Made by a program: the position numbers and the translations under genes | Notes under the pieces: generated by a model | Told to the model about the DNA's origin: nothing | Seen by the model: only the letters and a program-made list of their open reading frames with translations | The model's database searches: none | Part shown: in pieces, positions 1 to 36,013 of the stretch | Layout: each line of letters begins with the position of its first letter | How positions within the stretch are numbered: the first letter of the stretch is position 1 | DNA from: a virus | Taxonomy: Duplodnaviria > Heunggongvirae > Uroviricota > Caudoviricetes | Length of the DNA: 36,013 bases | Reading direction: 5' to 3' (one strand) | Virus record (IMG/VR): IMGVR_UViG_2648501802_000001

Positions 1-318
1 ATGAAAAAGATAGCTGCTATATCATTAATTAGTGTTTTTCTTATGTCTGGGTGTGCTGTACATAATGATGAGACAAGTATCGGTAAATTTGGTCTTGCAT
101 ATAAAAGTAATATTCAGCGTAAACTCGATAACCAATACTACACCGAAGCCGAAGCTTCTTTAGCCAGGGGCAGAATTTCTGGTGCAGAAAATATAGTAAA
201 AAATGATGCAGCTCATTTCTGTGTTACTCAGGGCAAAAAAATGCAGATAGTTGACCTGAAGACAGAAGGTGCAGGATTACATGGCGTCGCTCGTCTGACA
301 TTCAAATGTGGAGAGTGA
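1..318 (+). CDS. Small putative lipoprotein in the left flank (host side or older island)
   Basis: N-terminal signal peptide followed by lipobox-like LMSGC; AT-rich; lies outside the attL core. Possibly the yegR-position gene, but I do not recognise the sequence. Confidence 0.55.
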   Translation: MKKIAAISLISVFLMSGCAVHNDETSIGKFGLAYKSNIQRKLDNQYYTEAEASLARGRISGAENIVKNDAAHFCVTQGKKMQIVDLKTEGAGLHGVARLTFKCGE

Positions 319-474
319 GAATATTTTTTGGTAAGCGTCAAACATGCGCGTTCTGGTTGTGCGTAGCCGGAATCTGTACGAGCACGATGCCGTTACGTGA
401 AAGGCATCGTGCTATGAAGGGGGATTCTATCGATGTGGTCAATGGAAGACGGTGACCAGGATACGGCTTATGCA

Positions 475-502
475 TAAAAAATAAGCCCGTGTAAGGGAGA
501 TT
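475..502. repeat. attL core (copy of the cyaR 3' end / P2 att core)
   Basis: TAAAAAATAAGCCCGTGTAAGGGAGATT is identical to 34480-34507. Confidence 0.85.
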
Positions 503-581
503 TAGGGTGTCACCAGTAGGGGCTTTCAACGGTACAATGCGGGTTTGAGCGGCATAAATTACCACTGAAAGCCCTTAAACG

Positions 582-1595
582 TTACTCTACTGTGGACACT
601 GTGTGGACACTCTCGGCCTCAGTACCACCTCTTAGCGGATTAAGAGAAATGGCGTCCTGAAGGTACTCTGGCGCAAAATGAGCGTAAACCATAGTTTGTT
701 CAATCCGCGTGTGACCTAGTATCCGTTGTAGCGTGATAATACTTCCTCCATTAATCATGAAATGAGTGGCAAAGCTGTGCCTTAGTGCATGTGTGGCTTG
801 CCCCATTGGCAAATCCGGTTTTATTGCTTTCATTGTTCGTCTGAAGCGAGGGTAATCAGCATCAGGGAATAAAAAACCTCGTTTGTTATCCGCGATCATT
901 TTGGCAACAGCCTCTGAGATCGGGACGGTGCGTGGTTTGTTTGTTTTCGTTTTAACAAACGTGACGCGGTTATGGATGATATTTTCTGCTTTCAAACGAG
1001 CTGCTTCTCCCCAACGTGCTCCAGTACTCAGGCAAAGAATCGCAATCTTTTTATTGTCGCCGTCAAGAGCAGCAAGCAGTAAGGCAATTTCTTCCTGCGT
1101 GAGATAGCCTGTGTCTGGTTTTTCCTCCTTAAGCTTTTTTGTCCCTCTGATAGGGTGCTCACCAAAGAATAACTCCGCTTCAATCAGGGCTGTAAACATG
1201 CCGCTAATACATGTTAAATCACGATTGATACTCGAAGGTTTAATACCCTGACTTCTTCGGGTGGCGCAGTACTGGCTGATAAGCGATTTCGTAATTTGAA
1301 ATGCGCATGGGTCATTCGTTATTTTTGTGAAGATTTCAATTTTTCCAAGATTAGATTTCCCATGCTCTTCGTGTTTACCCTTTAAATCCCACCAGATCTG
1401 TGTCAGCTCCGACAGACGTCGCTTGTCTGTTGGTTTTGATAGCCATTCTTTATTGTGGTGGTTGTACAACGTGTATTTCTCGAAAGCGACAGCTTCGCTT
1501 TTCTTATCAAACTTCCTACGGATGCGTTTTCCATTACGTCCAGTAGGGCGGATGTCCACTTCATATCGACCATCATCGAGTTTTTTGATTGCCAT
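582..1595 (-). CDS. int: Tyrosine integrase (P2 Int-like)
   Basis: 337 aa starting MAIKKLDDGRYEVDIRPTGRNGKR; C-terminal HxxR...Y catalytic region (ATHALRHSFATHF...MVYAHF); directly adjacent to attL. Confidence 0.93.
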   Translation of the reverse strand: MAIKKLDDGRYEVDIRPTGRNGKRIRRKFDKKSEAVAFEKYTLYNHHNKEWLSKPTDKRRLSELTQIWWDLKGKHEEHGKSNLGKIEIFTKITNDPCAFQITKSLISQYCATRRSQGIKPSSINRDLTCISGMFTALIEAELFFGEHPIRGTKKLKEEKPDTGYLTQEEIALLLAALDGDNKKIAILCLSTGARWGEAARLKAENIIHNRVTFVKTKTNKPRTVPISEAVAKMIADNKRGFLFPDADYPRFRRTMKAIKPDLPMGQATHALRHSFATHFMINGGSIITLQRILGHTRIEQTMVYAHFAPEYLQDAISLNPLRGGTEAESVHTVSTVE

Positions 1596-1710
1596 CAGAA
1601 AACCCTCCGAGTGGTGTGTTTTTTGGCGACTACTAATCGCTTTTTTCGTGGTGGCTGAAATTTAGCCACCAATAGTAGGCACTTGTGATGAATATATTCA
1701 CGATGAATTG

Positions 1711-2010
1711 TTAACCAGTCTTTTGACCGGAGTGGGGCGACGTTGTTTCGTTTTGCCCAAAGTGTGCGAGAGCGGGCGCAATTTGCCCGGACTCAGGAGC
1801 GATCTGATTGGTCATGAACCATAAAGTGTATTTGGTGAATTGTGGGGTCTGCAGGATGTTCATCATGACATCTGTTGGAGGTGTTGAACGACCACTTTCA
1901 TAGTAACTCAGCGTGCCATACGGAACCCCTGTTAAATCAGCAAGTTGTTGTCTGCTCAAATACTCTGATTTTCGCATTAAGACTATCTTCTCGCTTATCG
2001 TGTTTGACAT
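1711..2010 (-). CDS. C: Immunity repressor C
   Basis: 99 aa with HTH (LSRQQLADLTGVPYGTLSYYESG); divergent from cox as in P2. Confidence 0.88.
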   Translation of the reverse strand: MSNTISEKIVLMRKSEYLSRQQLADLTGVPYGTLSYYESGRSTPPTDVMMNILQTPQFTKYTLWFMTNQIAPESGQIAPALAHFGQNETTSPHSGQKTG

Positions 2011-2124
2011 GGTGTTTAGATCTCAATAGTATTTAGTTTAGATGTAGATTGTTTAGTGCTTGGATGTGTGCACTAAAAGGCATTATAAGGCATTAAACGC
2101 AATTCATGAGGGCTGGAGGACGAC
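2011..2124. promoter_or_regulatory. C/cox divergent early promoter-operator region
   Basis: Intergenic region between divergent C and cox containing direct repeats of TTTAGAT(C/G)T (about 2014 and 2035) typical of a P2-type operator; GGAGGA RBS before cox. Confidence 0.5.
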
Positions 2125-2400
2125 ATGAGCAAGCAAGTAACACTCATGACTGATGCGATTCCTTATCAGGAGTTCGCAAAACTAATAGGAAAATCGACAG
2201 GAGCGGTTCGTCGGATGATCGATAAAGGAAAGCTGCCTGTAATTGATTTGACCGATCCACAATCAGCTTCAGGTCGTGCAGGTGAATATTGGGTATACCT
2301 TCCGGCATGGAATAACGGACTAAAACTGGCTTATGAAAGCCGCCCTAAAGAGATTCGTGACGGCTGGTTGATGTGGTTAGGTCTCGGTGAACCACGTTAA
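2125..2400 (+). CDS. cox: Cox (excisionase / Pc repressor)
   Basis: 91 aa; position and sequence match P2 Cox (MSKQVTLMTDAIPYQEFAKLIGKSTGAVRRMIDKGKLPV). Confidence 0.88.
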   Translation: MSKQVTLMTDAIPYQEFAKLIGKSTGAVRRMIDKGKLPVIDLTDPQSASGRAGEYWVYLPAWNNGLKLAYESRPKEIRDGWLMWLGLGEPR

Positions 2401-2410
2401 GGAGAACCGT

Positions 2411-2581
2411 ATGAATGAACCTCGTTGTATTGCTCAGTTATTGCGTAACGAAAGCCCCAGGGCGATTGACTTCACCATCACCCACGGTAAGGGGCGTAAG
2501 GGAATCATTATCCGCACCAAAAAACAGAGTCCGTTAAAAAAGGCTCTGACCTTTCTGAAAAGCCGGAGGGTATGGAAATGA
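2411..2581 (+). CDS. Small early ORF (P2 orf78 position)
   Basis: ATG at 2411 preceded by AAGGAGAA RBS; the track ORF begins at an upstream GTG (2387). Confidence 0.45.
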   Translation: MNEPRCIAQLLRNESPRAIDFTITHGKGRKGIIIRTKKQSPLKKALTFLKSRRVWK

Positions 2582-3078
2582 CAGTGATGACGCTCAATCT
2601 CGTTGAAAAACAGCCAGCAGCTATGCGCCGGATAATTGGTAAGCATCTTGCCGTTCCTCGCTGGCAGGATACATGTGATTATTATAATCAGATGATGGAG
2701 CGCGAACGGCTAACGGTTTGCTTTCATGCGCAGTTAAAACAGCGTCACGCAACGATGCGTTTTGAAGAAATGAACGACGTCGAACGTGAACGACTGGTTT
2801 GTGCAATTGATGAATTGCGTGGCGCATTCTCAAAACGCCGTCAGGTCGGCGCAAGTGAGTATGCATATATTAGTTTTTTAACAGTCAGTCAGCGTCGTAC
2901 TTTATTTATGCATGCCGGATTGACTGAAAAAGAATTCAACCAGCCATACTGGCGAATTAATGAAGAATCATGTTACTGGCGTGATGCTTTATTCCGTGCA
3001 TTACGTGAATTATTCAGTCTGTTTGAGTATGCACCGACAATTCTGACGTCGGTAAAACCAGAGCAATATCTGCATTAA
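2572..3078 (+). CDS. B: Replication protein B
   Basis: 168 aa, P2 B-like; follows cox/orf78 in the early operon. Confidence 0.8.
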   Translation: MEMTVMTLNLVEKQPAAMRRIIGKHLAVPRWQDTCDYYNQMMERERLTVCFHAQLKQRHATMRFEEMNDVERERLVCAIDELRGAFSKRRQVGASEYAYISFLTVSQRRTLFMHAGLTEKEFNQPYWRINEESCYWRDALFRALRELFSLFEYAPTILTSVKPEQYLH

Positions 3079-3252
3079 ATAATTAACCAGAGTTTTTAAC
3101 GCACTTAATCGTGCGGGGCTTCTTTTTGCCTGGAGAAAGTCATGCATACAGTTTCTGAAAATCAGTGCGGTAAATACGCATTACTGCTGCAACAGGCCTG
3201 AACCGAAGCACAGGCCGACGCTGCGACGCGCTTTTCTTCTCATCTTGACGCC

Positions 3253-3366
3253 ATGATTCGCCACATCACAAAGGCGGAGTTATCCCGCGTGGAGATAGTT
3301 GAGCTGCTCAGTCAGGAGTCGGAAAAATTTCACAATATCGGATTGTCTCGCGGGGAGGTGCTTTGA
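3253..3366 (+). CDS. Very small ORF (P2 orf80 position)
   Basis: About 37 codons read by eye ([19 protein letters not shown]...); not in the ORF track; coordinates approximate. Confidence 0.25.
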
Positions 3367-3668
3367 TGTCCTGTTCTCGTTCGGTTGTATTACTGAATAA
3401 CGCCTTAAAAATCGCCGTTATGAAAAATGGTGATTTGTCTCTTATTCAACTTGGTCTTGATAAAGAAAAACGCGAAATAACTGAGTCTGTTATCGCGATT
3501 TATCAGAACGAATTAAATCTCCTGTCTGATGTGGTCAATTTACTTGTTAAACGCGCTGTATTTCACAAGAAAATCTCCTCCGTGGATGAACTGACAAAAT
3601 TAACGACAGAAATTGCCAGCTATTGCGCTGATGAATTTAAAAAACTTAACGACAAAAGGAGCTGGTAA
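3363..3668 (+). CDS. Hypothetical early protein (P2 orf81 position)
   Basis: 101-aa ORF; probable ATG at 3366; stop overlaps the next start (TAATG). Confidence 0.55.
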
Positions 3669-3892
3669 TGCCGGACAACGTAGATTTTATTCAGGAACAA
3701 CAGGCTGAATTACTGGAGCGTCAGATTAACGCGGCAAGGGTAAAACATTGCGGTGCTTCTGCGCTGGTTTGCGAAGAGTGTGACGCGCCAATACCTGCTG
3801 CCCGTCGTGCGGCTTATCCGTCAGCCACGCGTTGTGTTTCCTGTCAGTCAGTCTTTGAAGCAAAAAACAAACATTACCGGAGAACGGCATGA
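3668..3892 (+). CDS. TraR/DksA-like C4 zinc-finger protein (P2 orf82 position)
   Basis: 74 aa with CxxC...CxxC (VCEECDAPIP...RCVSCQ). Confidence 0.65.
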   Translation: MPDNVDFIQEQQAELLERQINAARVKHCGASALVCEECDAPIPAARRAAYPSATRCVSCQSVFEAKNKHYRRTA

Positions 3893-4164
3893 GTATTCGT
3901 ATTGAAATTGGCGAACGTTATGTCGTTACCAGTGACAGCTTTCAGTTTATTCTCCACGAGAAAAAGAGAGCGGAAAGCGGTAAAAACGCCGGTCAGGAAT
4001 GGCTGGCGGTGGTTGGTTATTACCCGAAATTAAGCCAGCTCGTTTCCGGCCTGATGCATCACGATATTCTGACCGGAAGCGCAAAATCTTTTGCTGATTT
4101 AAACGCGCAGGTTGAGCAACTCAGCAGGCGTTGTTCAGAGGCTTTTGGCTCACATGGACGTTAA
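3889..4164 (+). CDS. Hypothetical early protein (P2 orf83 position)
   Basis: 91-aa ORF translationally coupled to neighbours. Confidence 0.55.
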   Translation: MSIRIEIGERYVVTSDSFQFILHEKKRAESGKNAGQEWLAVVGYYPKLSQLVSGLMHHDILTGSAKSFADLNAQVEQLSRRCSEAFGSHGR

Positions 4165-6427
4165 AGCCTCCGGGCGTTTTGTCCCTCCGTCAGCATTTGC
4201 CGCAGGCACCGGTAAGACGTTTACCGGTGCTTATGCATGGAACGCGCCACGCGAGGCCGTCGGGCGCGAAAGACCCCTTACACGTGACGAGATGCGTCAG
4301 GTGCAAGGTGTTTTATCCACGATTAACCGCCTGCCTTACTTTTTGCGTTCGCTGTTTACTTCACGCTATGACTACATCCGGCGCAATAAAAGCCCGGTGC
4401 ACGGGTTTTATTTCCTCACATCCACTTTTCAGCGTCGTTTATGGCCGCGCATTGAGCGCGTGAATCAGCGCCATGAAATGAACACCGACGCGTCGTTGCT
4501 GTTTCTGGCAGAGCGTGACCACTATGCGCGCCTGCCTGGAATGAATGACAAGGAGCTGAAAAAGTTTGCCGCCCGTATCTCATCGCAGCTTTTCATGATG
4601 TATGAGGAACTCTGCGATGCATGGGGTGATGCGCATGGTGAAAAAGAATCGCTGTTTACGGATGAGGCGCAGGCTCACCTCTATGGTCATGTTGCTGGCG
4701 CTGCACGTGCTTTCAATATTTCCCCGCTCTACTGGAAAAAATACCGTAAAGGACAGATGACCACGAGGCAGGCATATTCTGCCATTGCCCGTCTGTTTAA
4801 CGATGAGTGGTGGATTAGTCAGCTTAAAGGCCAGCGTATGCGCTGGCATGAGGCGTTACTGATTGCTGTCGGGGAGGTCAATAAAGACCGTTCTCCTTAT
4901 GCCAGTAAACATGCCATTCGTGATGTGCGTGCGCGCCGCCAGGCAAATCTGGAATTTCTTAAATCGTGTGACCTTGAAAACAGGGAAACCGGCGAGCGCA
5001 TCGACCTTATCAGTAAGGTGATGGGCAGTATTTCTAATCCTGAAATTCGCCGGATGGAGCTGATGAACACCATTGCCGGTATTGAGCGTTACGCCGCCGC
5101 AGAGGGTGATGTGGGGATGTTTATCACGCTGACCGCGCCGTCAAAGTATCACCCGACACGTCAGGTCGGAAAAGGCGAAAGTAAAACCGTTCAGCTTAAT
5201 CACGGCTGGAACGATGAGGCATTTAATCCAAAGGATGCGCAGCGTTATCTCTGCCGTATCTGGAGCCTGATGCGCACGGCATTCAAGGATAATGATTTAC
5301 AGGTCTACGGTTTGCGAGTCGTCGAGCCACACCACGACGGAACGCCGCACTGGCATATGATGCTTTTTTGTCATCCACGCCAGCGTAACCAGATTATCGA
5401 AATCATGCGTCGCTATGCGCTCAAAGAGGATGGCGACGAAAGAGGAGCCGCGCGAAACCGTTTTCAGGCAAAACACCTTAACCGGGGCGGTGCTGCGGGA
5501 TATATCGCGAAATACATTTCAAAAAACATCGACGGCTATGCACTGGATGGTCAGCTCGATAACGACACCGGCAGGCCGCTGAAAGACACTGCAGCGGCTG
5601 TTACCGCATGGGCGTCAACGTGGCGCATTCCGCAATTTAAAACAGTTGGCCTGCCGACAATGGGGGCTTACCGTGAACTACGCAAATTGCCTCGCGGCGT
5701 CAGCATTGCTGATGAGTTTGACGAGCGCGTCGAGGCTGCACGCGCCGCCGCAGACAGTGGTGATTTTGCGTTGTATATCAGCGCGCAGGGTGGGGCAAAT
5801 GTCCCGCGCGATTGTCAGACTGTCAGGGTCGCCCGTAGCCCGTCGGATGACGTTAACGAGTATGAGGAAGAAGTCGAGAGAGTGGTCGGCATTTACGCGC
5901 CGCATCTCGGCGCGCGTCATATTCATATCACCAGAACGACGGACTGGCGCATTGTGCCGAAAGTTCCGGTCGTGGAGCCTTTGACTTTAAAAAGCGGCAT
6001 CGCCGCGCCTCGGAGTCCTGTCAATAACTGTGGAAAACTCACCGGTGGTGATACTTCGTTACCGGCTCCCACACCTTCTGAGCACGCCGCAGCAGTGCTT
6101 AATCTGGTAGATGACGGTGTTATCGAATGGAATGACCAGGAGGTCGTGAGGGCGCTCAGAGGTGCATTAAAACACGGTCTGAGAAGACCAAACCGTCAGC
6201 AAAGAAACGGAAGCCCGTTAAAACCGCATGAAATAGCGCCATCGGCCAGACTGACCCGGTCGGAACGAATGCAAATTACCCGTATCCGCGTTGACCTTGC
6301 TCAGAACGGTATCAGGCCGCAGCGATGGGAGCTTGAGGCGCTGGCGCGTGGTGCAATTGTGAACTATGGCGCAAAAGAATTTCATTACCATGTTCAGAAG
6401 GCGTGGGAAGCATTTTCGAGGTGGTAA
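4154..6427 (+). CDS. A: Replication initiation protein A (rolling-circle HUH endonuclease)
   Basis: HUH motif (TPHWHMMLF) and tyrosine motif (YIAKYISKNIDGY). The track ORF starts at TTG 4112; the first ATG is 4154. Confidence 0.93.
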   Translation: MDVKASGRFVPPSAFAAGTGKTFTGAYAWNAPREAVGRERPLTRDEMRQVQGVLSTINRLPYFLRSLFTSRYDYIRRNKSPVHGFYFLTSTFQRRLWPRIERVNQRHEMNTDASLLFLAERDHYARLPGMNDKELKKFAARISSQLFMMYEELCDAWGDAHGEKESLFTDEAQAHLYGHVAGAARAFNISPLYWKKYRKGQMTTRQAYSAIARLFNDEWWISQLKGQRMRWHEALLIAVGEVNKDRSPYASKHAIRDVRARRQANLEFLKSCDLENRETGERIDLISKVMGSISNPEIRRMELMNTIAGIERYAAAEGDVGMFITLTAPSKYHPTRQVGKGESKTVQLNHGWNDEAFNPKDAQRYLCRIWSLMRTAFKDNDLQVYGLRVVEPHHDGTPHWHMMLFCHPRQRNQIIEIMRRYALKEDGDERGAARNRFQAKHLNRGGAAGYIAKYISKNIDGYALDGQLDNDTGRPLKDTAAAVTAWASTWRIPQFKTVGLPTMGAYRELRKLPRGVSIADEFDERVEAARAAADSGDFALYISAQGGANVPRDCQTVRVARSPSDDVNEYEEEVERVVGIYAPHLGARHIHITRTTDWRIVPKVPVVEPLTLKSGIAAPRSPVNNCGKLTGGDTSLPAPTPSEHAAAVLNLVDDGVIEWNDQEVVRALRGALKHGLRRPNRQQRNGSPLKPHEIAPSARLTRSERMQITRIRVDLAQNGIRPQRWELEALARGAIVNYGAKEFHYHVQKAWEAFSRW

Positions 6428-6537
6428 TCTAAATATGAAAAATCTGCACACCGAAACACTCTTGTAGGTTGATAATTTGCAAACTAGGTGGATTTACTCT
6501 TTGATGTGTAAGAAGTTATACTACAAAAAATTGATTT

Positions 6538-7458
6538 ATGGGCTTGGCGATGTATAACGATCCTTATAGTGACCCAAAAGCGTGGGAATCATATTTCAAA
6601 AATATTGTTTGGCTACATTATAAGCCTGCTAACTGTTGTGACTTGCCAGATGAGCATGGAGGCGACTTTGGGCTGGAGTGTTACACTCTGAGTGGTCATG
6701 TTTTTCAGTGTTACTTGCCTGAGCAGTCGAGTGATATTGATAAGCTTTATAAAGCGCAACAAAAAAAGATTTATACTGATATAAAAAAGTTTTCTCAGGA
6801 TAACATTAAAGAATTAGAGGAGCTTTTTGGCACATTAAAAATTAGCCGCTGGATATTAGCTACACCATATAATAAATCGGCGAAATTAAGTCAATATTGC
6901 ACAAAAAAATCATTAAAAGTAAGAGAGTTAGGGATTTCTTACGTTGCTGATGATTTTCAAATAGTAGTGCAAACAGATCGAAATTATATAGAAGAAGCGT
7001 TCTTTCTTCGCAAAAATAACTATCAATTAAGCTTTAATATAAATGATGCGACGGCTGAGAATGCTGCTAACTTTATTAGTGAAAATACATCTTTTTTAGA
7101 TAAGCTAAATTTAAAATTACCTAAGATAAATGATGATGTATCTAGGCAGGGTTTATATAGAGAGTTTTTAATACAAAAATATCTTGATTATCAAAACTTG
7201 CTGGATGCTTTGAAGAGAGACTGGGTTGATATCTATGAAATTATCTATAACTGTGTTCAACATAGAGAACGTAATTTGGTAGGTCTCTTTCTTCTTACTT
7301 CATCAGATGCGAAACCATCAGATATAATGAAAGATGAAATCGCTTTGTTAAAGAAATGTATTGAAGAGGAAGTTAGTACGCTTAAACAGGCTGACTTGGA
7401 TAAGATAACATGGGGAGTTATTTCTGATTGGCTTATAAGATGCCCTTTAGATTTTTAG
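6538..7458 (+). CDS. Unknown 306-aa protein, first gene of hotspot operon (candidate effector, LmuA-like position)
   Basis: AT-rich ORF immediately after A; 1-nt gap to the next gene; no motif I can assign confidently. Confidence 0.7.
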   Translation: MGLAMYNDPYSDPKAWESYFKNIVWLHYKPANCCDLPDEHGGDFGLECYTLSGHVFQCYLPEQSSDIDKLYKAQQKKIYTDIKKFSQDNIKELEELFGTLKISRWILATPYNKSAKLSQYCTKKSLKVRELGISYVADDFQIVVQTDRNYIEEAFFLRKNNYQLSFNINDATAENAANFISENTSFLDKLNLKLPKINDDVSRQGLYREFLIQKYLDYQNLLDALKRDWVDIYEIIYNCVQHRERNLVGLFLLTSSDAKPSDIMKDEIALLKKCIEEEVSTLKQADLDKITWGVISDWLIRCPLDF

Positions 7459-7459
7459 A

Positions 7460-7936
7460 ATGGAAAAGCAAATGCATATAACGATAGATGAAATAATAGG
7501 AAGGCCGTTTACGTTTAATAAACGACCTGAACATTTGCCATGTGATATGAGACCATTGTGGCGTTGCAGTTTGTTGCTGATAATATTCCTTGTCACAGGG
7601 AGAGCTGGTTGCTGTTCTTTAAAAAAACTTCATTTAATTAATTGGATGTTAAAGTCAGAGAATAATGAAGCAATGTTTGAATTCTGGCTTTTAAACAAAG
7701 AAGGTTTAAAGCCTGAAGTAAGATTGGATCCAACTTTAGATAGAGCAATACAGCTATTATTAGCAGAGGATTTTATTTTGAGAAATGAACGAGCGTTCAA
7801 AATAAATGAAAAGGGGCTTAAGGTCGCTGAGAAATTGCTTTCTCTTGATGTGTTCAAAGAAGAAAGGTTGGTGCTAAATAAACATAAGGCTGGACTGTCC
7901 GAAACTAACATTAATAAAATATTTCAGGTGGGTTAA
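7460..7936 (+). CDS. Small 158-aa protein with winged-helix-like C-terminus (LmuC/kleisin-like position)
   Basis: Translationally coupled on both sides (1-nt gaps); AT-rich. Confidence 0.65.
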   Translation: MEKQMHITIDEIIGRPFTFNKRPEHLPCDMRPLWRCSLLLIIFLVTGRAGCCSLKKLHLINWMLKSENNEAMFEFWLLNKEGLKPEVRLDPTLDRAIQLLLAEDFILRNERAFKINEKGLKVAEKLLSLDVFKEERLVLNKHKAGLSETNINKIFQVG

Positions 7937-7937
7937 T

Positions 7938-9959
7938 ATGTCGTTGGAAATTATTTCATTGGAGTTAGTAGCAAATACTTCGGATGGGCGTTATGGTGTT
8001 AGTATACCTTTTTCAAATGGCTTGTTTTTATTAAGAGTTGAGAATTCTCATGGTAAATCAACTTGCATGAATGGGATTGCATATGCACTTGGGATGGAAA
8101 AGGCATTAGGTGTCGGTTCTGGAAAAATCCCATTCCCTCCATCTTTGACTAGAGCACTAACGACAAAAGATAATGTTGAAGTTAGTGTAATATCATCTTA
8201 TGTTTTGCTAAAAATAAAGAATCATAAGGGAATAGAAGCATCTTTGAAAAGGAATATTATCGGTCACGATAATAATAATGTTATTTATATAGATGAGAAG
8301 AATAATGTAAAAAGTAAGAGTGGTACTTATTTTTTACATAGAGAGGGCGATACTGAAAGGGAACGTGGTTTCTATAAGTGGTTAGCTGATTTTATAGGTT
8401 GGAGTTTGCCAAATGTTCCAAACCATAATGGGAAGGACACTATTCTTTATCCATCCGTACTTTTCCCTGCATGGTATGTTGAGCAAAAAAAAGGATGGTC
8501 GTCAATTATGGCGACTGTACCAACACAATTTGGAATTAAAGAGCCAAAGAAAAGAGCTCTAGAATTTTTAATGTCTCTTGATGTTAATGATAATATTTTA
8601 TTGCGTAGTTCGTTAAGAAATGAACTTGATATTATTTATCATGATTGGAAGTTAATTAAACACAATGCAGAAGTTATTGCTTCTAAATTGTCGTCAGTTG
8701 TCACAGGGATTCCTGAACAACCAGTGGCAAAATTTGATCATTATAAGATAGATTTGATTATTAAAAATGGTAGCGTCGTTAGATCTATTGTTGATGTTCG
8801 TAATGAACTGGAAAAAGAGTTGCAAGAAATTAAGTTTGACACTCTTGGTGAGCAAGAAGAACAAACTTTACAATTATCAGTGGTTAAGTTATTAGGTCAA
8901 AAAAATGATGAAATTAACTCTCTGGAATTAAAGATTAAAGAGATTTGTGAGCATAGAAGTTATATTCAATATCAAATTCAGGCGACCAAAAACAGATTGT
9001 ATAATCTGTTGGAAGATAAAAGGAAGTATGAAGATTTAAAGAAAATATCATCTTCGGATGCGTATAAGTCAACAGATTTAATGTCAAATATTTGTCCGAC
9101 TTGTGGTGCAAGTTATAATGATAATTTGCTAAGTTTTTCATCGCAAGAAAATCTGATGACATATGAAGATAGTTTGAACTTTATTAAAGAGCAAGTAAAA
9201 GCATTTGAGTTTGTTCTGTCGGATAGTGAAAAGCAATTAAAGCTTAAAGATGTTGAGAGGAGTGATTTAGAGGGGGAAATAGCCAAGATTAGAGTTGATA
9301 TTAATGCATTAAGGGAGTCAAAATATCCCTCAATGGTTGTTCAGGAGGAGTTTCTGAGACGTAAAATAAACATTGAGAATAAAATTAATGCCATTAACGA
9401 TGGCATTAAAAGTATATTGGACATTAGACTGGAGTTGGATTCATTACACCGTAGATATAAAAAGCTTATCGCGAAAAGAAAAGGGTTGCCAGATAATTTC
9501 TTGTCGCGTAATGATGCCGATAAGTTAAAATTTCTTAATAAAGAAGTCGTTGCACGATTAGAAAAATATAATTTTACAAGTTTTGATTCTAAACTTGTGT
9601 CAATATCAGAAGATAATTACTTACCTACTAGGGAAGGATATGATATAGGTTTTGACACATCAGCTAGTGATGGAATAAGAATCATTTGGGGTTATTTAAT
9701 AAGTTTATTTGTTGTTGGTTCTAAATTTCAAACAAATCACCCTGGATTGATTGTGTTTGATGAGCCTCGTCAACAAGAAGCAAATAAAGTAAGTTTTGCC
9801 GAGTTACTTAAAGATGCTGCAGAAACAACAAAAGGACAAGGGCAGATCATTTTTGCTACATCAGAAGATGAAAATGTCTTAAAAGAGGCATTAGAAGGGT
9901 ATGACTATACAATGATATCCTTTGATAAGAACAATGGGAAATTGTTGAGGAAATTATAA
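7938..9959 (+). CDS. SMC/Rad50-like ABC ATPase with coiled coil and CxxC zinc hook (LmuB-like)
   Basis: Walker A VENSHGKST (aa 35-42); long charged heptad-rich middle with CPTCG (aa 386-390); C-terminal Walker B GLIVFDEP. Confidence 0.8.
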   Translation: MSLEIISLELVANTSDGRYGVSIPFSNGLFLLRVENSHGKSTCMNGIAYALGMEKALGVGSGKIPFPPSLTRALTTKDNVEVSVISSYVLLKIKNHKGIEASLKRNIIGHDNNNVIYIDEKNNVKSKSGTYFLHREGDTERERGFYKWLADFIGWSLPNVPNHNGKDTILYPSVLFPAWYVEQKKGWSSIMATVPTQFGIKEPKKRALEFLMSLDVNDNILLRSSLRNELDIIYHDWKLIKHNAEVIASKLSSVVTGIPEQPVAKFDHYKIDLIIKNGSVVRSIVDVRNELEKELQEIKFDTLGEQEEQTLQLSVVKLLGQKNDEINSLELKIKEICEHRSYIQYQIQATKNRLYNLLEDKRKYEDLKKISSSDAYKSTDLMSNICPTCGASYNDNLLSFSSQENLMTYEDSLNFIKEQVKAFEFVLSDSEKQLKLKDVERSDLEGEIAKIRVDINALRESKYPSMVVQEEFLRRKINIENKINAINDGIKSILDIRLELDSLHRRYKKLIAKRKGLPDNFLSRNDADKLKFLNKEVVARLEKYNFTSFDSKLVSISEDNYLPTREGYDIGFDTSASDGIRIIWGYLISLFVVGSKFQTNHPGLIVFDEPRQQEANKVSFAELLKDAAETTKGQGQIIFATSEDENVLKEALEGYDYTMISFDKNNGKLLRKL

Positions 9960-10082
9960 ACTTTTATGTTGCTGCATTAGAATGCATGATTATTGTTTAT
10001 CTGTTAAGAGTGCTCCGTGCCAGTGTCGGCGCGGAGAAATCATGTCATGCACCTGCATTAAAACCGACCCATGAAGCGGGCG

Positions 10083-10101
10083 GGCGAGGCGGGGAAAGCA
10101 C
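10083..10101. other. cos site (19-nt cohesive end sequence)
   Basis: GGCGAGGCGGGGAAAGCAC, which matches the P2 cohesive end as I recall it, in the expected position between the old-locus hotspot and Q. Confidence 0.7.
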
Positions 10102-10243
10102 TGCGCGCTGGCGGTGGTGCTGATTTTATTTTTTCAGCGTCTGAGCGCGTTGTGATGGCGTTTAGATTGTTCGCCGGGGCGTTGGTGTGTATGCGGGCTG
10201 TTTTGTGCGGTGGTGAGCGTGTGAGGGCGTGATGGCGGGGTGT

Positions 10244-10265
10244 AAAAAAGCCGCCTACAGGCGGC
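10244..10265 (-). terminator. Rho-independent terminator after Q
   Basis: GCCGCC-TACA-GGCGGC hairpin followed on the minus strand by a U-run (plus-strand A6), 5 nt after the Q stop. Confidence 0.6.
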
Positions 10266-10270
10266 GATGT

Positions 10271-11305
10271 TCAGCCGTTGTCAGTGTCCAGTGAGTAGTT
10301 TTTAAAGCGGATGACCTCCTGACCGAGCCAGCCGTTTATCTCGCGGATCCTGTCCTGTAACGGGATAAGCTCATTGCGGACAAAGACCTTTGCCACTTTC
10401 TCTATATCACCCAGCGATCCGACGTTCTCCGGCTTGCCACCCATCAACTGAAAGGGGATGCGGTGCGCGTCCAGCAGGTCAGCGGCGCTGGCTTTTTTGA
10501 TATTAAAAAAATCGTCCTTCGTCGCCACTTCACTGAGGGGGATAATTTTAATGCCGTCGGCTTTCCCCTGTGGGGCATAGAGAAACAGATTTTTAAAGTT
10601 ATTGCGGCCTTTCGACTTAACCATGTTTTCGCGTAGCATTTCGATATCGTTGCGATCCTGCACGGCATCAGTGACGTACATGATGTATCCGGCATGTGCG
10701 CCATTTTCGTAATACTTGCGGCGGAACAGCGTGGCCGACTCATTCAGCCAGGCAGAATTAAGGGCGCTGAGATATTCCGGCAGACCGTACAGCTCCTGAT
10801 TAATATCCGGCTCCAGCAGGTGAAACACGGAGCCGGGCGCGAAGGCTGTCGGCTCGTTGAAGGACGGCACCCACCAGTAAACATCCTCTTCCACACCACG
10901 GCGGGTATATTTTGCCGGTGAGGTTTCCAGTCTGATGACCTTACCGGTGGTACTGTAACGCTTTTCCAGAAACGCATTGCCGAACACCAGAAAATCCAGC
11001 ACAAAGCGGCTGAAATCCTGCTGGGAAAGCCACGGATGCGGAATAAACGTTGAAGCCAGAATATTGCGTTTGACGTAAATCGGTGAGCTGTGATGCACGG
11101 CAGTACGCAGGCTTTTTGCCAGACCGGTAAAGCTGACCGGCGGCTCATACCATCTGCCGTTACTGATACATTCGACGTAATCCAGAATGTCACGGCGGTC
11201 GAGCACCGGAACCGGCTCACCAAAGGTGAATGCCTCCATTTTCGGGGCGCTGGCGGCCATTGTTTTTACCGCAGGTTGCGGTGTTTTCCCTTTTTTCTTG
11301 CTCAT
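10271..11305 (-). CDS. Q: Portal protein
   Basis: 344 aa, P2 gpQ-like; start overlaps the P stop (ATGA). Confidence 0.9.
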   Translation of the reverse strand: MSKKKGKTPQPAVKTMAASAPKMEAFTFGEPVPVLDRRDILDYVECISNGRWYEPPVSFTGLAKSLRTAVHHSSPIYVKRNILASTFIPHPWLSQQDFSRFVLDFLVFGNAFLEKRYSTTGKVIRLETSPAKYTRRGVEEDVYWWVPSFNEPTAFAPGSVFHLLEPDINQELYGLPEYLSALNSAWLNESATLFRRKYYENGAHAGYIMYVTDAVQDRNDIEMLRENMVKSKGRNNFKNLFLYAPQGKADGIKIIPLSEVATKDDFFNIKKASAADLLDAHRIPFQLMGGKPENVGSLGDIEKVAKVFVRNELIPLQDRIREINGWLGQEVIRFKNYSLDTDNG

Positions 11306-13077
11306 CAGTAAAACTCCAGAATGGTGGATGTCAGCGGGGTGCTGATACCGGCGGTGAGTGGCTCATTTAACAGGGCATGCATGGTCGCCCAGGCGAGGTC
11401 GGCGTGGCTGGCTTCCTCGCTGCGGCTGGCCTCATAGGTGGCGCTGCGTCCGCTGCTGGTCATGGTCTTGCGGATAGCCATAAACGAGCTGGTGATGTCG
11501 GTGGCGCTGATGTCATATTCCAGACAGCCACGGCGGATAACGTCTTTTGCCTTGAGCACCATTGCGGTTTTCATTTCTGGCGTGTAGCGGATATCGCGCG
11601 CGGCGGGATAGAACGAGCGCACGAGCTGGAACACGCCGACACCGAGGCCGGTGGCATCAATTCCGATGTATTCGACGTTGTATTTTTCGGTGAGTTTGCG
11701 GATGGATTCCGCCTGGGTGGCAAAGTCCATGCCTTTCCACTGGTGACGCTCAAGTATTCTGAATTTGCCACCGGCCACCACCGGCGGTGCCAGTACCACG
11801 CATCCGGCGCTGTCGCCACGGTGTGACGGGTCGTAACCAATCCATACCGGGCGGGAGCCGAACGGATTGGCGGCAAACGGCGCATAGTCTTCCCATTCTT
11901 CCAGCGTGTCGACCATGCAGCGTTGCAGCTCCCCGAACGGGAACACCGATGCCTTGTCGTCAACAAATTCACACATGAACAGGTTTTTAAAATCGTCGGC
12001 GCTGTTTTCGCGTTTGAGCTGCTCAATGTCGAACAACGTGCAGCCGCCTTTCAGGGCGTCCTCAATGGTGACAATCTGCCGCCACTGACCGTCCGCACAG
12101 AGAAGCCCACCGGCAAGGGCGTTATGACTGACGTCGATTTCCACGCGTTCAGCGGCGCTGGCGCGTCCCCGGTTGAACAGTTCACCCGACCAGAACGGGT
12201 AGGCGTCGTGCGCCAGCGTGGACGGGGTGGAGAAATAGGTCGAGCGCAGGTGACTCTGTGAGGCCATACCTGATGCCACCTTACGCAGTACCTGAAAATT
12301 CGGGATCCAGAAAATCTCGTCGACGTACAGGTCGCCGTTATGGCTCTGTGCGGTGTTGGAGTTGGTGCCGAGAAAAATCAGTTTTGCGCCGTTATTGCCA
12401 AGAACAATCGGGTCACCGGTCAGGTCAACGTCAACCAGACGGGCAAAGGCGATGATGTATTCACGGAATACATACGCCTGCGTTTTACTGGCCGACAGAA
12501 AAATCTGGTTATGGCCGGTTTTCAGGGCGCGCAGCAGCGCCTCGCGGGAAAAATAAAACGTCGCGCCAATCTGGCGGGATTTCAGGATATCGCGGATGCG
12601 GTGCTCAAGCCCGGCGCGATACCAGTGCAACTGATAGTCGAAAGACTGCTCAAAGAAAATCTGCTCCAGCTTTTCGATGGCTTCGTCGCTGAAAAAATTC
12701 TTTTTCGGTTTGCGACGTCCGCCTTTGTTGCGGTTAGCGACGTTCGGATTAAGGTCTGCCTCGTTGCCGGTCTGACTGTAACGGTTGACCCGTGCCAGTC
12801 GTTCAATCTGGCGTCCGAGCAGGTCAATTTCCTTGAAGTCACCACCGGTTTTCTGCGGTTTGATGATGAGCTGGGTCAGTCGCGCTTCCAGACTCATTTC
12901 GACACGGCTGATGGGGGCAACGCTGTCCCAGCCGTCGCGCTGTTTCCAGCTCTGCACCGTCGGGCGTTTCATCTGCAACATGGCGGCAATCTGCGGCACG
13001 GAAAACCCCTGCCAGTACAGCAGCGCCGCCTGACGACGCGGGTCGTGTAAAAGAGTGGTGTCTGTGGTGATGGTCAT
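11305..13077 (-). CDS. P: Terminase large subunit (ATPase)
   Basis: 590 aa from ATG 13077 (MTITTDTTLLHDPRR...); the track ORF starts 10 codons upstream at a TTG. Confidence 0.9.
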   Translation of the reverse strand: MTITTDTTLLHDPRRQAALLYWQGFSVPQIAAMLQMKRPTVQSWKQRDGWDSVAPISRVEMSLEARLTQLIIKPQKTGGDFKEIDLLGRQIERLARVNRYSQTGNEADLNPNVANRNKGGRRKPKKNFFSDEAIEKLEQIFFEQSFDYQLHWYRAGLEHRIRDILKSRQIGATFYFSREALLRALKTGHNQIFLSASKTQAYVFREYIIAFARLVDVDLTGDPIVLGNNGAKLIFLGTNSNTAQSHNGDLYVDEIFWIPNFQVLRKVASGMASQSHLRSTYFSTPSTLAHDAYPFWSGELFNRGRASAAERVEIDVSHNALAGGLLCADGQWRQIVTIEDALKGGCTLFDIEQLKRENSADDFKNLFMCEFVDDKASVFPFGELQRCMVDTLEEWEDYAPFAANPFGSRPVWIGYDPSHRGDSAGCVVLAPPVVAGGKFRILERHQWKGMDFATQAESIRKLTEKYNVEYIGIDATGLGVGVFQLVRSFYPAARDIRYTPEMKTAMVLKAKDVIRRGCLEYDISATDITSSFMAIRKTMTSSGRSATYEASRSEEASHADLAWATMHALLNEPLTAGISTPLTSTILEFY

Positions 13078-13107
13078 GAATACCTCGCCGTGATGAATAC
13101 ACGGCAA

Positions 13108-13250
13108 GGCTACTGAGTCGCGCCCTGCGATTCGCTAAGGTGCTGTTGTGTCAGTGATAAGCCATCCGGGACTGATGGCGGAGGATGCGCATCGTCGGGA
13201 AACTGATGCCGACATGTGACTCCTCTAATCACTATTCAGGACTCCTGACA
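13108..13250. promoter_or_regulatory. Divergent late promoter region P/O
   Basis: Intergenic region between divergent P and O; contains CTGTTGTGTCA (13143-13153), which recurs upstream of V. Confidence 0.4.
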
Positions 13251-13865
13251 ATGGCAAAAAAAGTCTCAAAATTCTTTCGTATCGGCGTTGAGGGTGACAC
13301 CTGTGACGGGCGTGTCATCAGTGCGCAGGATATTCAGGAAATGGCTGAAACCTTTGACCCGCGTGTCTACGGTTGCCGCATTAACCTGGAACATCTGCGC
13401 GGCATCCTGCCTGACGGTATTTTTAAACGTTATGGCGATGTGGTCGAACTGAAGGCCGAAAAGATTGATGACGATTCGGCGCTGAAAGGCAAATGGGCGC
13501 TGTTTGCGAAAATCACCCCGACCGATGACCTTATCGCGATGAACAAGGCCGCGCAGAAGGTCTATACCTCAATGGAAATTCAGCCGAACTTTGCCAACAC
13601 CGGCAAATGTTATCTGGTGGGGCTGGCCGTCACCGATGACCCGGCAAGCCTCGGCACGGAATACCTGGAATTCTGCCGCACGGCAAAACACAACCCTCTG
13701 AACCGCTTCAAATTAAGCCCTGAAAACCTGATTTCAGTGGCAACGCCCGTTGAGCTGGAATTTGAAGACCTGCCTGAAACCGTGTTCACCGCCCTGACCG
13801 AAAAGGTGAAATCCATTTTTGGCCGCAAACAGGCCAGCGATGACGCCCTGATGACGAACTGCTGA
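13251..13865 (+). CDS. O: Capsid scaffolding protein/protease (shortened)
   Basis: MAKKVSKFFRIGVEGDTCDG... ending ...FGRKQASDDALMTNC; about 204 aa versus about 284 aa in P2 as I recall it. Confidence 0.8.
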   Translation: MAKKVSKFFRIGVEGDTCDGRVISAQDIQEMAETFDPRVYGCRINLEHLRGILPDGIFKRYGDVVELKAEKIDDDSALKGKWALFAKITPTDDLIAMNKAAQKVYTSMEIQPNFANTGKCYLVGLAVTDDPASLGTEYLEFCRTAKHNPLNRFKLSPENLISVATPVELEFEDLPETVFTALTEKVKSIFGRKQASDDALMTNC

Positions 13866-13923
13866 CCGGCGTCAGTCAGTCCGGGAAAACCTTCACGATT
13901 AACTCTTAATTTCAGGAAAAACT

Positions 13924-14946
13924 ATGCGCCAGGAAACCCGCTTTAAATTTAATGCTTACCTGTCCCGTGTTGCCGAACTGAACGGCATCGACGCCGGTGA
14001 TGTGTCGAAAAAATTCACCGTTGAACCGTCGGTCACCCAGACCCTGATGAACACCATGCAGGAGTCCTCTGACTTTCTGACCCGCATCAACATTGTGCCG
14101 GTCAGCGAAATGAAAGGGGAAAAAATTGGCATCGGTGTCACCGGCTCCATCGCCAGCACCACCGACACCGCCGGTGGCACCGAGCGTCAGCCGAAGGACT
14201 TCTCGAAGTTGGCGTCAAACAAGTACGAATGCGACCAGATTAACTTCGATTTTTATATCCGCTACAAAACGCTGGACCTGTGGGCGCGTTATCAGGATTT
14301 CCAGCTCCGTGTCCGTAACGCCATTATCAAACGCCAGTCCCTTGATTTCATCATGGCCGGTTTTAACGGCGTGAGGCGTGCCGAAACCTCTGACCGCAGC
14401 AGTAACCCGATGCTGCAGGATGTGGCGGTCGGCTGGCTGCAGAAATACCGCAATGAAGCCCCGGCGCGCGTGATGAGCAAGGTTACTGACGAGGAAGGTC
14501 ACACGACCTCTGAGGTCATCCGCGTGGGTAAGGGCGGTGATTATGCCAGCCTTGATGCACTGGTGATGGATGCGACCAACAACCTGATTGAGCCGTGGTA
14601 TCAGGAAGACCCTGACCTTGTGGTGATTGTGGGACGTCAGCTACTGGCGGACAAGTATTTTCCCATCGTCAACAAGGAGCAGGACAACAGCGAAATGCTG
14701 GCCGCTGACGTCATCATCAGCCAGAAACGCATCGGCAACCTGCCAGCGGTACGCGTCCCGTACTTCCCGGCGGATGCGATGCTCATCACGAAGCTGGAAA
14801 ACCTGTCCATCTACTACATGGATGACAGCCATCGCCGCGTGATTGAGGAAAACCCGAAACTCGACCGCGTGGAGAACTACGAGTCAATGAACATTGATTA
14901 CGTGGTGGAGGACTACGCCGCCGGTTGTCTGGTGGAAAAAAATTAA
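13924..14946 (+). CDS. N: Major capsid protein (C-terminally truncated by frameshift)
   Basis: 340 aa ending VEKN*; the sequence after an A-run in the +1 frame reads IKVGDFSTPAKATAEPGA* up to 14998. Confidence 0.85.
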   Translation: MRQETRFKFNAYLSRVAELNGIDAGDVSKKFTVEPSVTQTLMNTMQESSDFLTRINIVPVSEMKGEKIGIGVTGSIASTTDTAGGTERQPKDFSKLASNKYECDQINFDFYIRYKTLDLWARYQDFQLRVRNAIIKRQSLDFIMAGFNGVRRAETSDRSSNPMLQDVAVGWLQKYRNEAPARVMSKVTDEEGHTTSEVIRVGKGGDYASLDALVMDATNNLIEPWYQEDPDLVVIVGRQLLADKYFPIVNKEQDNSEMLAADVIISQKRIGNLPAVRVPYFPADAMLITKLENLSIYYMDDSHRRVIEENPKLDRVENYESMNIDYVVEDYAAGCLVEKN

Positions 14947-15001
14947 GGTCGGTGATTTCTCCACACCGGCTAAAGCGACCGCAGAGCCGGGAGCGTAACC
15001 G

Positions 15002-15745
15002 ATGACGAGTCCCGCACAGCGCCACATGATGCGGGTCTCGGCAGCGATGGCCGCGCAGCGGGAAGCCGCCCCGCTGCGACATGCAACTGTCTATGAGCAG
15101 ATGCTGGTCAAGCTGGCCGCAGACCAGCGCACACTGAAAGCGATTTATTCAAAAGAGCTGAAGGCCGCGAAAAAACGCGAACTGCTGCCGTTCTGGTTGC
15201 CGTGGGTGAACGGCGTGCTGGAGCAGGGCAAAGGTGCACCGGATGACATTCTGATGACGGTCATGCTGTGGCGTCTGGATACCGGCGATATTGCCGGTGC
15301 GCTGGAGATTGCCCGTTATGCCCTGAAGTACGGTCTGACCATGCCGGGTAAACACCGCCGCACCCCGCCGTACATGTTCACCGAGGAGGTGGCGCTCGCG
15401 GCCATGCGCGCCCACGCGGCCGGTGAGTCTGTGGATACCCGCCTGCTGACGGAGACCCTTGAACTGACTGCCGCTGCTGACATGCCTGATGAAGTGCGCG
15501 CAAAGCTGCACAAAATCACCGGTCTGTTTCTGCGTGACGGTGGTGATGCCGCCGGTGCGCTGGCTCACCTGCAACGTGCGACACAGCTCGACTGTCAGGC
15601 AGGCGTCAAAAAAGAGATTGAACGACTGGAGCGGGAGCTGAAACCGAAGCCGGAGCCGCAACCCAAAGCGGCCACCCGTGCCACGCGTAAGACCCGGAGC
15701 GTGACACCGGCAAAACGTGGACGCCCGAAAAAGAAAGCCAGTTAA
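15002..15745 (+). CDS. M: Terminase small (endonuclease) subunit
   Basis: 247 aa, P2 gpM-like, in conserved position. Confidence 0.88.
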   Translation: MTSPAQRHMMRVSAAMAAQREAAPLRHATVYEQMLVKLAADQRTLKAIYSKELKAAKKRELLPFWLPWVNGVLEQGKGAPDDILMTVMLWRLDTGDIAGALEIARYALKYGLTMPGKHRRTPPYMFTEEVALAAMRAHAAGESVDTRLLTETLELTAAADMPDEVRAKLHKITGLFLRDGGDAAGALAHLQRATQLDCQAGVKKEIERLERELKPKPEPQPKAATRATRKTRSVTPAKRGRPKKKAS

Positions 15746-15844
15746 CAACCGAATGCGCCCCGCGCCAGGGCGGCACGCCGGTCAGTGAGGGTGAATCACC
15801 TGACACTGCACCGGCGTCCACCGCCCGACTTTTCAGAGGTAGTC

Positions 15845-16354
15845 ATGATGACGCTGATTATTCCGCGAAAGGAGGCTCCCGTGTCCGGTGAGGGTACGGT
15901 GGTCATCCCGCAACCGGCAGGCGACGAGCCGGTGATTAAAAACACGTTCTTTTTTCCCGATATCGACCCGAAGCGCGTCCGGGAACGTATGCGCCTTGAG
16001 CAGACCGTCGCCCCCGCCCGTCTGCGTGAGGCCATCAAGTCAGGCATGGCGGAAACAAATGCGGAGCTGTACGAGTACCGCGAACAGAAAATTGCCGCCG
16101 GTTTTACGCGTCTGGCGGACGTTCCGGCGGACGACATCGACGGTGAAAGTATCAAAGTTTTTTACTACGAGCGCGCCGTGTGTGCGATGGCGACCGCGTC
16201 GCTTTATGAGCGTTACCGCGGCGTGGATGCCAGTGCGAAAGGAGACAAGAAGGCCGACAGCATTGACAGCACCATTGATGAGCTGTGGCGGGATATGCGC
16301 TGGGCAGTGGCGCGCATCCAGGACAAGCCGCGCTGCATCGTGAGTCAAATCTGA
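15845..16354 (+). CDS. L: Capsid completion protein
   Basis: 169 aa from ATG 15845 (MMTLIIPRKEAPVSGEG...) with GAGG RBS; the track ORF begins at an upstream GTG. Confidence 0.85.
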   Translation: MMTLIIPRKEAPVSGEGTVVIPQPAGDEPVIKNTFFFPDIDPKRVRERMRLEQTVAPARLREAIKSGMAETNAELYEYREQKIAAGFTRLADVPADDIDGESIKVFYYERAVCAMATASLYERYRGVDASAKGDKKADSIDSTIDELWRDMRWAVARIQDKPRCIVSQI

Positions 16355-16557
16355 TGAAGACCTTTGCGCTACAGGGCGACACGCTCGACGCCATTTGTGT
16401 CCGGTATTACGGGCGCACTGAGGGCGTGGTTGAGACCGTGCTCGCCGCAAATCCGGGACTGGCTGAACTGGGTGCGGTGCTGCCACACGGCACCGCCGTC
16501 GAACTGCCCGACGTTCAGACCGCGCCCGTGGCTGAAACTGTCAATCTGTGGGAGTAA
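16354..16557 (+). CDS. X: Tail protein X
   Basis: 67 aa (MKTFALQGDTLDAICVRYYGRTEG...); start overlaps the L stop (TGATG). Confidence 0.8.
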   Translation: MKTFALQGDTLDAICVRYYGRTEGVVETVLAANPGLAELGAVLPHGTAVELPDVQTAPVAETVNLWE

Positions 16558-16560
16558 CGC

Positions 16561-16842
16561 ATGACAGCAGAAGAAAAAAGCGTCCTGTCGCTTTTCATGA
16601 TTGGGGTGCTGATTGTTGTCGGCAAGGTGCTTGCCGGTGGTGAACCCATCACCCCGCGTCTGTTTATCGGGCGCATGTTGCTCGGTGGTTTTGTCTCGAT
16701 GGTTGCCGGTGTTGTTCTGGTGCAGTTTCCTGACCTGTCACTGCCTGCGGTGTGCGGCATCGGCTCCATGCTGGGTATTGCCGGTTATCAGGTGATTGAG
16801 ATTGCCATTCAGCGCCGCTTTAAGGGCAGGGGGAAACCGTAA
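16561..16842 (+). CDS. Y: Holin
   Basis: 93 aa with hydrophobic transmembrane segments and a charged C-terminus. Confidence 0.85.
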   Translation: MTAEEKSVLSLFMIGVLIVVGKVLAGGEPITPRLFIGRMLLGGFVSMVAGVVLVQFPDLSLPAVCGIGSMLGIAGYQVIEIAIQRRFKGRGKP

Positions 16843-17339
16843 TGCCGGTAATTAACACGCATCAGAATATCGCCGCCTTTCTCGACATGCTGGCCGTGTC
16901 CGAAGGGACGGCGAACCATCCGCTGACGAAAAACCGGGGCTATGACGTGATAGTCACCGGACTGGACGGGAAGCCGGAAATCTTCACCGACTACAGTGAC
17001 CACCCGTTCGCACATGGCCGACCGGCGAAGGTGTTTAACCGTCGCGGTGAAAAATCCACGGCCTCCGGTCGCTATCAGCAGCTTTACCTGTTCTGGCCGC
17101 ACTACCGCAAACAGCTTGCCCTGCCGGATTTCAGTCCGTTGTCACAGGACAGACTCGCCATTCAGTTGATCCGCGAACGCGGTGCACTGGATGACATCCG
17201 GGCGGGACGCATTGAGCGCGCCATTTCACGCTGTCGCAATATCTGGGCGTCCCTGCCGGGTGCCGGTTACGGTCAGCGTGAGCATTCACTGGAAAAACTG
17301 GTCACCGTCTGGCGTACCGCCGGCGGCGTACCGGCTTAA
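16842..17339 (+). CDS. K: Endolysin (lysozyme)
   Basis: 165 aa, P2 gpK-like (MPVINTHQNIAAFLDMLAVSEGT). Confidence 0.88.
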   Translation: MPVINTHQNIAAFLDMLAVSEGTANHPLTKNRGYDVIVTGLDGKPEIFTDYSDHPFAHGRPAKVFNRRGEKSTASGRYQQLYLFWPHYRKQLALPDFSPLSQDRLAIQLIRERGALDDIRAGRIERAISRCRNIWASLPGAGYGQREHSLEKLVTVWRTAGGVPA

Positions 17340-17353
17340 ACGGAGTAAACACC

Positions 17354-17779
17354 ATGAAGAAATTATCCCTTTCACTGATGCTGAACGTGTCGCTGGCGCT
17401 GATGCTGGCACTGTCCCTGATTTACCCGAAGAGCGTGGCCGTCAGTTTTGTCGCTGTCTGGGCGATTCTGGCGACGGTTATCTGTGTGGTTGCCGGTGGT
17501 GTCGGCGTGTATGCCACGGAGTATGTGCTGGAACGCTACGGGCGGGAGCTACCGCCGGAATCGCTGGCCGTGAAGATTGTCGCATCGCTGTTTTTGCAGC
17601 CGGTGCCGTGGCGCAGACGGGCAGTGGCTCTGGTGGTGATGGTGACGACGTTTATCTCGCTGGTCGCTGCCGGGTGGATTTTTACCGCGCTGATTTATCT
17701 CGTGGCGTCGCTGTTCTTCCGGCTGATACGTACGGCCTGCCGTCAGCGTTTTGAGGGGCGGGAACCATGTCAAAGCTGA
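17354..17779 (+). CDS. lysA: Lysis timing protein LysA (membrane)
   Basis: 141 aa, multi-TM hydrophobic. Confidence 0.8.
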   Translation: MKKLSLSLMLNVSLALMLALSLIYPKSVAVSFVAVWAILATVICVVAGGVGVYATEYVLERYGRELPPESLAVKIVASLFLQPVPWRRRAVALVVMVTTFISLVAAGWIFTALIYLVASLFFRLIRTACRQRFEGREPCQS

Positions 17780-18192
17780 TGACTGTGCTGGTCGTGTTGT
17801 TATCGCTGGCGGTGGCCGGTCTGTTTCTGGTGAAACATAAAAATGCCAGCCTGCGCGCCTCGCTGGACAGGGCGAACAACGTCGCCAGTGAACAGCAGAC
17901 GACCATCACCATGCTGAAAAACCAGCTTCATGTTGCACTCACCAGGGCAGACAAAAACGAGCTGGCGCAGGTGGCACTGCGTCAGGAACTGGAGAACGCC
18001 GCGAAGCGTGAAGCACAGCGCGAGAAAACCATCACGAGGTTACTTAATGAAAACGAGGATTTTCGCCGCTGGTATGGCGCTGAGCTGCCTGATGCTGTGC
18101 GCCGGTTGCACCAGCGTCCCGCCTGCACCGATGCCAGTGATTGTCCACAACGCCTGCCCGAAAGTGAGTCTTTGCCCGATGCCGGGCAGTGA
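17767..18192 (+). CDS. lysB: LysB (Rz-like inner-membrane spanin)
   Basis: 141 aa with N-terminal TM and coiled-coil. Confidence 0.8.
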   Translation: MSKLMTVLVVLLSLAVAGLFLVKHKNASLRASLDRANNVASEQQTTITMLKNQLHVALTRADKNELAQVALRQELENAAKREAQREKTITRLLNENEDFRRWYGAELPDAVRRLHQRPACTDASDCPQRLPESESLPDAGQ

Positions 18193-18337
18193 CCCGGAGA
18201 CGAACGGCGATTTAAGTGCCGATATCCGGCAGCTTGAGAACGCGCTGGCACGCTGTGCCAGCCAGGTAAAAATGATTAAACACTGTCAGGACGAAAACGA
18301 TGCTCAAACCCGACAGCCTGCGCAGGGCGCTGACTGA
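18047..18337 (+). CDS. lysC: LysC (Rz1-like outer-membrane lipoprotein spanin), overlapping lysB in another frame
   Basis: MKTRIFAAGMALSCLMLCAGC lipobox signal peptide; proline-rich. Confidence 0.7.
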   Translation: MKTRIFAAGMALSCLMLCAGCTSVPPAPMPVIVHNACPKVSLCPMPGSDPETNGDLSADIRQLENALARCASQVKMIKHCQDENDAQTRQPAQGAD

Positions 18338-18767
18338 TGACGTCACGGTGCTGAAAACTAACCCCGATATGCTGCGGATATTCGTGGATAACGGGAGTAT
18401 TGCCTCCACGCTGGCGGAGTCGTTGTCATTCGAAAAGCGTTACACGCTCAATGTCATTGTGACCGACTTTACCGGTGATTTTGACCTGCTCATCGTGCCG
18501 GTGCTGGCGTGGCTGCGGGAAAATCAGCCCGACATCATGACCACCGACGAAGGCCAGAAAAAGGGCTTCACGTTTTATGCAGACATCAACAATGACAGCA
18601 GCTTTGATATCAGCATCAGCCTGATGCTGACCGAGCGCACGCTGGTCAGTGAGGTGGACGGCGCACTGCATGTGAAGAATATCCCGGAACCCACGCCGCC
18701 GGAGCCGGTCACCCGCCCGATGGAGCTTTATATCAATGGTGAACTGGTGAGCAAGTGGGATGAATGA
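18300..18767 (+). CDS. R: Tail completion protein R
   Basis: 155 aa, P2 gpR-like. Confidence 0.85.
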   Translation: MLKPDSLRRALTDDVTVLKTNPDMLRIFVDNGSIASTLAESLSFEKRYTLNVIVTDFTGDFDLLIVPVLAWLRENQPDIMTTDEGQKKGFTFYADINNDSSFDISISLMLTERTLVSEVDGALHVKNIPEPTPPEPVTRPMELYINGELVSKWDE

Positions 18768-19221
18768 GTTTAAGCGTTTTGAAGACCGGCTGACCGGACT
18801 GATTGAGTCGCTGTCACCGTCAGGGCGTCGTCGACTGGCGGTAGATATTGCGAAGAAGCTGCGCCAGCGCCAGCAGCAGCGAATTAAATTACAAAAAGCC
18901 CCGGATGGTACGCCGTATGTACCGAGAAAAAACCAACCAGTACGAAATAAGAAAGGCCGGATAAAGCGGGAAATGTTTATGAAATTACGCACTAACCGGT
19001 TTATGAAAGCAACCGGTAGCGAGAGTGCCGCGGTGGTGGAGTTTGCCAGCGGAGTGCAACGAATTGCGCGAGTGCATCAGTATGGTTTAAAAGATAGACC
19101 CAATCCCGACGTTAAACCTATTAAGTATGATGAACGTAAACTACTTGGTTTTTCACATAATGATATTGACTTTATAGAATCAACGATCATTAATTGTCTT
19201 CTGGAAAAATCCAGAGAATAG
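18760..19221 (+). CDS. S: Tail completion protein S (3' end AT-rich)
   Basis: 153 aa with P2 gpS-like N-terminus (MNEFKRFEDRLTGLIESLSPSGRRR); the last ~45 codons are AT-rich. Confidence 0.8.
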   Translation: MNEFKRFEDRLTGLIESLSPSGRRRLAVDIAKKLRQRQQQRIKLQKAPDGTPYVPRKNQPVRNKKGRIKREMFMKLRTNRFMKATGSESAAVVEFASGVQRIARVHQYGLKDRPNPDVKPIKYDERKLLGFSHNDIDFIESTIINCLLEKSRE

Positions 19222-19236
19222 GAAGGTAAAGTACAA

Positions 19237-19776
19237 GTGACATGTAAAAAGAATGAAGGTGATGTTGTAAAGAAAATTGAACTGGTGCTGAAAACAATCG
19301 CGCGGACGGATTCTTATTTAAATTCAGCCAATACTAAATCAACGATATTACTAAGCTTAGCTTCAGCTGTAATTGTTGCTATTATAGCAAATTTTGACAA
19401 AGTTATATGTCTGGTAGATGTGGATAGTGATAGGATTTTTCTCTCTCTTTTATTGATTGTAATAGTTGGGTTATTGGTGATCTCTTTGTTATTTTCTCTA
19501 AAAGGTGTTACTCCAAATATCTCTAAGAGTGATAAGGAGAATACTTTTTCATTTGTTGATATATCAAGTTATTATAGTAGTCTTGATTGCTATTCTAGTA
19601 GTTTTAAGTCAGTGAGTGATCTGGAGTTGTTGGAGCAGTTAATTGCATTGAATTATACTCTTTCCAGAGCATTAACTAGCAAATATGAGATGCAAATCAT
19701 AGCCATTGACTTTATAAAAATGGCTGTTTATGTGCTTTGTTTTTTAATATATGTGGTTGCTTTATCTAATTGGTGA
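19237..19776 (+). CDS. Small membrane protein with three predicted TM helices (candidate effector)
   Basis: 179 aa; GTG start with GGAAGG RBS; hydrophobic stretches ILLSLASAVIVAIIANF, IFLSLLLIVIVGLLVISLLFSL and IIAIDFIKMAVYVLCFLIYVVAL; very AT-rich. Confidence 0.7.
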   Translation: MTCKKNEGDVVKKIELVLKTIARTDSYLNSANTKSTILLSLASAVIVAIIANFDKVICLVDVDSDRIFLSLLLIVIVGLLVISLLFSLKGVTPNISKSDKENTFSFVDISSYYSSLDCYSSSFKSVSDLELLEQLIALNYTLSRALTSKYEMQIIAIDFIKMAVYVLCFLIYVVALSNW

Positions 19777-19786
19777 AGGTTTTTGT

Positions 19787-21139
19787 ATGTCCATAAAGAG
19801 TATTTATTTAGTATTAGATGAAAGGCTGGAAGAGATAATTTCAAAATCAAAATCGCAATCAGTCCATGATGCTATATTTGAATCAGTGGATAATACACAG
19901 TTGGCCACGGAGAGCTTAAGTAAATCTTCTGGTTTCGTAAGAAGTTCTATTTCATTGAAAAAAGATGTAGGTGGAGCTGATGTTCAAAGTTATCAGGTGA
20001 AAGATATTGTTAGAAATAAATTTGGCAAGCACGGTCCACTCATGACAAGTTTTGGATGTCATCCGGACTTTAATAAAATGGATGATGGTGAGGTGAGAAA
20101 TGGTTATTCCATTACCATGTTTATGGATATAATCGGCTCAACTAAACTTGGGGTTGTTTTTCCACCAGAAATAGTATTTAGAATCAAAAATGATATTATA
20201 AGATGTGCGATCGAAACAGTGAATGCATTTGATGGTCACGTCCATAGAATTATGGGTGATGCAGTAATGGCATTTTTCCGAAGTAATGACCGATATAAAA
20301 ACAATAAGATCGCAGACAGTGCAATTGATGCAATAAACTGTGCCGTTGTTTTGATTGAAATGTTCAAGGGGGTTGTTATACCTAAATTGAGTGATTTGGG
20401 AGTTGACGAAAACTTAGGAATAAGAATTGGTCTTGACTATGGCCCTCACGAGGAAGTGGTGTGGTCAAAATATGGCTATATGGAAAGTCATGAAGTGACT
20501 GCGACATCTTTTTTTGTTGATGTTGCGGCAAAACTTCAGCAAAAAGCTCCTAAAAACTCAATTATGATAGGTGCAAGTTTTGTAGAGTTATTAGGCCTTG
20601 ATGATGTTCAATTAAAACATAAAATTAACAGAAACAATGGCGTAGAACACAAGGAATTGTATTTAACCCCAAATTATAAAGATGCTTCAGGCAAACCAAT
20701 AAATTACAGACAATATGTATTTGATAACGAACGTTATTGTAATTTGCTGCCTATAAATGATGAGGGGGGTAAACTCATTGTAAAAGCAACGCTTAAGAAG
20801 AGTGAAAATGATGTGTCTGATGATGAGTATATTTGTTGTTCTCGAATGATAAAAAAGGGTATGGGTATCTCATTTAAAGGGTACTATTACTCACAAGAAC
20901 AGTACTCTAATCCCAGGTTCAAATTTCGTGTCGAAAATACAGGTCCTGATGCAGGTAATGTTGATAATAAGGGTAATCATGAGTCATATGAGGTAGCAAG
21001 GTACACTGGCGAGCGTTATTTTGCTAAGCATTGGGAAGATTGTCATTACAAAGGACTGCATTATATGTTTGTATCTTTTTGGAATGGGGATCAATTAATA
21101 GAAAGGGAGAGGTGTTTTTCAGTTTTTATTAACGATTAA
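19787..21139 (+). CDS. Class III nucleotidyl cyclase-like protein with uncharacterised N- and C-terminal extensions
   Basis: Motifs FMDIIGST (aa ~112) and HRIMGDAVMAFF (aa ~154), with the two Asp residues about 44 residues apart; ATG 19787 with GGTGAAGG RBS (the track ORF starts at 19751); AT-rich. Confidence 0.75.
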   Translation: MSIKSIYLVLDERLEEIISKSKSQSVHDAIFESVDNTQLATESLSKSSGFVRSSISLKKDVGGADVQSYQVKDIVRNKFGKHGPLMTSFGCHPDFNKMDDGEVRNGYSITMFMDIIGSTKLGVVFPPEIVFRIKNDIIRCAIETVNAFDGHVHRIMGDAVMAFFRSNDRYKNNKIADSAIDAINCAVVLIEMFKGVVIPKLSDLGVDENLGIRIGLDYGPHEEVVWSKYGYMESHEVTATSFFVDVAAKLQQKAPKNSIMIGASFVELLGLDDVQLKHKINRNNGVEHKELYLTPNYKDASGKPINYRQYVFDNERYCNLLPINDEGGKLIVKATLKKSENDVSDDEYICCSRMIKKGMGISFKGYYYSQEQYSNPRFKFRVENTGPDAGNVDNKGNHESYEVARYTGERYFAKHWEDCHYKGLHYMFVSFWNGDQLIERERCFSVFIND

Positions 21140-21239
21140 ATTGTGATTTATTTGAGGGGGGGAATGTAGTCTGTTGTATCATACCTCACCAAAGCATCAA
21201 AATTTGCCGCTAGTGTAAACTAGCGGCATCCTTCCCGTT
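21140..21239 (+). promoter_or_regulatory. Putative late promoter region upstream of V
   Basis: CTGTTGTATCA (21171-21181) resembles the element upstream of O; a GCCGCTAG...CTAGCGGC hairpin just before the V start. Confidence 0.35.
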
Positions 21240-21875
21240 ATGAACACTCTCGCAAATATTCAGGAACTCGCGCGCGCACTGCGCAACATGATTCGCACCG
21301 GCATTATCATCGAAACCGACCTTAACGCCGGTCGCTGCCGTGTGCAGACCGGCGGCATGTGCACCGACTGGCTTCAGTGGCTGACCTGTCGTGCCGGGCG
21401 TTCGCGCACATGGTGGGCACCTTCCGTGGGGGAGCAGGTGCTGATTCTGGCCGTGGGCGGTGAACTTGACACGGCGTTTGTTCTGCCGGGGATTTATTCC
21501 GGCGATAACCCCGCGCCGTCTGCGTCGGCGGATGCCCTGCATATCCGTTTCCCTGACGGGGCGGTGATTGAGTATGAACCCGAAACCAGTGCACTCACGG
21601 TAAGCGGAATTAAAACGGCCAGCGTGACGGCTTCTGATTCTGTTACTGCCACGGTGCCGGTGGTCACGGTGAAAGCATCAACCCGCGTCACCCTGGACAC
21701 ACCGGAGGTGGTCTGCACCAACAGGCTGATTACCGGCACGCTGGAAGTGCAGAAGGGCGGGACGATGCGCGGCAACATTGAACACACCGGCGGTGAACTC
21801 TCATCAAACGGTAAGGTACTGCATACCCATAAACACCCCGGCGACAGCGGCGGCACAACCGGGAGTCCTCTATGA
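21240..21875 (+). CDS. V: Baseplate spike protein
   Basis: 211 aa, P2 gpV-like. Confidence 0.9.
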   Translation: MNTLANIQELARALRNMIRTGIIIETDLNAGRCRVQTGGMCTDWLQWLTCRAGRSRTWWAPSVGEQVLILAVGGELDTAFVLPGIYSGDNPAPSASADALHIRFPDGAVIEYEPETSALTVSGIKTASVTASDSVTATVPVVTVKASTRVTLDTPEVVCTNRLITGTLEVQKGGTMRGNIEHTGGELSSNGKVLHTHKHPGDSGGTTGSPL

Positions 21876-22219
21876 CAGCGCGTTATCTCGGAATGAATCG
21901 CAGTGATGGCCTGACTGTCACTGACCTTGAGCATATCAGCCAGAGTATCGGCGATATCCTGCGCACACCGGTCGGCTCACGGGTGATGCGTCGTGATTAC
22001 GGCTCGTTGCTGGAGTCAATGATTGACCAGCCGCAGACCCCGGCGCTTGAGTTGCAGATTAAGGTCGCCTGTTACATGGCGGTGCTGAAATGGGAACCCC
22101 GCGTCACCCTGTCATCCGTCACCACTGAGCGCAGTTTTGACGGGCGAATGACGGTCACGTTAACCGGCCAGCACAACGACACCGGCCAGCCACTTTCGTT
22201 AACCATCCCTGTGAGTTGA
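21872..22219 (+). CDS. W: Baseplate wedge protein
   Basis: 115 aa, P2 gpW-like. Confidence 0.88.
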   Translation: MTARYLGMNRSDGLTVTDLEHISQSIGDILRTPVGSRVMRRDYGSLLESMIDQPQTPALELQIKVACYMAVLKWEPRVTLSSVTTERSFDGRMTVTLTGQHNDTGQPLSLTIPVS

Positions 22220-22223
22220 AACC

Positions 22224-23132
22224 ATGCCGATTATCGACCTGAACCAGCTACCCGCACCGGATGTGGTCGAGGAGCTGGACTTTGAAACCATTCTTGCCGA
22301 ACGCAAGGCGACACTGATTTCCCTTTACCCGGAAGACCAGCAGGAGGCGGTCGCCCGTACCCTGACGCTGGAATCCGAGCCTCTCGTCAAACTGCTGGAG
22401 GAAAATGCTTATCGTGAGCTTATCTGGCGTCAGCGTGTGAATGAGGCCGCACGGGCGGTGATGCTGGCCTGTGCCGCCGGTAATGACCTTGATGTGATTG
22501 GTGCCAATTACAACACCACGCGCCTGATTATCACCCCGGCAGATGATTCGACTATCCCGCCGACACCGGCAGTGATGGAGTCTGACACCGATTATCGTCT
22601 GCGTATTCAGCAGGCGTTTGAAGGTTTAAGCGTCGCCGGGTCGGTGGGGGCCTATCAGTATCATGGTCGAAGTGCCGACGGGCGTGTCGCGGATATCTCT
22701 GTCACCAGTCCTTCTCCGGCCTGCGTCACCATCTCTGTGCTGTCACGTGAAAATAACGGTGTCGCATCCGAAGACCTGCTGGCGGTGGTGCGTAACGCCC
22801 TTAATGGCGAGGACGTCAGGCCGGTGGCCGACCGCGTGACCGTGCAGTCTGCCGCCATCGTTGAATACCAGATAAACGCCACGCTTTACCTTTACCCTGG
22901 TCCCGAAAGCGAACCCATCCGCGCCGCCGCCGTGAAAAAACTGGAAGCGTACGTCACGGCACAGCACCGGCTGGGGCGCGACATCCGTCTGTCTGCCATT
23001 TATGCCGCTTTGCATGTGGAAGGCGTGCAGCGTGTCGAACTGGCTGCACCGCTGGCCGATATCGTGCTTAACAGCACGCAGGCGTCTTTCTGCACCGAAT
23101 ACCGCGTCGTGACCGGAGGCTCGGATGAGTGA
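22224..23132 (+). CDS. J: Baseplate assembly protein
   Basis: 302 aa, P2 gpJ-like. Confidence 0.88.
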   Translation: MPIIDLNQLPAPDVVEELDFETILAERKATLISLYPEDQQEAVARTLTLESEPLVKLLEENAYRELIWRQRVNEAARAVMLACAAGNDLDVIGANYNTTRLIITPADDSTIPPTPAVMESDTDYRLRIQQAFEGLSVAGSVGAYQYHGRSADGRVADISVTSPSPACVTISVLSRENNGVASEDLLAVVRNALNGEDVRPVADRVTVQSAAIVEYQINATLYLYPGPESEPIRAAAVKKLEAYVTAQHRLGRDIRLSAIYAALHVEGVQRVELAAPLADIVLNSTQASFCTEYRVVTGGSDE

Positions 23133-23736
23133 TTCGCGCCTGCTGCCGACCGGCTCATCACCGCTTGAAGTCGCCGCCGCAAAAGCCTGTGCGGAAATTG
23201 AAAAAACGCCGGTCAGTATTCGTGAACTGTGGAACCCGGATACCTGCCAGGCAAATCTGCTGCCGTGGCTGGCGTGGTCATTTTCGGTTGACCGCTGGGA
23301 TGATAAGTGGCCGGAAGCGACAAAACGCGCTGTTATCCGCGATGCGTATTTCATTCACTGTCATAAAGGCACTATAGGTGCAATCCGGCGTGTGGTGGAG
23401 CCGCTCGGCTATCTGATTGAGGTGAGGGAGTGGTGGCAGCTCAACGAGGAGCCGGGGACGTTCCGTATCGTTGTTGGCGTGCTTGAGCAGGGTATTACCG
23501 AAGAAATGTATCAGGAGCTGGAGCGCCTCGTTGCTGATGCAAAACCGGCGAGCCGCCATCTGACGGGACTGGCTATCAGTTTAAGTACAACCGGCAACAT
23601 TTTTGCCGGTGCGGGATGCTATCACGGCGACGCCCTGACGGTTTATCCCTACACCCCGGAGGCCATTATTGTCGGAGGGGATTATTTCCCGGCCTCGGCC
23701 ATTCATTTAATTGATAACCTGAGAGTAAACGCATGA
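23125..23736 (+). CDS. I: Baseplate protein
   Basis: 203 aa, in the gpI position. Confidence 0.8.
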   Translation: MSDSRLLPTGSSPLEVAAAKACAEIEKTPVSIRELWNPDTCQANLLPWLAWSFSVDRWDDKWPEATKRAVIRDAYFIHCHKGTIGAIRRVVEPLGYLIEVREWWQLNEEPGTFRIVVGVLEQGITEEMYQELERLVADAKPASRHLTGLAISLSTTGNIFAGAGCYHGDALTVYPYTPEAIIVGGDYFPASAIHLIDNLRVNA

Positions 23737-24932
23737 CAGTGAAATACTACGCCATTCTGACTAATCAGGGCGCAGCACGGCTGGCTAACGCGACGATGCT
23801 CGGCAGTAAGCTGAATCTGACGCAAATGGCCGTTGGTGATGCGAATGGTGTCTTGCCGACACCAGACCCGGCACAGACAAAACTGATTAACCAGAAACGC
23901 ATCGCGCCGCTGAATCTTCTGAGTGTTGACCCGAACAACCAGAGCCAGATTATTGCGGAGCAAATCATCCCTGAGAACGAGGGCGGATTCTGGATCCGTG
24001 AGATTGGGCTTTATGATGATGAAGGCGTACTCATTGCGGTGGCGAACTGCCCGGAAACGTACAAACCGCAGTTGCAGGAAGGCAGTGGTCGTACCCAGAC
24101 TATCCGCATGATTCTGGTTGTCACGAATACCGAAGCTATCACGCTGAAAATCGACCCGTCGGTGGTACTGGCGACCCGTAAATACGTGGATGATGAAGTC
24201 CTGGAATTAAAGCTGTATGTGGATGACCAGATGAGAAACCACATTGCCGCACAGGATCCTCATACCCAGTATGCGCAGAAACATAATCCGACATTTACCG
24301 GAGAACCAAAAGCGCCGACGCCTGCCGCAGGAAATAACACCACGCGGATTGCGACCACTGAGTTTGTTCAGGCCGCTATTACCGCTCTGATTAACGGTGC
24401 GCCAGCCACACTGGACACACTGAAAGAAATTGCCGCGGCCATTAACAATGACCCGAAATTCAGCACCACCATTAACAATGCGCTGTCAGGTAAGCAGCCA
24501 CTGGATGAGACGCTGACTCATTTGAGTGGAAAGGATGTAGCTGGTCTTCTCGCATACCTTGGTTTGAGAGAAGCGGCAAAACGGGATGTGGGGACAGGGG
24601 AAAATCAGATACCGGACATGGCCTCTTTTGCCAGTGGTGATGGATGGATGAAATTACCCAACGGGAAAATCCTGCAATATGGTCGTGGTGCGGTTACGCC
24701 GACATTATCGACGCAAACAATGAGAATTACATTCAGCATCCCTTTCCCCAAAAAAGCGGACTGCGCCATGCTTACTCATTCTGGTGATGGCGGTGCGCCT
24801 TTAGGCGCTGGGCGAGGGTTCGTGATGACTGCAGAAGGCCCAACGTTAACCGGCTTTAATTCTGCTTACAGAACGTCATCAACCAGCGACACGGTATCGA
24901 TGAATTACAGTTGGTGGGCTGTTGGTGAGTAA
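23733..24932 (+). CDS. H: Tail fibre protein with exchangeable C-terminus
   Basis: 399 aa with conserved P2 gpH N-terminus (MTVKYYAILTNQGAARLANA...); an inversion crossover site lies inside the gene at about 24556. Confidence 0.85.
   Translation: MTVKYYAILTNQGAARLANATMLGSKLNLTQMAVGDANGVLPTPDPAQTKLINQKRIAPLNLLSVDPNNQSQIIAEQIIPENEGGFWIREIGLYDDEGVLIAVANCPETYKPQLQEGSGRTQTIRMILVVTNTEAITLKIDPSVVLATRKYVDDEVLELKLYVDDQMRNHIAAQDPHTQYAQKHNPTFTGEPKAPTPAAGNNTTRIATTEFVQAAITALINGAPATLDTLKEIAAAINNDPKFSTTINNALSGKQPLDETLTHLSGKDVAGLLAYLGLREAAKRDVGTGENQIPDMASFASGDGWMKLPNGKILQYGRGAVTPTLSTQTMRITFSIPFPKKADCAMLTHSGDGGAPLGAGRGFVMTAEGPTLTGFNSAYRTSSTSDTVSMNYSWWAVGE
24556..24572. repeat. Left inversion crossover site (hix/gix-like)
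   Basis: ACCTTGGTTTGAGAGAA; its inverted partner is at 26456-26472 with 2 mismatches; core resembles the hix ACCTTGGTTT. Confidence 0.6.
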
Positions 24933-24943
24933 TTTTATTCAGG

Positions 24944-25396
24944 GTGATTTATATGAACGAATATGTTTATAGCGCAAGGCATAATGCTTTTTTCCCTGTG
25001 GATATGATTGATAAATATAAATCAGAGGGATGGGATTTATCAGACGCTAAGGAAGTAAATCAAAATATTATCAGTGAGTTTATGGCTGAACCGCCACAAG
25101 GAAAAATCCGTATTGCCGGAGATGATGGGCTGCCTGCGTGGGCAGATATTCCTCCACCCACGCATGAAGAGCTTATTGAAATTACTGAATCAGAAAGACA
25201 GCTACTAATTAACCAGGCCAACGAATACATGAACAGTAAGCAATGGCCCGGTAAAGCCGCTATTGGTCGTCTGAAAGGTGAGGAACTGGCGCAATATAAT
25301 TTGTGGCTGGATTATCTGGATGCACTGGAGCTGGTTGATACCTCCAGTGCACCAGATATTGAATGGCCTACGCCTCCGGCAGTTCAGGCCAGATGA
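24944..25396 (+). CDS. Tail fibre assembly chaperone (gpG/Tfa-like)
   Basis: 150 aa immediately after H; conserved Tfa-type C-terminus. Confidence 0.75.
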   Translation: MIYMNEYVYSARHNAFFPVDMIDKYKSEGWDLSDAKEVNQNIISEFMAEPPQGKIRIAGDDGLPAWADIPPPTHEELIEITESERQLLINQANEYMNSKQWPGKAAIGRLKGEELAQYNLWLDYLDALELVDTSSAPDIEWPTPPAVQAR

Positions 25397-25970
25397 CATC
25401 CGGCGCGGTGCTGGTATCTGTTGCCGTCACCGCGTCAATGTAATCCAGCACAGCGTTAAGCCGGGTTGTTTCTGCCTGCGTCAGTTTACGTCCGGCCTGC
25501 AATTTCAGTTGAATCAGACTGATGGAAGCCATTGCAGTATCAATCAGCGACTGGCGCTGTGCTTCTGCTGCATCTACTGCGGCGCTATGCTGTGCCTCGG
25601 TATCCGTCACCCATTTCTCACCATCCCATTTATCATATGGCGTTAATGGGGCGATAGTGGTTGTATTTTCAGGGTAATCACCCGGAGCGGTGATTTCTTT
25701 TGATTCTCCTGTTTCGGTGCTATAGACCGTTTCACCGCGATGGTCTGGCACATATTCCCATGAGTTAAAATCTGCAGAACGGCAGATTGCATAACCAGCC
25801 TTATGTGTGCCAGGGGCATCTAAACAGGAACATGCCGGAATGCCGACACCAACGGCAAGATATTCATTTGAAGTGGAAATATATTCCCGTGTTTCACCAT
25901 CATAGTTATAAACGGTAACATCCCCTGCCTTTGTTGCAATGAGCTCACTATTTAATATTGCTTTATGCAT
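25368..25970 (-). CDS. Alternative tail fibre assembly chaperone (Tfa') in the invertible segment
   Basis: 200 aa, convergent with the forward Tfa; start overlaps the stop of the alternative fibre segment (ATGA). Confidence 0.7.
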   Translation of the reverse strand: MHKAILNSELIATKAGDVTVYNYDGETREYISTSNEYLAVGVGIPACSCLDAPGTHKAGYAICRSADFNSWEYVPDHRGETVYSTETGESKEITAPGDYPENTTTIAPLTPYDKWDGEKWVTDTEAQHSAAVDAAEAQRQSLIDTAMASISLIQLKLQAGRKLTQAETTRLNAVLDYIDAVTATDTSTAPDVIWPELPEA

Positions 25971-26464
25971 CAGGCTGCCCTCACGATATAGTTAAATGCA
26001 ATATTACGCGGACGCGTTTCTGAGGCTGCGGCACCTAAACCAGCCACTGATTGTTTATATGTTTTAAAGGTTCCATAATCCGGTGCTGGTAATCCAGCAT
26101 CGTTTGTGTTTCCTCTTTTGATAATGTCAGTGCCACTATTTACCCAGCTTTCATCAAAATAGAAATTAATCGTTGCATCAGTCACAATCGTGGATCTTGA
26201 CGGTAATCCATGAGCATGATCCTCCGTTGCATACCCCTGAATACTTAAAATAGAGCGACCTGTATCAATCCCCCGCCCGTCATCCCAGCCACGAATAAAC
26301 TCACCACGTAAATCAGGCAATTTATTTGTCGGGTAAGCCTTTGCCAGTTCCGGGTATTCTTCAGCCGAAAAAGCAGCCCCGTTGCATTTCAGCCAGCCTG
26401 TTGGCGGCGTAGCTGAAGGCCAAGGAACTGGTATGCCAACAGGCAACGCAGAACCTTCTCCCAA
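25970..26464 (-). CDS. Promoterless alternative tail fibre C-terminal segment (H')
   Basis: Fibre-tip-like sequence on the minus strand with no ATG start (the track M is a TTG); reading frame stays open up to the right crossover site. Confidence 0.6.
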   Translation of the reverse strand: MGEGSALPVGIPVPWPSATPPTGWLKCNGAAFSAEEYPELAKAYPTNKLPDLRGEFIRGWDDGRGIDTGRSILSIQGYATEDHAHGLPSRSTIVTDATINFYFDESWVNSGTDIIKRGNTNDAGLPAPDYGTFKTYKQSVAGLGAAASETRPRNIAFNYIVRAA

Positions 26465-26472
26465 ACCAACGT
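26456..26472. repeat. Right inversion crossover site (hix/gix-like)
   Basis: TTCTCCCAAACCAACGT, inverted repeat of 24556-24572. Confidence 0.6.
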
Positions 26473-26607
26473 TTTATGGAATCGGTTAAATATGATGTTG
26501 AAAGAAGGGAGTGTCCTAGTATTGATTGTTAGATAAAAATGGAAAGTGCTGATTGTAACGGTATATTTTAAGATGGTAACACCAAATGGTGCTACCATCT
26601 TTATTAG

Positions 26608-26925
26608 TTATCTGTTCCTTCTGAGGATTCCGCTACTCCCTTGTGTTGTAGGGTTTAATTTTTTCCAATAATGATAACCTTGTGATGTAATCCTTAGAGA
26701 GGCAGTATCTACACTCCATCCATCAATACTTTCAGGAGAACCATCGAAGATTACCTTTCCTGTAAGATACCCATCGTCATGCAGAAAGGCGATATATCCA
26801 TAAACTTCTTTTAAATCACCAATTTCATTGACTAGGCGTTCCCACGCTTGAACAGTGATTCTCTCTGGATAGGCTTCGACAAAATATTTCAGTGTGGTAG
26901 TTTTTTTATTGGTATCGATGTTCAT
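26608..26925 (-). CDS. Orphan 105-aa hypothetical protein in the Z/fun hotspot position
   Basis: ATG with AAGGA RBS; AT-rich; divergent from the invertase gene. Confidence 0.6.
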   Translation of the reverse strand: MNIDTNKKTTTLKYFVEAYPERITVQAWERLVNEIGDLKEVYGYIAFLHDDGYLTGKVIFDGSPESIDGWSVDTASLRITSQGYHYWKKLNPTTQGSSGILRRNR

Positions 26926-27123
26926 CAGATTTTCCTTTTATTGAGGTCAACCTATCTTACCATACTTATTTGTTTCACATGGGAATGCTAAGTGGGCTAT
27001 GTATCCACTATCAGTAAATATTCTTATCCAGCAAGATTACTGTAACTGAGAGCTCCATAGCCTTGTCCGCTTGTACATATATAGATAATTCTGTGTCATT
27101 ATTCTGTTTTTATAGGGATTTTT

Positions 27124-27717
27124 ATGCGTATAGGTTATGTTCGTGTATCAACAAATGACCAGAACACGGAATTGCAGCGTAACGCGCTCGAGTGCGCAGG
27201 ATGTGAGCTGATTTTTGAGGATAAAATCAGCGGCACGAAGTCCGACCGACCGGGGCTGAAAAAACTGCTCAGAACATTATCAGCAGGTGACACTCTGGTA
27301 GTCTGGAAGCTGGACAGGCTGGGGCGTAGTATGCGGCATCTGGTCATTCTGGTTGAGGAACTGCGCGAACGCGGCATTAATTTTCGCAGCCTGACAGATG
27401 CTATTGATACCAGCACGCCGATGGGGCGTTTTTTCTTTCATGTGATGGGTGCCCTGGCTGAAATGGAACGAGAACTCATTGTCGAACGGACTCGGGCCGG
27501 GCTGGAAGCGGCCAGAGCCAAAGGTCGTATTGGTGGCAGACGTCCTAAACTCACCACGAGTGAGTGGGAGCAGGTCGGGCGTTTGCTGGCTGCAGGGGAG
27601 TCACGTCAACGCGTGGCACTGATTTTTGATATTGGCCTGTCCACGCTCTATAAAAAATTTCCCTCATCAGCGATAAAGAATAAATTGTGTCATCCCTTAG
27701 CCAACCGGGACAAATAG
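27124..27717 (+). CDS. Serine DNA invertase (Hin/Gin/Pin/Cin family)
   Basis: MRIGYVRVSTNDQ... with catalytic Ser region; LVVWKLDRLGRS; C-terminal HTH. Confidence 0.9.
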   Translation: MRIGYVRVSTNDQNTELQRNALECAGCELIFEDKISGTKSDRPGLKKLLRTLSAGDTLVVWKLDRLGRSMRHLVILVEELRERGINFRSLTDAIDTSTPMGRFFFHVMGALAEMERELIVERTRAGLEAARAKGRIGGRRPKLTTSEWEQVGRLLAAGESRQRVALIFDIGLSTLYKKFPSSAIKNKLCHPLANRDK

Positions 27718-27776
27718 CCTGACATCTCCGGCACAACTGAAAATATCACTCACCCATTAACCACGGAGTTAAACGG

Positions 27777-28967
27777 ATGAGTGACTATCATCACGGCGTG
27801 CAGGTGCTGGAGATTAACGACGGCACCCGCGTCATTTCCACCGTATCCACTGCCATTGTCGGCATGGTCTGCACGGCCAGCGATGCGGATGCGGAAACCT
27901 TCCCCCTCAATAAACCTGTGCTGATTACCAATGTGCAGAGCGCAATTGCAAAGGCCGGTAAAAAAGGCACGCTGGCGGCATCGTTGCAGGCCATCGCCGA
28001 CCAGTCAAAACCGGTCACCGTTGTCGTGCGTGTGGAAGACGGCACCGGCGACGACGAGGAAACGAAACTCGCGCAGACTGTTTCCAATATCATCGGCACC
28101 ACCGACGAAAACGGTCAGTACACCGGACTGAAAGCCCTGCTGGCGGCGGAGTCTGTTACCGGTGTTAAACCGCGTATTCTCGGCGTGCCGGGACTGGACA
28201 CCAAAGAGGTGGCTGTTGCACTGGCATCAGTCTGTCAGAAGCTGCGCGCTTTCGGATATATCAGCGCATGGGGCTGTAAGACCATTTCCGAGGTGAAAGC
28301 CTACCGCCAGAATTTCAGCCAGCGTGAGCTGATGGTCATCTGGCCGGATTTCCTCGCATGGGATACGGTCACCAGTACCACCGCCACCGCGTATGCCACC
28401 GCCCGTGCGCTGGGTCTGCGCGCTAAAATCGACCAGGAGCAGGGCTGGCATAAAACGCTGTCCAACGTCGGGGTGAACGGTGTTACCGGCATCAGCGCCT
28501 CTGTATTCTGGGATTTGCAGGAGTCCGGCACCGATGCTGACCTGCTTAATGAGTCAGGCGTCACTACGCTGATTCGCCGCGACGGTTTCCGCTTCTGGGG
28601 TAACCGTACCTGCTCTGATGACCCGCTGTTCCTCTTTGAAAACTACACCCGCACCGCGCAGGTGCTGGCCGACACGATGGCTGAGGCGCACATGTGGGCG
28701 GTGGACAAGCCCATCACCGCAACGCTGATTCGCGACATCGTTGACGGCATCAATGCCAAATTCCGTGAGCTGAAAACAAACGGCTATATCGTGGATGCGA
28801 CCTGCTGGTTCAGCGAAGAATCCAACGATGCGGAAACCCTCAAGGCCGGAAAACTGTATATCGACTACGACTATACCCCGGTGCCTCCTCTTGAAAACCT
28901 GACCCTGCGCCAGCGTATCACCGATAAATACCTGGCAAATCTGGTCACCTCGGTTAACAGCAATTAA
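27777..28967 (+). CDS. FI: Tail sheath protein
   Basis: 396 aa, P2 gpFI-like (MSDYHHGVQVLEIN...). Confidence 0.92.
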   Translation: MSDYHHGVQVLEINDGTRVISTVSTAIVGMVCTASDADAETFPLNKPVLITNVQSAIAKAGKKGTLAASLQAIADQSKPVTVVVRVEDGTGDDEETKLAQTVSNIIGTTDENGQYTGLKALLAAESVTGVKPRILGVPGLDTKEVAVALASVCQKLRAFGYISAWGCKTISEVKAYRQNFSQRELMVIWPDFLAWDTVTSTTATAYATARALGLRAKIDQEQGWHKTLSNVGVNGVTGISASVFWDLQESGTDADLLNESGVTTLIRRDGFRFWGNRTCSDDPLFLFENYTRTAQVLADTMAEAHMWAVDKPITATLIRDIVDGINAKFRELKTNGYIVDATCWFSEESNDAETLKAGKLYIDYDYTPVPPLENLTLRQRITDKYLANLVTSVNSN

Positions 28968-28979
28968 GGAGCCTGACCG

Positions 28980-29498
28980 ATGGCAATGCCGCGCAAACTC
29001 AAGTTAATGAACGTCTTTCTGAACGGCTACAGCTATCAGGGCGTTGCAAAGTCCGTCACGCTGCCCAAACTGACCCGTAAGCTCGAAAACTATCGCGGTG
29101 CGGGGATGAACGGCAGCGCACCGGTAGACCTCGGCCTTGATGACGATGCGCTGTCAATGGAGTGGTCGCTCGGGGGCTTCCCGGATTCGGTTATCTGGGA
29201 GCTTTACGCCGCAACCGGTGTGGATGCCGTACCGATTCGTTTTGCAGGCTCTTACCAGCGTGACGATACCGGCGAAACGGTGGCCGTCGAGGTGGTCATG
29301 CGTGGACGTCAGAAAGAAATCGACACCGGCGAGGGTAAACAGGGAGAAGACACCGAGTCGAAAATCTCCGTGGTCTGCACCTATTTCCGGCTGACGATGG
29401 ACGGTAAGGAGCTGGTCGAAATTGACACCATCAACATGATTGAGAAGGTGAACGGCGTCGACCGGCTGGAGCAACACCGCCGCAATATCGGCCTGTGA
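28980..29498 (+). CDS. FII: Tail tube protein
   Basis: 172 aa, P2 gpFII-like. Confidence 0.9.
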   Translation: MAMPRKLKLMNVFLNGYSYQGVAKSVTLPKLTRKLENYRGAGMNGSAPVDLGLDDDALSMEWSLGGFPDSVIWELYAATGVDAVPIRFAGSYQRDDTGETVAVEVVMRGRQKEIDTGEGKQGEDTESKISVVCTYFRLTMDGKELVEIDTINMIEKVNGVDRLEQHRRNIGL

Positions 29499-29554
29499 TT
29501 TTCATCCGGTCAGCCTGGCTGACCGGTTAACCCCGATTCATAAGTGAGAAAACC

Positions 29555-29830
29555 ATGAACAAAGAAAATGTGATTACCCTGGACAATCCGGTTAAACGTG
29601 GTGAGCAGGTTATCGAACAGGTCACGCTGATGAAACCCAATGCCGGGACGCTGCGCGGTGTCAGTCTGGCAGCGGTCGCAAACTCTGAAGTCGATGCACT
29701 GATTAAGGTGCTGCCGCGCATGACTGCACCGATGCTGACCGAGCAGGAAGTCGCCGCACTGGAACTGCCTGACCTTGTGGCGCTGGCCGGTAAGGTGGTC
29801 GGTTTTTTGTCGCCGAACTCGGTGCAGTGA
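29555..29830 (+). CDS. E: Tail assembly chaperone E
   Basis: 91 aa ending ...VVGFLSPNSVQ. Confidence 0.85.
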   Translation: MNKENVITLDNPVKRGEQVIEQVTLMKPNAGTLRGVSLAAVANSEVDALIKVLPRMTAPMLTEQEVAALELPDLVALAGKVVGFLSPNSVQ

Positions 29831-29982
29831 CGTTTCCGAAAAATCTCTCGGTCGATGACCTGATGGCGGATGTGGCAGTGATATTTCACTGGCCGCCATC
29901 AGAACTGTATCCCATGAGCCTGACCGAACTCATCACATGGCGCGAAAAGGCGCTCCGGCGAAGCGGAAACACGAATGAGTAA
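29555..29982 (+). CDS. E': Tail assembly chaperone E+E' (product of programmed -1 frameshift)
   Basis: Slippery TTTTTTG at 29803-29809; the -1 frame stays open to TAA at 29980-29982 (…ITWREKALRRSGNTNE*), overlapping the T start. Confidence 0.65.
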
Positions 29983-32422
29983 CAATGTAAAATTACAGGT
30001 ATTGCTCAGGGCTGTTGACCAGGCATCCCGCCCGTTTAAATCCATCCGCACAGCGAGCAGGTCGCTGTCGGGCGATATCCGGGAAACACAAAAATCACTG
30101 CGCGAGCTGAACGGTCACGCATCCCGTATTGAGGGATTTCGCAAGACCAGTGCACAGCTCGCCGTGACTGGTCATGCACTTGAAAAGGCTCGGCAGGAGG
30201 CCGAAGCCCTTGCCACACAGTTTAAAAACACCGAACGTCCGACCCGTGCTCAGGCGAAAGTGCTGGAATCCGCAAAGCGTGCGGCGGAGGACTTACAGGC
30301 GAAATATAACCGCCTGACGGATTCCGTTAAACGCCAGCAGCGGGAACTGGCCGCTGTGGGAATTAATACCCGCAATCTTGCACATGATGAGCAGGGACTG
30401 AAAAACCGTATCAGTGAAACCACCGCACAGCTTAACCGTCAGCGTGACGCGCTGGCGCGTGTCAGTGCGCAACAGGCAAAACTTAACGCAGTAAAACAGC
30501 GTTATCAGGCCGGAAAGGAACTGGCCGGAAATATGGCCTCAGTGGGCGCTGCCGGTGTGGGGATTGCGGCGGCGGGAACGATGGCCGGTGTTAAGCTGCT
30601 GATGCCCGGTTATGAGTTTGCGCAGAAAAACTCAGAATTGCAGGCTGTGCTGGGAGTGGCAAAAGACTCCGCCGAAATGACCGCACTCCGCAAGCAGGCG
30701 CGCCAGCTCGGCGACAATACCGCAGCCTCGGCAGATGATGCAGCCGGTGCACAGATAATCATCGCGAAAGCGGGTGGGGATGTTGATGCCATTCAGGCGG
30801 CAACGCCGGTCACGCTGAATATGGCGCTGGCGAACCGCCGCACGATGGAAGAAAACGCCGCCCTGCTGATGGGGATGAAATCCGCCTTTCAGCTTTCAAA
30901 CGATAAGGTCGCTCATATCGGGGATGTTCTCTCCATGACGATGAACAAAACCGCCGCCGATTTTGACGGCATGAGCGATGCGCTGACCTATGCCGCACCT
31001 GTGGCAAAAAATGCCGGTGTCAGCATTGAAGAAACCGCCGCAATGGTCGGGGCGCTGCATGATGCAAAAATCACAGGCTCAATGGCGGGGACGGGAAGCC
31101 GTGCCGTGTTAAGCCGCCTGCAGGCACCGACGGGAAAAGCATGGGATGCACTCAAAGAGCTTGGAGTGAAAACCTCAGACAGCAAGGGAAACACCCGGCC
31201 AATATTTACCATTCTGAAAGAAATGCAGGCCAGTTTTGAGAAAAACCGGCTCGGTACTGCCCAGCAGGCTGAATACATGAAAACTATTTTCGGGGAGGAG
31301 GCCAGCTCAGCCGCCGCCGTGCTGATGACTGCCGCCTCAACCGGAAAGCTGGACAAACTGACCGCTGCGTTTAAAGCCTCAGACGGGAAGACCGCCGAGC
31401 TGGTAAATATCATGCAGGACAACCTAGGCGGTGACTTTAAGGAGTTTCAGTCTGCTTATGAGGCGGTGGGGACTGACCTGTTTGACCAGCAGGAAGGCGC
31501 ACTGCGTAATCTCACGCAGACGGCCACAAAGTATGTGTTAAAACTCGACGGCTGGATCCAGAAAAACAAATCACTGGCGTCAACCATCGGACTTATTGTC
31601 GGTGGCGCACTGGCGCTTATTGGCATCATCGGTGCAATTGGTCTTGTAGCCTGGTCGGTTATCACCGGCATCAATGCCATCATCGCGGCAGCAGGCGCAA
31701 TGGGGGCAATCTTCACGACGGTTGGCAGTGCTGTTATGACGGCCATCGGGGCGATTAGCTGGCCGGTTGTGGCCGTGGTGGCCGCCATTGTCGCCGGGGC
31801 GTTGCTTATCCGTAAATACTGGGAGCCTGTCAGCGCATTCTTTGGCGGTGTGGTGGAAGGGCTGAAAGCGGCATTTGCGCCGGTGGGGGAACTGTTCACG
31901 CCACTTAAACCGGTTTTTGACTGGCTGGGTGAAAAGTTACAGGCCGCGTGGCAGTGGTTTAAAAACCTGATTGCCCCGGTTAAAGCCACCCAGGACACCC
32001 TGAACCGTTGCCGTGACACGGGGGTCATGTTCGGGCAGGCACTGGCTGACGCGCTGATGCTGCCGCTTAATGCGTTCAACAAACTGCGCAGCGGTATTGA
32101 CTGGGTACTGGAAAAACTCGGTGTTATCAACAAAGAGTCAGACACACTTGACCAGACCGCCGTCAGAACTCATGCCGCCACGTATGGCACCGGTGGTTAT
32201 ATTCCGGCGACCAGCTCTTATGCAGGTTATCAGGCTTATCAGCCGGTTACGGCACCGGCTGGCCGCTCTTATGTGGACCAGAGTAAAAACGAATATCACA
32301 TCAGCCTGACGGGTGGTACTGCGCCGGGGACACAGCTTGACCGCCAGTTACAGGATGCGCTCGAAAAATACGAGCGGGATAAACGTGCGCGCGCCCGTGC
32401 CAGCATGATGCATGACGGTTAA
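29975..32422 (+). CDS. T: Tail tape measure protein
   Basis: 815 aa; coiled-coil N-terminus and Gly/Ala-rich TM-like region. Confidence 0.92.
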   Translation: MSNNVKLQVLLRAVDQASRPFKSIRTASRSLSGDIRETQKSLRELNGHASRIEGFRKTSAQLAVTGHALEKARQEAEALATQFKNTERPTRAQAKVLESAKRAAEDLQAKYNRLTDSVKRQQRELAAVGINTRNLAHDEQGLKNRISETTAQLNRQRDALARVSAQQAKLNAVKQRYQAGKELAGNMASVGAAGVGIAAAGTMAGVKLLMPGYEFAQKNSELQAVLGVAKDSAEMTALRKQARQLGDNTAASADDAAGAQIIIAKAGGDVDAIQAATPVTLNMALANRRTMEENAALLMGMKSAFQLSNDKVAHIGDVLSMTMNKTAADFDGMSDALTYAAPVAKNAGVSIEETAAMVGALHDAKITGSMAGTGSRAVLSRLQAPTGKAWDALKELGVKTSDSKGNTRPIFTILKEMQASFEKNRLGTAQQAEYMKTIFGEEASSAAAVLMTAASTGKLDKLTAAFKASDGKTAELVNIMQDNLGGDFKEFQSAYEAVGTDLFDQQEGALRNLTQTATKYVLKLDGWIQKNKSLASTIGLIVGGALALIGIIGAIGLVAWSVITGINAIIAAAGAMGAIFTTVGSAVMTAIGAISWPVVAVVAAIVAGALLIRKYWEPVSAFFGGVVEGLKAAFAPVGELFTPLKPVFDWLGEKLQAAWQWFKNLIAPVKATQDTLNRCRDTGVMFGQALADALMLPLNAFNKLRSGIDWVLEKLGVINKESDTLDQTAVRTHAATYGTGGYIPATSSYAGYQAYQPVTAPAGRSYVDQSKNEYHISLTGGTAPGTQLDRQLQDALEKYERDKRARARASMMHDG

Positions 32423-32436
32423 GGAGGTGACGAAAA

Positions 32437-32916
32437 ATGATGCTCGCGTTAGGTATGTTTGTTTTTATGCGCCAGACGCTGCCACACCAGACCATGCAGC
32501 GTGAATCAGATTATCGCTGGCCATCAAATTCCCGTATCGGCAAACGGGATGCCTTTCAATTTCTCGGTGTGGGTGAGGAAAACATCACGCTTGCCGGTGT
32601 GCTTTATCCCGAACTGACCGGCGGAAAGCTGACGATGACCACGCTCAGGCTGATGGCAGAGGAAGGCCGGGCGTGGCCGTTGCTGGATGGCACAGGCATG
32701 ATTTACGGCATGTATGTCATCAGCAGGGTGAGTGAAACAGGGAGTATTTTCTTTGCAGACGGCACACCCCGGAAAATTGATTTTACGCTGTCACTCACCC
32801 GCGTGGATGAATCACTGGCCGCGCTTTATGGCGATATCGGTAAACAGGCGGAGTCGCTCATCGGTAAGGCCGGTAGTCTGGCGACCAGATTCACGGGGAT
32901 GACGGGGGCGGAATAA
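32437..32916 (+). CDS. U: Tail protein U
   Basis: 159 aa, P2 gpU-like. Confidence 0.88.
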   Translation: MMLALGMFVFMRQTLPHQTMQRESDYRWPSNSRIGKRDAFQFLGVGEENITLAGVLYPELTGGKLTMTTLRLMAEEGRAWPLLDGTGMIYGMYVISRVSETGSIFFADGTPRKIDFTLSLTRVDESLAALYGDIGKQAESLIGKAGSLATRFTGMTGAE

Positions 32917-34079
32917 TGCTGGATGCGCTGACATTTGATGCAGGCAGTACGCTGACGCCGGATTACATGCTGATGCTCGACAGCAGGGATATTACCGGCA
33001 ATATCAGCGACCGTCTGATGAGCATGACCCTGACGGATAACCGGGGCTTTGAGGCTGATCAGCTTGATATTGAACTGAACGATGCCGACGGGCAGGTCGA
33101 ACTGCCGGTTCGTGGCGCTGTCCTGACGGTGTATATCGGCTGGAAAGGTTTTGCCCTGGTATGCAAAGGGAAATTCACCGTTGATGAGGTAGAACACCGG
33201 GGCGCGCCGGATGTGGTCACCATCCGGGCCCGGAGTGCAGATTTTCGTGGCACGCTCAATTCCCGCCGTGAAGGCTCCTGGCATGACACCACGCTCGGTG
33301 CGATTGTTGAGGCGATAGCCTCCCGTAACAGGCTGGAAGCCAGTGTCGCTCCGTCACTGGCCGGAATTAAAATCCCGCACATCGACCAGTCGCAGGAGTC
33401 TGATGCAAAATTCCTGACCCGCCTTGCTGAACGCAACGGCGGTGAGGTGTCGGTAAAAATGGGAAAACTGTTGTTTCTCAAAGCGGGGCAGGGGGTGACG
33501 GCCAGCGGTAAAAAAATCCCGCAGGTCACCATAACCCGCAGCGACGGCGACCGCCATCATTTTGCGATTGCTGACCGTGGAGCCTATACCGGTGTAACGG
33601 CAAAGTGGTTACACACCAAAGACCCGAAGCCGCAAAAGCAGAAGGTAAAACTGAAACGCAAAAAGAAAGAGAAACACCTGCGCGCACTGGAGCACCCGAA
33701 AGCGAAACCAGTCACGCAGAAGAAAGCGCCAAAAGTACCGGAAGCGCGCGAAGGTGAATACATGGCCGGTGAGGCTGACAACGTTTTTGCACTGACCACG
33801 GTATATGCCACGAAAGCACAGGCCATGCGCGCCGCTCAGGCGAAGTGGGATAAACTGCAACGGGGCGTTGCGGAGTTCTCCATCAGCCTGGCTACCGGTC
33901 GGGCAGATATTTACACGGAAACACCGGTTAAAGTGTCAGGCTTTAAGCGCGTCATAGACGAGCAGGACTGGACAATCACTAAGGTGACACATTTTCTGAA
34001 TAATAGCGGCTTCACGACATCCCTAGAGCTTGAGGTCAGGCTTTCTGATGTGGAGTACGAAACAGAAGATGATGAGTGA
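32916..34079 (+). CDS. D: Tail protein D
   Basis: 387 aa, P2 gpD-like. Confidence 0.9.
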   Translation: MLDALTFDAGSTLTPDYMLMLDSRDITGNISDRLMSMTLTDNRGFEADQLDIELNDADGQVELPVRGAVLTVYIGWKGFALVCKGKFTVDEVEHRGAPDVVTIRARSADFRGTLNSRREGSWHDTTLGAIVEAIASRNRLEASVAPSLAGIKIPHIDQSQESDAKFLTRLAERNGGEVSVKMGKLLFLKAGQGVTASGKKIPQVTITRSDGDRHHFAIADRGAYTGVTAKWLHTKDPKPQKQKVKLKRKKKEKHLRALEHPKAKPVTQKKAPKVPEAREGEYMAGEADNVFALTTVYATKAQAMRAAQAKWDKLQRGVAEFSISLATGRADIYTETPVKVSGFKRVIDEQDWTITKVTHFLNNSGFTTSLELEVRLSDVEYETEDDE

Positions 34080-34160
34080 TGTTTTTATTTTATCTATTTG
34101 TTTTATAGGGATAAATTAACTAAAATGGCACCATCAACAAAACCGGAAGAGGTGCTCGCG

Positions 34161-34379
34161 ATGTTTCATTGTCCTTTATGCCAGCATGCCGCACATGCGC
34201 GTACAAGTCGCTATATCACTGACACGACAAAAGAGCGTTATCACCAGTGTCAGAACGTGAATTGCAGCGCCACGTTCATCACTTATGAGTCGGTACAGCG
34301 ATACATCGTGAAGCCGGGAGAAGTCCACGCCGTAAGACCGCACCCGTTGCCGTCAGGGCAGCAAATTATGTGGATGTAA
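34161..34379 (+). CDS. ogr: Late transcription activator Ogr (zinc finger)
   Basis: 72 aa MFHCPLCQHAAHARTSRY...CQNVNCSATF with a Cys4 zinc-binding motif; the track ORF starts 21 codons upstream. Confidence 0.9.
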   Translation: MFHCPLCQHAAHARTSRYITDTTKERYHQCQNVNCSATFITYESVQRYIVKPGEVHAVRPHPLPSGQQIMWM

Positions 34380-34391
34380 TTACAAACAGAA

Positions 34392-34416
34392 AGCCCCTCA
34401 GTTGAGGGGCTTTTTT
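34392..34416 (+). terminator. Rho-independent terminator after ogr
   Basis: AGCCCCTC-AGTT-GAGGGGCT hairpin followed by T6. Confidence 0.75.
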
Positions 34417-34479
34417 GTCGATGTGGTCAATATGTGGACGTGACCAGAAATAAATCCTTTTATTTCAATTTGTTGTGCG

Positions 34480-34507
34480 TAAAAAATAAGCCCGTGTAAG
34501 GGAGATT
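34480..34507. repeat. attR core (3' end of cyaR)
   Basis: Identical to 475-502. Confidence 0.85.
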
Positions 34508-34567
34508 ACACAGGCTAAGGAGGTGGTTCCTGGTACAGCTAGCATTTTATGGGTTATGTTTTTCAGC
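34481..34567 (-). ncRNA. cyaR: CyaR (RyeE) Hfq-dependent sRNA
   Basis: Reverse complement reads GCTGAAAAACATAACCCATAAAATGCTAGCTGTACCAGGAACCACCTCCTTAGCCTGTGTAATCTCCCTTACACGGGCTTATTTTTT, which matches CyaR as I recall it; a CRP-like half-site (TCACA) lies upstream on the minus strand. Confidence 0.85.
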
Positions 34568-34651
34568 GAAACGGATGATAACCTTAATAAATGCAGCTGT
34601 ATGTGATCGGTTTCTAAGAATTTTCCATCCGGGAAAAATAATCGAAATTAA

Positions 34652-36013
34652 TCACTTACCGTGGGGGTTACGCGTGGTTTCCCCGGAGAAATTACGCATC
34701 AGCAGCGCGTAATTTAGCTCAAGATCCTGCGGCACCGGGATCCACACAGTATAACCATCGCCTGGTGCGACCGGCATAGCTTCACCTTTGGCGTTTTCCA
34801 TATGCTCAAGGGTAAAGTTAATGTTGCCTTGCGGCGTCATCAGCTCAAGGCTGTCGCCAACGGAGAATTTATTTTTCACCGCTACCGCCGCGAGGTCGCC
34901 CTTGCGCTCACCGGTAAACTCACCAACAAACTGCTGGCGGTCAGAAACTGAATAACCGTATTCGTAGTTCTGATAATCGTCGTGAGTATGACGACGCAGG
35001 AAACCTTCGGTATAGCCACGATGCGCCAGACCTTCCAGAGTTTCCAGCAGGCTGGTATCGAATGGTTTTCCCGCAGCTGCGTCATCGATAGCTTTACGGT
35101 AAACCTGCGCGGTGCGTGCGCAATAGTAGAAAGATTTGGTACGGCCTTCGATTTTCAGCGAATGCACTCCCATTTTGGTCAGGCGTTCTACATGGGCGAT
35201 GGCGCGCAGATCTTTCGAGTTCATGATGTAAGTGCCGTGCTCATCTTCAAACGCGGTCATATACTCGCCCGGACGCTGGGCCTCTTCGATCATAAACACT
35301 TTGTCGGTTGGTGCGCCGATACCCAGCGTCGGCTCAACATTTTGCACCGGAATCGGCTCGTACTTGTGTACGATGTTGCCAACGTCATCTTCTTTCCCTT
35401 CCTGGACGTTGTACTCCCAGCGGCAGGCGTTGGTGCAGGTGCCCTGGTTCGGGTCGCGCTTGTTGATATAGCCAGAGAGCAGGCAGCGACCGGAGTAGGC
35501 CATGCACAGAGCGCCGTGAACGAAGATTTCGATCTCCATATTTGGCACCTGATTGCGGATCTCTTCAATCTCTTCCAGCGACAGCTCGCGAGAGAGGATC
35601 ACGCGGGTCAGGCCCATTTGCTGCCAGAATTTCACCGTCGCCCAGTTCACGGCGTTAGCCTGTACCGAGAGATGGATCGGCATTTCAGGGAAGTGCTCAC
35701 GCACCAGCATAATCAGCCCTGGATCGGACATAATCAGCGCATCCGGCCCCATTTCCACCACCGGTTTCAGGTCACGGATAAAGGTTTTCAGCTTGGCGTT
35801 GTGCGGTGCAATGTTGACCACTACATAAAACTTTTTCCCCAGCGCGTGGGCTTCATTGATGCCGAGCTGAAGATTTTCGTGGTTGAATTCGTTGTTGCGC
35901 ACACGCAGGGAGTAACGCGGCTGGCCCGCATAAACAGCATCTGCGCCATAAGCGAAAGCGTAACGCATATTTTTCAGCGTTCCCGCCGGGGAAAGGAGTT
36001 CCGGTTTAAACAT
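34652..36013 (-). CDS. yegQ: Peptidase U32 family protein YegQ (host gene)
   Basis: 453 aa starting MFKPELLSPAGTLKNMRYAFAYGADAVYAG; GC-typical host gene downstream of cyaR, as at the K-12 yegQ-cyaR locus. Confidence 0.85.
   Translation of the reverse strand: MFKPELLSPAGTLKNMRYAFAYGADAVYAGQPRYSLRVRNNEFNHENLQLGINEAHALGKKFYVVVNIAPHNAKLKTFIRDLKPVVEMGPDALIMSDPGLIMLVREHFPEMPIHLSVQANAVNWATVKFWQQMGLTRVILSRELSLEEIEEIRNQVPNMEIEIFVHGALCMAYSGRCLLSGYINKRDPNQGTCTNACRWEYNVQEGKEDDVGNIVHKYEPIPVQNVEPTLGIGAPTDKVFMIEEAQRPGEYMTAFEDEHGTYIMNSKDLRAIAHVERLTKMGVHSLKIEGRTKSFYYCARTAQVYRKAIDDAAAGKPFDTSLLETLEGLAHRGYTEGFLRRHTHDDYQNYEYGYSVSDRQQFVGEFTGERKGDLAAVAVKNKFSVGDSLELMTPQGNINFTLEHMENAKGEAMPVAPGDGYTVWIPVPQDLELNYALLMRNFSGETTRNPHGK

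Follow-up and report, generated by a model that had tools for sequence, protein, structure and literature searches.

A probable decayed P2-type P arm beside the P2 attachment site at cyaR in Escherichia coli

The sequence on the host side of the left prophage junction described here is probably a decayed P2 P arm. It forms the right end of an approximately 0.8-kb insert carrying yegR, fixed in essentially all E. coli, and this insert is likely to be the scar of an ancient P2-type element. The attachment site (attB) that P2 uses in E. coli looks like the attR of that decayed element, reused by modern phages.

The resident prophage and its junctions at cyaR

The window, that is the whole stretch of 36,013 nucleotides that was analysed, contains in order yegR, 156 nt of host flank, a 28-bp core, a P2-type prophage, the same core, the rest of cyaR and yegQ. 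The spacing from core to core is 34,005 bp, and the prophage genes begin with int, the C repressor and cox and end with D and ogr, after which come the P arm and the attR core. Positions 1-520 match the genome of E. coli strain ST2747 at 100%. The features of the prophage, its junctions and the flanking host genes are as follows.

1-318 (+): yegR, small lipoprotein gene (ORF; Pfam PF27694 YegR)
475-502 (+): attL core, a copy of the final ~24 nt of cyaR with the U-tract, displaced and without promoter
503-616 (+): P′ arm of the resident prophage, overlapping the 3′ end of int; coordinates carried over from the P2 record AF063097
about 519-592: putative Cox-binding region in the P′ arm, by homology to AF063097
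591-599 and 602-610: two putative Int arm-type repeats in the P′ arm, TGTGGACAC (mapped P2 Int P′-arm site 590-616)
582-1595 (-): int, P2-type tyrosine integrase (ORF; Int_N 9e-25, Phage_integrase 9e-22)
1711-2400: lysis-lysogeny switch, with the C repressor at 1711-2010 (-; HTH_3 1e-7) and cox at 2125-2400 (+; Phage_Cox 4.9e-47)
34161-34379 (+): ogr, late-gene activator and final prophage gene ahead of attR (Ogr_Delta 1.1e-21; homologous to P2 ogr)
34390-34482 (+): functional P arm of the resident prophage, mapped from AF063097, with a predicted ogr terminator (34390-34413), Int arm-type site (34418-34445) and IHF site (34449-34482)
34480-34507 (+): attR core, the phage-supplied 3′ end of the intact cyaR
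34484-34569 (-): cyaR (CyaR/RyeE sRNA), complete (Rfam RF00112)
34652-36013 (-): yegQ (trhP), host gene flanking cyaR (ORF and locus annotation)

The two cores are identical at 28 of 28 positions (33 of 35 when flanks are included, 468-502 against 34473-34507), and positions 476-502 are the counterpart of the 27-bp core given for attP in the P2 record. The model RF00112 matched 34484-34569 on the minus strand over its full length (model positions 1-85 of 85) with 100.7 bits against a gathering score of 47, and since the match spans this interval the core is the 3′ half of the CyaR terminator stem plus the U-tract. The initial annotation had placed the prophage in the 3′ end of cyaR with a duplicated core, and had described the 28 bp at 34480-34507 as the 3′ terminus of cyaR, its terminator, repeated at 475-502; both statements are borne out by these results. 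The tyrosine integrase would have recombined the attP core with the identical 27/28-bp sequence that is the 3′ terminator of cyaR. Because the phage supplies its own copy of the terminator, CyaR remains whole at attR, and what stays behind at attL is the old copy without a promoter.

The interval 429-510 is attL (B-O-P′) of a 34,005-bp prophage of P2 type (Peduovirus). The core is identical at both prophage ends, the tyrosine integrase adjoins the P′ arm and ogr adjoins the P arm. Homology to annotated P2 sites predicts that each arm has arm-type repeats (tgTGGaCa) as a direct pair and that the P arm also has an IHF site. The repeats of P2-type phages follow the consensus tgTGGaCa, and the Int arm sites of P2 are paired direct repeats (PMC3448106). 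In AF063097 the order is ogr terminator, ′Int, P arm′ site (TCGATGTGGTCAATGTGTGGACGTGACC), IHF site and attP core, with the Cox and P′ Int sites on the int side, and window positions 34380-34507 are 96.9% identical to P2. Both junctions were aligned to P2 and to the empty site of strain C21. The left part of attL and the right part of attR together rebuild the C21 site, the left part of attR rebuilds P2 attP with the 96.9% identity given above, and the right part of attL appears by eye to be the same as the P′ side of P2.

The junction itself, integration at cyaR, is already known. The integration site at the cyaR terminator is the P2 attB called locI, and work on CyaR has remarked on its overlap with the 3′ end of the gene. 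It is a classical result that P2 inserts at locI through a core of 27 bp, and the D′-ogr remnant of K-12 is equally classical, both reportedly going back to Yu et al. in 1989 and to Barreiro and Haggard-Ljungquist in 1992.

The resident prophage also carries cargo. After the replication gene, at 6538-9959 (+), lies a three-gene Lamassu defence system (LmuA 1.1e-29, LmuC 2.5e-23, LmuB 1.1e-98), for the three proteins of which a Pfam search gave no match; its location is presumably the tin/old cargo position of P2. A tail-fibre gene and a tail-fibre assembly gene at 23733-25396 (+) are followed by an inverted second tail-fibre set on the minus strand (assembly protein at 25368-25970, collar-domain fragment at 25970-26464) and then by a serine recombinase at 27124-27717 (Resolvase 4e-52 and HTH_7). 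The stretch 23733-27717 looks like a putative invertible host-range segment of the Gin/Cin type, the inverted repeats found at it being weak ones only. P2 itself is not known to have an invertible tail-fibre segment.

The host-side arm sequence and its variation

The initial annotation had noticed that a 13-mer and a nearby motif left of the attL core recur left of the attR core. This recurrence holds on computation: CGATGTGGTCAAT at 431-443 is found again at 34419-34431 and GTGACCAG at 452-459 at 34440-34447, the two standing to the left of either core in unchanged order and orientation. Without gaps, 415-459 and 34403-34447 are 71% identical, and from the terminator remnant to the core the B arm and the P arm are 75-77% identical over ungapped columns. 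When the cores were excluded, the left flanks (149 nt at attL, 93 nt at attR) gave a local alignment score of 33 as against 14.6 +/- 2.2 for dinucleotide shuffles, none of 2000 of which reached 33 (z = 8.4). The offset between the motif copies is 33988 and that between the cores 34005, a difference of 17 bp by which the host-side copy is shorter between motif and core, and this difference points to an indel in that interval. The parts of the host-side sequence are read as follows.

381-413: stem-loop with an 11-bp stem, an 11-nt loop and no U-tract, between yegR and the arm fossil
415-474 (+): host-side (B) arm of attL, read as a P2-type P-arm fossil
415-430: terminator-like remnant
432-443: putative intact Int arm-type repeat, GATGTGGTCAAT
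444-453: degenerate second repeat
452-459: GTGACCAG
460-474: IHF region, mostly deleted

The match to the Int P-arm site of AF063097 supports the further proposal that the shared motif belongs to the P arm of the phage at attR and stands on the host side of the core at attL. By this comparison the motif consists of the predicted first of two direct P-arm repeats and the tail of that site; in the fossil the second repeat has degenerated (GGAAGACGG versus ATGTGGACG). Immediately left of the arm repeat is a second core-like stretch, ATGAAGGGAGATT (15/27), which is ambiguous between a remnant of the ogr terminator and another relic of the core. The hairpin at 381-413 folds with -21.1 kcal/mol (z = -3.8; 0/200 shuffles fold as well) and occupies the place of the ogr terminator of P2 in a MAFFT alignment; no terminator-like site was called at it. 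Its exact 3′ stem arm was present in 78 of the 92 loci checked.

The host-side sequence is a property of the species. Of 5426 complete E. coli genomes, 5416 have a match to window positions 1-520, with at least 80% of this stretch covered in 5380, and the unoccupied site of strain C21 (yegR, flank, core, cyaR and yegQ, with no prophage) has the motif right beside the core. Variation was examined in 12 diverse E. coli genomes and 80 IMG/VR junctions, of which 76 had both landmarks. A 28-nt block that includes the arm repeat, TCTATCGATGTGGTCAATGGAAGACGGT, was invariant in all 76; the following ~35 nt varied in 54% of alignment columns, indel columns counted. Three ′long′ E. coli alleles have 12 extra nucleotides that align with the IHF region of P2 (ATCAATCCGTATTTACA versus ATAAATCCTTTTATTTCAA), so that the IHF region is shortened by 4-5 bp in these and by 17 bp in the window. 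Since the long alleles extend into the IHF region, the common short form, the window included, appears to be a further deletion of a once complete arm.

Some junctions depart from this pattern in other ways. Four E. coli junctions by yegR in IMG/VR have only the first 22 nt of the core (AAAAAATAAGCCCGTGTAAGGG), followed by an unrelated arm beginning CGTTTTT, and a different element with a shorter core appears, by its sequence, to use the same cyaR site. E. coli CCUG 73778 has an extra AT-rich insertion of ~170 bp (1024-1195 of that locus) just past the yegR stop codon, and its core (about 1346-1372 of the locus) reads GCCTGTG for GCCCGTG, a change that puts a U-A pair where the stem of the CyaR terminator otherwise has a U-G wobble. 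In E. coli FDAARGOS_1077 ~300 bp comprising most of yegR are deleted, and the degenerate old core and the P-arm fossil are both retained.

The bacterial side of P2 integration needs the core alone (PMC3448106), and the fossil is therefore not required for integration. With a single predicted intact repeat, a degenerate second one, an IHF region that is shortened and mostly deleted, and variable sequence between repeat and core, the arm does not have the make-up of a functional Int arm-type site and is most likely inert today. One may nevertheless speculate that the relic has been kept because it works, the intact host-side repeat recruiting the N-terminal domain of P2 Int and so having favoured this attB or modulated excision from attL, a proposal that is compatible with a fossil origin. 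It would agree with the invariance of TCTATCGATGTGGTCAATGGAAGACGGT beside its highly variable neighbour and with locI being the strongly preferred site of P2 in E. coli C. Against this, the 40-nt segment that holds the block is variable in 3 of 40 columns (7.5%), which is no lower than yegR (5.3%) or the adjacent hairpin segment (6.3%). An Int arm site in P2 consists of two direct repeats (PMC3448106); here the second of the pair has degenerated. The IHF site for bending the arm to the core is deleted, and perfect identity of the core would already explain the use of the site. A working relic is therefore unlikely in our view. Equally doubtful is the wider proposal that P2-family integrases still bind the host-side repeat, which would bias site choice or prophage stability, and that the last ~20 nt of CyaR together with yegR are legacies of the ancient element.

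Relatives, the yegR insert and the integration history

A scan with a CyaR pattern, one genome per species, gave at least 120 loci; with two E. coli loci fetched earlier, 122 were classified, nearly all of them from distinct Enterobacteriaceae species. For 65 of the 122, the start of yegS lies 92-162 bp beyond the search pattern within cyaR, compared with 908 bp in E. coli. A conserved promoter-like flank is common to these 65 direct cyaR-yegS loci, and the arm motif is missing from them. Motif and insert are absent from the ancestral unoccupied arrangement in relatives. Escherichia sp. E1V33, whose YegQ is 99.3% identical to that of the window, is among them and is, among the matches listed, the one Escherichia outgroup with the virgin cyaR-yegS arrangement. 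Since cyaR abuts yegS in E1V33 and the other outgroups without the motif, the empty site of E. coli is not the ancestral state. A megablast search for the virgin junction in E. coli, with the E1V33 sequence as query, found no E. coli genome with at least 80% coverage, a weak result since the query matched over its cyaR part only. In the alignment of E1V33 with C21 the flank is conserved up to GGATGAAAGTCGGAGGAT and is then followed by the core in E1V33 and by a degenerate core, AAAAAGTCAGTTCAAGTATGGAGGATT, in E. coli. The E. coli core differs at 2 positions from the cores of E1V33 and E. albertii and is identical to the attP core of P2.

Other variants of the interval were encountered in the same scan. 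The cyaR terminator of three Kluyvera loci is the 27-bp core of E. coli and P2 with a perfect stem. Eight Enterobacter species loci carry another insert between cyaR and yegS, which starts 643-652 nt past the pattern end instead of about 100 nt; in one of these (L096) the Enterobacter-type flank is paired with a YegQ that is 99.6% identical to the E. coli YegQ of the window.

Aberrant excision is a known route by which phages gain flanking DNA. The transfer could by this route have gone the opposite way, an ancestor of P2 having taken up E. coli flank by imprecise excision so that the P arm derives from the host B arm, and the two arms are clearly homologous. The distribution of the module (both repeats and the IHF site) does not fit, since it is common to P2-type phages with other cores and other hosts: phages Wphi and YpM46 have the same P-arm module with quite different cores, and in Citrobacter, Buttiauxella, Enterobacter and others it occurs in prophages adjoining cyaR, with cores matched to the terminators of the hosts. 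An arm module joined to differing cores argues for a phage feature and not for a captured E. coli flank. The degenerate copy is moreover the one in the host, and virgin sites are without the motif. We consider such a transfer very unlikely.

The presence of the motif in an empty site might also be taken to mean that ordinary host sequence resembles the phage arm by chance or convergence. This is more improbable still: the observed alignment score was not reached in 2000 shuffles, the order, orientation and spacing to the core are those of the phage, the long alleles carry the homology into the IHF region, and the 65 virgin-type loci lack the motif.

Decay of an ancient P2-type element is the reading that we favour, and the make-up of the insert as a whole agrees with it for the most part. 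yegR is the sole gene of the ~0.8-kb E. coli insert between yegS and cyaR, and among the loci listed only E. coli has yegR in this interval. The composition of the insert is atypical, with 39.9% GC as against 49.7% in yegS and 54.1% in yegQ. It consists, in order, of a degenerate core, P′-like sequence, a variable AT-rich spacer of ~190 nt, yegR, the hairpin, the P-arm fossil and the live core. At the left end AAAAAGTCAGTTCAAGTATGGAGGATT directly follows GGATGAAAGTCGGAGGAT and matches the core at 18 of 27 positions (fixed-register binomial probability 9e-5); nothing else in the 2976 nt upstream of the live core resembles the core so closely, the next best match having 15. The 35-110 nt after AAAAAGTCAGTTCAAGTATGGAGGATT resemble the P2 P′ arm (the score being reached in 19/3000 shuffles, or in 32/3000 over 110 nt). 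The insert is in this way bounded by direct repeats of the att core with attL/attR polarity, the left side being the weaker (P′ similarity p about 0.006-0.01). The degenerate old attL core is variable at 22% among present strains. A partial duplication of cyaR was considered for the left boundary and rejected, since similarity to the cyaR body was equalled in 931/3000 shuffles as against 19/3000 for the P′ arm.

No P2 gene remnant was found when the 0.9-kb yegS-cyaR interval was compared with the resident prophage by blastn-short/blastn and tblastx, which recovered only the arms and the core; residual phage genes are thus absent from the insert at this level of comparison. The phage origin is, as a consequence, carried by a P arm of ~60-75 nt, the degenerate core and weak P′ similarity (p about 0.01). 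As for yegR, it may have arrived with the element or could have entered the scar later. That it is phage cargo is not supported. The PHROGs match (phrog_21109, 2e-72) probably derives from E. coli prophage calls with host flank, and the occurrence of yegR in two phage records and 80 IMG/VR loci apparently reflects included host flank, in IMG/VR at the edges of the prophage calls. Distant homologues of YegR, at 44-82% identity, occur in chromosomal surroundings that are unrelated or are flanked by IS elements, and no YegR relative in the vegetative ogr-attP-int configuration was found among the relatives examined. One ′homologue′ at 88% probably comes from an E. coli assembly full of frameshifts.

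Enterobacter sp. BIDMC 29 and two Logan contigs carry a YegR homologue of 51% identity beside a gene for an MFS transporter, and in two of these three loci (L125 and L126) it is also flanked by IS transposase genes and near an omptin gene. An IS-flanked homologue suggests that the yegR family is mobile by routes other than phage.

P2-type elements have left independent scars at the same spot, namely the D′-ogrK remnant of K-12 (22/27 core) and a truncated P arm in E. albertii. K-12-like genomes have the flank with the fossil, a core that is cut after 19 nt and fused to a D fragment (D′, also called yegZ), ogrK, an intact P arm, the live core and cyaR, and the D′-ogrK remnant is a separate layer, later than the fossil. 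In E. albertii NBRC 107761 (4983-8003 of that locus) a P2-type P arm adjoins cyaR and breaks off within the Int arm site. Beyond it an apparent IS fragment and three cdtA/cdtB/cdtC-like ORFs were recognized by eye; this P2-type remnant apparently carries cytolethal distending toxin genes.

The motif had initially been interpreted as the remnant of an earlier P2-like integration, consistent with the ogrK remnant of K-12. The first part can be retained as a relic and not as a strain-level event, given the motif at the empty C21 site and in 5380 of 5426 genomes; that the empty site already holds the motif, which the initial annotation had named as a ground for rejecting its reading, is no obstacle to a relic, since the empty site of E. 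coli is not ancestral. The link to ogrK has to be given up, since K-12-like genomes have both the fossil and a separate D′-ogrK remnant with its own intact P arm. A recent relic, in which an earlier P2-like prophage or a K-12-type ogrK remnant left the arm and the present phage integrated beside it, would put the motif exactly where the arm of a former attR belongs and at a locus where K-12 does have a remnant, but it can hardly be maintained when the motif is found at unoccupied sites and in nearly every E. coli genome, when the window has no fragment of ogr or D to the left of attL and when K-12-like genomes have the fossil on top of the D′-ogrK remnant.

From these observations we infer the following history. 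In an ancestor of E. coli, a P2-type element would have inserted itself at the cyaR terminator and would then have decayed by internal deletion, losing almost everything. Its attL core, having no purpose, would have drifted, and its attR core would have been preserved because it is the CyaR terminator. The preserved attR would now serve as the attB of present-day P2 phages. The U-tract and probably the 3′ half of the terminator stem of E. coli CyaR would then descend from the ancient element.

Comparison with known systems

Our literature search found neither a P-arm fossil common to the species nor a yegR insert with att relics at its ends described before; prior mention in the primary papers on the P2 att sites is possible. 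The species-wide fossil is a modest new detail and an example of a prophage scar at an sRNA 3′-end hotspot, and the known picture of P2 integration is unchanged. A textbook ′bacterial′ attachment site, attB of P2 in E. coli, would be partly phage DNA, and a prophage scar would have been kept because it doubles as an sRNA terminator and then been reused by related phages. This reading also suggests an origin for the orphan gene yegR and for the E. coli-specific changes in the CyaR terminator. A single locus displays a series of decay stages, from the intact prophage through the K-12 remnant to the species-wide fossil. On the practical side, prophage-boundary callers routinely overshoot into yegR at the cyaR locus, and comparisons with an ′empty site′ within a species can miss older insertions.

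At the sdsR/ryeB locus of Salmonella, elements target the 3′ end of an sRNA and foreign DNA has accumulated repeatedly (PMC3333887). As in this kind of targeting of tRNA, tmRNA and sRNA 3′ ends, the core is located in the 3′ terminator of an sRNA and is restored by the phage. Here the target is CyaR, and the layers can be read as an ancient scar, a K-12 remnant and an intact prophage.

The D′-ogrK remnant of K-12 resembles the fossil in being a decayed P2-type prophage at the cyaR terminator in which the attR end and the live core were kept. It differs in retaining ogr, a D fragment, an intact P arm and a truncated attL core (22/27) and in being restricted to some strains, whereas the fossil has no phage gene, a broken arm and an attL core of 18/27, is species-wide and lies to the left of, i.e. 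outside, the ogrK remnant in K-12-like genomes.

The closest comparison is the attP/attB system of P2 itself, in which Int, IHF and Cox act on P-O-P′. The P arm and core of the window are 96.9% identical to it with the same 27-bp core, the gene order of ogr, P arm, core, P′ arm and int is common to both, and the repeats fit tgTGGaCa. The machinery is the same and the cargo of the window prophage differs, consisting of the Lamassu system and the putative invertible tail-fibre segment. What is added here to the known P2 recombination is that the bacterial partner site probably has a phage-arm ancestry of its own.

Follow-up and report, generated by a model that had tools for sequence, protein, structure and literature searches.

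What is encoded by the three-gene operon that a P2-like prophage carries in the hotspot occupied in P2 by old and tin, and does it represent a new kind of defence system or a divergent member of a known one? The question arises from the window, a stretch of 36,013 nucleotides of viral DNA (IMG/VR record IMGVR_UViG_2648501802_000001) whose positions are used throughout. The evidence assembled below makes it very likely that the operon encodes a Lamassu system of type II (three-gene, short-form) with the order LmuA-LmuC-LmuB, directed against phages or other mobile elements and carried by the P2-like E. coli prophage as lysogenic-conversion cargo. As a representative of a known subtype it is ordinary prophage defence cargo and not a new kind of system; the clade to which it belongs falls within the known Lamassu family, and its protective function is a prediction.

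At the level of genome organization, the cassette lies between the gene for replication endonuclease A (up to 6427) and, on the minus strand, that for the portal protein Q (10271-11305). The 19-nt sequence GGCGAGGCGGGGAAAGCAC at 10083-10101, in the flank and outside the system, was recognised as a cohesive-end sequence of P2 type, and we take it to be the P2 cos. This is the location described for the P2 hotspot, which adjoins cos between gpA and gpQ at the site of old and tin (Rousset et al. 2022, PMC9122126), in agreement with the preliminary description of the locus, made from the letters alone. That description had also pointed to AT-rich genes coupled through 1-nt gaps, and both features are borne out: the GC content is 0.31-0.35 over 6501-10000 as opposed to 0.51-0.57 in both flanks, and a single nucleotide separates stop from start at each junction (TAG at 7456-7458 followed by ATG at 7460, and TAA at 7934-7936 followed by ATG at 7938). 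Three open reading frames occupy the plus strand, lmuA at 6538/6550-7458 (306/302 aa), lmuC at 7460/7472-7936 (158/154 aa) and lmuB at 7938-9959 (673 aa), the last preceded by a Shine-Dalgarno-like AGGTGG upstream of its ATG. The leader between gene A and lmuA, 110-122 nt long, holds a sigma-70-like promoter candidate on the plus strand (TTTACT-18-TATACT, 6493-6522), which was found by consensus scan only (9/12 matches). In strain FDAARGOS_1249, the leader is interrupted by an IS5 element. The same context is seen in the RefSeq annotation of a strain whose sequence equals that of the cassette query (6428-9959; 3,532 bp, 100% identity).

The identity of the three proteins was established by profile comparison. 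PADLOC Lamassu models match all three over their full length, with PDLC03852 as the best model for LmuA (1e-29), PDLC03871 for LmuC (2.5e-23) and PDLC03863 for LmuB (1.1e-98). The same three models are matched by the validated "Lamassu-Mrr" system of E. coli SE15, and the validated LmuA and LmuC of B. cereus match PDLC03852 and PDLC03871. The bit scores of the window proteins are 102, 81 and 330 for LmuA, LmuC and LmuB, respectively, against approximately 350-375, 160-190 and 351 (the last from a partial sequence) for validated Lamassu-Mrr. When the three proteins were scanned at E<=1, PADLOC returned Lmu models only and none of Wadjet (JetABCD), PARIS, Gabija or Septu; the partners JetA/B/D, AriB, GajB and PtuB were without a match among the three at the same threshold. 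Pfam and NCBIfam scans of the window proteins gave nothing significant. With profiles built from the window families, LmuA and LmuC of the validated SE15 and B. cereus systems went undetected and LmuB was barely detected; therefore, the link to Lamassu is carried by the PADLOC models together with structure. Searches of PDB chains by sequence and by profile yielded only weak matches to the Rad50 P-loop and noise from coiled coils, and missed the solved Lamassu chains, so that it was fold comparison alone that connected the window proteins to them. The preliminary description had read the order effector, small protein and SMC-like ATPase as that of type II Lamassu and had proposed HMM and structure comparisons; the LmuA-LmuC-LmuB order given by the PADLOC models and the matches of all three proteins sustain that reading.

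The third gene encodes LmuB (673 aa, 7938-9959, plus strand), an SMC/Rad50-like ATPase and predicted sensor that PDLC03863 covers over residues 1-669 and that is also matched by nine further PADLOC LmuB models. Its AF2 model (pLDDT 85) displays a head, two helical arms and an apex. The Walker A motif V34-ENSHGKST-42, with K40, lies at 8037-8063 on the plus strand, and its N36, G39, K40 and S41 are invariant in a set of 33 homologues, the most distant of which share 27% identity with the window protein. A zinc hook, C386-P-T-C389-G (9093-9107, plus strand), sits at the coiled-coil apex between the two long helical arms of the model (216-372 and 409-543), and C386, P387 and C389 are invariant in the same set. 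So are A576, S577, D578, D608, E609 and P610 of the C-terminal head (9660-9767, plus strand), which contains a signature-like S575-A-S-D-G579 and the Walker B L604-IVFDE-P610. In a Foldseek comparison of the model with the PDB, the top five matches are Lamassu LmuB chains (2e-14 to 5e-12), 9uxh_F (2e-14), 9hqx_B, 9ux7_A and 9hqu_A among them, followed by Rad50 (5e-11 to 1e-5), SMC and MukB. The assignment of the third protein as an SMC/Rad50-like zinc-hook ATPase, made from its VENSHGKST, CPTCG and LIVFDEP motifs, is thus upheld on every point, including the expectation that it would model as a protein of this kind.

This kinship with Rad50 and SbcC, together with the partition-like genes that are found in about a quarter of P2 hotspots (PMC9122126), would fit a module with no defensive role, devoted to SbcCD/Rad50-like repair or to prophage maintenance or partition, and located in the hotspot by chance. 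We regard this as very improbable. The best sequence and structure matches of the three proteins are LmuA, LmuB and LmuC and not Rad50 or SMC, the Mre11/SbcD phosphoesterase partner is absent, and the genes form a horizontally mobile, AT-rich cassette that occurs in contexts of the defence type.

The middle component, lmuC (7460-7936, plus strand), encodes 158 aa, or 154 aa from the RefSeq start at 7472. PDLC03871, which the validated LmuC proteins of SE15 and B. cereus also match, covers residues 17-156. Winged-helix signals in this protein are weak (Pfam HTH_45, E 0.13; Sso10a, E 0.12). The small LmuC that distinguishes type II operons is here located between lmuA and lmuB, and it is kept in every related locus examined.

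The effector gene, lmuA, is annotated in RefSeq from 6550 to 7458 on the plus strand (302 aa), and this start is likely to be the correct one rather than the alternative ATG at 6538 (306 aa), because most homologues measure 300-302 aa. The preliminary description had found no known effector domain in this protein and had suggested a new effector type. That suggestion does not hold: PDLC03852 covers the protein end to end, a PD-(D/E)xK fold is predicted, and nuclease effectors of the restriction-endonuclease class already belong to the described Lamassu repertoire. In the AlphaFold model (pLDDT 91.6), a PD-(D/E)xK restriction-endonuclease-fold domain (residues 1-156; 6550-7017, plus strand) is followed by a helical C-terminal domain of LmuA type (residues 157-302; 7018-7455, plus strand), whose tail D-W-L-I-R-C-P-L-D-F is conserved at 7426-7455. 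An N-terminal effector joined to an LmuA-type (ABC-3C) docking/oligomerisation domain, as expected of Lamassu, is therefore the architecture found in the window LmuA. Structure searches with the model retrieved the solved LmuA structures as best matches, and then FokI, CdiA-CT, Mrr-like and Can2 nuclease domains; the Mrr-like matches include AF1548, LlaBIII and Avs4.

Inside this fold, a predicted catalytic core, G38-D39-x-G41-x-E43 ... Q53-C54-Y55, could be placed at 6664-6714 on the plus strand. Residue counts were obtained from 151 representatives of the LmuA family with pairwise identity of at most 50%. D39 and Q53 are present in all of them, and position 43 is occupied by E in 138 and by D in 13. 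Position 55, the canonical site of the strand lysine, holds Y in 146/151 and F in 5/151 and K in none. A second motif, K73-x3-D77-x2-K80 (6766-6789, plus strand), lies in the model on the helix (residues 63-84) that immediately follows strand 50-54, and may supply a relocated catalytic lysine; K73 is found in 151/151, D77 in 148/151 and K80 in 149/151. Pfam Mrr_cat, CTD6 and MC2 gave no match in the window proteins nor in any of the 44/44 members of the LmuA alignment at E<=1; in a B. cereus control, Mrr_cat, CTD6 (1e-40) and MC2 (7e-49) all match. LmuA thus appears, from its modelled fold, to be an effector of the restriction-endonuclease (Mrr-model) class with a rewired catalytic site. Its presumed DNase activity is not guaranteed, because all members examined have Tyr or Phe in place of the strand lysine of the (D/E/Q)xK motif.

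Two further readings bear on this unusual site. In one of them, the complex is a Lamassu but the LmuA domain is no DNase, serving instead as a DNA-binding or non-hydrolytic module or acting on another substrate, so that toxicity and defence would come about otherwise. The absence of lysine at position 55 and the lack of a Pfam Mrr_cat match would agree with such a domain, and a clade of short Lamassu seemingly without an effector domain has been described (PMC12663957). However, D39, E/D43, Q53, K73, D77 and K80 are nearly invariant across the 912 detectable cluster representatives, as is usual for an active site that works, and the model shows a full-size, confidently folded restriction-endonuclease core. 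Relocation of catalytic residues is, in addition, well documented among PD-(D/E)xK enzymes. A domain of this non-hydrolytic kind is therefore unlikely. Somewhat less doubtful, but still rather unlikely, is the idea that the clade possesses an undescribed restriction-endonuclease site, in which Tyr or Phe replaces the strand lysine and a helix lysine of K73-x3-D77-x2-K80 completes catalysis, along with a docking/oligomerisation domain of its own marked by the invariant tail W-x3-C-P-L-D-F. Were this true, the clade would constitute a distinct Lamassu subtype whose cleavage chemistry, substrate or release might differ from those of the Cap4 and Mrr types.

How a nuclease-bearing Lamassu of this composition may operate can be outlined by analogy with the solved Cap4-type complexes (PMC12663957; bioRxiv 10.1101/2025.03.14.643221). 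Two LmuB subunits, joined at the CPTC zinc hook, and one LmuC would bind one LmuA monomer by its helical C-terminal domain, forming an A1:B2:C1 complex in which the nuclease would be kept inactive. LmuB and LmuC would sense the aberrant DNA of a replicating invader, which could consist of free ends, origins or palindromes, and ATP turnover at the LmuB heads, involving K40 of Walker A and the canonical D608-E609 of Walker B, would release LmuA. Once free, LmuA would oligomerise through its C-terminal domain, thereby bringing the N-terminal PD-(D/E)xK domains together, and the assembled nucleases would be expected to cut DNA indiscriminately, leading to abortive infection. It has been demonstrated that Lamassu-family systems, including Lamassu-Mrr, act by abortive infection and that effector, ATPase and lmuC are all required (10.1101/2022.05.11.491447). 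A separate question concerns the neighbourhood of the cassette: P2-type phages have cos ends and replicate by rolling circle, which raises the issue of how such a phage escapes triggering an end-sensing Lamassu that is encoded beside its cos site.

The target of such a machinery may also be looked at differently. DdmABC and related Lamassu hit plasmids as well as phages (10.1101/2022.05.11.491447; 10.1101/2025.03.14.643221), systems from P2 hotspots can act against P2 relatives (PMC9122126), and the cassette moves between mobile elements, all of which would suit a main role in excluding plasmids or rival mobile elements in the manner of Ddm, or in competition among P2-type phages, over a broad anti-phage defence. 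This priority is improbable, a little more so than an LmuA without DNase activity, since validated Lamassu-Mrr protects against lytic coliphages (10.1101/2022.05.11.491447); the machinery would in any case be the same, so that plasmid exclusion is compatible with the Lamassu system that we favour.

Various searches have also documented the distribution of the cassette. It is present in 32/5,426 complete E. coli genomes, and a 'distant' blastn of E. coli genomes gave no diverged copies beyond these same 32. A search of the INPHARED phage genomes returned no match. Outside this species, a cassette of 300 / 152-161 / 673-679 aa is kept in Shewanella, Pseudomonas, Cronobacter, Klebsiella and one cyanobacterium, and in these five other genera it stays a unit, with gene gaps of 0-3 nt in most loci and varied mobile contexts. 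Given this conservation, the reading frames are not chance ones. The clade of LmuA proteins of about 300 aa, from Proteobacteria and cyanobacteria, comprises at least 912 representatives when clustered at 50% identity. RefSeq names the three genes mostly "hypothetical protein", with generic or doubtful names in a few genomes. The exact cassette had already been catalogued in the table of Rousset et al. 2022 as P2-hotspot system #51 (PMC9122126); it occurs in that table only and not in the file with at least one cloned construct (pFR106). The "1 TM in protein 2" of the table is probably a buried hydrophobic helix of LmuC. Two published systems were considered as possible equivalents and set aside: the validated P2 'three genes with no clear domain' of Rousset et al., as catalogue entry #51 is the only one that matches the window sequences, and the 'Lamassu missing a known effector' of a 2026 P2/P4 preprint, which is an LmuBC+SMEK cassette from P4.

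With the present assignment, the three genes gain names in the 32 complete E. coli genomes, and a large, compact clade of Lamassu effectors is defined that lies outside Pfam and NCBIfam coverage. The P2-like prophage carries two separate defence systems, the Lamassu described here and a Pycsar system at 19237-21139. The Lamassu cassette opens no new kind of biology. Its clade offers a small (302-aa) effector of restriction-endonuclease type, variant in its active site, on which one could examine how general the sequestration, release and oligomerisation of Cap4-type systems are.

The comparison with known systems places the operon more precisely. P2 old and tin are lysogen-expressed exclusion cargo of the same gpA-cos-gpQ hotspot (PMC9122126), but their proteins are unrelated to those of the window, and the PADLOC models Old and Tin match none of the three. 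Rad50-Mre11 and SbcCD share with the window LmuB the ABC ATPase head, the antiparallel coiled coil and the CxxC zinc hook, and SbcCD has been proposed as the evolutionary ancestor of Lamassu (PMC12663957). Unlike in these complexes, the coiled coil of the window protein is much shorter, its partners are LmuC and an effector with a restriction-endonuclease fold, and its gene resides in a mobile AT-rich cassette; Pfam, PADLOC and NCBIfam scans found no Mre11/SbcD phosphoesterase in either gene beside lmuB.

Lamassu-Mrr, the Lamassu family with a restriction-endonuclease LmuA, was validated from E. coli O150:H5 SE15 (Millman et al. 2022, 10.1101/2022.05.11.491447). It has in common with the window the order LmuA-LmuC-LmuB, a short LmuB with a single CxxC hook, an LmuC of about 155-168 aa and a restriction-endonuclease fold at the LmuA N-terminus. 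BLASTP, hmmsearch and hhalign gave no usable alignment between the window and validated Lamassu-Mrr for LmuA and LmuC, and a marginal one for LmuB. The catalytic motifs were for that reason, no computed LmuA alignment having been obtained, matched by eye: G-D-x-G-x-(D/E) ... Q-C-x can be read in both, as GGAGDKGRDI...YQCKHY in Lamassu-Mrr (SE15, B. cereus) and GGDFGLEC...FQCYLP in the window. The window LmuA is about 75 aa shorter and has QxY in place of QxK, and its LmuB exceeds that of Lamassu-Mrr by about 50 aa and bears a canonical Walker B DE. Since CTD6 (PF20282) and MC2 (PF20288), which like Mrr_cat are present in the B. cereus Lamassu-Mrr control, are absent in the window, we class the system as a divergent sister clade of Lamassu-Mrr rather than among its typical members.

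The other close relatives are DdmABC and the Cap4-type type II Lamassu (V. cholerae; S. enterica LmuACB; PDB 9ny5, 9nxx, 9hqu, 9hqx, 9hr5, 9uxh). Their nuclease belongs to the Cap4/DUF4297 subfamily whereas the window has a FokI/Mrr-like core, and the LmuA C-terminal domain and the LmuC of Cap4-type systems fall into other families (CTD7/MC3; 10.1101/2025.03.14.643221). The zinc hook that is invariant in the window LmuB is lacking in V. cholerae LmuB (PMC12663957), and the Walker B is deviant in the Cap4 type (PMC12663957; 10.1101/2025.03.14.643221) but DE in the window. The same three components are present, the effectors of both consist of a nuclease of the PD-(D/E)xK superfamily and, after it, a helical C-terminal domain, and it is these systems that provide the best structural matches for the LmuB and LmuA of the window.

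The cassette comprises three open reading frames on the plus strand, lmuA (6538/6550-7458, 306/302 aa), lmuC (7460/7472-7936, 158/154 aa) and lmuB (7938-9959, 673 aa). As read from the sequence, a single nucleotide separates the lmuA stop codon (TAG, 7456-7458) from the ATG at 7460, and another one the lmuC stop codon (TAA, 7934-7936) from the lmuB ATG at 7938, which is preceded by AGGTGG. This agrees with the preliminary description, which had proposed three AT-rich genes with 1-nt gaps; its sole amendment is the start of lmuA, more likely located at 6550 than at 6538 since homologues measure 300-302 aa and the RefSeq start is 6550. The cassette constitutes an AT-rich insert, as its GC content is 0.31-0.35 across 6501-10000 versus 0.51-0.57 in both flanks. 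A sigma-70-like site at 6493-6522, detected as a consensus match only, could drive expression of the cassette in the lysogen.

The identity of the three products was provided by PADLOC models, which match LmuA (PDLC03852, 1.1e-29), LmuC (PDLC03871, 2.5e-23) and LmuB (PDLC03863, 1.1e-98) over essentially their full length. Nine additional LmuB models match the ATPase, and no PADLOC model of other defence systems matches any of the three proteins. Together with the fold matches of LmuA and LmuB described below, this bears out the Lamassu-like order of effector, small protein and SMC-like ATPase initially suggested. NCBI names many homologues of the 154-aa LmuC (P0235-P0248; window gene 7460-7936) "serine/threonine protein kinase", and in one E. 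coli genome a gene that the cassette match overlaps carries this name too. The label seems to be a misannotation that has been propagated, since LmuC models match and no kinase family does.

Regarding its genomic setting, the cassette (query 6428-9959) matches E. coli ST2747 at 100% identity. Among 5,426 complete genomes of E. coli, 32 carry it at ≥99% identity, on the chromosome every time. Its genes are mostly annotated as "hypothetical protein", and a few have been given unspecific names (for example "ATP-binding" and "coiled-coil domain-containing"). In FDAARGOS_1249, which is among the 32, an IS5 (L007, 2637-3605) interrupts the short leader that runs from gene A to lmuA and holds the promoter-like site; all three lmu genes are nonetheless intact. 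In the annotated strain the cassette resides in a P2-like prophage, with the gene for the replication endonuclease (gpA) on one side and that for the portal (gpQ) on the other. The window carries at 10083-10101 a 19-nt sequence that we take to be the P2 cohesive end (cos). The gpA-cos-gpQ interval is a defence hotspot that harbors old and tin in reference P2 (Rousset et al. 2022, PMC9122126), so that the location first proposed, the tin/old hotspot between gene A and cos, holds. The same cassette was already catalogued as hotspot system #51, "AAA_13/DUF3732", with 79 occurrences (Table S5B, PMC9122126). The LmuA and LmuC sequences of this entry are identical to those of the window, and its LmuB is N-terminally truncated. 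This LmuB, WP_106121066, starts at M44 and lacks the Walker A (window 7938-8069), which may be the reason for the bare label of the cassette. The cassette is absent from the constructs found in the cloning table of that study.

The LmuA-LmuC-LmuB cassette recurs in other genera, where its components have the same sizes and its genes are, for the most part, as closely spaced. It lies among housekeeping genes in Shewanella baltica, on the chromosome of Pseudomonas sp. MM211, in a Leptolyngbya island that also encodes ParAB, an integrase and a NERD-UvrD helicase, in a Cronobacter P2-type hotspot flanked by a Phage_GPA and a portal gene, and in a Klebsiella island adjoining AlpA and DUF3987 genes. 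In this distribution the cassette behaves as an autonomous defence module with horizontal mobility. In Klebsiella pneumoniae (L009, 7519-9420) lmuB is called as 633 aa, starting 130 nt past lmuC rather than directly after it, either by a miscalled start or by an N-terminal lesion.

At the structural level, the AF2 model of LmuB, built on a 33-sequence alignment (pLDDT 85), displays an ABC head split by two kinked helical arms of ~130 residues each, with the CPTC hook at a low-confidence apex. In a Foldseek search against the PDB, the first five matches are Lamassu LmuB chains (9uxh_F, 2e-14; 9hqx_B; 9ux7_A; 9hqx_f; 9hqu_A), followed by Rad50, SMC, MukB and JetC. The assignment of the 673-aa protein as an SMC/Rad50-like ATPase, put forward as a refutable claim, therefore withstands this comparison. 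The expected motifs, VENSHGKST (K40), CPTCG (386-390) and LIVFDEP (604-610), are all present, and the Walker A, CPTCG and LIVFDEP are invariant in the alignment of 33 homologues, down to 27% identity with the window protein. By its length and single hook, this LmuB falls among the Lamassu forms that Haudiquet et al. (PMC12663957) call "short", although it keeps the canonical Walker B D-E, unlike many of them. A repair or maintenance module is highly improbable, given that the cassette has no Mre11/SbcD partner and its best matches are Lmu proteins.

The effector belongs to a large and uniform family: a word-indexed search with LmuA recovered 147 homologues, and a profile search run exhaustively on 1.84 billion representatives yielded 912 clusters (E≤1e-3), nearly all of the best 150 being ~300 aa. 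Its AF2 model (pLDDT 91.6) contains an alpha-beta-beta-beta-alpha-beta core (residues 1-156) and a helical bundle (157-302). Since its best Foldseek matches are solved LmuA chains (9nxx_D, 1.4e-4; 9hr5_C), LmuA is predicted to be a nuclease with a restriction-endonuclease fold. Lamassu effectors already include Cap4, Mrr and PDDEXK (10.1101/2022.05.11.491447; PMC12663957). The architecture had been correctly identified at the outset, but the suspected new effector type finds an ordinary answer in a known nuclease class.

Within this core, residues were counted in 151 representatives with pairwise identity ≤50%, aligned to the family profile. D39, Q53 and K73 are present in 151/151, G38 and G41 in 150/151 each, K80 in 149 and D77 in 148; position 43 is E in 138 and D in 13. 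Position 55, the strand 3 place of the (D/E/Q)xK lysine, is Y in 146 and F in five, and K in none. As Phe is tolerated there, a catalytic role of the Tyr hydroxyl is improbable. The PD-(D/E)xK-type superfamily has known cases of relocated catalytic residues, and the invariant K73, in the helix after strand 3, stands out as the candidate for a lysine that has moved. The missing canonical lysine could also denote a non-catalytic nuclease domain, an unlikely situation considering that six polar residues are maintained across the 151 representatives examined. Matching by eye suggests that GGAGDxGRD...YQCKHY of validated Mrr-type LmuAs corresponds to GGDFGxE...FQCYxP in the window family. The extreme C-terminus, D-W-L-I-R-C-P-L-D-F, is nearly invariant (W294 in 145/151, C298 in 146/151) and represents a candidate docking or latch element.

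The prophage bears a second AT-rich island among its late genes (19237-21139, plus strand, GC 0.32-0.37), a Pycsar system formed by PycTM (19237-19776, plus strand, 179 aa; PADLOC 8.5e-29; Pfam PycTM) and the PycC cyclase (19751-21139, plus strand, 462 aa; PADLOC 1.6e-128; Pfam Guanylate_cyc and AGS_C). Hence, each of two cargo sites in this prophage houses a defence system of its own. A further GC dip (0.37) occurs at 26501-27000 in the late region, near small minus-strand ORFs (25970-26464 and 26608-26925). At 13185-13865 (plus strand; 14824-15432 in the related locus L001) lies a short capsid scaffolding gene, a gpO homologue; in the related strain ST2747, RefSeq lists it as a pseudogene without its C-terminus and also marks an internal stop in a DUF2732 gene. 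Possibly the prophage is defective yet retains its defence cargo.

In the solved Cap4-type systems of S. enterica and V. cholerae, a single LmuA is held by two LmuB protomers and one LmuC, which sequester its C-terminal oligomerisation domain; ATP has to bind and the heads to engage, and after release LmuA tetramerizes, building an active nuclease site whose non-specific DNA cleavage aborts infection (PMC12663957; 10.1101/2025.03.14.643221). Lamassu-family systems, including Lamassu-Mrr, act by abortive infection and need the ATPase, the effector and lmuC (Millman et al., 10.1101/2022.05.11.491447). By analogy, two LmuB and one LmuC would hold one LmuA through its C-terminal domain until ATP binding and head engagement release it to tetramerize, cleave DNA non-specifically and abort infection; these dynamics are borrowed from the Cap4-type model, the component identities being established here. 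No part of this model is missing from the window system: LmuB has an intact Walker A, Walker B and signature motif as well as a zinc hook, LmuC is present, and LmuA has two domains and a conserved constellation of acidic and basic residues. The same machinery could also serve mainly against plasmids or between phages, a role that is quite improbable.

To establish the subtype meaning of the PADLOC models, validated Lamassu-Mrr proteins (Millman et al., supplementary file 11) were scanned. The best models for E. coli SE15 LmuA, LmuC and LmuB are the same three as for the window, and those for B. cereus 172560W LmuA and LmuC are the window's LmuA and LmuC models. Despite these common models, the systems are not close in sequence: window-family profiles do not detect the LmuA and LmuC of SE15 or B. 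cereus, and detect their LmuB marginally. Pfam and NCBIfam scans of the three window proteins gave no significant match. CTD6 (1e-40), MC2 (7e-49) and, weakly, Mrr_cat are found in the B. cereus control but neither in the window proteins nor in any of the 44 aligned LmuA sequences. The clade is recognised by existing PADLOC models and lies outside Pfam coverage. The large ~300-aa LmuA clade is mildly interesting, as it appears to combine a rewired restriction-endonuclease active site with its own C-terminal domain. As a whole the system is familiar: its family and its hotspot are both known, current models detect it, and it already figures in a published catalogue. Because detection of the validated proteins fails and the Pfam families of the control are absent, it is placed in Lamassu, as a sister clade that has diverged from the Mrr/restriction-endonuclease subtype.

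Follow-up and report, generated by a model that had tools for sequence, protein, structure and literature searches.

An apparent early stop in the major capsid gene of a P2-like Escherichia coli prophage, probably a homopolymer-length consensus error

Capsid gene N and its reading frames

The window, that is, the whole stretch of 36,013 nucleotides analysed here (IMG/VR record IMGVR_UViG_2648501802_000001), is a complete P2-like E. coli prophage inserted between yegR and yegQ. Its head genes follow the synteny of P2, with Q and P divergent from O, N, M and L, and the features discussed below are located as follows.

13251..13865, + strand: gene O, scaffold/protease, 204 aa compared with 284, with an in-frame deletion of 240 bp (residues 200-279)
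13924..14946, + strand: gene N, major capsid protein, 340 aa as read, ending LVEKN*
14936..14942, + strand: run of seven A's, six in all relatives; the extra base shifts the frame of N
14942..14998, + strand: +1-frame remainder of N, encoding IKVGDFSTPAKATAEPGA*, which corresponds to gpN residues 340-357
15002..15745, + strand: gene M, small terminase / endonuclease subunit, from the open reading frame list and the ST2747 annotation
21156..21162, + strand: intergenic run of seven G's; six G's in the related contigs L128 and L129, seven also in the ST2747 genome CP007394

As read, gene N stops at codon 341, with isoleucine 340 replaced by asparagine (I340N) and residues 341-357 absent. The initial annotation had placed the stop after VEKN at 14946 and the A-run at about 14936-14942, and all of these coordinates were confirmed. 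In the +1 frame, translation ends at a stop codon at 14996-14998, 3 nt short of the M start at 15002, and a GGAG motif at 14990-14993 is likely the ribosome-binding site of M. When one A is removed, N encodes 357 aa that align from residue 1 to residue 357 with the 'Major capsid protein gpN' of PDB 7jw1 (E 1.5e-237), with three substitutions in total and full identity over the final 18 residues, and the repaired protein has 100% identity with gpN of phage HK239. Agreement at 18 of 18 residues in a shifted frame cannot be chance. This alignment to P2 gpN, which had been proposed as a check in the initial annotation, bears out the P2-like C-terminus that it had read in the +1 frame up to 14998, just before M, as well as the length of 357 aa that it had given for gpN and that is also the length of the protein in 7jw1. 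Furthermore, the Pfam family PF05125 (Phage_cap_P2) matches residues 8-340 of the repaired N over the entire profile (positions 1-327 of 327; E 6e-151). Judged by this full-length profile match and by synteny, N is classed as a P2-family major capsid protein (gpN, PF05125), with near-identity to the gpN C-terminus appearing only once one A is removed.

The prophage in ST2747 and in independent relatives

Alignment of the window with the genome of E. coli ST2747 (NZ_CP007394.1, locus L001) contains one gap in 35.1 kb, which is the extra A at 14936, and three mismatches, all of which lie at the crossover sites of an inverted tail-fibre segment. The two prophages are the same element at the same chromosomal site and differ by this single base and the flip of the invertible segment. 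Gene N of ST2747 is intact and encodes 357 aa. Over these 35 kb, all remaining homopolymers have the same length in the window as in CP007394, among them nine further A7 runs and a single A8 run.

The inverted segment comprises 1.9 kb (window 24559-26472) and is flanked by short imperfect inverted crossover sites (TTGGTTTGAGAGAA / TTCTCCCAAACCAA), and a recombinase gene is encoded nearby (window 27124-27717). The inversion changes the C-terminal part of tail-fibre protein H, which has 399 aa in the window versus 441 aa in ST2747. Together, these sequences suggest activity of a Gin/Cin-type invertase in the clone. The prophage also contains two putative defence modules. The region from replication gene A to portal gene Q includes three genes (window 6550-9959) that match Lamassu LmuA (E 9e-30), LmuC (E 2e-23) and LmuB (E 1e-98), and a Pycsar pair consisting of a PycTM effector (E 8.5e-29) and a PycC cyclase (E 1.5e-128) is located between tail genes S and V (window 19237-21139). 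The Pycsar cargo is also present in the independent relatives L127-L129, which are introduced below.

Four independent contigs (L126-L129) were found via neighbouring proteins. All three that cover N carry six A's and encode a 357-aa N, namely L126 (97.4% identical to the window), L127 (99.44%) and L128 (99.95%), while L129 (99.955%) ends before N. Relative to L128 and L129, the window shows three to four substitutions and two indels, both of which lengthen a long homopolymer by one base (+1), from A6 to A7 in N and from G6 to G7 at 21156. The G7 run at 21156-21162 reflects either a difference between lineages or a systematic overcall of homopolymer length common to the PacBio assemblies of ST2747. 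Sequence 3' of the shift in N shows no decay and is identical to that of the relatives. In L127 (GCA_038714055.1, at about 5036-5505), the C-run that corresponds to window position 18899 is shorter by one base (C3 vs. C4) and tail gene S was left uncalled; this sister prophage seems to have a homopolymer frameshift of its own, in a gene other than N.

The exact 24-mer with seven A's had no match in IMG/VR, in 185,579 species-representative genomes or in JGI metagenomes; its 6-A version had at least 120 exact matches in IMG/VR viral contigs alone. Among the complete RefSeq E. coli genomes listed, none matched at 100% across the site, and each listed top match was one base shorter than the query. 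The exact 340-aa product, looked up among called proteins, was not on record. The early stop had been ascribed to a +1 homopolymer insertion in the initial annotation, and the comparison agrees with this, as every relative examined has six A's and a single 357-aa open reading frame, and the 7-A allele was found nowhere else. The N genes of the relatives do not end at VEKN, an outcome that the initial annotation had named as one that would speak against its reading.

Scaffold gene O and the gpN tail

Beside N, gene O carries a larger lesion, a deletion of 80 codons that was missed in the initial annotation. The deletion takes out the scaffolding domain but leaves the protease domain and the LMTNC at the C-terminus in place, and the Pfam profile PF05929 is matched at positions 1-195 of 268 only. 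Two imperfect direct repeats of 12 bp (GCGATGACGCCC and GCGGTGACGCCC), which are 240 bp apart in intact genes, flank the junction at about 13838-13849. RefSeq flags gene O of ST2747 as a pseudogene 'missing C-terminus', a description that is not accurate, as the terminal LMTNC is retained. Procapsid assembly in P2 is reported to depend on the C-terminal domain of gpO (residues 195-284), which is called 'absolutely required' (PMC7552001). Because gpO of the window lacks residues 200-279 and thereby this required domain, heads would not be expected to assemble even with an intact N.

Of the E. coli records at the top of the ranking, ST2747 was the sole 100% single-piece match to a query for the O deletion, and the exact junction had no match in the viral, genome and metagenome contig collections. 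The view that the deletion is private to ST2747 was nevertheless withdrawn, as an identical deletion is present in L126 (3172-3786), a different P2-like prophage with 97.4% identity to the window and 11 synonymous differences inside O. The deletion is rare, and since it is identical in this diverged prophage it is either recurrent or circulating. L128, at 99.95% identity, encodes an O of 284 aa, and the deletion is therefore recent in the lineage of the window. The occurrence of the same repeat-flanked 240-bp in-frame gpO deletion in two diverged P2-like prophages is a mildly interesting by-product of this analysis. A further lesion affects a DUF2732-family early gene (window 3142-3366), whose identical ST2747 copy is annotated as a pseudogene and carries an internal stop. 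Elsewhere the prophage is intact, and this applies to the invertase as well as to the defence genes.

The residues of gpN that are lost in the window as read fall outside PF05125, which covers residues 8-340. A solved homologue (7oz4) is 339 aa long and extends only a few residues beyond the alignment, and alignments to distant P2-family capsid proteins mostly end at 340-346, with the tail absent. In the P4 procapsid model, gpN is built as far as residue 346 of 357, and residues 347-357 are left unmodelled (PMC7552001). The truncation amounts to a changed I340 and the loss of six modelled and eleven unmodelled residues. An inactivating mutation had been one of two explanations offered in the initial annotation; that the truncation inactivates gpN is not established, because the tail lies outside PF05125, is mostly unmodelled and is missing in distant homologues.

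Origin of the extra base

Three isogenic ST2747 genomes have been deposited, the parent and two nitrofurantoin-selected derivatives (CP007392, CP007393 and CP007394), each of which was assembled with HGAP from ~28x PacBio RS II C2 reads and whose chromosomes differ in size by up to 91 kb (PMC3983296). The error rate of this project was measured on CP007394 alone, RefSeq's one ST2747 genome, in a sample of 100 kb outside prophages (NZ_CP007394.1 100001-150000, L123, and 4000001-4050000, L124). Four genes in the sample, yijE, eptC, argH and ubiK, are flagged as frameshifted by RefSeq. Alignment with K-12, which spans argH, yijE, eptC and the 16S rRNA gene, revealed ±1 homopolymer changes in the three protein-coding genes (T4 to T3 in argH, A6 to A5 in yijE and C3 to C4 in eptC) and the loss of one G from the conserved 16S rRNA stretch GCAGTGGGGAAT; the ubiK frameshift is taken from the RefSeq flag alone. 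The changes in argH, yijE, eptC and 16S rRNA are not credible as biology of a wild isolate, and the lesions of CP007394 point to residual consensus errors genome-wide. Their density in the CP007394 sample, ~4 core-gene frameshifts per 100 kb, equals roughly one per 25 kb or ~1 per window-sized stretch.

On these sequence comparisons, the extra A is probably a homopolymer-length consensus error and not a feature of the DNA, a reading to which we assign a probability of about 0.8. The true sequence would then contain six A's and an ordinary 357-aa P2-type N with its stop 3 nt before M. The window, from its sequence identity, would be one of the two ST2747 sibling assemblies other than CP007394, and A7 would be a residual homopolymer error of the kind seen in CP007394. 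The change is a ±1 difference confined to a homopolymer, and a second assembly of this clone lacks it; the project to which identity assigns the window has the same class of error in genes that are not plausibly broken. Of the two explanations in the initial annotation, a sequencing error is much likelier than an inactivating mutation, because the genomes of the clone stem from a low-coverage PacBio project with homopolymer errors in the available assembly. Against a consensus error, local consensus quality is good, with all other homopolymers matching CP007394 over 35 kb, and the ST2747 siblings are separate cultures (the parent and nitrofurantoin-selected derivatives), so that real differences between them are possible.

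Alternatively, the extra A could be real, i.e. a very recent A6 to A7 slippage frameshift in one ST2747 culture or sub-lineage that yields a gpN of 340 aa (I340N, without residues 341-357) in an already head-defective prophage. Expansion from A6 to A7 is a natural hotspot of replication slippage, and +1 changes in homopolymers are the commonest class of spontaneous frameshift. The agreement of the other homopolymers between the two assemblies and the separate plating and drug selection of the sibling cultures also speak for a real difference. Furthermore, the gpO 200-279 deletion and the internal stop in the DUF2732-family gene imply that purifying selection on N would be relaxed; with the head module crippled by the O deletion, a real frameshift in N would not be selected against. 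However, three platings would bring a handful of real mutations to a 5-Mb genome, which leaves a chance of only a few percent that one of them falls within the 36 kb of the window, whereas the homopolymer error density of the sister assembly predicts roughly one error per window. In addition, the 7-A allele has no second carrier in the three collections and occurs in no independent isolate, and the downstream sequence shows neither decay nor the accumulated mutations of a prophage pseudogene. We consider a real mutation unlikely. Its consequence would be small, and as a second hit it would be trivial, since the gpO deletion alone is expected to abolish head assembly.

We give very little credence to the combination of a real 7-A allele with some functional capsid still being made, either by a working 340-aa gpN, the PF05125 domain of which is whole and which lacks no more than a lineage-specific, mostly unmodelled tail, or by a low-level transcriptional loss of one A that restores gpN. 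If this were the case, it would, together with the recurrent gpO deletion, represent a stepwise disarming of the head module with the Lamassu/Pycsar cargo and an active invertase retained.

Recoding, by a +1 ribosomal frameshift or by RNA polymerase slippage that drops one A, would yield full-length gpN from the 7-A template. A run of seven A's allows low-level slippage, and an mRNA lacking one A would restore the frame exactly; moreover, the zero frame contains A_AAA_AAU, a heptamer of slippery form. However, this heptamer favours a -1 shift, and the -1 frame encodes the unrelated GKKLRSVISPHRLKRPQSRERNR*. No rare or stop codon was found in the A site adjoining the A-run, and the minimum free energy of the downstream RNA (-22.3 kcal/mol; z = -0.61 versus shuffles) indicates no structure beyond chance. 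Furthermore, the site is unconserved, as six A's and a single open reading frame are seen in all relatives, with the 7-A allele confined to the window. In bacterial genomes, selection against transcriptional slippage, or its use, is evident at runs of 9 and sometimes 8 A/T (PMC1088944), and the run of seven A's in N is shorter than these. Recoding of either kind at this site is accordingly the least probable of the explanations weighed here, with hardly any weight left to it. Programmed +1 or -1 frameshifting was rejected on account of the unconserved site, the junk -1 frame and the lack of a stimulatory structure, and designed transcriptional slippage on account of the short and unconserved run; as far as can be judged from the sequence, programmed recoding is effectively excluded. 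Ribosomal frameshifting had already been rated as less likely in the initial annotation, in keeping with the unconserved site, the wrong direction of the heptamer and the absence of structure.

With a consensus error as the preferred explanation, the N site itself is nothing novel, and the result is one of quality control, in that the apparent capsid truncation should be listed neither among pseudogenes nor among recoding sites. Compared with known systems, N resembles gpN of P2 in its length of 357 aa after repair and in the Q-P / O-N-M-L gene order, and differs in that the open reading frame in the window ends early. P2 reportedly uses a programmed -1 frameshift in its tail-chaperone genes E/E+E', a conserved site of P2-like phages from which two functional products arise. 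The N site shares with it the phage genome and a short slippery site of homopolymer type, but is unique to the window, would need a shift in the opposite direction and lacks a stimulator. Decaying P2-like prophages with frameshifted pseudogenes are matched by the further lesions of the window, i.e. gpO without residues 200-279 and the internal stop in the DUF2732-family gene, but the N lesion is present in one sequence only and the downstream sequence is undecayed. Finally, although the place of the window in the ST2747 project is assigned by sequence identity, the N site is like the homopolymer indels of low-coverage PacBio CLR assemblies (C2 / HGAP), with a ±1 change in a run of six or more identical bases that is absent from the same-lineage assembly and from the relatives.

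Follow-up and report, generated by a model that had tools for sequence, protein, structure and literature searches.

The mechanism of Pycsar defence is described in PMC11224242, PMC12489823 and PMC13069673, and the E. coli representative is the EcPycC-EcPycTM pair (Tal et al. 2021, Cell 184:5728, as relayed in PMC11224242, PMC9117128 and PMC12489823). Among the pyrimidine cyclases, clade E is the cCMP-making clade (PMC11224242), and clades C and E employ transmembrane effectors (PMC13069673). The CTP-specificity residues of EaPycC, the clade E enzyme of Elizabethkingia anophelis (PDB 8JSF), are F100, R142 and Q144, and the Q144A substitution abolishes its cCMP synthesis (PMC11224242). A cNMP-binding domain is a feature of PycTIR effectors, and PycTM is described simply as a transmembrane receptor (PMC11224242). 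The arrangement in which pycTM is followed by pycC has been called 'a typical Pycsar system' (PMC13069673).

In P2-like phages, the accessible portions of two papers on defence hotspots (PMC9122126; 10.1101/2024.10.15.618418) place these loci at gpA-gpQ (old/tin), Z/fun and tail-CI; within those portions, S-V is not treated as a hotspot and Pycsar is mentioned in passing. In phage P2 itself, the interval between S and V holds orf30, a nonessential minus-strand gene flanked by the O-operon terminator and the activator site of pV (AF063097). The same slot contains a different, 741-bp ORF in phage R18C (PMC6823313) and is empty in pro483 (66 bp).

The stretch of DNA analysed here in its entirety (36,013 nucleotides, hereafter the window) is an E. 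coli P2-like prophage sited between yegR and yegQ. It is 99.99% identical to the prophage at yegR/yegQ of E. coli ST2747, the two being one inverted segment apart (blastn, CP007394). S (18760-19221) and V (21240-21875) are separated by two plus-strand ORFs, 19237-19776 and 19751-21139, in agreement with the two-gene S-V cassette of the initial annotation. Its AT-richness is equally evident, with a GC content of 0.343 in the cassette against 0.566 in the left flank and 0.526 in the right one. The features of the cassette are as follows.

19237..19776, plus strand: pycTM, GTG start, 179 aa, identified from PADLOC, Pfam, the RefSeq name, hydropathy and an AlphaFold2 model.
19787..21139, plus strand: pycC, 450 aa from the likely start; the longer ORF from 19751 encodes 462 aa.
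20093..20635, plus strand: class III nucleotidyl cyclase core of PycC, about aa 103-283, delimited from Pfam Guanylate_cyc, the EaPycC alignment and 36 homologues.
20774..21130, plus strand: AGS-C immunoglobulin-like C-terminal domain of PycC, aa 330-448.

The cassette is a standard two-gene Pycsar locus, whose family is known and annotated and whose slot is known to vary. It is placed in Pycsar by the families of its two proteins, its intact catalytic residues, the conservation of both the pairing and the order of the genes, and its location. We consider it highly probable that the pair constitutes a canonical Pycsar system for abortive infection, with the S-V (orf30) slot as its cargo site. 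These exact proteins are already named in RefSeq, as 'adenylate/guanylate cyclase domain-containing protein' (WP_025210649.1) and 'Pycsar system effector family protein' (WP_025210650.1).

The cyclase had been described as a 462-aa protein, which is the correct length of the ORF 19751-21139; its true start is most probably the ATG at 19787, giving 450 aa, because this codon lies past the pycTM stop, has GGTGAAGG 8-15 nt upstream, is the RefSeq choice, and agrees with the length of the homologues (about 450 aa) and with PHROG family phrog_19370, which matches over 1-450 of 450 positions. PADLOC PycC model PDLC00764 covers the protein at E=1.6e-128 (model positions 12-448 of 449), Pfam Guanylate_cyc scores 25.3-25.4 bits (cut-off 21.9), and the AlphaFold2 model superposes on cyclases, so that the proposed cyclase similarity stands. 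Profile searches succeeded for both cassette proteins, and Foldseek retrieved cyclases for PycC; the PycTM model had no significant Foldseek match in the PDB (best E=0.27). NCBIfam returned no match for either protein. The motifs FMDIIGST and RIMGDAVMAFF are present as reported, with the aspartates D114 and D158 (450-aa numbering) 44 residues apart. Aligned with EaPycC, these two fall on its metal-binding residues D102 and D146, and they are invariant in the 36 homologues.

EaPycC is the best match in both sequence and structure, over residues of about 11-310, and shares with PycC the N-terminal helix, the additional beta elements that follow the core, the 44-residue spacing of the aspartates and the equivalents of F100 and R142, at an identity of 25-27%. 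The N-terminal part of PycC aligns with EaPycC from residue 3. The 342-aa chain of EaPycC aligns only with profile positions 11-309, whereas region 338-445 of the protein studied here matches the solved AGS-C domain of EcPycC (9ARD) instead, at about 19% identity; as far as the available accounts of EcPycC-EcPycTM allow a comparison, the cassette encodes a different orthologue. Pfam AGS_C scores 26.4 bits, just below its cut-off of 26.7, and every one of the 36 homologues in the alignment has hits to Guanylate_cyc and AGS_C alike. The terminal regions, previously given as of unknown function, are thus an EaPycC-like N-terminal part and an AGS-C immunoglobulin-like domain, the latter a candidate sensor or specificity module.

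The AGS-C domain and the small transmembrane effector are reminiscent of type I CBASS, in which CD-NTase-AGS-C proteins are paired with 2TM effectors. PADLOC models of the CBASS '2TM' effector match PycTM (E=1e-20), and the CBASS oligonucleotide-cyclase models match weakly (E=1e-4 to 3e-3) and in the AGS-C region only (residues 339-454). CBASS membership is ruled out, as there is no CD-NTase: the catalytic domain is that of a class III mononucleotide cyclase, whereas CBASS enzymes have the CD-NTase (SMODS) fold.

PycC groups with the pyrimidine cyclase clades, apart from housekeeping adenylate and guanylate cyclases, and its similarity to the clade E cytidylate cyclase is far higher than that to the clade B and D uridylate cyclases. 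The use of a transmembrane effector is expected of clade E, and the partner here is PycTM by PADLOC. Two of the three EaPycC specificity residues, F100 and R142, have conserved equivalents, F112 and R154, both invariant in the 36 homologues. The third, Q144, corresponds to M156, invariant in the same 36 homologues from Enterobacteria, Pseudomonas, Vibrio and Aeromonas, so that the motif HRLQGD of EaPycC reads HRIMGD here. Because of this invariant methionine at the Q144 position, cCMP is not secure as the product. Pycsar signalling through another nucleotide, such as cUMP or an unusual cNMP, draws on this substitution and on the loss of cCMP synthesis in EaPycC Q144A (PMC11224242). We nevertheless regard it as unlikely, given the conserved F100 and R142 equivalents, the proximity to a clade that makes cCMP and works with transmembrane effectors (PMC13069673, PMC11224242), and the synthesis of cCMP by EcPycC, which, in the available descriptions, also bears AGS-C. 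The AGS-C-bearing subfamily with methionine in place of Q144 may produce some other nucleotide or recognise CTP in its own way.

For the effector, PADLOC PycTM model PDLC02364 matches residues 11-174 on model positions 3-151 of 160 (E=8.5e-29), a second PycTM model, PDLC02365, gives E=2.1e-27, and Pfam PF18967 (PycTM / DUF5706) scores 28.0 bits, above its cut-off of 27.2. The three hydrophobic helices noted earlier in the 179-aa partner are confirmed, hydropathy placing them at about 35-53, 66-88 and 152-179 and the AlphaFold model consisting of three long helices (pLDDT 87). No cNMP-binding Pfam domain was found in PycTM, even at E<=1. The earlier proposal that the partner is too small for such a domain and must be gated differently does not survive comparison with the family, since it is PycTIR that has the cNMP-binding domain. 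PADLOC's models of PycTM span 154-165 positions and that of Pfam 107, and the 31 homologues of PycTM measure 176-205 aa with PF18967, save one partial sequence of 106 aa; small size is therefore the norm of the PycTM family. The PADLOC and Pfam matches and the homologue lengths rule out an effector gated unlike canonical PycTM owing to its size.

Directly before the first hydrophobic helix of PycTM lies the conserved segment RTDSYLNSANTKST (R23 to T36); other conserved soluble segments are NTFSFVD after helix 2 and LNxxLSxALxxKY before helix 3. From their conservation, all three are candidate ligand-sensing surfaces, and the invariant RTDSYLNSANTKST next to helix 1 could be the nucleotide-sensing site of PycTM effectors that have no cNMP-binding domain. 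Ligand binding and pore formation by this small protein are putative, Foldseek having retrieved no solved structural relative.

By analogy with described systems, the cassette would act as follows. The lysogen would express PycTM and PycC at a low level, and infection by another phage would activate PycC, presumably a homodimeric enzyme of the class III, cytidylate (clade E) type, whose immunoglobulin-like AGS-C domain probably helps to sense or gate the response. PycC would then cyclise a pyrimidine NTP, with CTP as the most likely substrate and 3',5'-cCMP as the product, and the nucleotide would activate the 179-aa PycTM, leading to damage of the inner membrane. The infected cell would arrest or die before the invader completes its cycle, and the clonal population together with the resident prophage would be protected. 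What nucleotide is made, what triggers the system, and that membrane damage and defence result are all extrapolated from published homologues. The suggestion of a cyclase fold without a signalling role found no support.

The gene order, with the membrane protein first, had been taken as unusual, but the same order occurs in every relative examined, namely Klebsiella P2-like prophages, a Pectobacterium chromosome and a Vibrio integrative island. Together with the description of this order as typical (PMC13069673), the relatives exclude it as an oddity. The pairing of pycTM with pycC is kept in four independent genomic contexts, and the relatives' pairs are AT-rich throughout (GC 0.31-0.35). The Klebsiella prophages carry the homologous pair in the same S-V slot, with PycC 62% identical. 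In Pectobacterium, the pair adjoins ssb and uvrA, outside any phage, and the Vibrio pair is likewise non-phage, in an integrase island. Directly upstream of the pair in this Vibrio parahaemolyticus island, a co-oriented gene for a 449-aa protein with no Pfam hit (L007 4091-5440) sits next to the integrase; it may belong to the system as a third component or be cargo in its own right. A further match, in the unannotated genome of Enterococcus phage Efs 1-1-1 (OR846597.1, 48286-48936, minus strand; tblastn), is 37% identical to the catalytic core of PycC (residues 90-318, E=2e-31), which suggests a PycC-like cyclase in a Gram-positive phage.

The location also falls within the known range. The S-V slot is known to vary, and Pycsar is a rare cargo there. 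The statement that P2 has no genes between S and V is incorrect in view of orf30, and the location is not non-classical, since orf30 occupies it in P2 and other content does in other phages. In an even-step sample of 1627 E. coli records holding R-S-V-W, the slot was empty in about two thirds and contained cargo annotated as 'hypothetical protein', adding about 0.8-1.2 kb, in about one third. The cassette thus lies in the S-V position, where content varies among collinear P2-like genomes, and has an atypical GC content (0.34 against about 0.55). As in P2, the slot is bounded by gene S, which ends the O operon, and by the pV promoter, and is AT-rich, nonessential and variable in content; the difference is that P2 has a single minus-strand gene, orf30, and the window a recognised plus-strand defence system. 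The cassette does not interrupt the late tail operon, as had been supposed: it sits at the O/V operon boundary, where P2 has orf30, and this position rules out such an interruption.

In P2-like phages, the S-V (orf30) slot may serve as a so far under-described site for defence cargo. Taken jointly with a different nucleotide or CTP reading in the methionine subfamily and with RTDSYLNSANTKST as the nucleotide sensor, this forms a speculative proposal that we rate as improbable as a whole.

Overall, the label of an atypical Pycsar-like candidate is right in its second half, PADLOC and Pfam matching both proteins, and the atypical part lapses along with its grounds of size, gene order and location.

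The boundaries of the cargo and the signals around it are listed below.

18838..19221, plus strand: divergent, AT-richer 3' five-sixths of the tail-completion gene S (18760-19221), the left recombination junction.
19152..19180, plus strand: putative sigma-70 promoter, TTCACA-17-TAGAAT, within the 3' end of S and 57 nt ahead of pycTM; 10 of 12 consensus positions match.
21175..21192, plus strand: probable Ogr-type late-activator site of the V-operon promoter, TGT-N12-CAA, kept 3' of the cargo.
21206..21227, no strand assigned: hairpin GCCGCTAG-TGTAAA-CTAGCGGC just upstream of V, at the right homology boundary (21204).

Gene S is chimeric. Its DNA is 93-100% identical to P2 and pro483 over the first ~80 nt and 43-68% thereafter; homology to these phages breaks near 18838, inside S, and resumes at 21204. 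Accordingly, residues 1-26 of the S protein are identical to P2 S, and the rest is 47% identical to P2 S and 68% to the S protein of the Klebsiella Pycsar-bearing prophage. The co-diverged 3' part of S, pycTM and pycC are common to the E. coli and Klebsiella versions. The chimeric S and the similarity to Klebsiella suggest that the three have been exchanged as a unit among P2-like phages, and, judging from these alignments, homologous recombination within S seems to move this module, which also seems to have long resided in the S-V slot.

At the right end, 21175..21192 aligns, with the same half-sites, with the P2 site annotated as 'activator binding site; activation of pV promoter' (AF063097 10239-10266), and it presumably acts as the activator site of the V promoter. 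The hairpin that follows has counterparts in the same place in pro483 (GCCGCCGG-N7-CCGGCGGC, L009 2244-2279) and in the Klebsiella prophage (GCCGACAGA-N4-TCTGGCGGC, L004, about 7443-7464), so that its structure, not its sequence, is kept among P2-like phages via paired changes. The hairpin reads as a minus-strand terminator because an A/T run precedes it. It may be an O-operon terminator, a part of pV, or another element.

Expression of the cassette in the lysogen is assumed, with the putative promoter at 19152-19180 as a possible source. The promoter scan carries no real evidential weight on expression, since its 12 sites compare with 9.5 +/- 3.1 in shuffled sequence, with no excess. No terminator-like site was detected between S and pycTM, unlike in P2, which has one there. 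Readthrough in the late O-operon transcript, the position directly downstream of the lysis and tail-completion genes, and a partner that, like holins, is a small membrane protein would fit a role of the pair in the lytic cycle of the prophage itself, for example auxiliary lysis or lysis timing. We consider such a role very improbable, because the same pair is found outside phages (by ssb and uvrA in Pectobacterium and in the Vibrio integrase island), most E. coli P2-like prophages function without cargo here, and both families were defined from defence systems (PADLOC).

The cassette occurs at >=99.6% identity in 6 of 5426 complete E. coli genomes, the six coming from different hosts, and variants of its protein clusters occur in hundreds of contigs. 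In a third E. coli ST2747 genome (NZ_CP007392.1), two places match the cassette, and truncated versions of PycC (353 aa) and PycTM (99 aa) are encoded in an ST2747 genome, which suggests that NZ_CP007392.1 holds a second, degraded copy.

The gpO of P2, the capsid scaffold, is about 284 aa long. The gpO ORF of the window (13185-13865, plus strand) has just 226 aa, and RefSeq flags its C-terminus as missing in ST2747. A DUF2732 gene is flagged there as a pseudogene (L002 3922-4146, corresponding to window 3142-3366). With these flags and the shortened gpO, the prophage may be defective; the cassette ORFs are unaffected. An inactive remnant in a decaying prophage would be in line with the truncated scaffold and the pseudogene in the 99.99% identical ST2747 prophage, and with the shortened second copy in one ST2747 genome. 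Yet both ORFs in the window are full length and contain every family-invariant residue, and the conservation across the six genomes and the abundance of the contigs point the same way; we therefore give a remnant a very small chance, and an intact Pycsar system remains our reading.

Elsewhere in the window, the gpA-gpQ (old/tin) hotspot (6538-9959, plus strand) contains a trio of genes recognised by PADLOC as a Lamassu-type system, all of them 'hypothetical protein' in RefSeq.

6538-7458, plus strand: LmuA, PADLOC E=1e-29.
7460-7936, plus strand: LmuC, PADLOC E=2.5e-23.
7938-9959, plus strand: LmuB, PADLOC E=1e-98.

In its anti-phage cargo and in the Lamassu-type operon at gpA-gpQ, the prophage resembles the P2-like defence hotspots as presented in the accessible parts of PMC9122126 and 10.1101/2024.10.15.618418. 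The segment inverted relative to ST2747 CP007394 (blastn) spans 1.9 kb (24559-26472, plus strand) and comprises the C-terminus of the tail fibre and tail-fibre assembly genes. A serine invertase gene (27124-27717; Resolvase and HTH_7, E=4e-52) adjoins it, and the segment looks like an active host-range switch in the Z/fun slot.

The main value of these results is a correction: the cassette is to be filed under standard Pycsar and represents no new variant. In terms of natural history, a single P2-like prophage carries two sets of defence genes, Pycsar at the orf30 position and Lamassu-type genes at old/tin. The locus also touches two questions that concern the whole family, namely how PycTM effectors devoid of a cNMP-binding domain sense cCMP, and what is recognised by the AGS-C domain.

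Follow-up and report, generated by a model that had tools for sequence, protein, structure and literature searches.

The window, that is, the whole stretch of 36,013 nucleotides analysed here, carries a P2-like (Peduovirus) prophage; the genes around the locus follow the order of P2, as the PGAP annotation of the identical prophage in Escherichia coli ST2747 shows, and pF, the late promoter that depends on Ogr, is present as well. The features of the locus within the tail module are as follows.

23733-24558, plus strand: constant N-terminal part of the tail-fibre gene H (codons 1-275), outside the segment bracketed by the two recombination sites; PF12571 (Phage_tail_fib) match over residues 1-150, E = 1.1e-62
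24547-24572: hixL, 26-bp recombination site on the left, with its TT core (24559-24560) falling within H codon 276
24559-24932, plus strand: Hv, gp53-like variable C-terminus now fused to H; PF21882, E = 1.6e-11
24953-25396, plus strand: Tfa, tail-fibre assembly chaperone of Hv; PF02413, E = 1.9e-31; phrog_188, E = 2.8e-63
25368-25970, minus strand: Tfa', chaperone of the putatively silent set; PF02413, E = 3.5e-33; 98% amino acid identity to TfaE of e14
25970-26469, minus strand: Hv', putatively silent alternative C-terminus of the Collar type; PF07484, E = 8.8e-16
26456-26481: hixR, right recombination site, 26 bp; core AA at 26468-26469
26570-26601: stable hairpin between hixR and ORF105 (inverted repeat I16; RNA fold -19.8 kcal/mol, z = -5.2)
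26608-26925, minus strand: ORF105, a winged-helix-like orphan of 105 aa on an AT-rich cassette (26475-27114)
27124-27717, plus strand: serine DNA invertase of the Gin/Pin/Cin/Hin family, 197 aa; PF00239 and PF02796
27142-27209, plus strand: candidate recombinational enhancer of the Fis-dependent kind, within the invertase reading frame, by homology to the P7 cin enhancer
27685-27776, plus strand: P2 late promoter region pF (Ogr activator site and FI leader), by alignment to the annotated P2 pF

In its present orientation the H reading frame (23733-24932, plus strand) encodes 399 aa; its N-terminal part is identical in both orientations. The original prediction had a site crossing H about 275 codons in, with an H C-terminus and Tfa on the plus strand opposed to an alternative C-terminus and Tfa' on the minus strand, the arrangement of the G segment of phage Mu. 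The core does fall in codon 276, and the PF21882, PF02413 and PF07484 matches identify the two opposed sets, including two Caudo_TAP genes on opposite strands within the segment. Inversion at the cores in silico creates an uninterrupted, in-frame H' of 441 aa (vs. 399 aa), so that the Mu-like layout holds in full: a constant N-terminus outside, opposed variable sets inside, and both fusions in frame. Hv' lacks an ATG start, and an in-frame TAA (26476-26474) precedes its first TTG by four codons; its sequence is 98% identical to the C-terminus of e14 StfE, and likewise to the cassette of enteropathogenic E. coli (EPEC). A promoter scan of the region found promoter-like matches at chance level (2 seen, 3.0 expected). 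On these sequence features, the set that faces away, with neither a start codon nor an operon of its own, is proposed to stay silent. The two tips belong to different domain families (PF21882 vs. PF07484), which is consistent with recognition of different receptors.

The recombination sites hixL (TTCTCGCATACC TT GGTTTGAGAGAA) and hixR (TTCTCCCAAACC AA CGTTTTATGGAA) are of the hix/gix type and inverted relative to each other, bracketing a segment of 1.9 kb. The hix-like pair initially recognized at 24556-24572 and 26456-26472 withstood careful alignment: the arms at 24556-24573 and 26455-26472 form an inverted repeat (I7), complementary at 16 of 18 positions, and extend to the full 26-bp sites. 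The 17-nt pattern TTCTCNCAAACCAANGT, allowing up to two mismatches, has exactly two matches in the whole 36-kb window, on opposite strands; 0.08 matches are expected by chance, and none of 100 shuffles yielded two or more. Relaxing the search of the window to three mismatches revealed no third site; the sole extra match was the outer half of hixL, a fit that reflects dyad symmetry. The core dinucleotides (plus strand: TT in hixL, AA in hixR) are identical when both sites are read in one orientation. At the edge of the inserted cassette lies the outer half of hixR (CGTTTTATGGAA), which is poorly symmetric and represents the least symmetric part of the sites.

The segment inverts at these sites in nature. 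Once inverted in silico, the window matches the chromosome of E. coli ST2747 over 31,755 nt without a mismatch and with a single gap; the native window aligns in three blocks, with 24559-26472 on the opposite strand, as is Hv. hixL is the left and hixR the right breakpoint of this natural inversion; sequence differences between the two sites place the crossover within 24559-24566, which contains the core. The same flip recurs in a second, independent pair of related Danish poultry isolates with complete genomes, where the outer half-sites are fixed and an A/G difference in the inner half-site switches sides. In each pair the prophages are identical apart from this inversion. Both orientations therefore exist among public genomes, and both natural flip pairs carry the ORF105 cassette together with the local invertase. 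As a caveat, these inversions leave the local enzyme unproven as the catalyst, since a Pin-family invertase whose gene lies at another place in the genome is able to act in trans on sites that share this core (PMC12529663).

The serine invertase predicted to follow the segment is indeed present as a plus-strand reading frame of the expected family, but it does not directly adjoin the segment; the 640-bp ORF105 cassette lies between. Its assignment is based on the Resolvase (PF00239, E = 4.1e-52) and HTH_7 (PF02796, E = 4.4e-13) domains, on phrog_125 "DNA invertase" (E = 2.3e-100), and on Mu Gin (PDB 3uj3, E = 3.7e-93), with which residues 1-182 align without gaps. The protein is 87% identical to PinE of e14 and 81% to the invertase of the EPEC P2 locus; at the nucleotide level the gene is 95% identical to its counterpart in pro483 and about 70-73% identical to Mu/P1-type (gin/cin) genes. 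Ser9 is kept within YVRVSTNDQ, as are the conserved motifs of the catalytic domain, and the enzyme is wild-type at positions that are mutated in hyperactive Gin (M114V, as in the 3uj3 chain) and Hin (H107Y, a hyperactive mutant; PMC4817059). The Hin residues in contact with Fis and the enhancer, K47, K/R48 and K/R51 together with Q151, R154 and L155 (Q..RL), are reported to be unique to Fis/enhancer-dependent invertases (McLean et al., 2013; PMC3798978). With the numbering of these contact residues carried over from Hin by our own alignment, the basic helix-B residues K46, K47 and R50 correspond to the Gin motif GLKRALKRL, and EWEQVGRLL to Gin EWEQAGRLL. Judged by these retained residues, the invertase is not visibly inactive, and its activity would probably depend on Fis and an enhancer.

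In this family the enhancer carries two Fis sites and acts in cis. A candidate for it was located using the element annotated at cin +19..+86 in phage P7 as reference. Positions 27142-27209 match P7 cin at 55 of 68 positions and Mu gin at 53 of 68, including two invariant blocks; identity to P7 cin is 81% within the candidate enhancer vs. 68% in the remainder of the gene. At synonymous sites, however, the excess of conservation over coding constraint is not significant (10/20 in the candidate vs. 39/111 in the rest, p = 0.22), and a scan with the Fis consensus was uninformative (30 matches, 22.5 expected).

The 640-bp AT-rich cassette that separates hixR from the invertase gene replaces a 53-bp spacer of pro483 and is one of two traits particular to this prophage, the other being an 80-codon deletion in gpO. 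It is hotspot cargo and unnecessary for the switch. ORF105 and the invertase gene point away from each other, with 198 bp of AT-rich spacer between them in place of the native upstream region, which was removed by the insertion; a search for an invertase promoter found no convincing one. The hairpin between hixR and ORF105 is likely to terminate transcription of the late V-H operon, of ORF105 or of both, considering that P2 has a terminator at the equivalent position after G. At the other end, the final ~10 codons of the invertase lie within the pF region, which forms the right edge of the inserted module and in its activator site and leader hardly differs from that of P2.

Taken as a whole, the locus is best read as a two-state site-specific inversion switch of the Gin/Pin/Cin/Hin type in the tail-fibre gene of a P2-like prophage, a reading to which we assign a probability of about 90%. 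Invertase dimers would bind hixL, within H codon 276, and hixR, 1.9 kb further along, and host Fis, bound to the enhancer in the 5'-terminal part of the invertase gene, would bring the two sites into synapsis. By analogy with the family, whose reaction depends on Fis and on negative supercoiling of the DNA, all four strands would then be cut at the 2-bp core, one half would rotate and the ends would be rejoined, leaving 24559-26469 flipped. In the present orientation the late, Ogr-dependent V-W-J-I-H operon would produce H(1-275) with the gp53-like tip and its Tfa; in the other orientation, H(1-275) with the Collar-type, e14 StfE-like tip and Tfa'. A lysogen population would hold both fibre genotypes, and induced particles would carry either one receptor-binding tip or the other.

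The segment could also be inverted by another Pin-family invertase of the host, such as PinE of e14, PinQ or PinR, with the local gene poorly expressed or inactive. The inverted repeats share their core (TTGGTTTGG/AGAGAAG) with the e14 P segment, which PinE, PinQ and PinR all invert, just as Fin of Fels-2 acts on the Salmonella H segment (PMC12529663); moreover, the local gene has no clear promoter, and the ORF105 cassette has displaced the 53-bp spacer found upstream of it in pro483. Yet the local reading frame is intact and retains Ser9 as well as the conserved motifs of the catalytic domain and of Fis contact, and its 95% nucleotide identity to the pro483 gene and the co-occurrence of cassette and local invertase in both natural flip pairs also speak for the resident enzyme. 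Action in trans would supplement local catalysis, not replace it; exclusive inversion by a paralogue is unlikely, and the local invertase is the probable catalyst. That the two orientations stem from homologous recombination of the repeats by RecA, or from faulty assembly, is barely credible. Inverted repeats can recombine in principle, and assemblers can misorient a segment flanked by repeats, but the shared repeat of 18 bp with 2 mismatches is short for RecA; sequencing reads are far longer than 18 bp, and a repeat of this size is unlikely to confuse an assembler. The exchange is also confined to an 8-bp interval holding the core of a 26-bp invertase site, it occurs at the same place again in an independent pair of complete genomes, and inversion was verified by PCR in the EPEC case.

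A more speculative variant gives the ORF105 cassette more than a passive role: its winged-helix protein would control expression of the invertase, and switching would be regulated instead of purely stochastic, with the further possibility that the switch is kept because one of the fibre fusions benefits the host; we consider this improbable. In its explicit form, the second idea holds that the switch of a head-defective prophage is maintained by the host because one fused fibre shields the cell, for instance by keeping other phages from adsorbing. The switch still flips in a prophage whose gpO scaffolding domain is deleted, the putatively silent set is 98% identical to StfE-C and TfaE of e14, and the same prophage carries Lamassu and Pycsar as defence cargo. 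StfE2, which has a gp53-like C-terminal domain and arises after inversion of the e14 P segment, is reported to block adsorption of phage T2 (PMC12529663). Against this, the gp53-like tip and e14 StfP share just 24% identity (E = 0.066), the loss in gpO could be no more than recent decay, and nearly identical modules occur in apparently intact phages such as pro483. In addition, H belongs to the Ogr-dependent late operon of P2, which is expected to be silent in a lysogen, and pF is conserved; maintenance by host benefit is very doubtful.

The inversion switch has several known counterparts, and the novelty implied in the original prediction was overstated. With the G segment and Gin of Mu and the C segment and Cin of P1/P7, the locus shares the constant fibre N-terminus outside and two opposed sets of C-terminus and chaperone inside, the 26-bp sites, and an enhancer (putative here) in the 5' end of the invertase gene; these phages belong to different families, and in P7 cixL overlaps the 3' end of cin. 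The Mu G segment (3 kb) and the P1/P7 C segment (4.2 kb) are larger than the 1.9-kb segment here. The closest characterised relative is PinE with the P segment of e14 in E. coli K-12, at 87% for the invertase and 98% for the StfE C-terminus and TfaE. The two segments have the same inverted-repeat core and a size of about 1.8-1.9 kb, an invertase gene past the segment, and a switch that still functions in a defective prophage. In contrast to the P2-type myovirus described here, e14 is a lambdoid remnant; its second tip is StfP, with 24% identity to the gp53-like tip, and pinE begins about 30 bp past the annotated end of stfE, whereas here the 640-bp cassette intervenes.

Within the P2 group, the same arrangement has already been described, and inversion shown experimentally, in other E. 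coli prophages; P2-like prophages with such a switch are common, and the present locus is ordinary. The P2 locus of EPEC E2348/69 (2977580-2979467) is phase-variable, with coexisting orientations demonstrated by sequencing and PCR (Goldberg et al., 2014; PMC4272514). It lies likewise between H and FI in the P2 tail module, with the same layout, cassette-type pair and site cores, an 81% identical invertase and a 98% identical Collar-type tip. This simple EPEC locus differs from the present one in that it sits in a truncated prophage, its gp53-like tip is another allele (49% identity over 70 aa), and its invertase starts 53 bp past the right site without ORF105. EPEC has a second locus as well, with three repeats and four states, against only two sites here. 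In Escherichia phage pro483 and the P2-like prophages of O157:H7, H, the two cassettes and the invertase are about 95% identical in nucleotide sequence to those here and follow one another in the same order, and the gene is annotated "DNA invertase," but they lack the ORF105 cassette, and the invertase starts 53 bp from the right site. Canonical P2 (NC_001895) has the same V-W-J-I-H ... FI-FII-E-T-U-D-ogr order and a nearly identical pF from 27685 onward; between these parts it has the fixed H-G module originally stated, followed by terminator, fun(Z), pF and FI, without an invertase, a second cassette or annotated hix sites.

The prophage itself is probably head-defective and unable to make heads alone, judging from its sequence: the gpO deletion takes out residues ~200-277 and with them the greater part of the scaffolding domain, a domain that assembly of the P2 procapsid "absolutely required" (PMC7552001). 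In this window, gpN is frameshifted near its 3' end. The head defect weakens the prediction of variable host range for this particular element, where such a consequence is doubtful; for the module, phase-variable host range can reasonably be inferred.

The tail-fibre region of this P2-like prophage consists of a fibre gene (H) with its gp53-like tip and Tfa chaperone, an opposed silent set (Collar-type tip and second Tfa) and an invertase gene; Pfam assigns these parts as in the original prediction. The features are:

23733-24932, plus strand: tail-fibre gene H, with the N-terminus assigned to PF12571 and the present, gp53-like tip to PF21882
after the H tip, plus strand: Tfa chaperone
24547-24572: left recombination site (hixL), TTCTCGCATACC TT GGTTTGAGAGAA
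minus strand: second Tfa and Collar-type tip, PF07484
26456-26481: right recombination site (hixR), TTCTCCCAAACC AA CGTTTTATGGAA
26570-26601: stable hairpin with a 15-bp stem (-19.8 kcal/mol, z = -5.2), between hixR and the stop codon of ORF105
26608-26925, minus strand: ORF105, a 105-aa open reading frame on the cassette 26475-27114
27124-27717: invertase gene, Resolvase and HTH_7 domains

The inverted repeat that had been noted by eye is confirmed and its interpretation is supported. A repeat finder recovered it in the window as two arms of 18 nt, 24556-24573 and 26455-26472 (89% complementary), and each arm extends to a 26-bp site built, like hix and gix sites, on a 12-2-12 plan. A 17-nt pattern of the conserved half occurs exactly twice in the 36-kb window at up to two mismatches, on opposite strands, against a chance expectation of 0.08. 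With three mismatches allowed, the sole added match is the outer half of hixL; a third site or a shufflon, as in the second P2 locus of EPEC E2348/69, is thereby ruled out, and the system has two states, set by two sites. Codon 276 of H contains the hixL core, TT, and reversal of 24559-26469 in silico yields an uninterrupted fibre product, H', of 441 aa compared with 399 aa at present. No ATG opens the silent tip, and its first TTG is preceded, four codons upstream, by an in-frame stop within hixR. A promoter scan of 26400-27800 stayed at chance level and found none for the invertase or the silent set.

Natural evidence for inversion is strong. Among 5,426 complete E. coli genomes searched with both versions of the left junction, ST2747 matched the version inverted in silico at 100.0% over 601 bases; the window's own left junction had no perfect match in these genomes. 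Matches to 312 genomes for the inverted junction and 73 for the window's own are not an orientation ratio, because some of the fibres may be fixed. Over 31,755 bases, the alignment of the whole window, inverted in silico, to the ST2747 chromosome contained 0 mismatches and a single one-base gap, whereas the real window fell into three alignment blocks, of which 24559-26472 matched the opposite strand. Positions 12 and 21 distinguish the two sites; together with the perfect match, these differences place the exchange within 24559-24566, 8 bp containing the core. A second, independent pair is formed by two Danish poultry isolates, which carry a 96%-related prophage in the same chromosomal place and in opposite orientations; their outer half-sites stay in place, and the inner half-sites show an A/G difference that switches sides. 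An imperfect repeat of 18 bp lacks the length that RecA needs to recombine efficiently, and site-specific exchange is therefore the reasonable reading of these rearrangements.

The invertase aligns with Mu Gin without gaps over residues 1-182 (E = 3.7e-93) and is 87% identical to PinE of e14. Ser9 is kept, and wild-type residues are kept where Fis-independent hyperactive enzymes are mutated (Gin M114V, 3uj3 chain; Hin H107Y, PMC4817059). The enzyme also retains the Q..RL motif and the basic residues of helix B, which according to McLean et al. (2013; PMC3798978) occur only in Fis/enhancer-dependent invertases. By sequence comparison, a putative Fis-dependent enhancer is likely at 27142-27209; this stretch is homologous to the enhancer annotated at cin +19..+86 in the phage P7 record, with 81% identity compared with 68% for the rest of the gene, and has two invariant blocks in common with Mu gin. 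A synonymous-site test for enhancer constraint beyond coding was not significant (identical codons 50% vs. 35%, p = 0.22), and a scan with the Fis consensus (GNNNRWWWWWYNNNC) was uninformative, with 30 matches compared with 22.5 expected. Homology to P2 resumes at ~27685, exactly at the annotated pF activator site. At 27685-27717 the conserved Ogr-activator site of the pF late promoter supplies the final ~10 invertase codons (LCHPLANRDK); the tail of the enzyme is longer because these codons are read from promoter sequence, and the 3' end of the gene therefore overlaps the FI promoter.

The prophage in ST2747, identical to the present one, has P2 gene order and adjoins yegQ. The contrast that had been drawn with canonical P2 is correct: in P2, gene G is followed by a terminator, fun(Z), the pF promoter and FI, without an invertase, whereas here the fun(Z) hotspot is occupied by a second cassette, ORF105 and the invertase together. 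In pro483 and in O157:H7 prophages a 53-bp spacer separates the right site from the start of the invertase gene; here, in contrast, this spacer is replaced by a 640-bp AT-rich cassette (26475-27114, GC 0.36-0.39). The hairpin at its hixR end probably terminates transcription of the late operon and/or ORF105. ORF105 is an orphan that had no match in Pfam, PHROGs, NCBIfam or PADLOC, and a profile search against PDB sequences returned only noise; a first AlphaFold model, built from 6 sequences, was discarded (pLDDT 50), and a confident model is winged-helix-like (MarR/PadR/YjcQ-like). The family is tiny and is always found at the end of myovirus tail-fibre modules (Escherichia, Citrobacter, others). 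Since distant homologues adjoin fibre modules without an invertase nearby, the idea that ORF105 is functionally tied to the invertase is rejected as the default reading.

The switch is a member of an already described kind. In EPEC E2348/69, two P2 prophages were found with both orientations side by side, a result verified by PCR (Goldberg et al., 2014; PMC4272514); the simple locus of that strain shares the layout and site cores found here, with an invertase 81% identical and a Collar-type tip 98% identical. The silent set is likewise 98% identical to StfE-C and TfaE of e14. A gene annotated "DNA invertase" occurs in pro483, and a DNA invertase is present in Fels-2 as well; according to a 2024 preprint, the P2 Z/fun hotspot often encodes a DNA invertase with adjacent genes inverted.

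The predicted consequence, phase-variable host range, is a reasonable inference for the module in intact relatives and doubtful for this copy. The gene for the gpO scaffold/protease (13251-13865; 8993-9601 in L001, a locus from another genome) has lost ~80 codons in frame (residues ~200-277 of 284) between the short direct repeats GATGACGCCC and GGTGACGCCC, and ST2747 has the same deletion. P2 procapsids reportedly cannot be assembled at all without the C-terminal domain of gpO (195-284; PMC7552001); since the deletion takes out most of the scaffolding domain, the prophage, judged from its sequence, is probably unable to make heads. In the major capsid gene gpN (13924-14946), an A7 run at 14930-14936, which is A6 in ST2747, is all that distinguishes the two prophages besides the inversion; the extra A at 14936, present in the window alone, shortens the ORF from 357 to 340 aa and may be a homopolymer sequencing error. 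The e14 element likewise cannot make heads, and its switch still works. An e14 fibre fusion can block T2 adsorption, and Pin enzymes act in trans on this repeat (2025 paper, PMC12529663). A benefit to the host is thus conceivable, but this reading is unlikely here because H lies in a late operon.

The prophage carries further cargo. Three genes between replication gene A and the portal gene (6550-9959, the P2 old/tin hotspot), hypothetical in RefSeq, match Lamassu components (LmuA, E = 9e-30; LmuC, E = 2e-23; LmuB, E = 1e-98), and a Pycsar system (19237-21139; PycTM effector, E = 8.5e-29; PycC cyclase, E = 1.5e-128) is placed between baseplate gene V and the gene for virion morphogenesis. The record of the 88-kb "plasmid" pMTY11352_3 (NZ_CP134387.1; locus L018) contains a P2-like prophage that is near-identical to this one (98-99% over the switch region), where it adjoins the chromosomal gene pflB; this replicon may be misassembled or unusual. 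In two genomes in which the gp53-like set faces H (9001-10200 in L018; 6001-7422 in L002, a further locus), PGAP splits H into a truncated pseudogene and a "gp53-like domain-containing protein," and in the genomes examined it labels the silent half with the Collar-type tip as an independent "phage tail protein."

No new biology is implied, as the mechanism is textbook and both its presence and its activity in P2-like prophages are published. Of practical use are the clean natural pair, one prophage found in both orientations whose crossover maps to 8 bp, and the observation that this copy is probably head-defective. The switch accounts for the inconsistent automatic annotation of the region; an "inversion" between assemblies at this locus is phase variation, not evolution, and the occurrence of one prophage genotype with two receptor-binding tips is explained by the switch.

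Follow-up and report, generated by a model that had tools for sequence, protein, structure and literature searches.

A single-gene cargo cassette beside the invertible tail-fibre segment of a P2-like prophage encodes a predicted winged-helix protein

The window analysed here, a stretch of 36,013 nucleotides, is as a whole a P2-like prophage. Between its invertible tail-fibre segment and its DNA invertase, in silico analysis delimited a 647-bp AT-rich cassette with the anatomy of a moron, built around one minus-strand gene for a protein of 105 aa. Sequence comparison indicates that this gene is under selection, its product is predicted to adopt a winged-helix fold, and its homologues occupy moron slots in other prophages. 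We tentatively favour a moron expressed during lysogeny, whose product would bind a host or phage target and act in exclusion or anti-defence in phage conflict.

Position of the cassette within the prophage

The features that locate the cassette are listed here by window coordinates.

582..1595: integrase gene
21240-23736: baseplate genes V/W/J/I
23733..24932: tail-fibre gene H
24548..24573: left crossover site TTCTCGCATACCTTGGTTTGAGAGAA, inside H; the inversion breakpoint overlaps it at 24559-24573
26455..26481: right crossover site TTCCATAAAACGTTGGTTTGGGAGAA (26481-26456, minus strand), Din-family hix/gix-like; the inversion breakpoint overlaps it at 26455-26472
26475..27121: cargo cassette, 647 bp, 36% GC; the sequence aligns with pro483 up to 26474 and again from 27122
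27124..27717, plus strand: serine DNA invertase (Resolvase N-terminal domain and HTH_7), divergent from the 105-aa gene
From 27777 on: sheath, tube and tape measure genes
Right end of the window: host U32 peptidase gene

The cassette was delimited by comparison with phage pro483, in which only 60 bp separate the right crossover site from the start of the invertase, compared with 647 bp in the window. The flanks of the 647-bp insertion are 85-93% identical to pro483, and the two invertases are identical at 190/197 aa (96%). Given 647 bp where pro483 has 60, the gene forms a separate insert with the crossover site on one side and the invertase on the other. The first-pass annotation had placed the gene in the Z/fun position and regarded that slot as a site for cargo. 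Both proposals hold, as fun(Z) of P2 is a minus-strand gene situated between G and FI, and foreign cargo in the window has taken the place of the 60 bp of pro483. That annotation did not describe the placement between the right crossover site and the invertase.

The fibre segment is an invertible segment of the Mu/P1/e14 type. An E. coli ST2747 prophage that is 99.9% identical to the window carries 24559-26472 (1.9 kb; positions 4102-6015 of locus L001) in the opposite orientation, direct evidence of an inversion by the invertase switch in the lineage of this phage. Most E. coli matches to our query start at query base 56, corresponding to window position 26455. The possibility that the 105-aa gene belongs to the invertible segment was ruled out by the inversion breakpoints.

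In e14 (pin-mcrA) and in Mu (gin-com/mom), too, the fibre module has a Din-family invertase at its distal end with a conflict-related gene as immediate neighbour. However, mcrA and mom code for enzymes and are found beyond the invertase, whereas the cargo described here sits between the crossover site and the invertase. This placement is an unusual variant of the Mu/P1/e14 layout.

The cassette DNA has also replaced the pro483-type 60 bp upstream of the invertase (region 27000-27121). As the native upstream sequence is gone, the invertase promoter must sit in the foreign AT-rich sequence, and the invertase may be expressed differently here than in phages of the pro483 type.

The Z/fun locus of P2 is cited as a defence and cargo hotspot (PMC13586616), and the 105-aa gene resembles P2 fun(Z) in several respects. 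Both follow the fibre assembly gene and precede the sheath gene FI, and both are AT-rich foreign cargo on the antisense strand. The V-operon terminator of P2 lies 8 nt from the fun(Z) stop codon, and a hairpin likewise abuts the 3' end of the gene in the window. The loci differ in that the window has an invertase and an invertible fibre segment. The products differ as well: P2 Fun(Z) is a lysogenic-conversion protein of 528 aa that blocks T5 and makes its host sensitive to FUdR, whereas the window protein is far shorter and has no similarity to it detectable by BLASTP (E = 0.13 over 35 residues).

The gene and its expression signals

Four features were assigned within the cassette.

26570..26601: hairpin (stem of 14 bp), separated by 6 nt from the stop codon of the gene; dG -22.5 kcal/mol, z = -6.65
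26608..26925 (stop included), minus strand: 105-aa coding sequence with an ATG start, supported by the ORF list, comparison and predicted fold
26933..26937, minus strand: Shine-Dalgarno sequence AAGGA, 7 nt before the ATG
26954..26962, minus strand: extended -10 element TGGTAAGAT, assigned in silico and conserved in 5/5 close loci

The base composition of the ORF (38% GC) departs from that of the whole window (50% GC). When the cassette was subjected to mononucleotide shuffling, an ATG-initiated ORF of at least 105 codons arose in only 17/2000 shuffles. A stronger argument for the reality of the gene than this count is selection across five diverged loci (in E. coli, in Citrobacter and on metagenome contigs), in all of which the frame is intact. 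Values of dN/dS across these loci were 0.12-0.34, with dS saturated between the deeper branches, and 44 residues are invariant across six aligned sequences of the family. On these comparisons, the ORF is a genuine gene under selection.

The sequence upstream of the gene was aligned for the five loci. AAAAGGA is invariant in all five, and TATG(G/A)TAA(A/G)AT is likewise common to all, while the remainder is poorly conserved. The extended -10 element, TGnTAAAAT, is found at -37/-34 from the ATG in 5/5 of the diverged loci, and its position predicts a transcription start at approximately 26947. Similar upstream elements are present in Pantoea (TGGTATAAT) and in Kosakonia relatives (TGATAAATT). 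The putative promoter is of the extended -10 type with no recognisable -35, and a scan of the intergenic region with the sigma-70 consensus found no site.

These results agree with what had been proposed from the sequence at first reading, namely a minus-strand ORF of 105 aa with a good RBS, and a promoter-like, AT-rich region of roughly 200 bp shared divergently with the invertase. The ORF starts with ATG at the coordinates given above and AAGGA is suitably spaced from it. The intergenic region measures 198 bp at 34% GC, and its promoter-like character is borne out in silico by the conserved extended -10 element.

We also inspected the 198-bp region for regulatory sites. No LexA box was seen by eye and no convincing inverted-repeat operator was found. 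A TGTGA motif was considered as a class I/II CRP site and rejected, as it lies too near the -10. Just upstream of the extended -10 (approximately 26975-26990, minus strand), the E. coli and Citrobacter loci share a block, CATTCCCATGTGA, which is partly retained (CCA..CC.A) in more distant loci. From its conservation, this block could be an operator or a further promoter element. A self-sufficient putative promoter that faces against the late operons is expected of a gene made in the lysogen, and such expression is probable on the basis of this arrangement.

The hairpin downstream of the gene has a U-rich tail on the plus strand only; the strand of the gene itself has no U-tract. We therefore read the hairpin as probably the terminator of the fibre (V-type) operon, and it is possibly bidirectional. 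In a homologous locus (L017), the stem carries one compensatory change from C-G to U-A. A terminator scan reported no canonical terminator at the hairpin, and a search of Rfam returned far-sub-threshold matches alone, overlapping the 3' end of the ORF and the hairpin.

Homologues and predicted fold

Among 5426 complete E. coli genomes, the gene is present in 22, always on the chromosome, as a single copy and at least 98.3% identical. The identical protein was found on 717 contigs, Salmonella has close variants of it, and all database records of the protein bear the source name 'hypothetical protein'. A word-indexed search of 5.8 billion proteins yielded 5 clusters. An exhaustive HMM search of 1.84 billion representatives yielded 14 matches, three of them spurious (long and of low complexity). 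Profile iterations reached a plateau at approximately 20 clusters, all from Enterobacterales, and two further profile searches found no domain fusions. When plasmids were searched with tblastn, one real distant homologue was found, on a Kosakonia conjugative plasmid, where its neighbours were uninformative. The same search of 50,697 phage records gave one weak, unrelated match (E = 0.4), to a Synechococcus phage tail fibre.

The genomic contexts of the homologues fall into recurring positions, in all of which the gene is solitary and runs antisense to late genes. In Citrobacter, homologues with 76% and 67% identity lie directly after, and convergent with, the tail-fibre assembly gene, in phages of two tail types. 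In locus L016, which has no invertase, the homologue is flanked directly by tfa, the fibre assembly gene, and by the sheath gene, and in L017 it adjoins an invertible segment, as in the window. Distant homologues in Cronobacter, Lonsdalea, Pantoea and IMG/VR contigs stand alone and antisense, with the lysis cassette on one side and terminase genes or other moron genes on the other. The fibre-distal and lysis-terminase positions are the two classic moron slots of tailed prophages.

The moron concept is reportedly that of Juhala et al. 2000. Classical morons include bor of lambda, at the lysis-cos junction, and lom, in the tail region, both of which encode envelope proteins. Like the cassette of the 105-aa gene, classical morons consist of a single extra gene of lower GC content with its own promoter and hairpin. 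They too separate genes that are neighbours in related phages, are oriented against late transcription and use the same two types of slot. In the window, the extra DNA separates features that are adjacent in pro483, the promoter and hairpin were assigned in silico, and the GC content is 36% against 50%. The product differs from the envelope proteins Bor and Lom in being, by prediction, a cytoplasmic winged-helix protein.

Some of the homologous loci showed further peculiarities. In Citrobacter loci L005-L007 (7040-7750), a Peptidase_S24 gene and a dinI homologue precede the homologue of the 105-aa gene. One strain (L006, 6152-7707) carries a HipA_2 and DUF3037 pair inserted between dinI and the homologue, which makes the Citrobacter fibre-distal region itself a variable cargo island. 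A separate predicted protein of 95 aa (P0008) begins with the N-terminal 52 residues of a Din-type invertase and continues with residues ~27-68 of an orphan of the P0004 type, with a shared 'AWK/VWK' at the junction; a rearranged locus or a chimera of the assembly is the probable origin.

Scans of the 105-aa protein against Pfam (at E <= 10) and NCBIfam gave no match, and a scan of PADLOC-DB v2 gave 0 families at E <= 10, so the initial statement that no domain was recognisable stands for these three collections. Searches of the PDB by sequence with two profiles returned nothing significant. Against PHROGs, the window protein itself gave E = 0.095 and 0.18 only, the latter to phrog_3983, which has no assigned function. 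However, 17/17 family members matched phrog_3983 at E <= 1 (best 8.8e-11), and the family is probably included in it on this sequence evidence. Two members weakly matched phrog_8008, 'DNA binding protein'.

Seven of the 17 relatives matched the Pfam family YjcQ (PF09639) co-linearly and below threshold (best E 0.0047); rescanned singly, relatives scored 12.7-16 bits, compared with a gathering threshold of 23.3 bits. YjcQ and DUF2513 (PF10711) are families of small winged-helix proteins from phages and prophage-like elements, and no functional information on either was found in the literature. The window protein has no match to YjcQ in Pfam and none of its relatives reaches the cut-off, which places it, by sequence, outside formal membership of any curated family. 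The first-pass description of the gene as an orphan was thus nearly true, but the approximately 20 clusters and the weak links to YjcQ and phrog_3983 do exist.

An AlphaFold model made with a 17-sequence alignment reached a pLDDT of 81.5 and a pTM of 0.71, compared with a pLDDT of 50 with a six-sequence alignment. It comprises H1 (5-18), H2 (25-35), H3 (38-50), a beta wing, H4 (81-90) and a disordered tail (95-103). The predicted winged-helix domain thus spans residues ~5-90 and is followed by a flexible tail ending in SGILRRNR. This model matches the fold of YjcQ, a winged helix-turn-helix of ~100 aa with a C-terminal helix, and in a search of viral folds the best matches of low rmsd were named 'YjcQ protein' (TM 0.62-0.64). 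Foldseek against the PDB listed single-domain PadR, RTP and SSV1 F-93; MarR and CggR are also among the closest folds. These are dimeric regulators that bind double-stranded DNA, several of them solved with DNA. In the model, fold, size and a C-terminal helix after the wing are shared with PadR-s2, MarR, RTP and F-93, but sequence identity is 10-18% and there is no match at the sequence level. By structural modelling, the protein is therefore a divergent YjcQ-like winged-helix protein. The homology and structure search suggested at the outset produced a predicted winged helix, and no match to a structural phage protein.

No signal peptide, transmembrane segment or catalytic motif was found in the sequence. 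The family is acidic (pI 4.5-5.7), with a core pI of 5.2 and a tail pI of 12 in the window protein. Helix 3, usually the recognition helix, has the sequence LKEVYGYIAFLHD; conservation in it concerns Gly, aromatic and Asp residues, and no basic or polar residue in it is conserved across the family. In both its acidity and this feature of the 'recognition' helix, the family differs from regulators of the PadR/MarR type. P20, L48, W70 and G83 are invariant, and R78 in the wing is nearly so.

In several deep branches, the C-terminus consists of a Gly/Ser linker and then G-x-(I/L)-R-x-R-R, as in SGILRRNR, SGLIRRERRY, SGWIRR, GGNIRRR, SGWILRTRRK and GGWISRSRRS. In the window, the C-terminal codons at 26611-26634 encode this Arg-rich tail, and it is present in relatives P0010, P0011, P0014, P0016, L023 and L024; other branches end in LPFSP or RAAAIL instead. 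Judged by its sequence, the motif may serve in docking or resemble a degron.

A role as a tail-fibre chaperone or structural protein was ruled out by the strand, the fold and the homologues at lysis-terminase junctions.

Proposed function and alternatives

The preferred reading starts from a self-contained moron cassette (promoter, RBS, one gene and hairpin) that would have been acquired horizontally and inserted between the invertible fibre segment and the invertase, the equivalent of the P2 Z/fun slot. An extended -10 sigma-70 promoter would drive the gene antisense to the late operons, and the product would probably be present in the lysogen. This product is predicted to be small, cytoplasmic and acidic, a YjcQ-like winged helix with a C-terminal helix, a Gly/Ser linker and an Arg-rich tail, and would most likely act as a non-enzymatic, stoichiometric binder. 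Its acidic, aromatic-rich winged-helix face and Arg-rich tail would dock on a target (protein or nucleic acid) that belongs to the host or to an incoming phage, and the outcome would be a lysogenic-conversion phenotype in phage-phage or phage-host conflict.

We infer both binding rather than catalysis and the role in conflict. A stoichiometric binder is favoured over a classical basic, operator-binding repressor by the acidity of the protein, the non-basic helix 3 and the Arg-rich tail; acidity as a clue to mechanism is suggestive, not decisive. The rarity of the gene (22/5426 E. coli genomes) implies that any benefit would be conditional. The sequence itself does not compel one to assume an unexpected mechanism. 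Anti-phage systems are known to be harboured by P2-like prophages (PMC9122126, PMC13586616), and small serine recombinases have been reported beside defence genes (PMC13552941). As the protein has neither similarity to Fun(Z) nor a match in PADLOC, the parallel with conflict genes is one of location: the gene is found where they are found.

A more far-reaching proposal, which we regard as unlikely in full, is that these proteins form an uncharacterised family of single-gene conflict factors that dock through the Arg tail. Their portable cassette would hop between moron slots and, in the window, would have taken over the control region of the invertase, with coupled expression as a possible consequence.

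An AT-rich single-gene moron in a recognised P2 hotspot is in itself known already. The family is, however, new to every curated family and defence catalogue searched and is restricted to prophage moron slots, and the cassette is a clean, minimal (647 bp) and readily testable unit. If a phenotype exists, the protein would be a new small exclusion or anti-defence factor or a regulator, and would give the first functional handle on the widespread YjcQ/DUF2513-like winged-helix proteins of phages. If there is none, it would be one more hypothetical moron.

The competing explanation that survives best, a strong alternative although we consider it somewhat unlikely, is that the gene encodes an ordinary transcription factor, a small dimeric winged-helix protein of the PadR-s2, MarR or RTP kind. 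Through operators in double-stranded DNA, this factor would control its own gene, genes of the host or those of other prophages. DNA-binding regulators of this type are indeed the best fold matches, and the H1-H2-H3-wing-H4 topology of the model is that of single-domain PadR with its dimerisation helix. The nearly invariant R78 of the wing, the CATTCCCATGTGA block as a possible operator upstream of the -10, and the weak matches of two members to phrog_8008 point in the same direction. However, the family is acidic, the window protein included (core pI 5.2), helix 3 in LKEVYGYIAFLHD and its variants offers no conserved basic or polar residues for readout, and the 198-bp region lacks a convincing inverted-repeat operator.

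It appears improbable that the protein is instead an accessory regulator of the adjoining invertase, and hence of fibre switching, acting through the shared divergent region. With the native 60 bp replaced, invertase expression depends on cassette DNA, and a divergent arrangement of gene and invertase is seen in the window, in L017 and in 22/22 of the E. coli genomes inspected. However, close homologues occur where there is no invertase at all (L016, L005-L010), and distant ones lie at lysis-terminase junctions. Conversely, approximately 500 E. coli genomes match the query in part, at the 5' end of the invertase or at the fibre end, and do not have the gene, nor does pro483 with its 96% identical invertase. 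Inversion is evident within the phage lineage, but the gene is not required for that.

Very doubtful in our estimate is an antirepressor that binds a prophage repressor, in the manner of Gifsy GfoA/GftA or the larger Tum of phage 186. A small, acidic, non-enzymatic protein would suit this role. The Citrobacter homologue, approximately 250 bp downstream of the dinI homologue and near the Peptidase_S24 gene, recalls the dinI-antirepressor operons that have been described (PMC3121763). Against this, dinI is a neighbour only in the Citrobacter loci and is found in neither the window nor L016, the homologues have a constitutive-looking promoter of their own, and no LexA box was visible in the 198 bp of the window. 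The tblastn search of 50,697 phage records detected no similarity to Gifsy-type antirepressors (GfoA/GftA/FsoA) and gave nothing beyond the weak, unrelated match described above.

A spurious ORF or decaying, functionless remnant, as rarity, AT-richness and the lack of an annotated domain might suggest, is scarcely tenable, since this reading is effectively refuted by the selection analysis (low dN/dS at saturated dS between branches, 44 invariant residues) and is further opposed by the conserved RBS and promoter element, the confident fold prediction and the identical protein on 717 contigs.

Two other regions of the prophage also carry cargo or candidate cargo. Among the late genes just before V, two overlapping plus-strand ORFs at 19237-21139 encode a 179-aa protein with PycTM, a Pycsar effector domain, and a 462-aa protein with Guanylate_cyc and an AGS_C sensor domain; from these domain assignments, the region is a Pycsar-like cyclic-nucleotide defence cassette. 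The ST2747 prophage carries a cyclase gene in the equivalent slot. At 6538-9959, three co-directional plus-strand ORFs (306, 158 and 673 aa) have no Pfam match at E <= 0.001. They adjoin a portal-like gene (10271..11305, minus strand) at the old/tin-type hotspot of P2 near cos, and are a candidate for an uncharacterised defence system.
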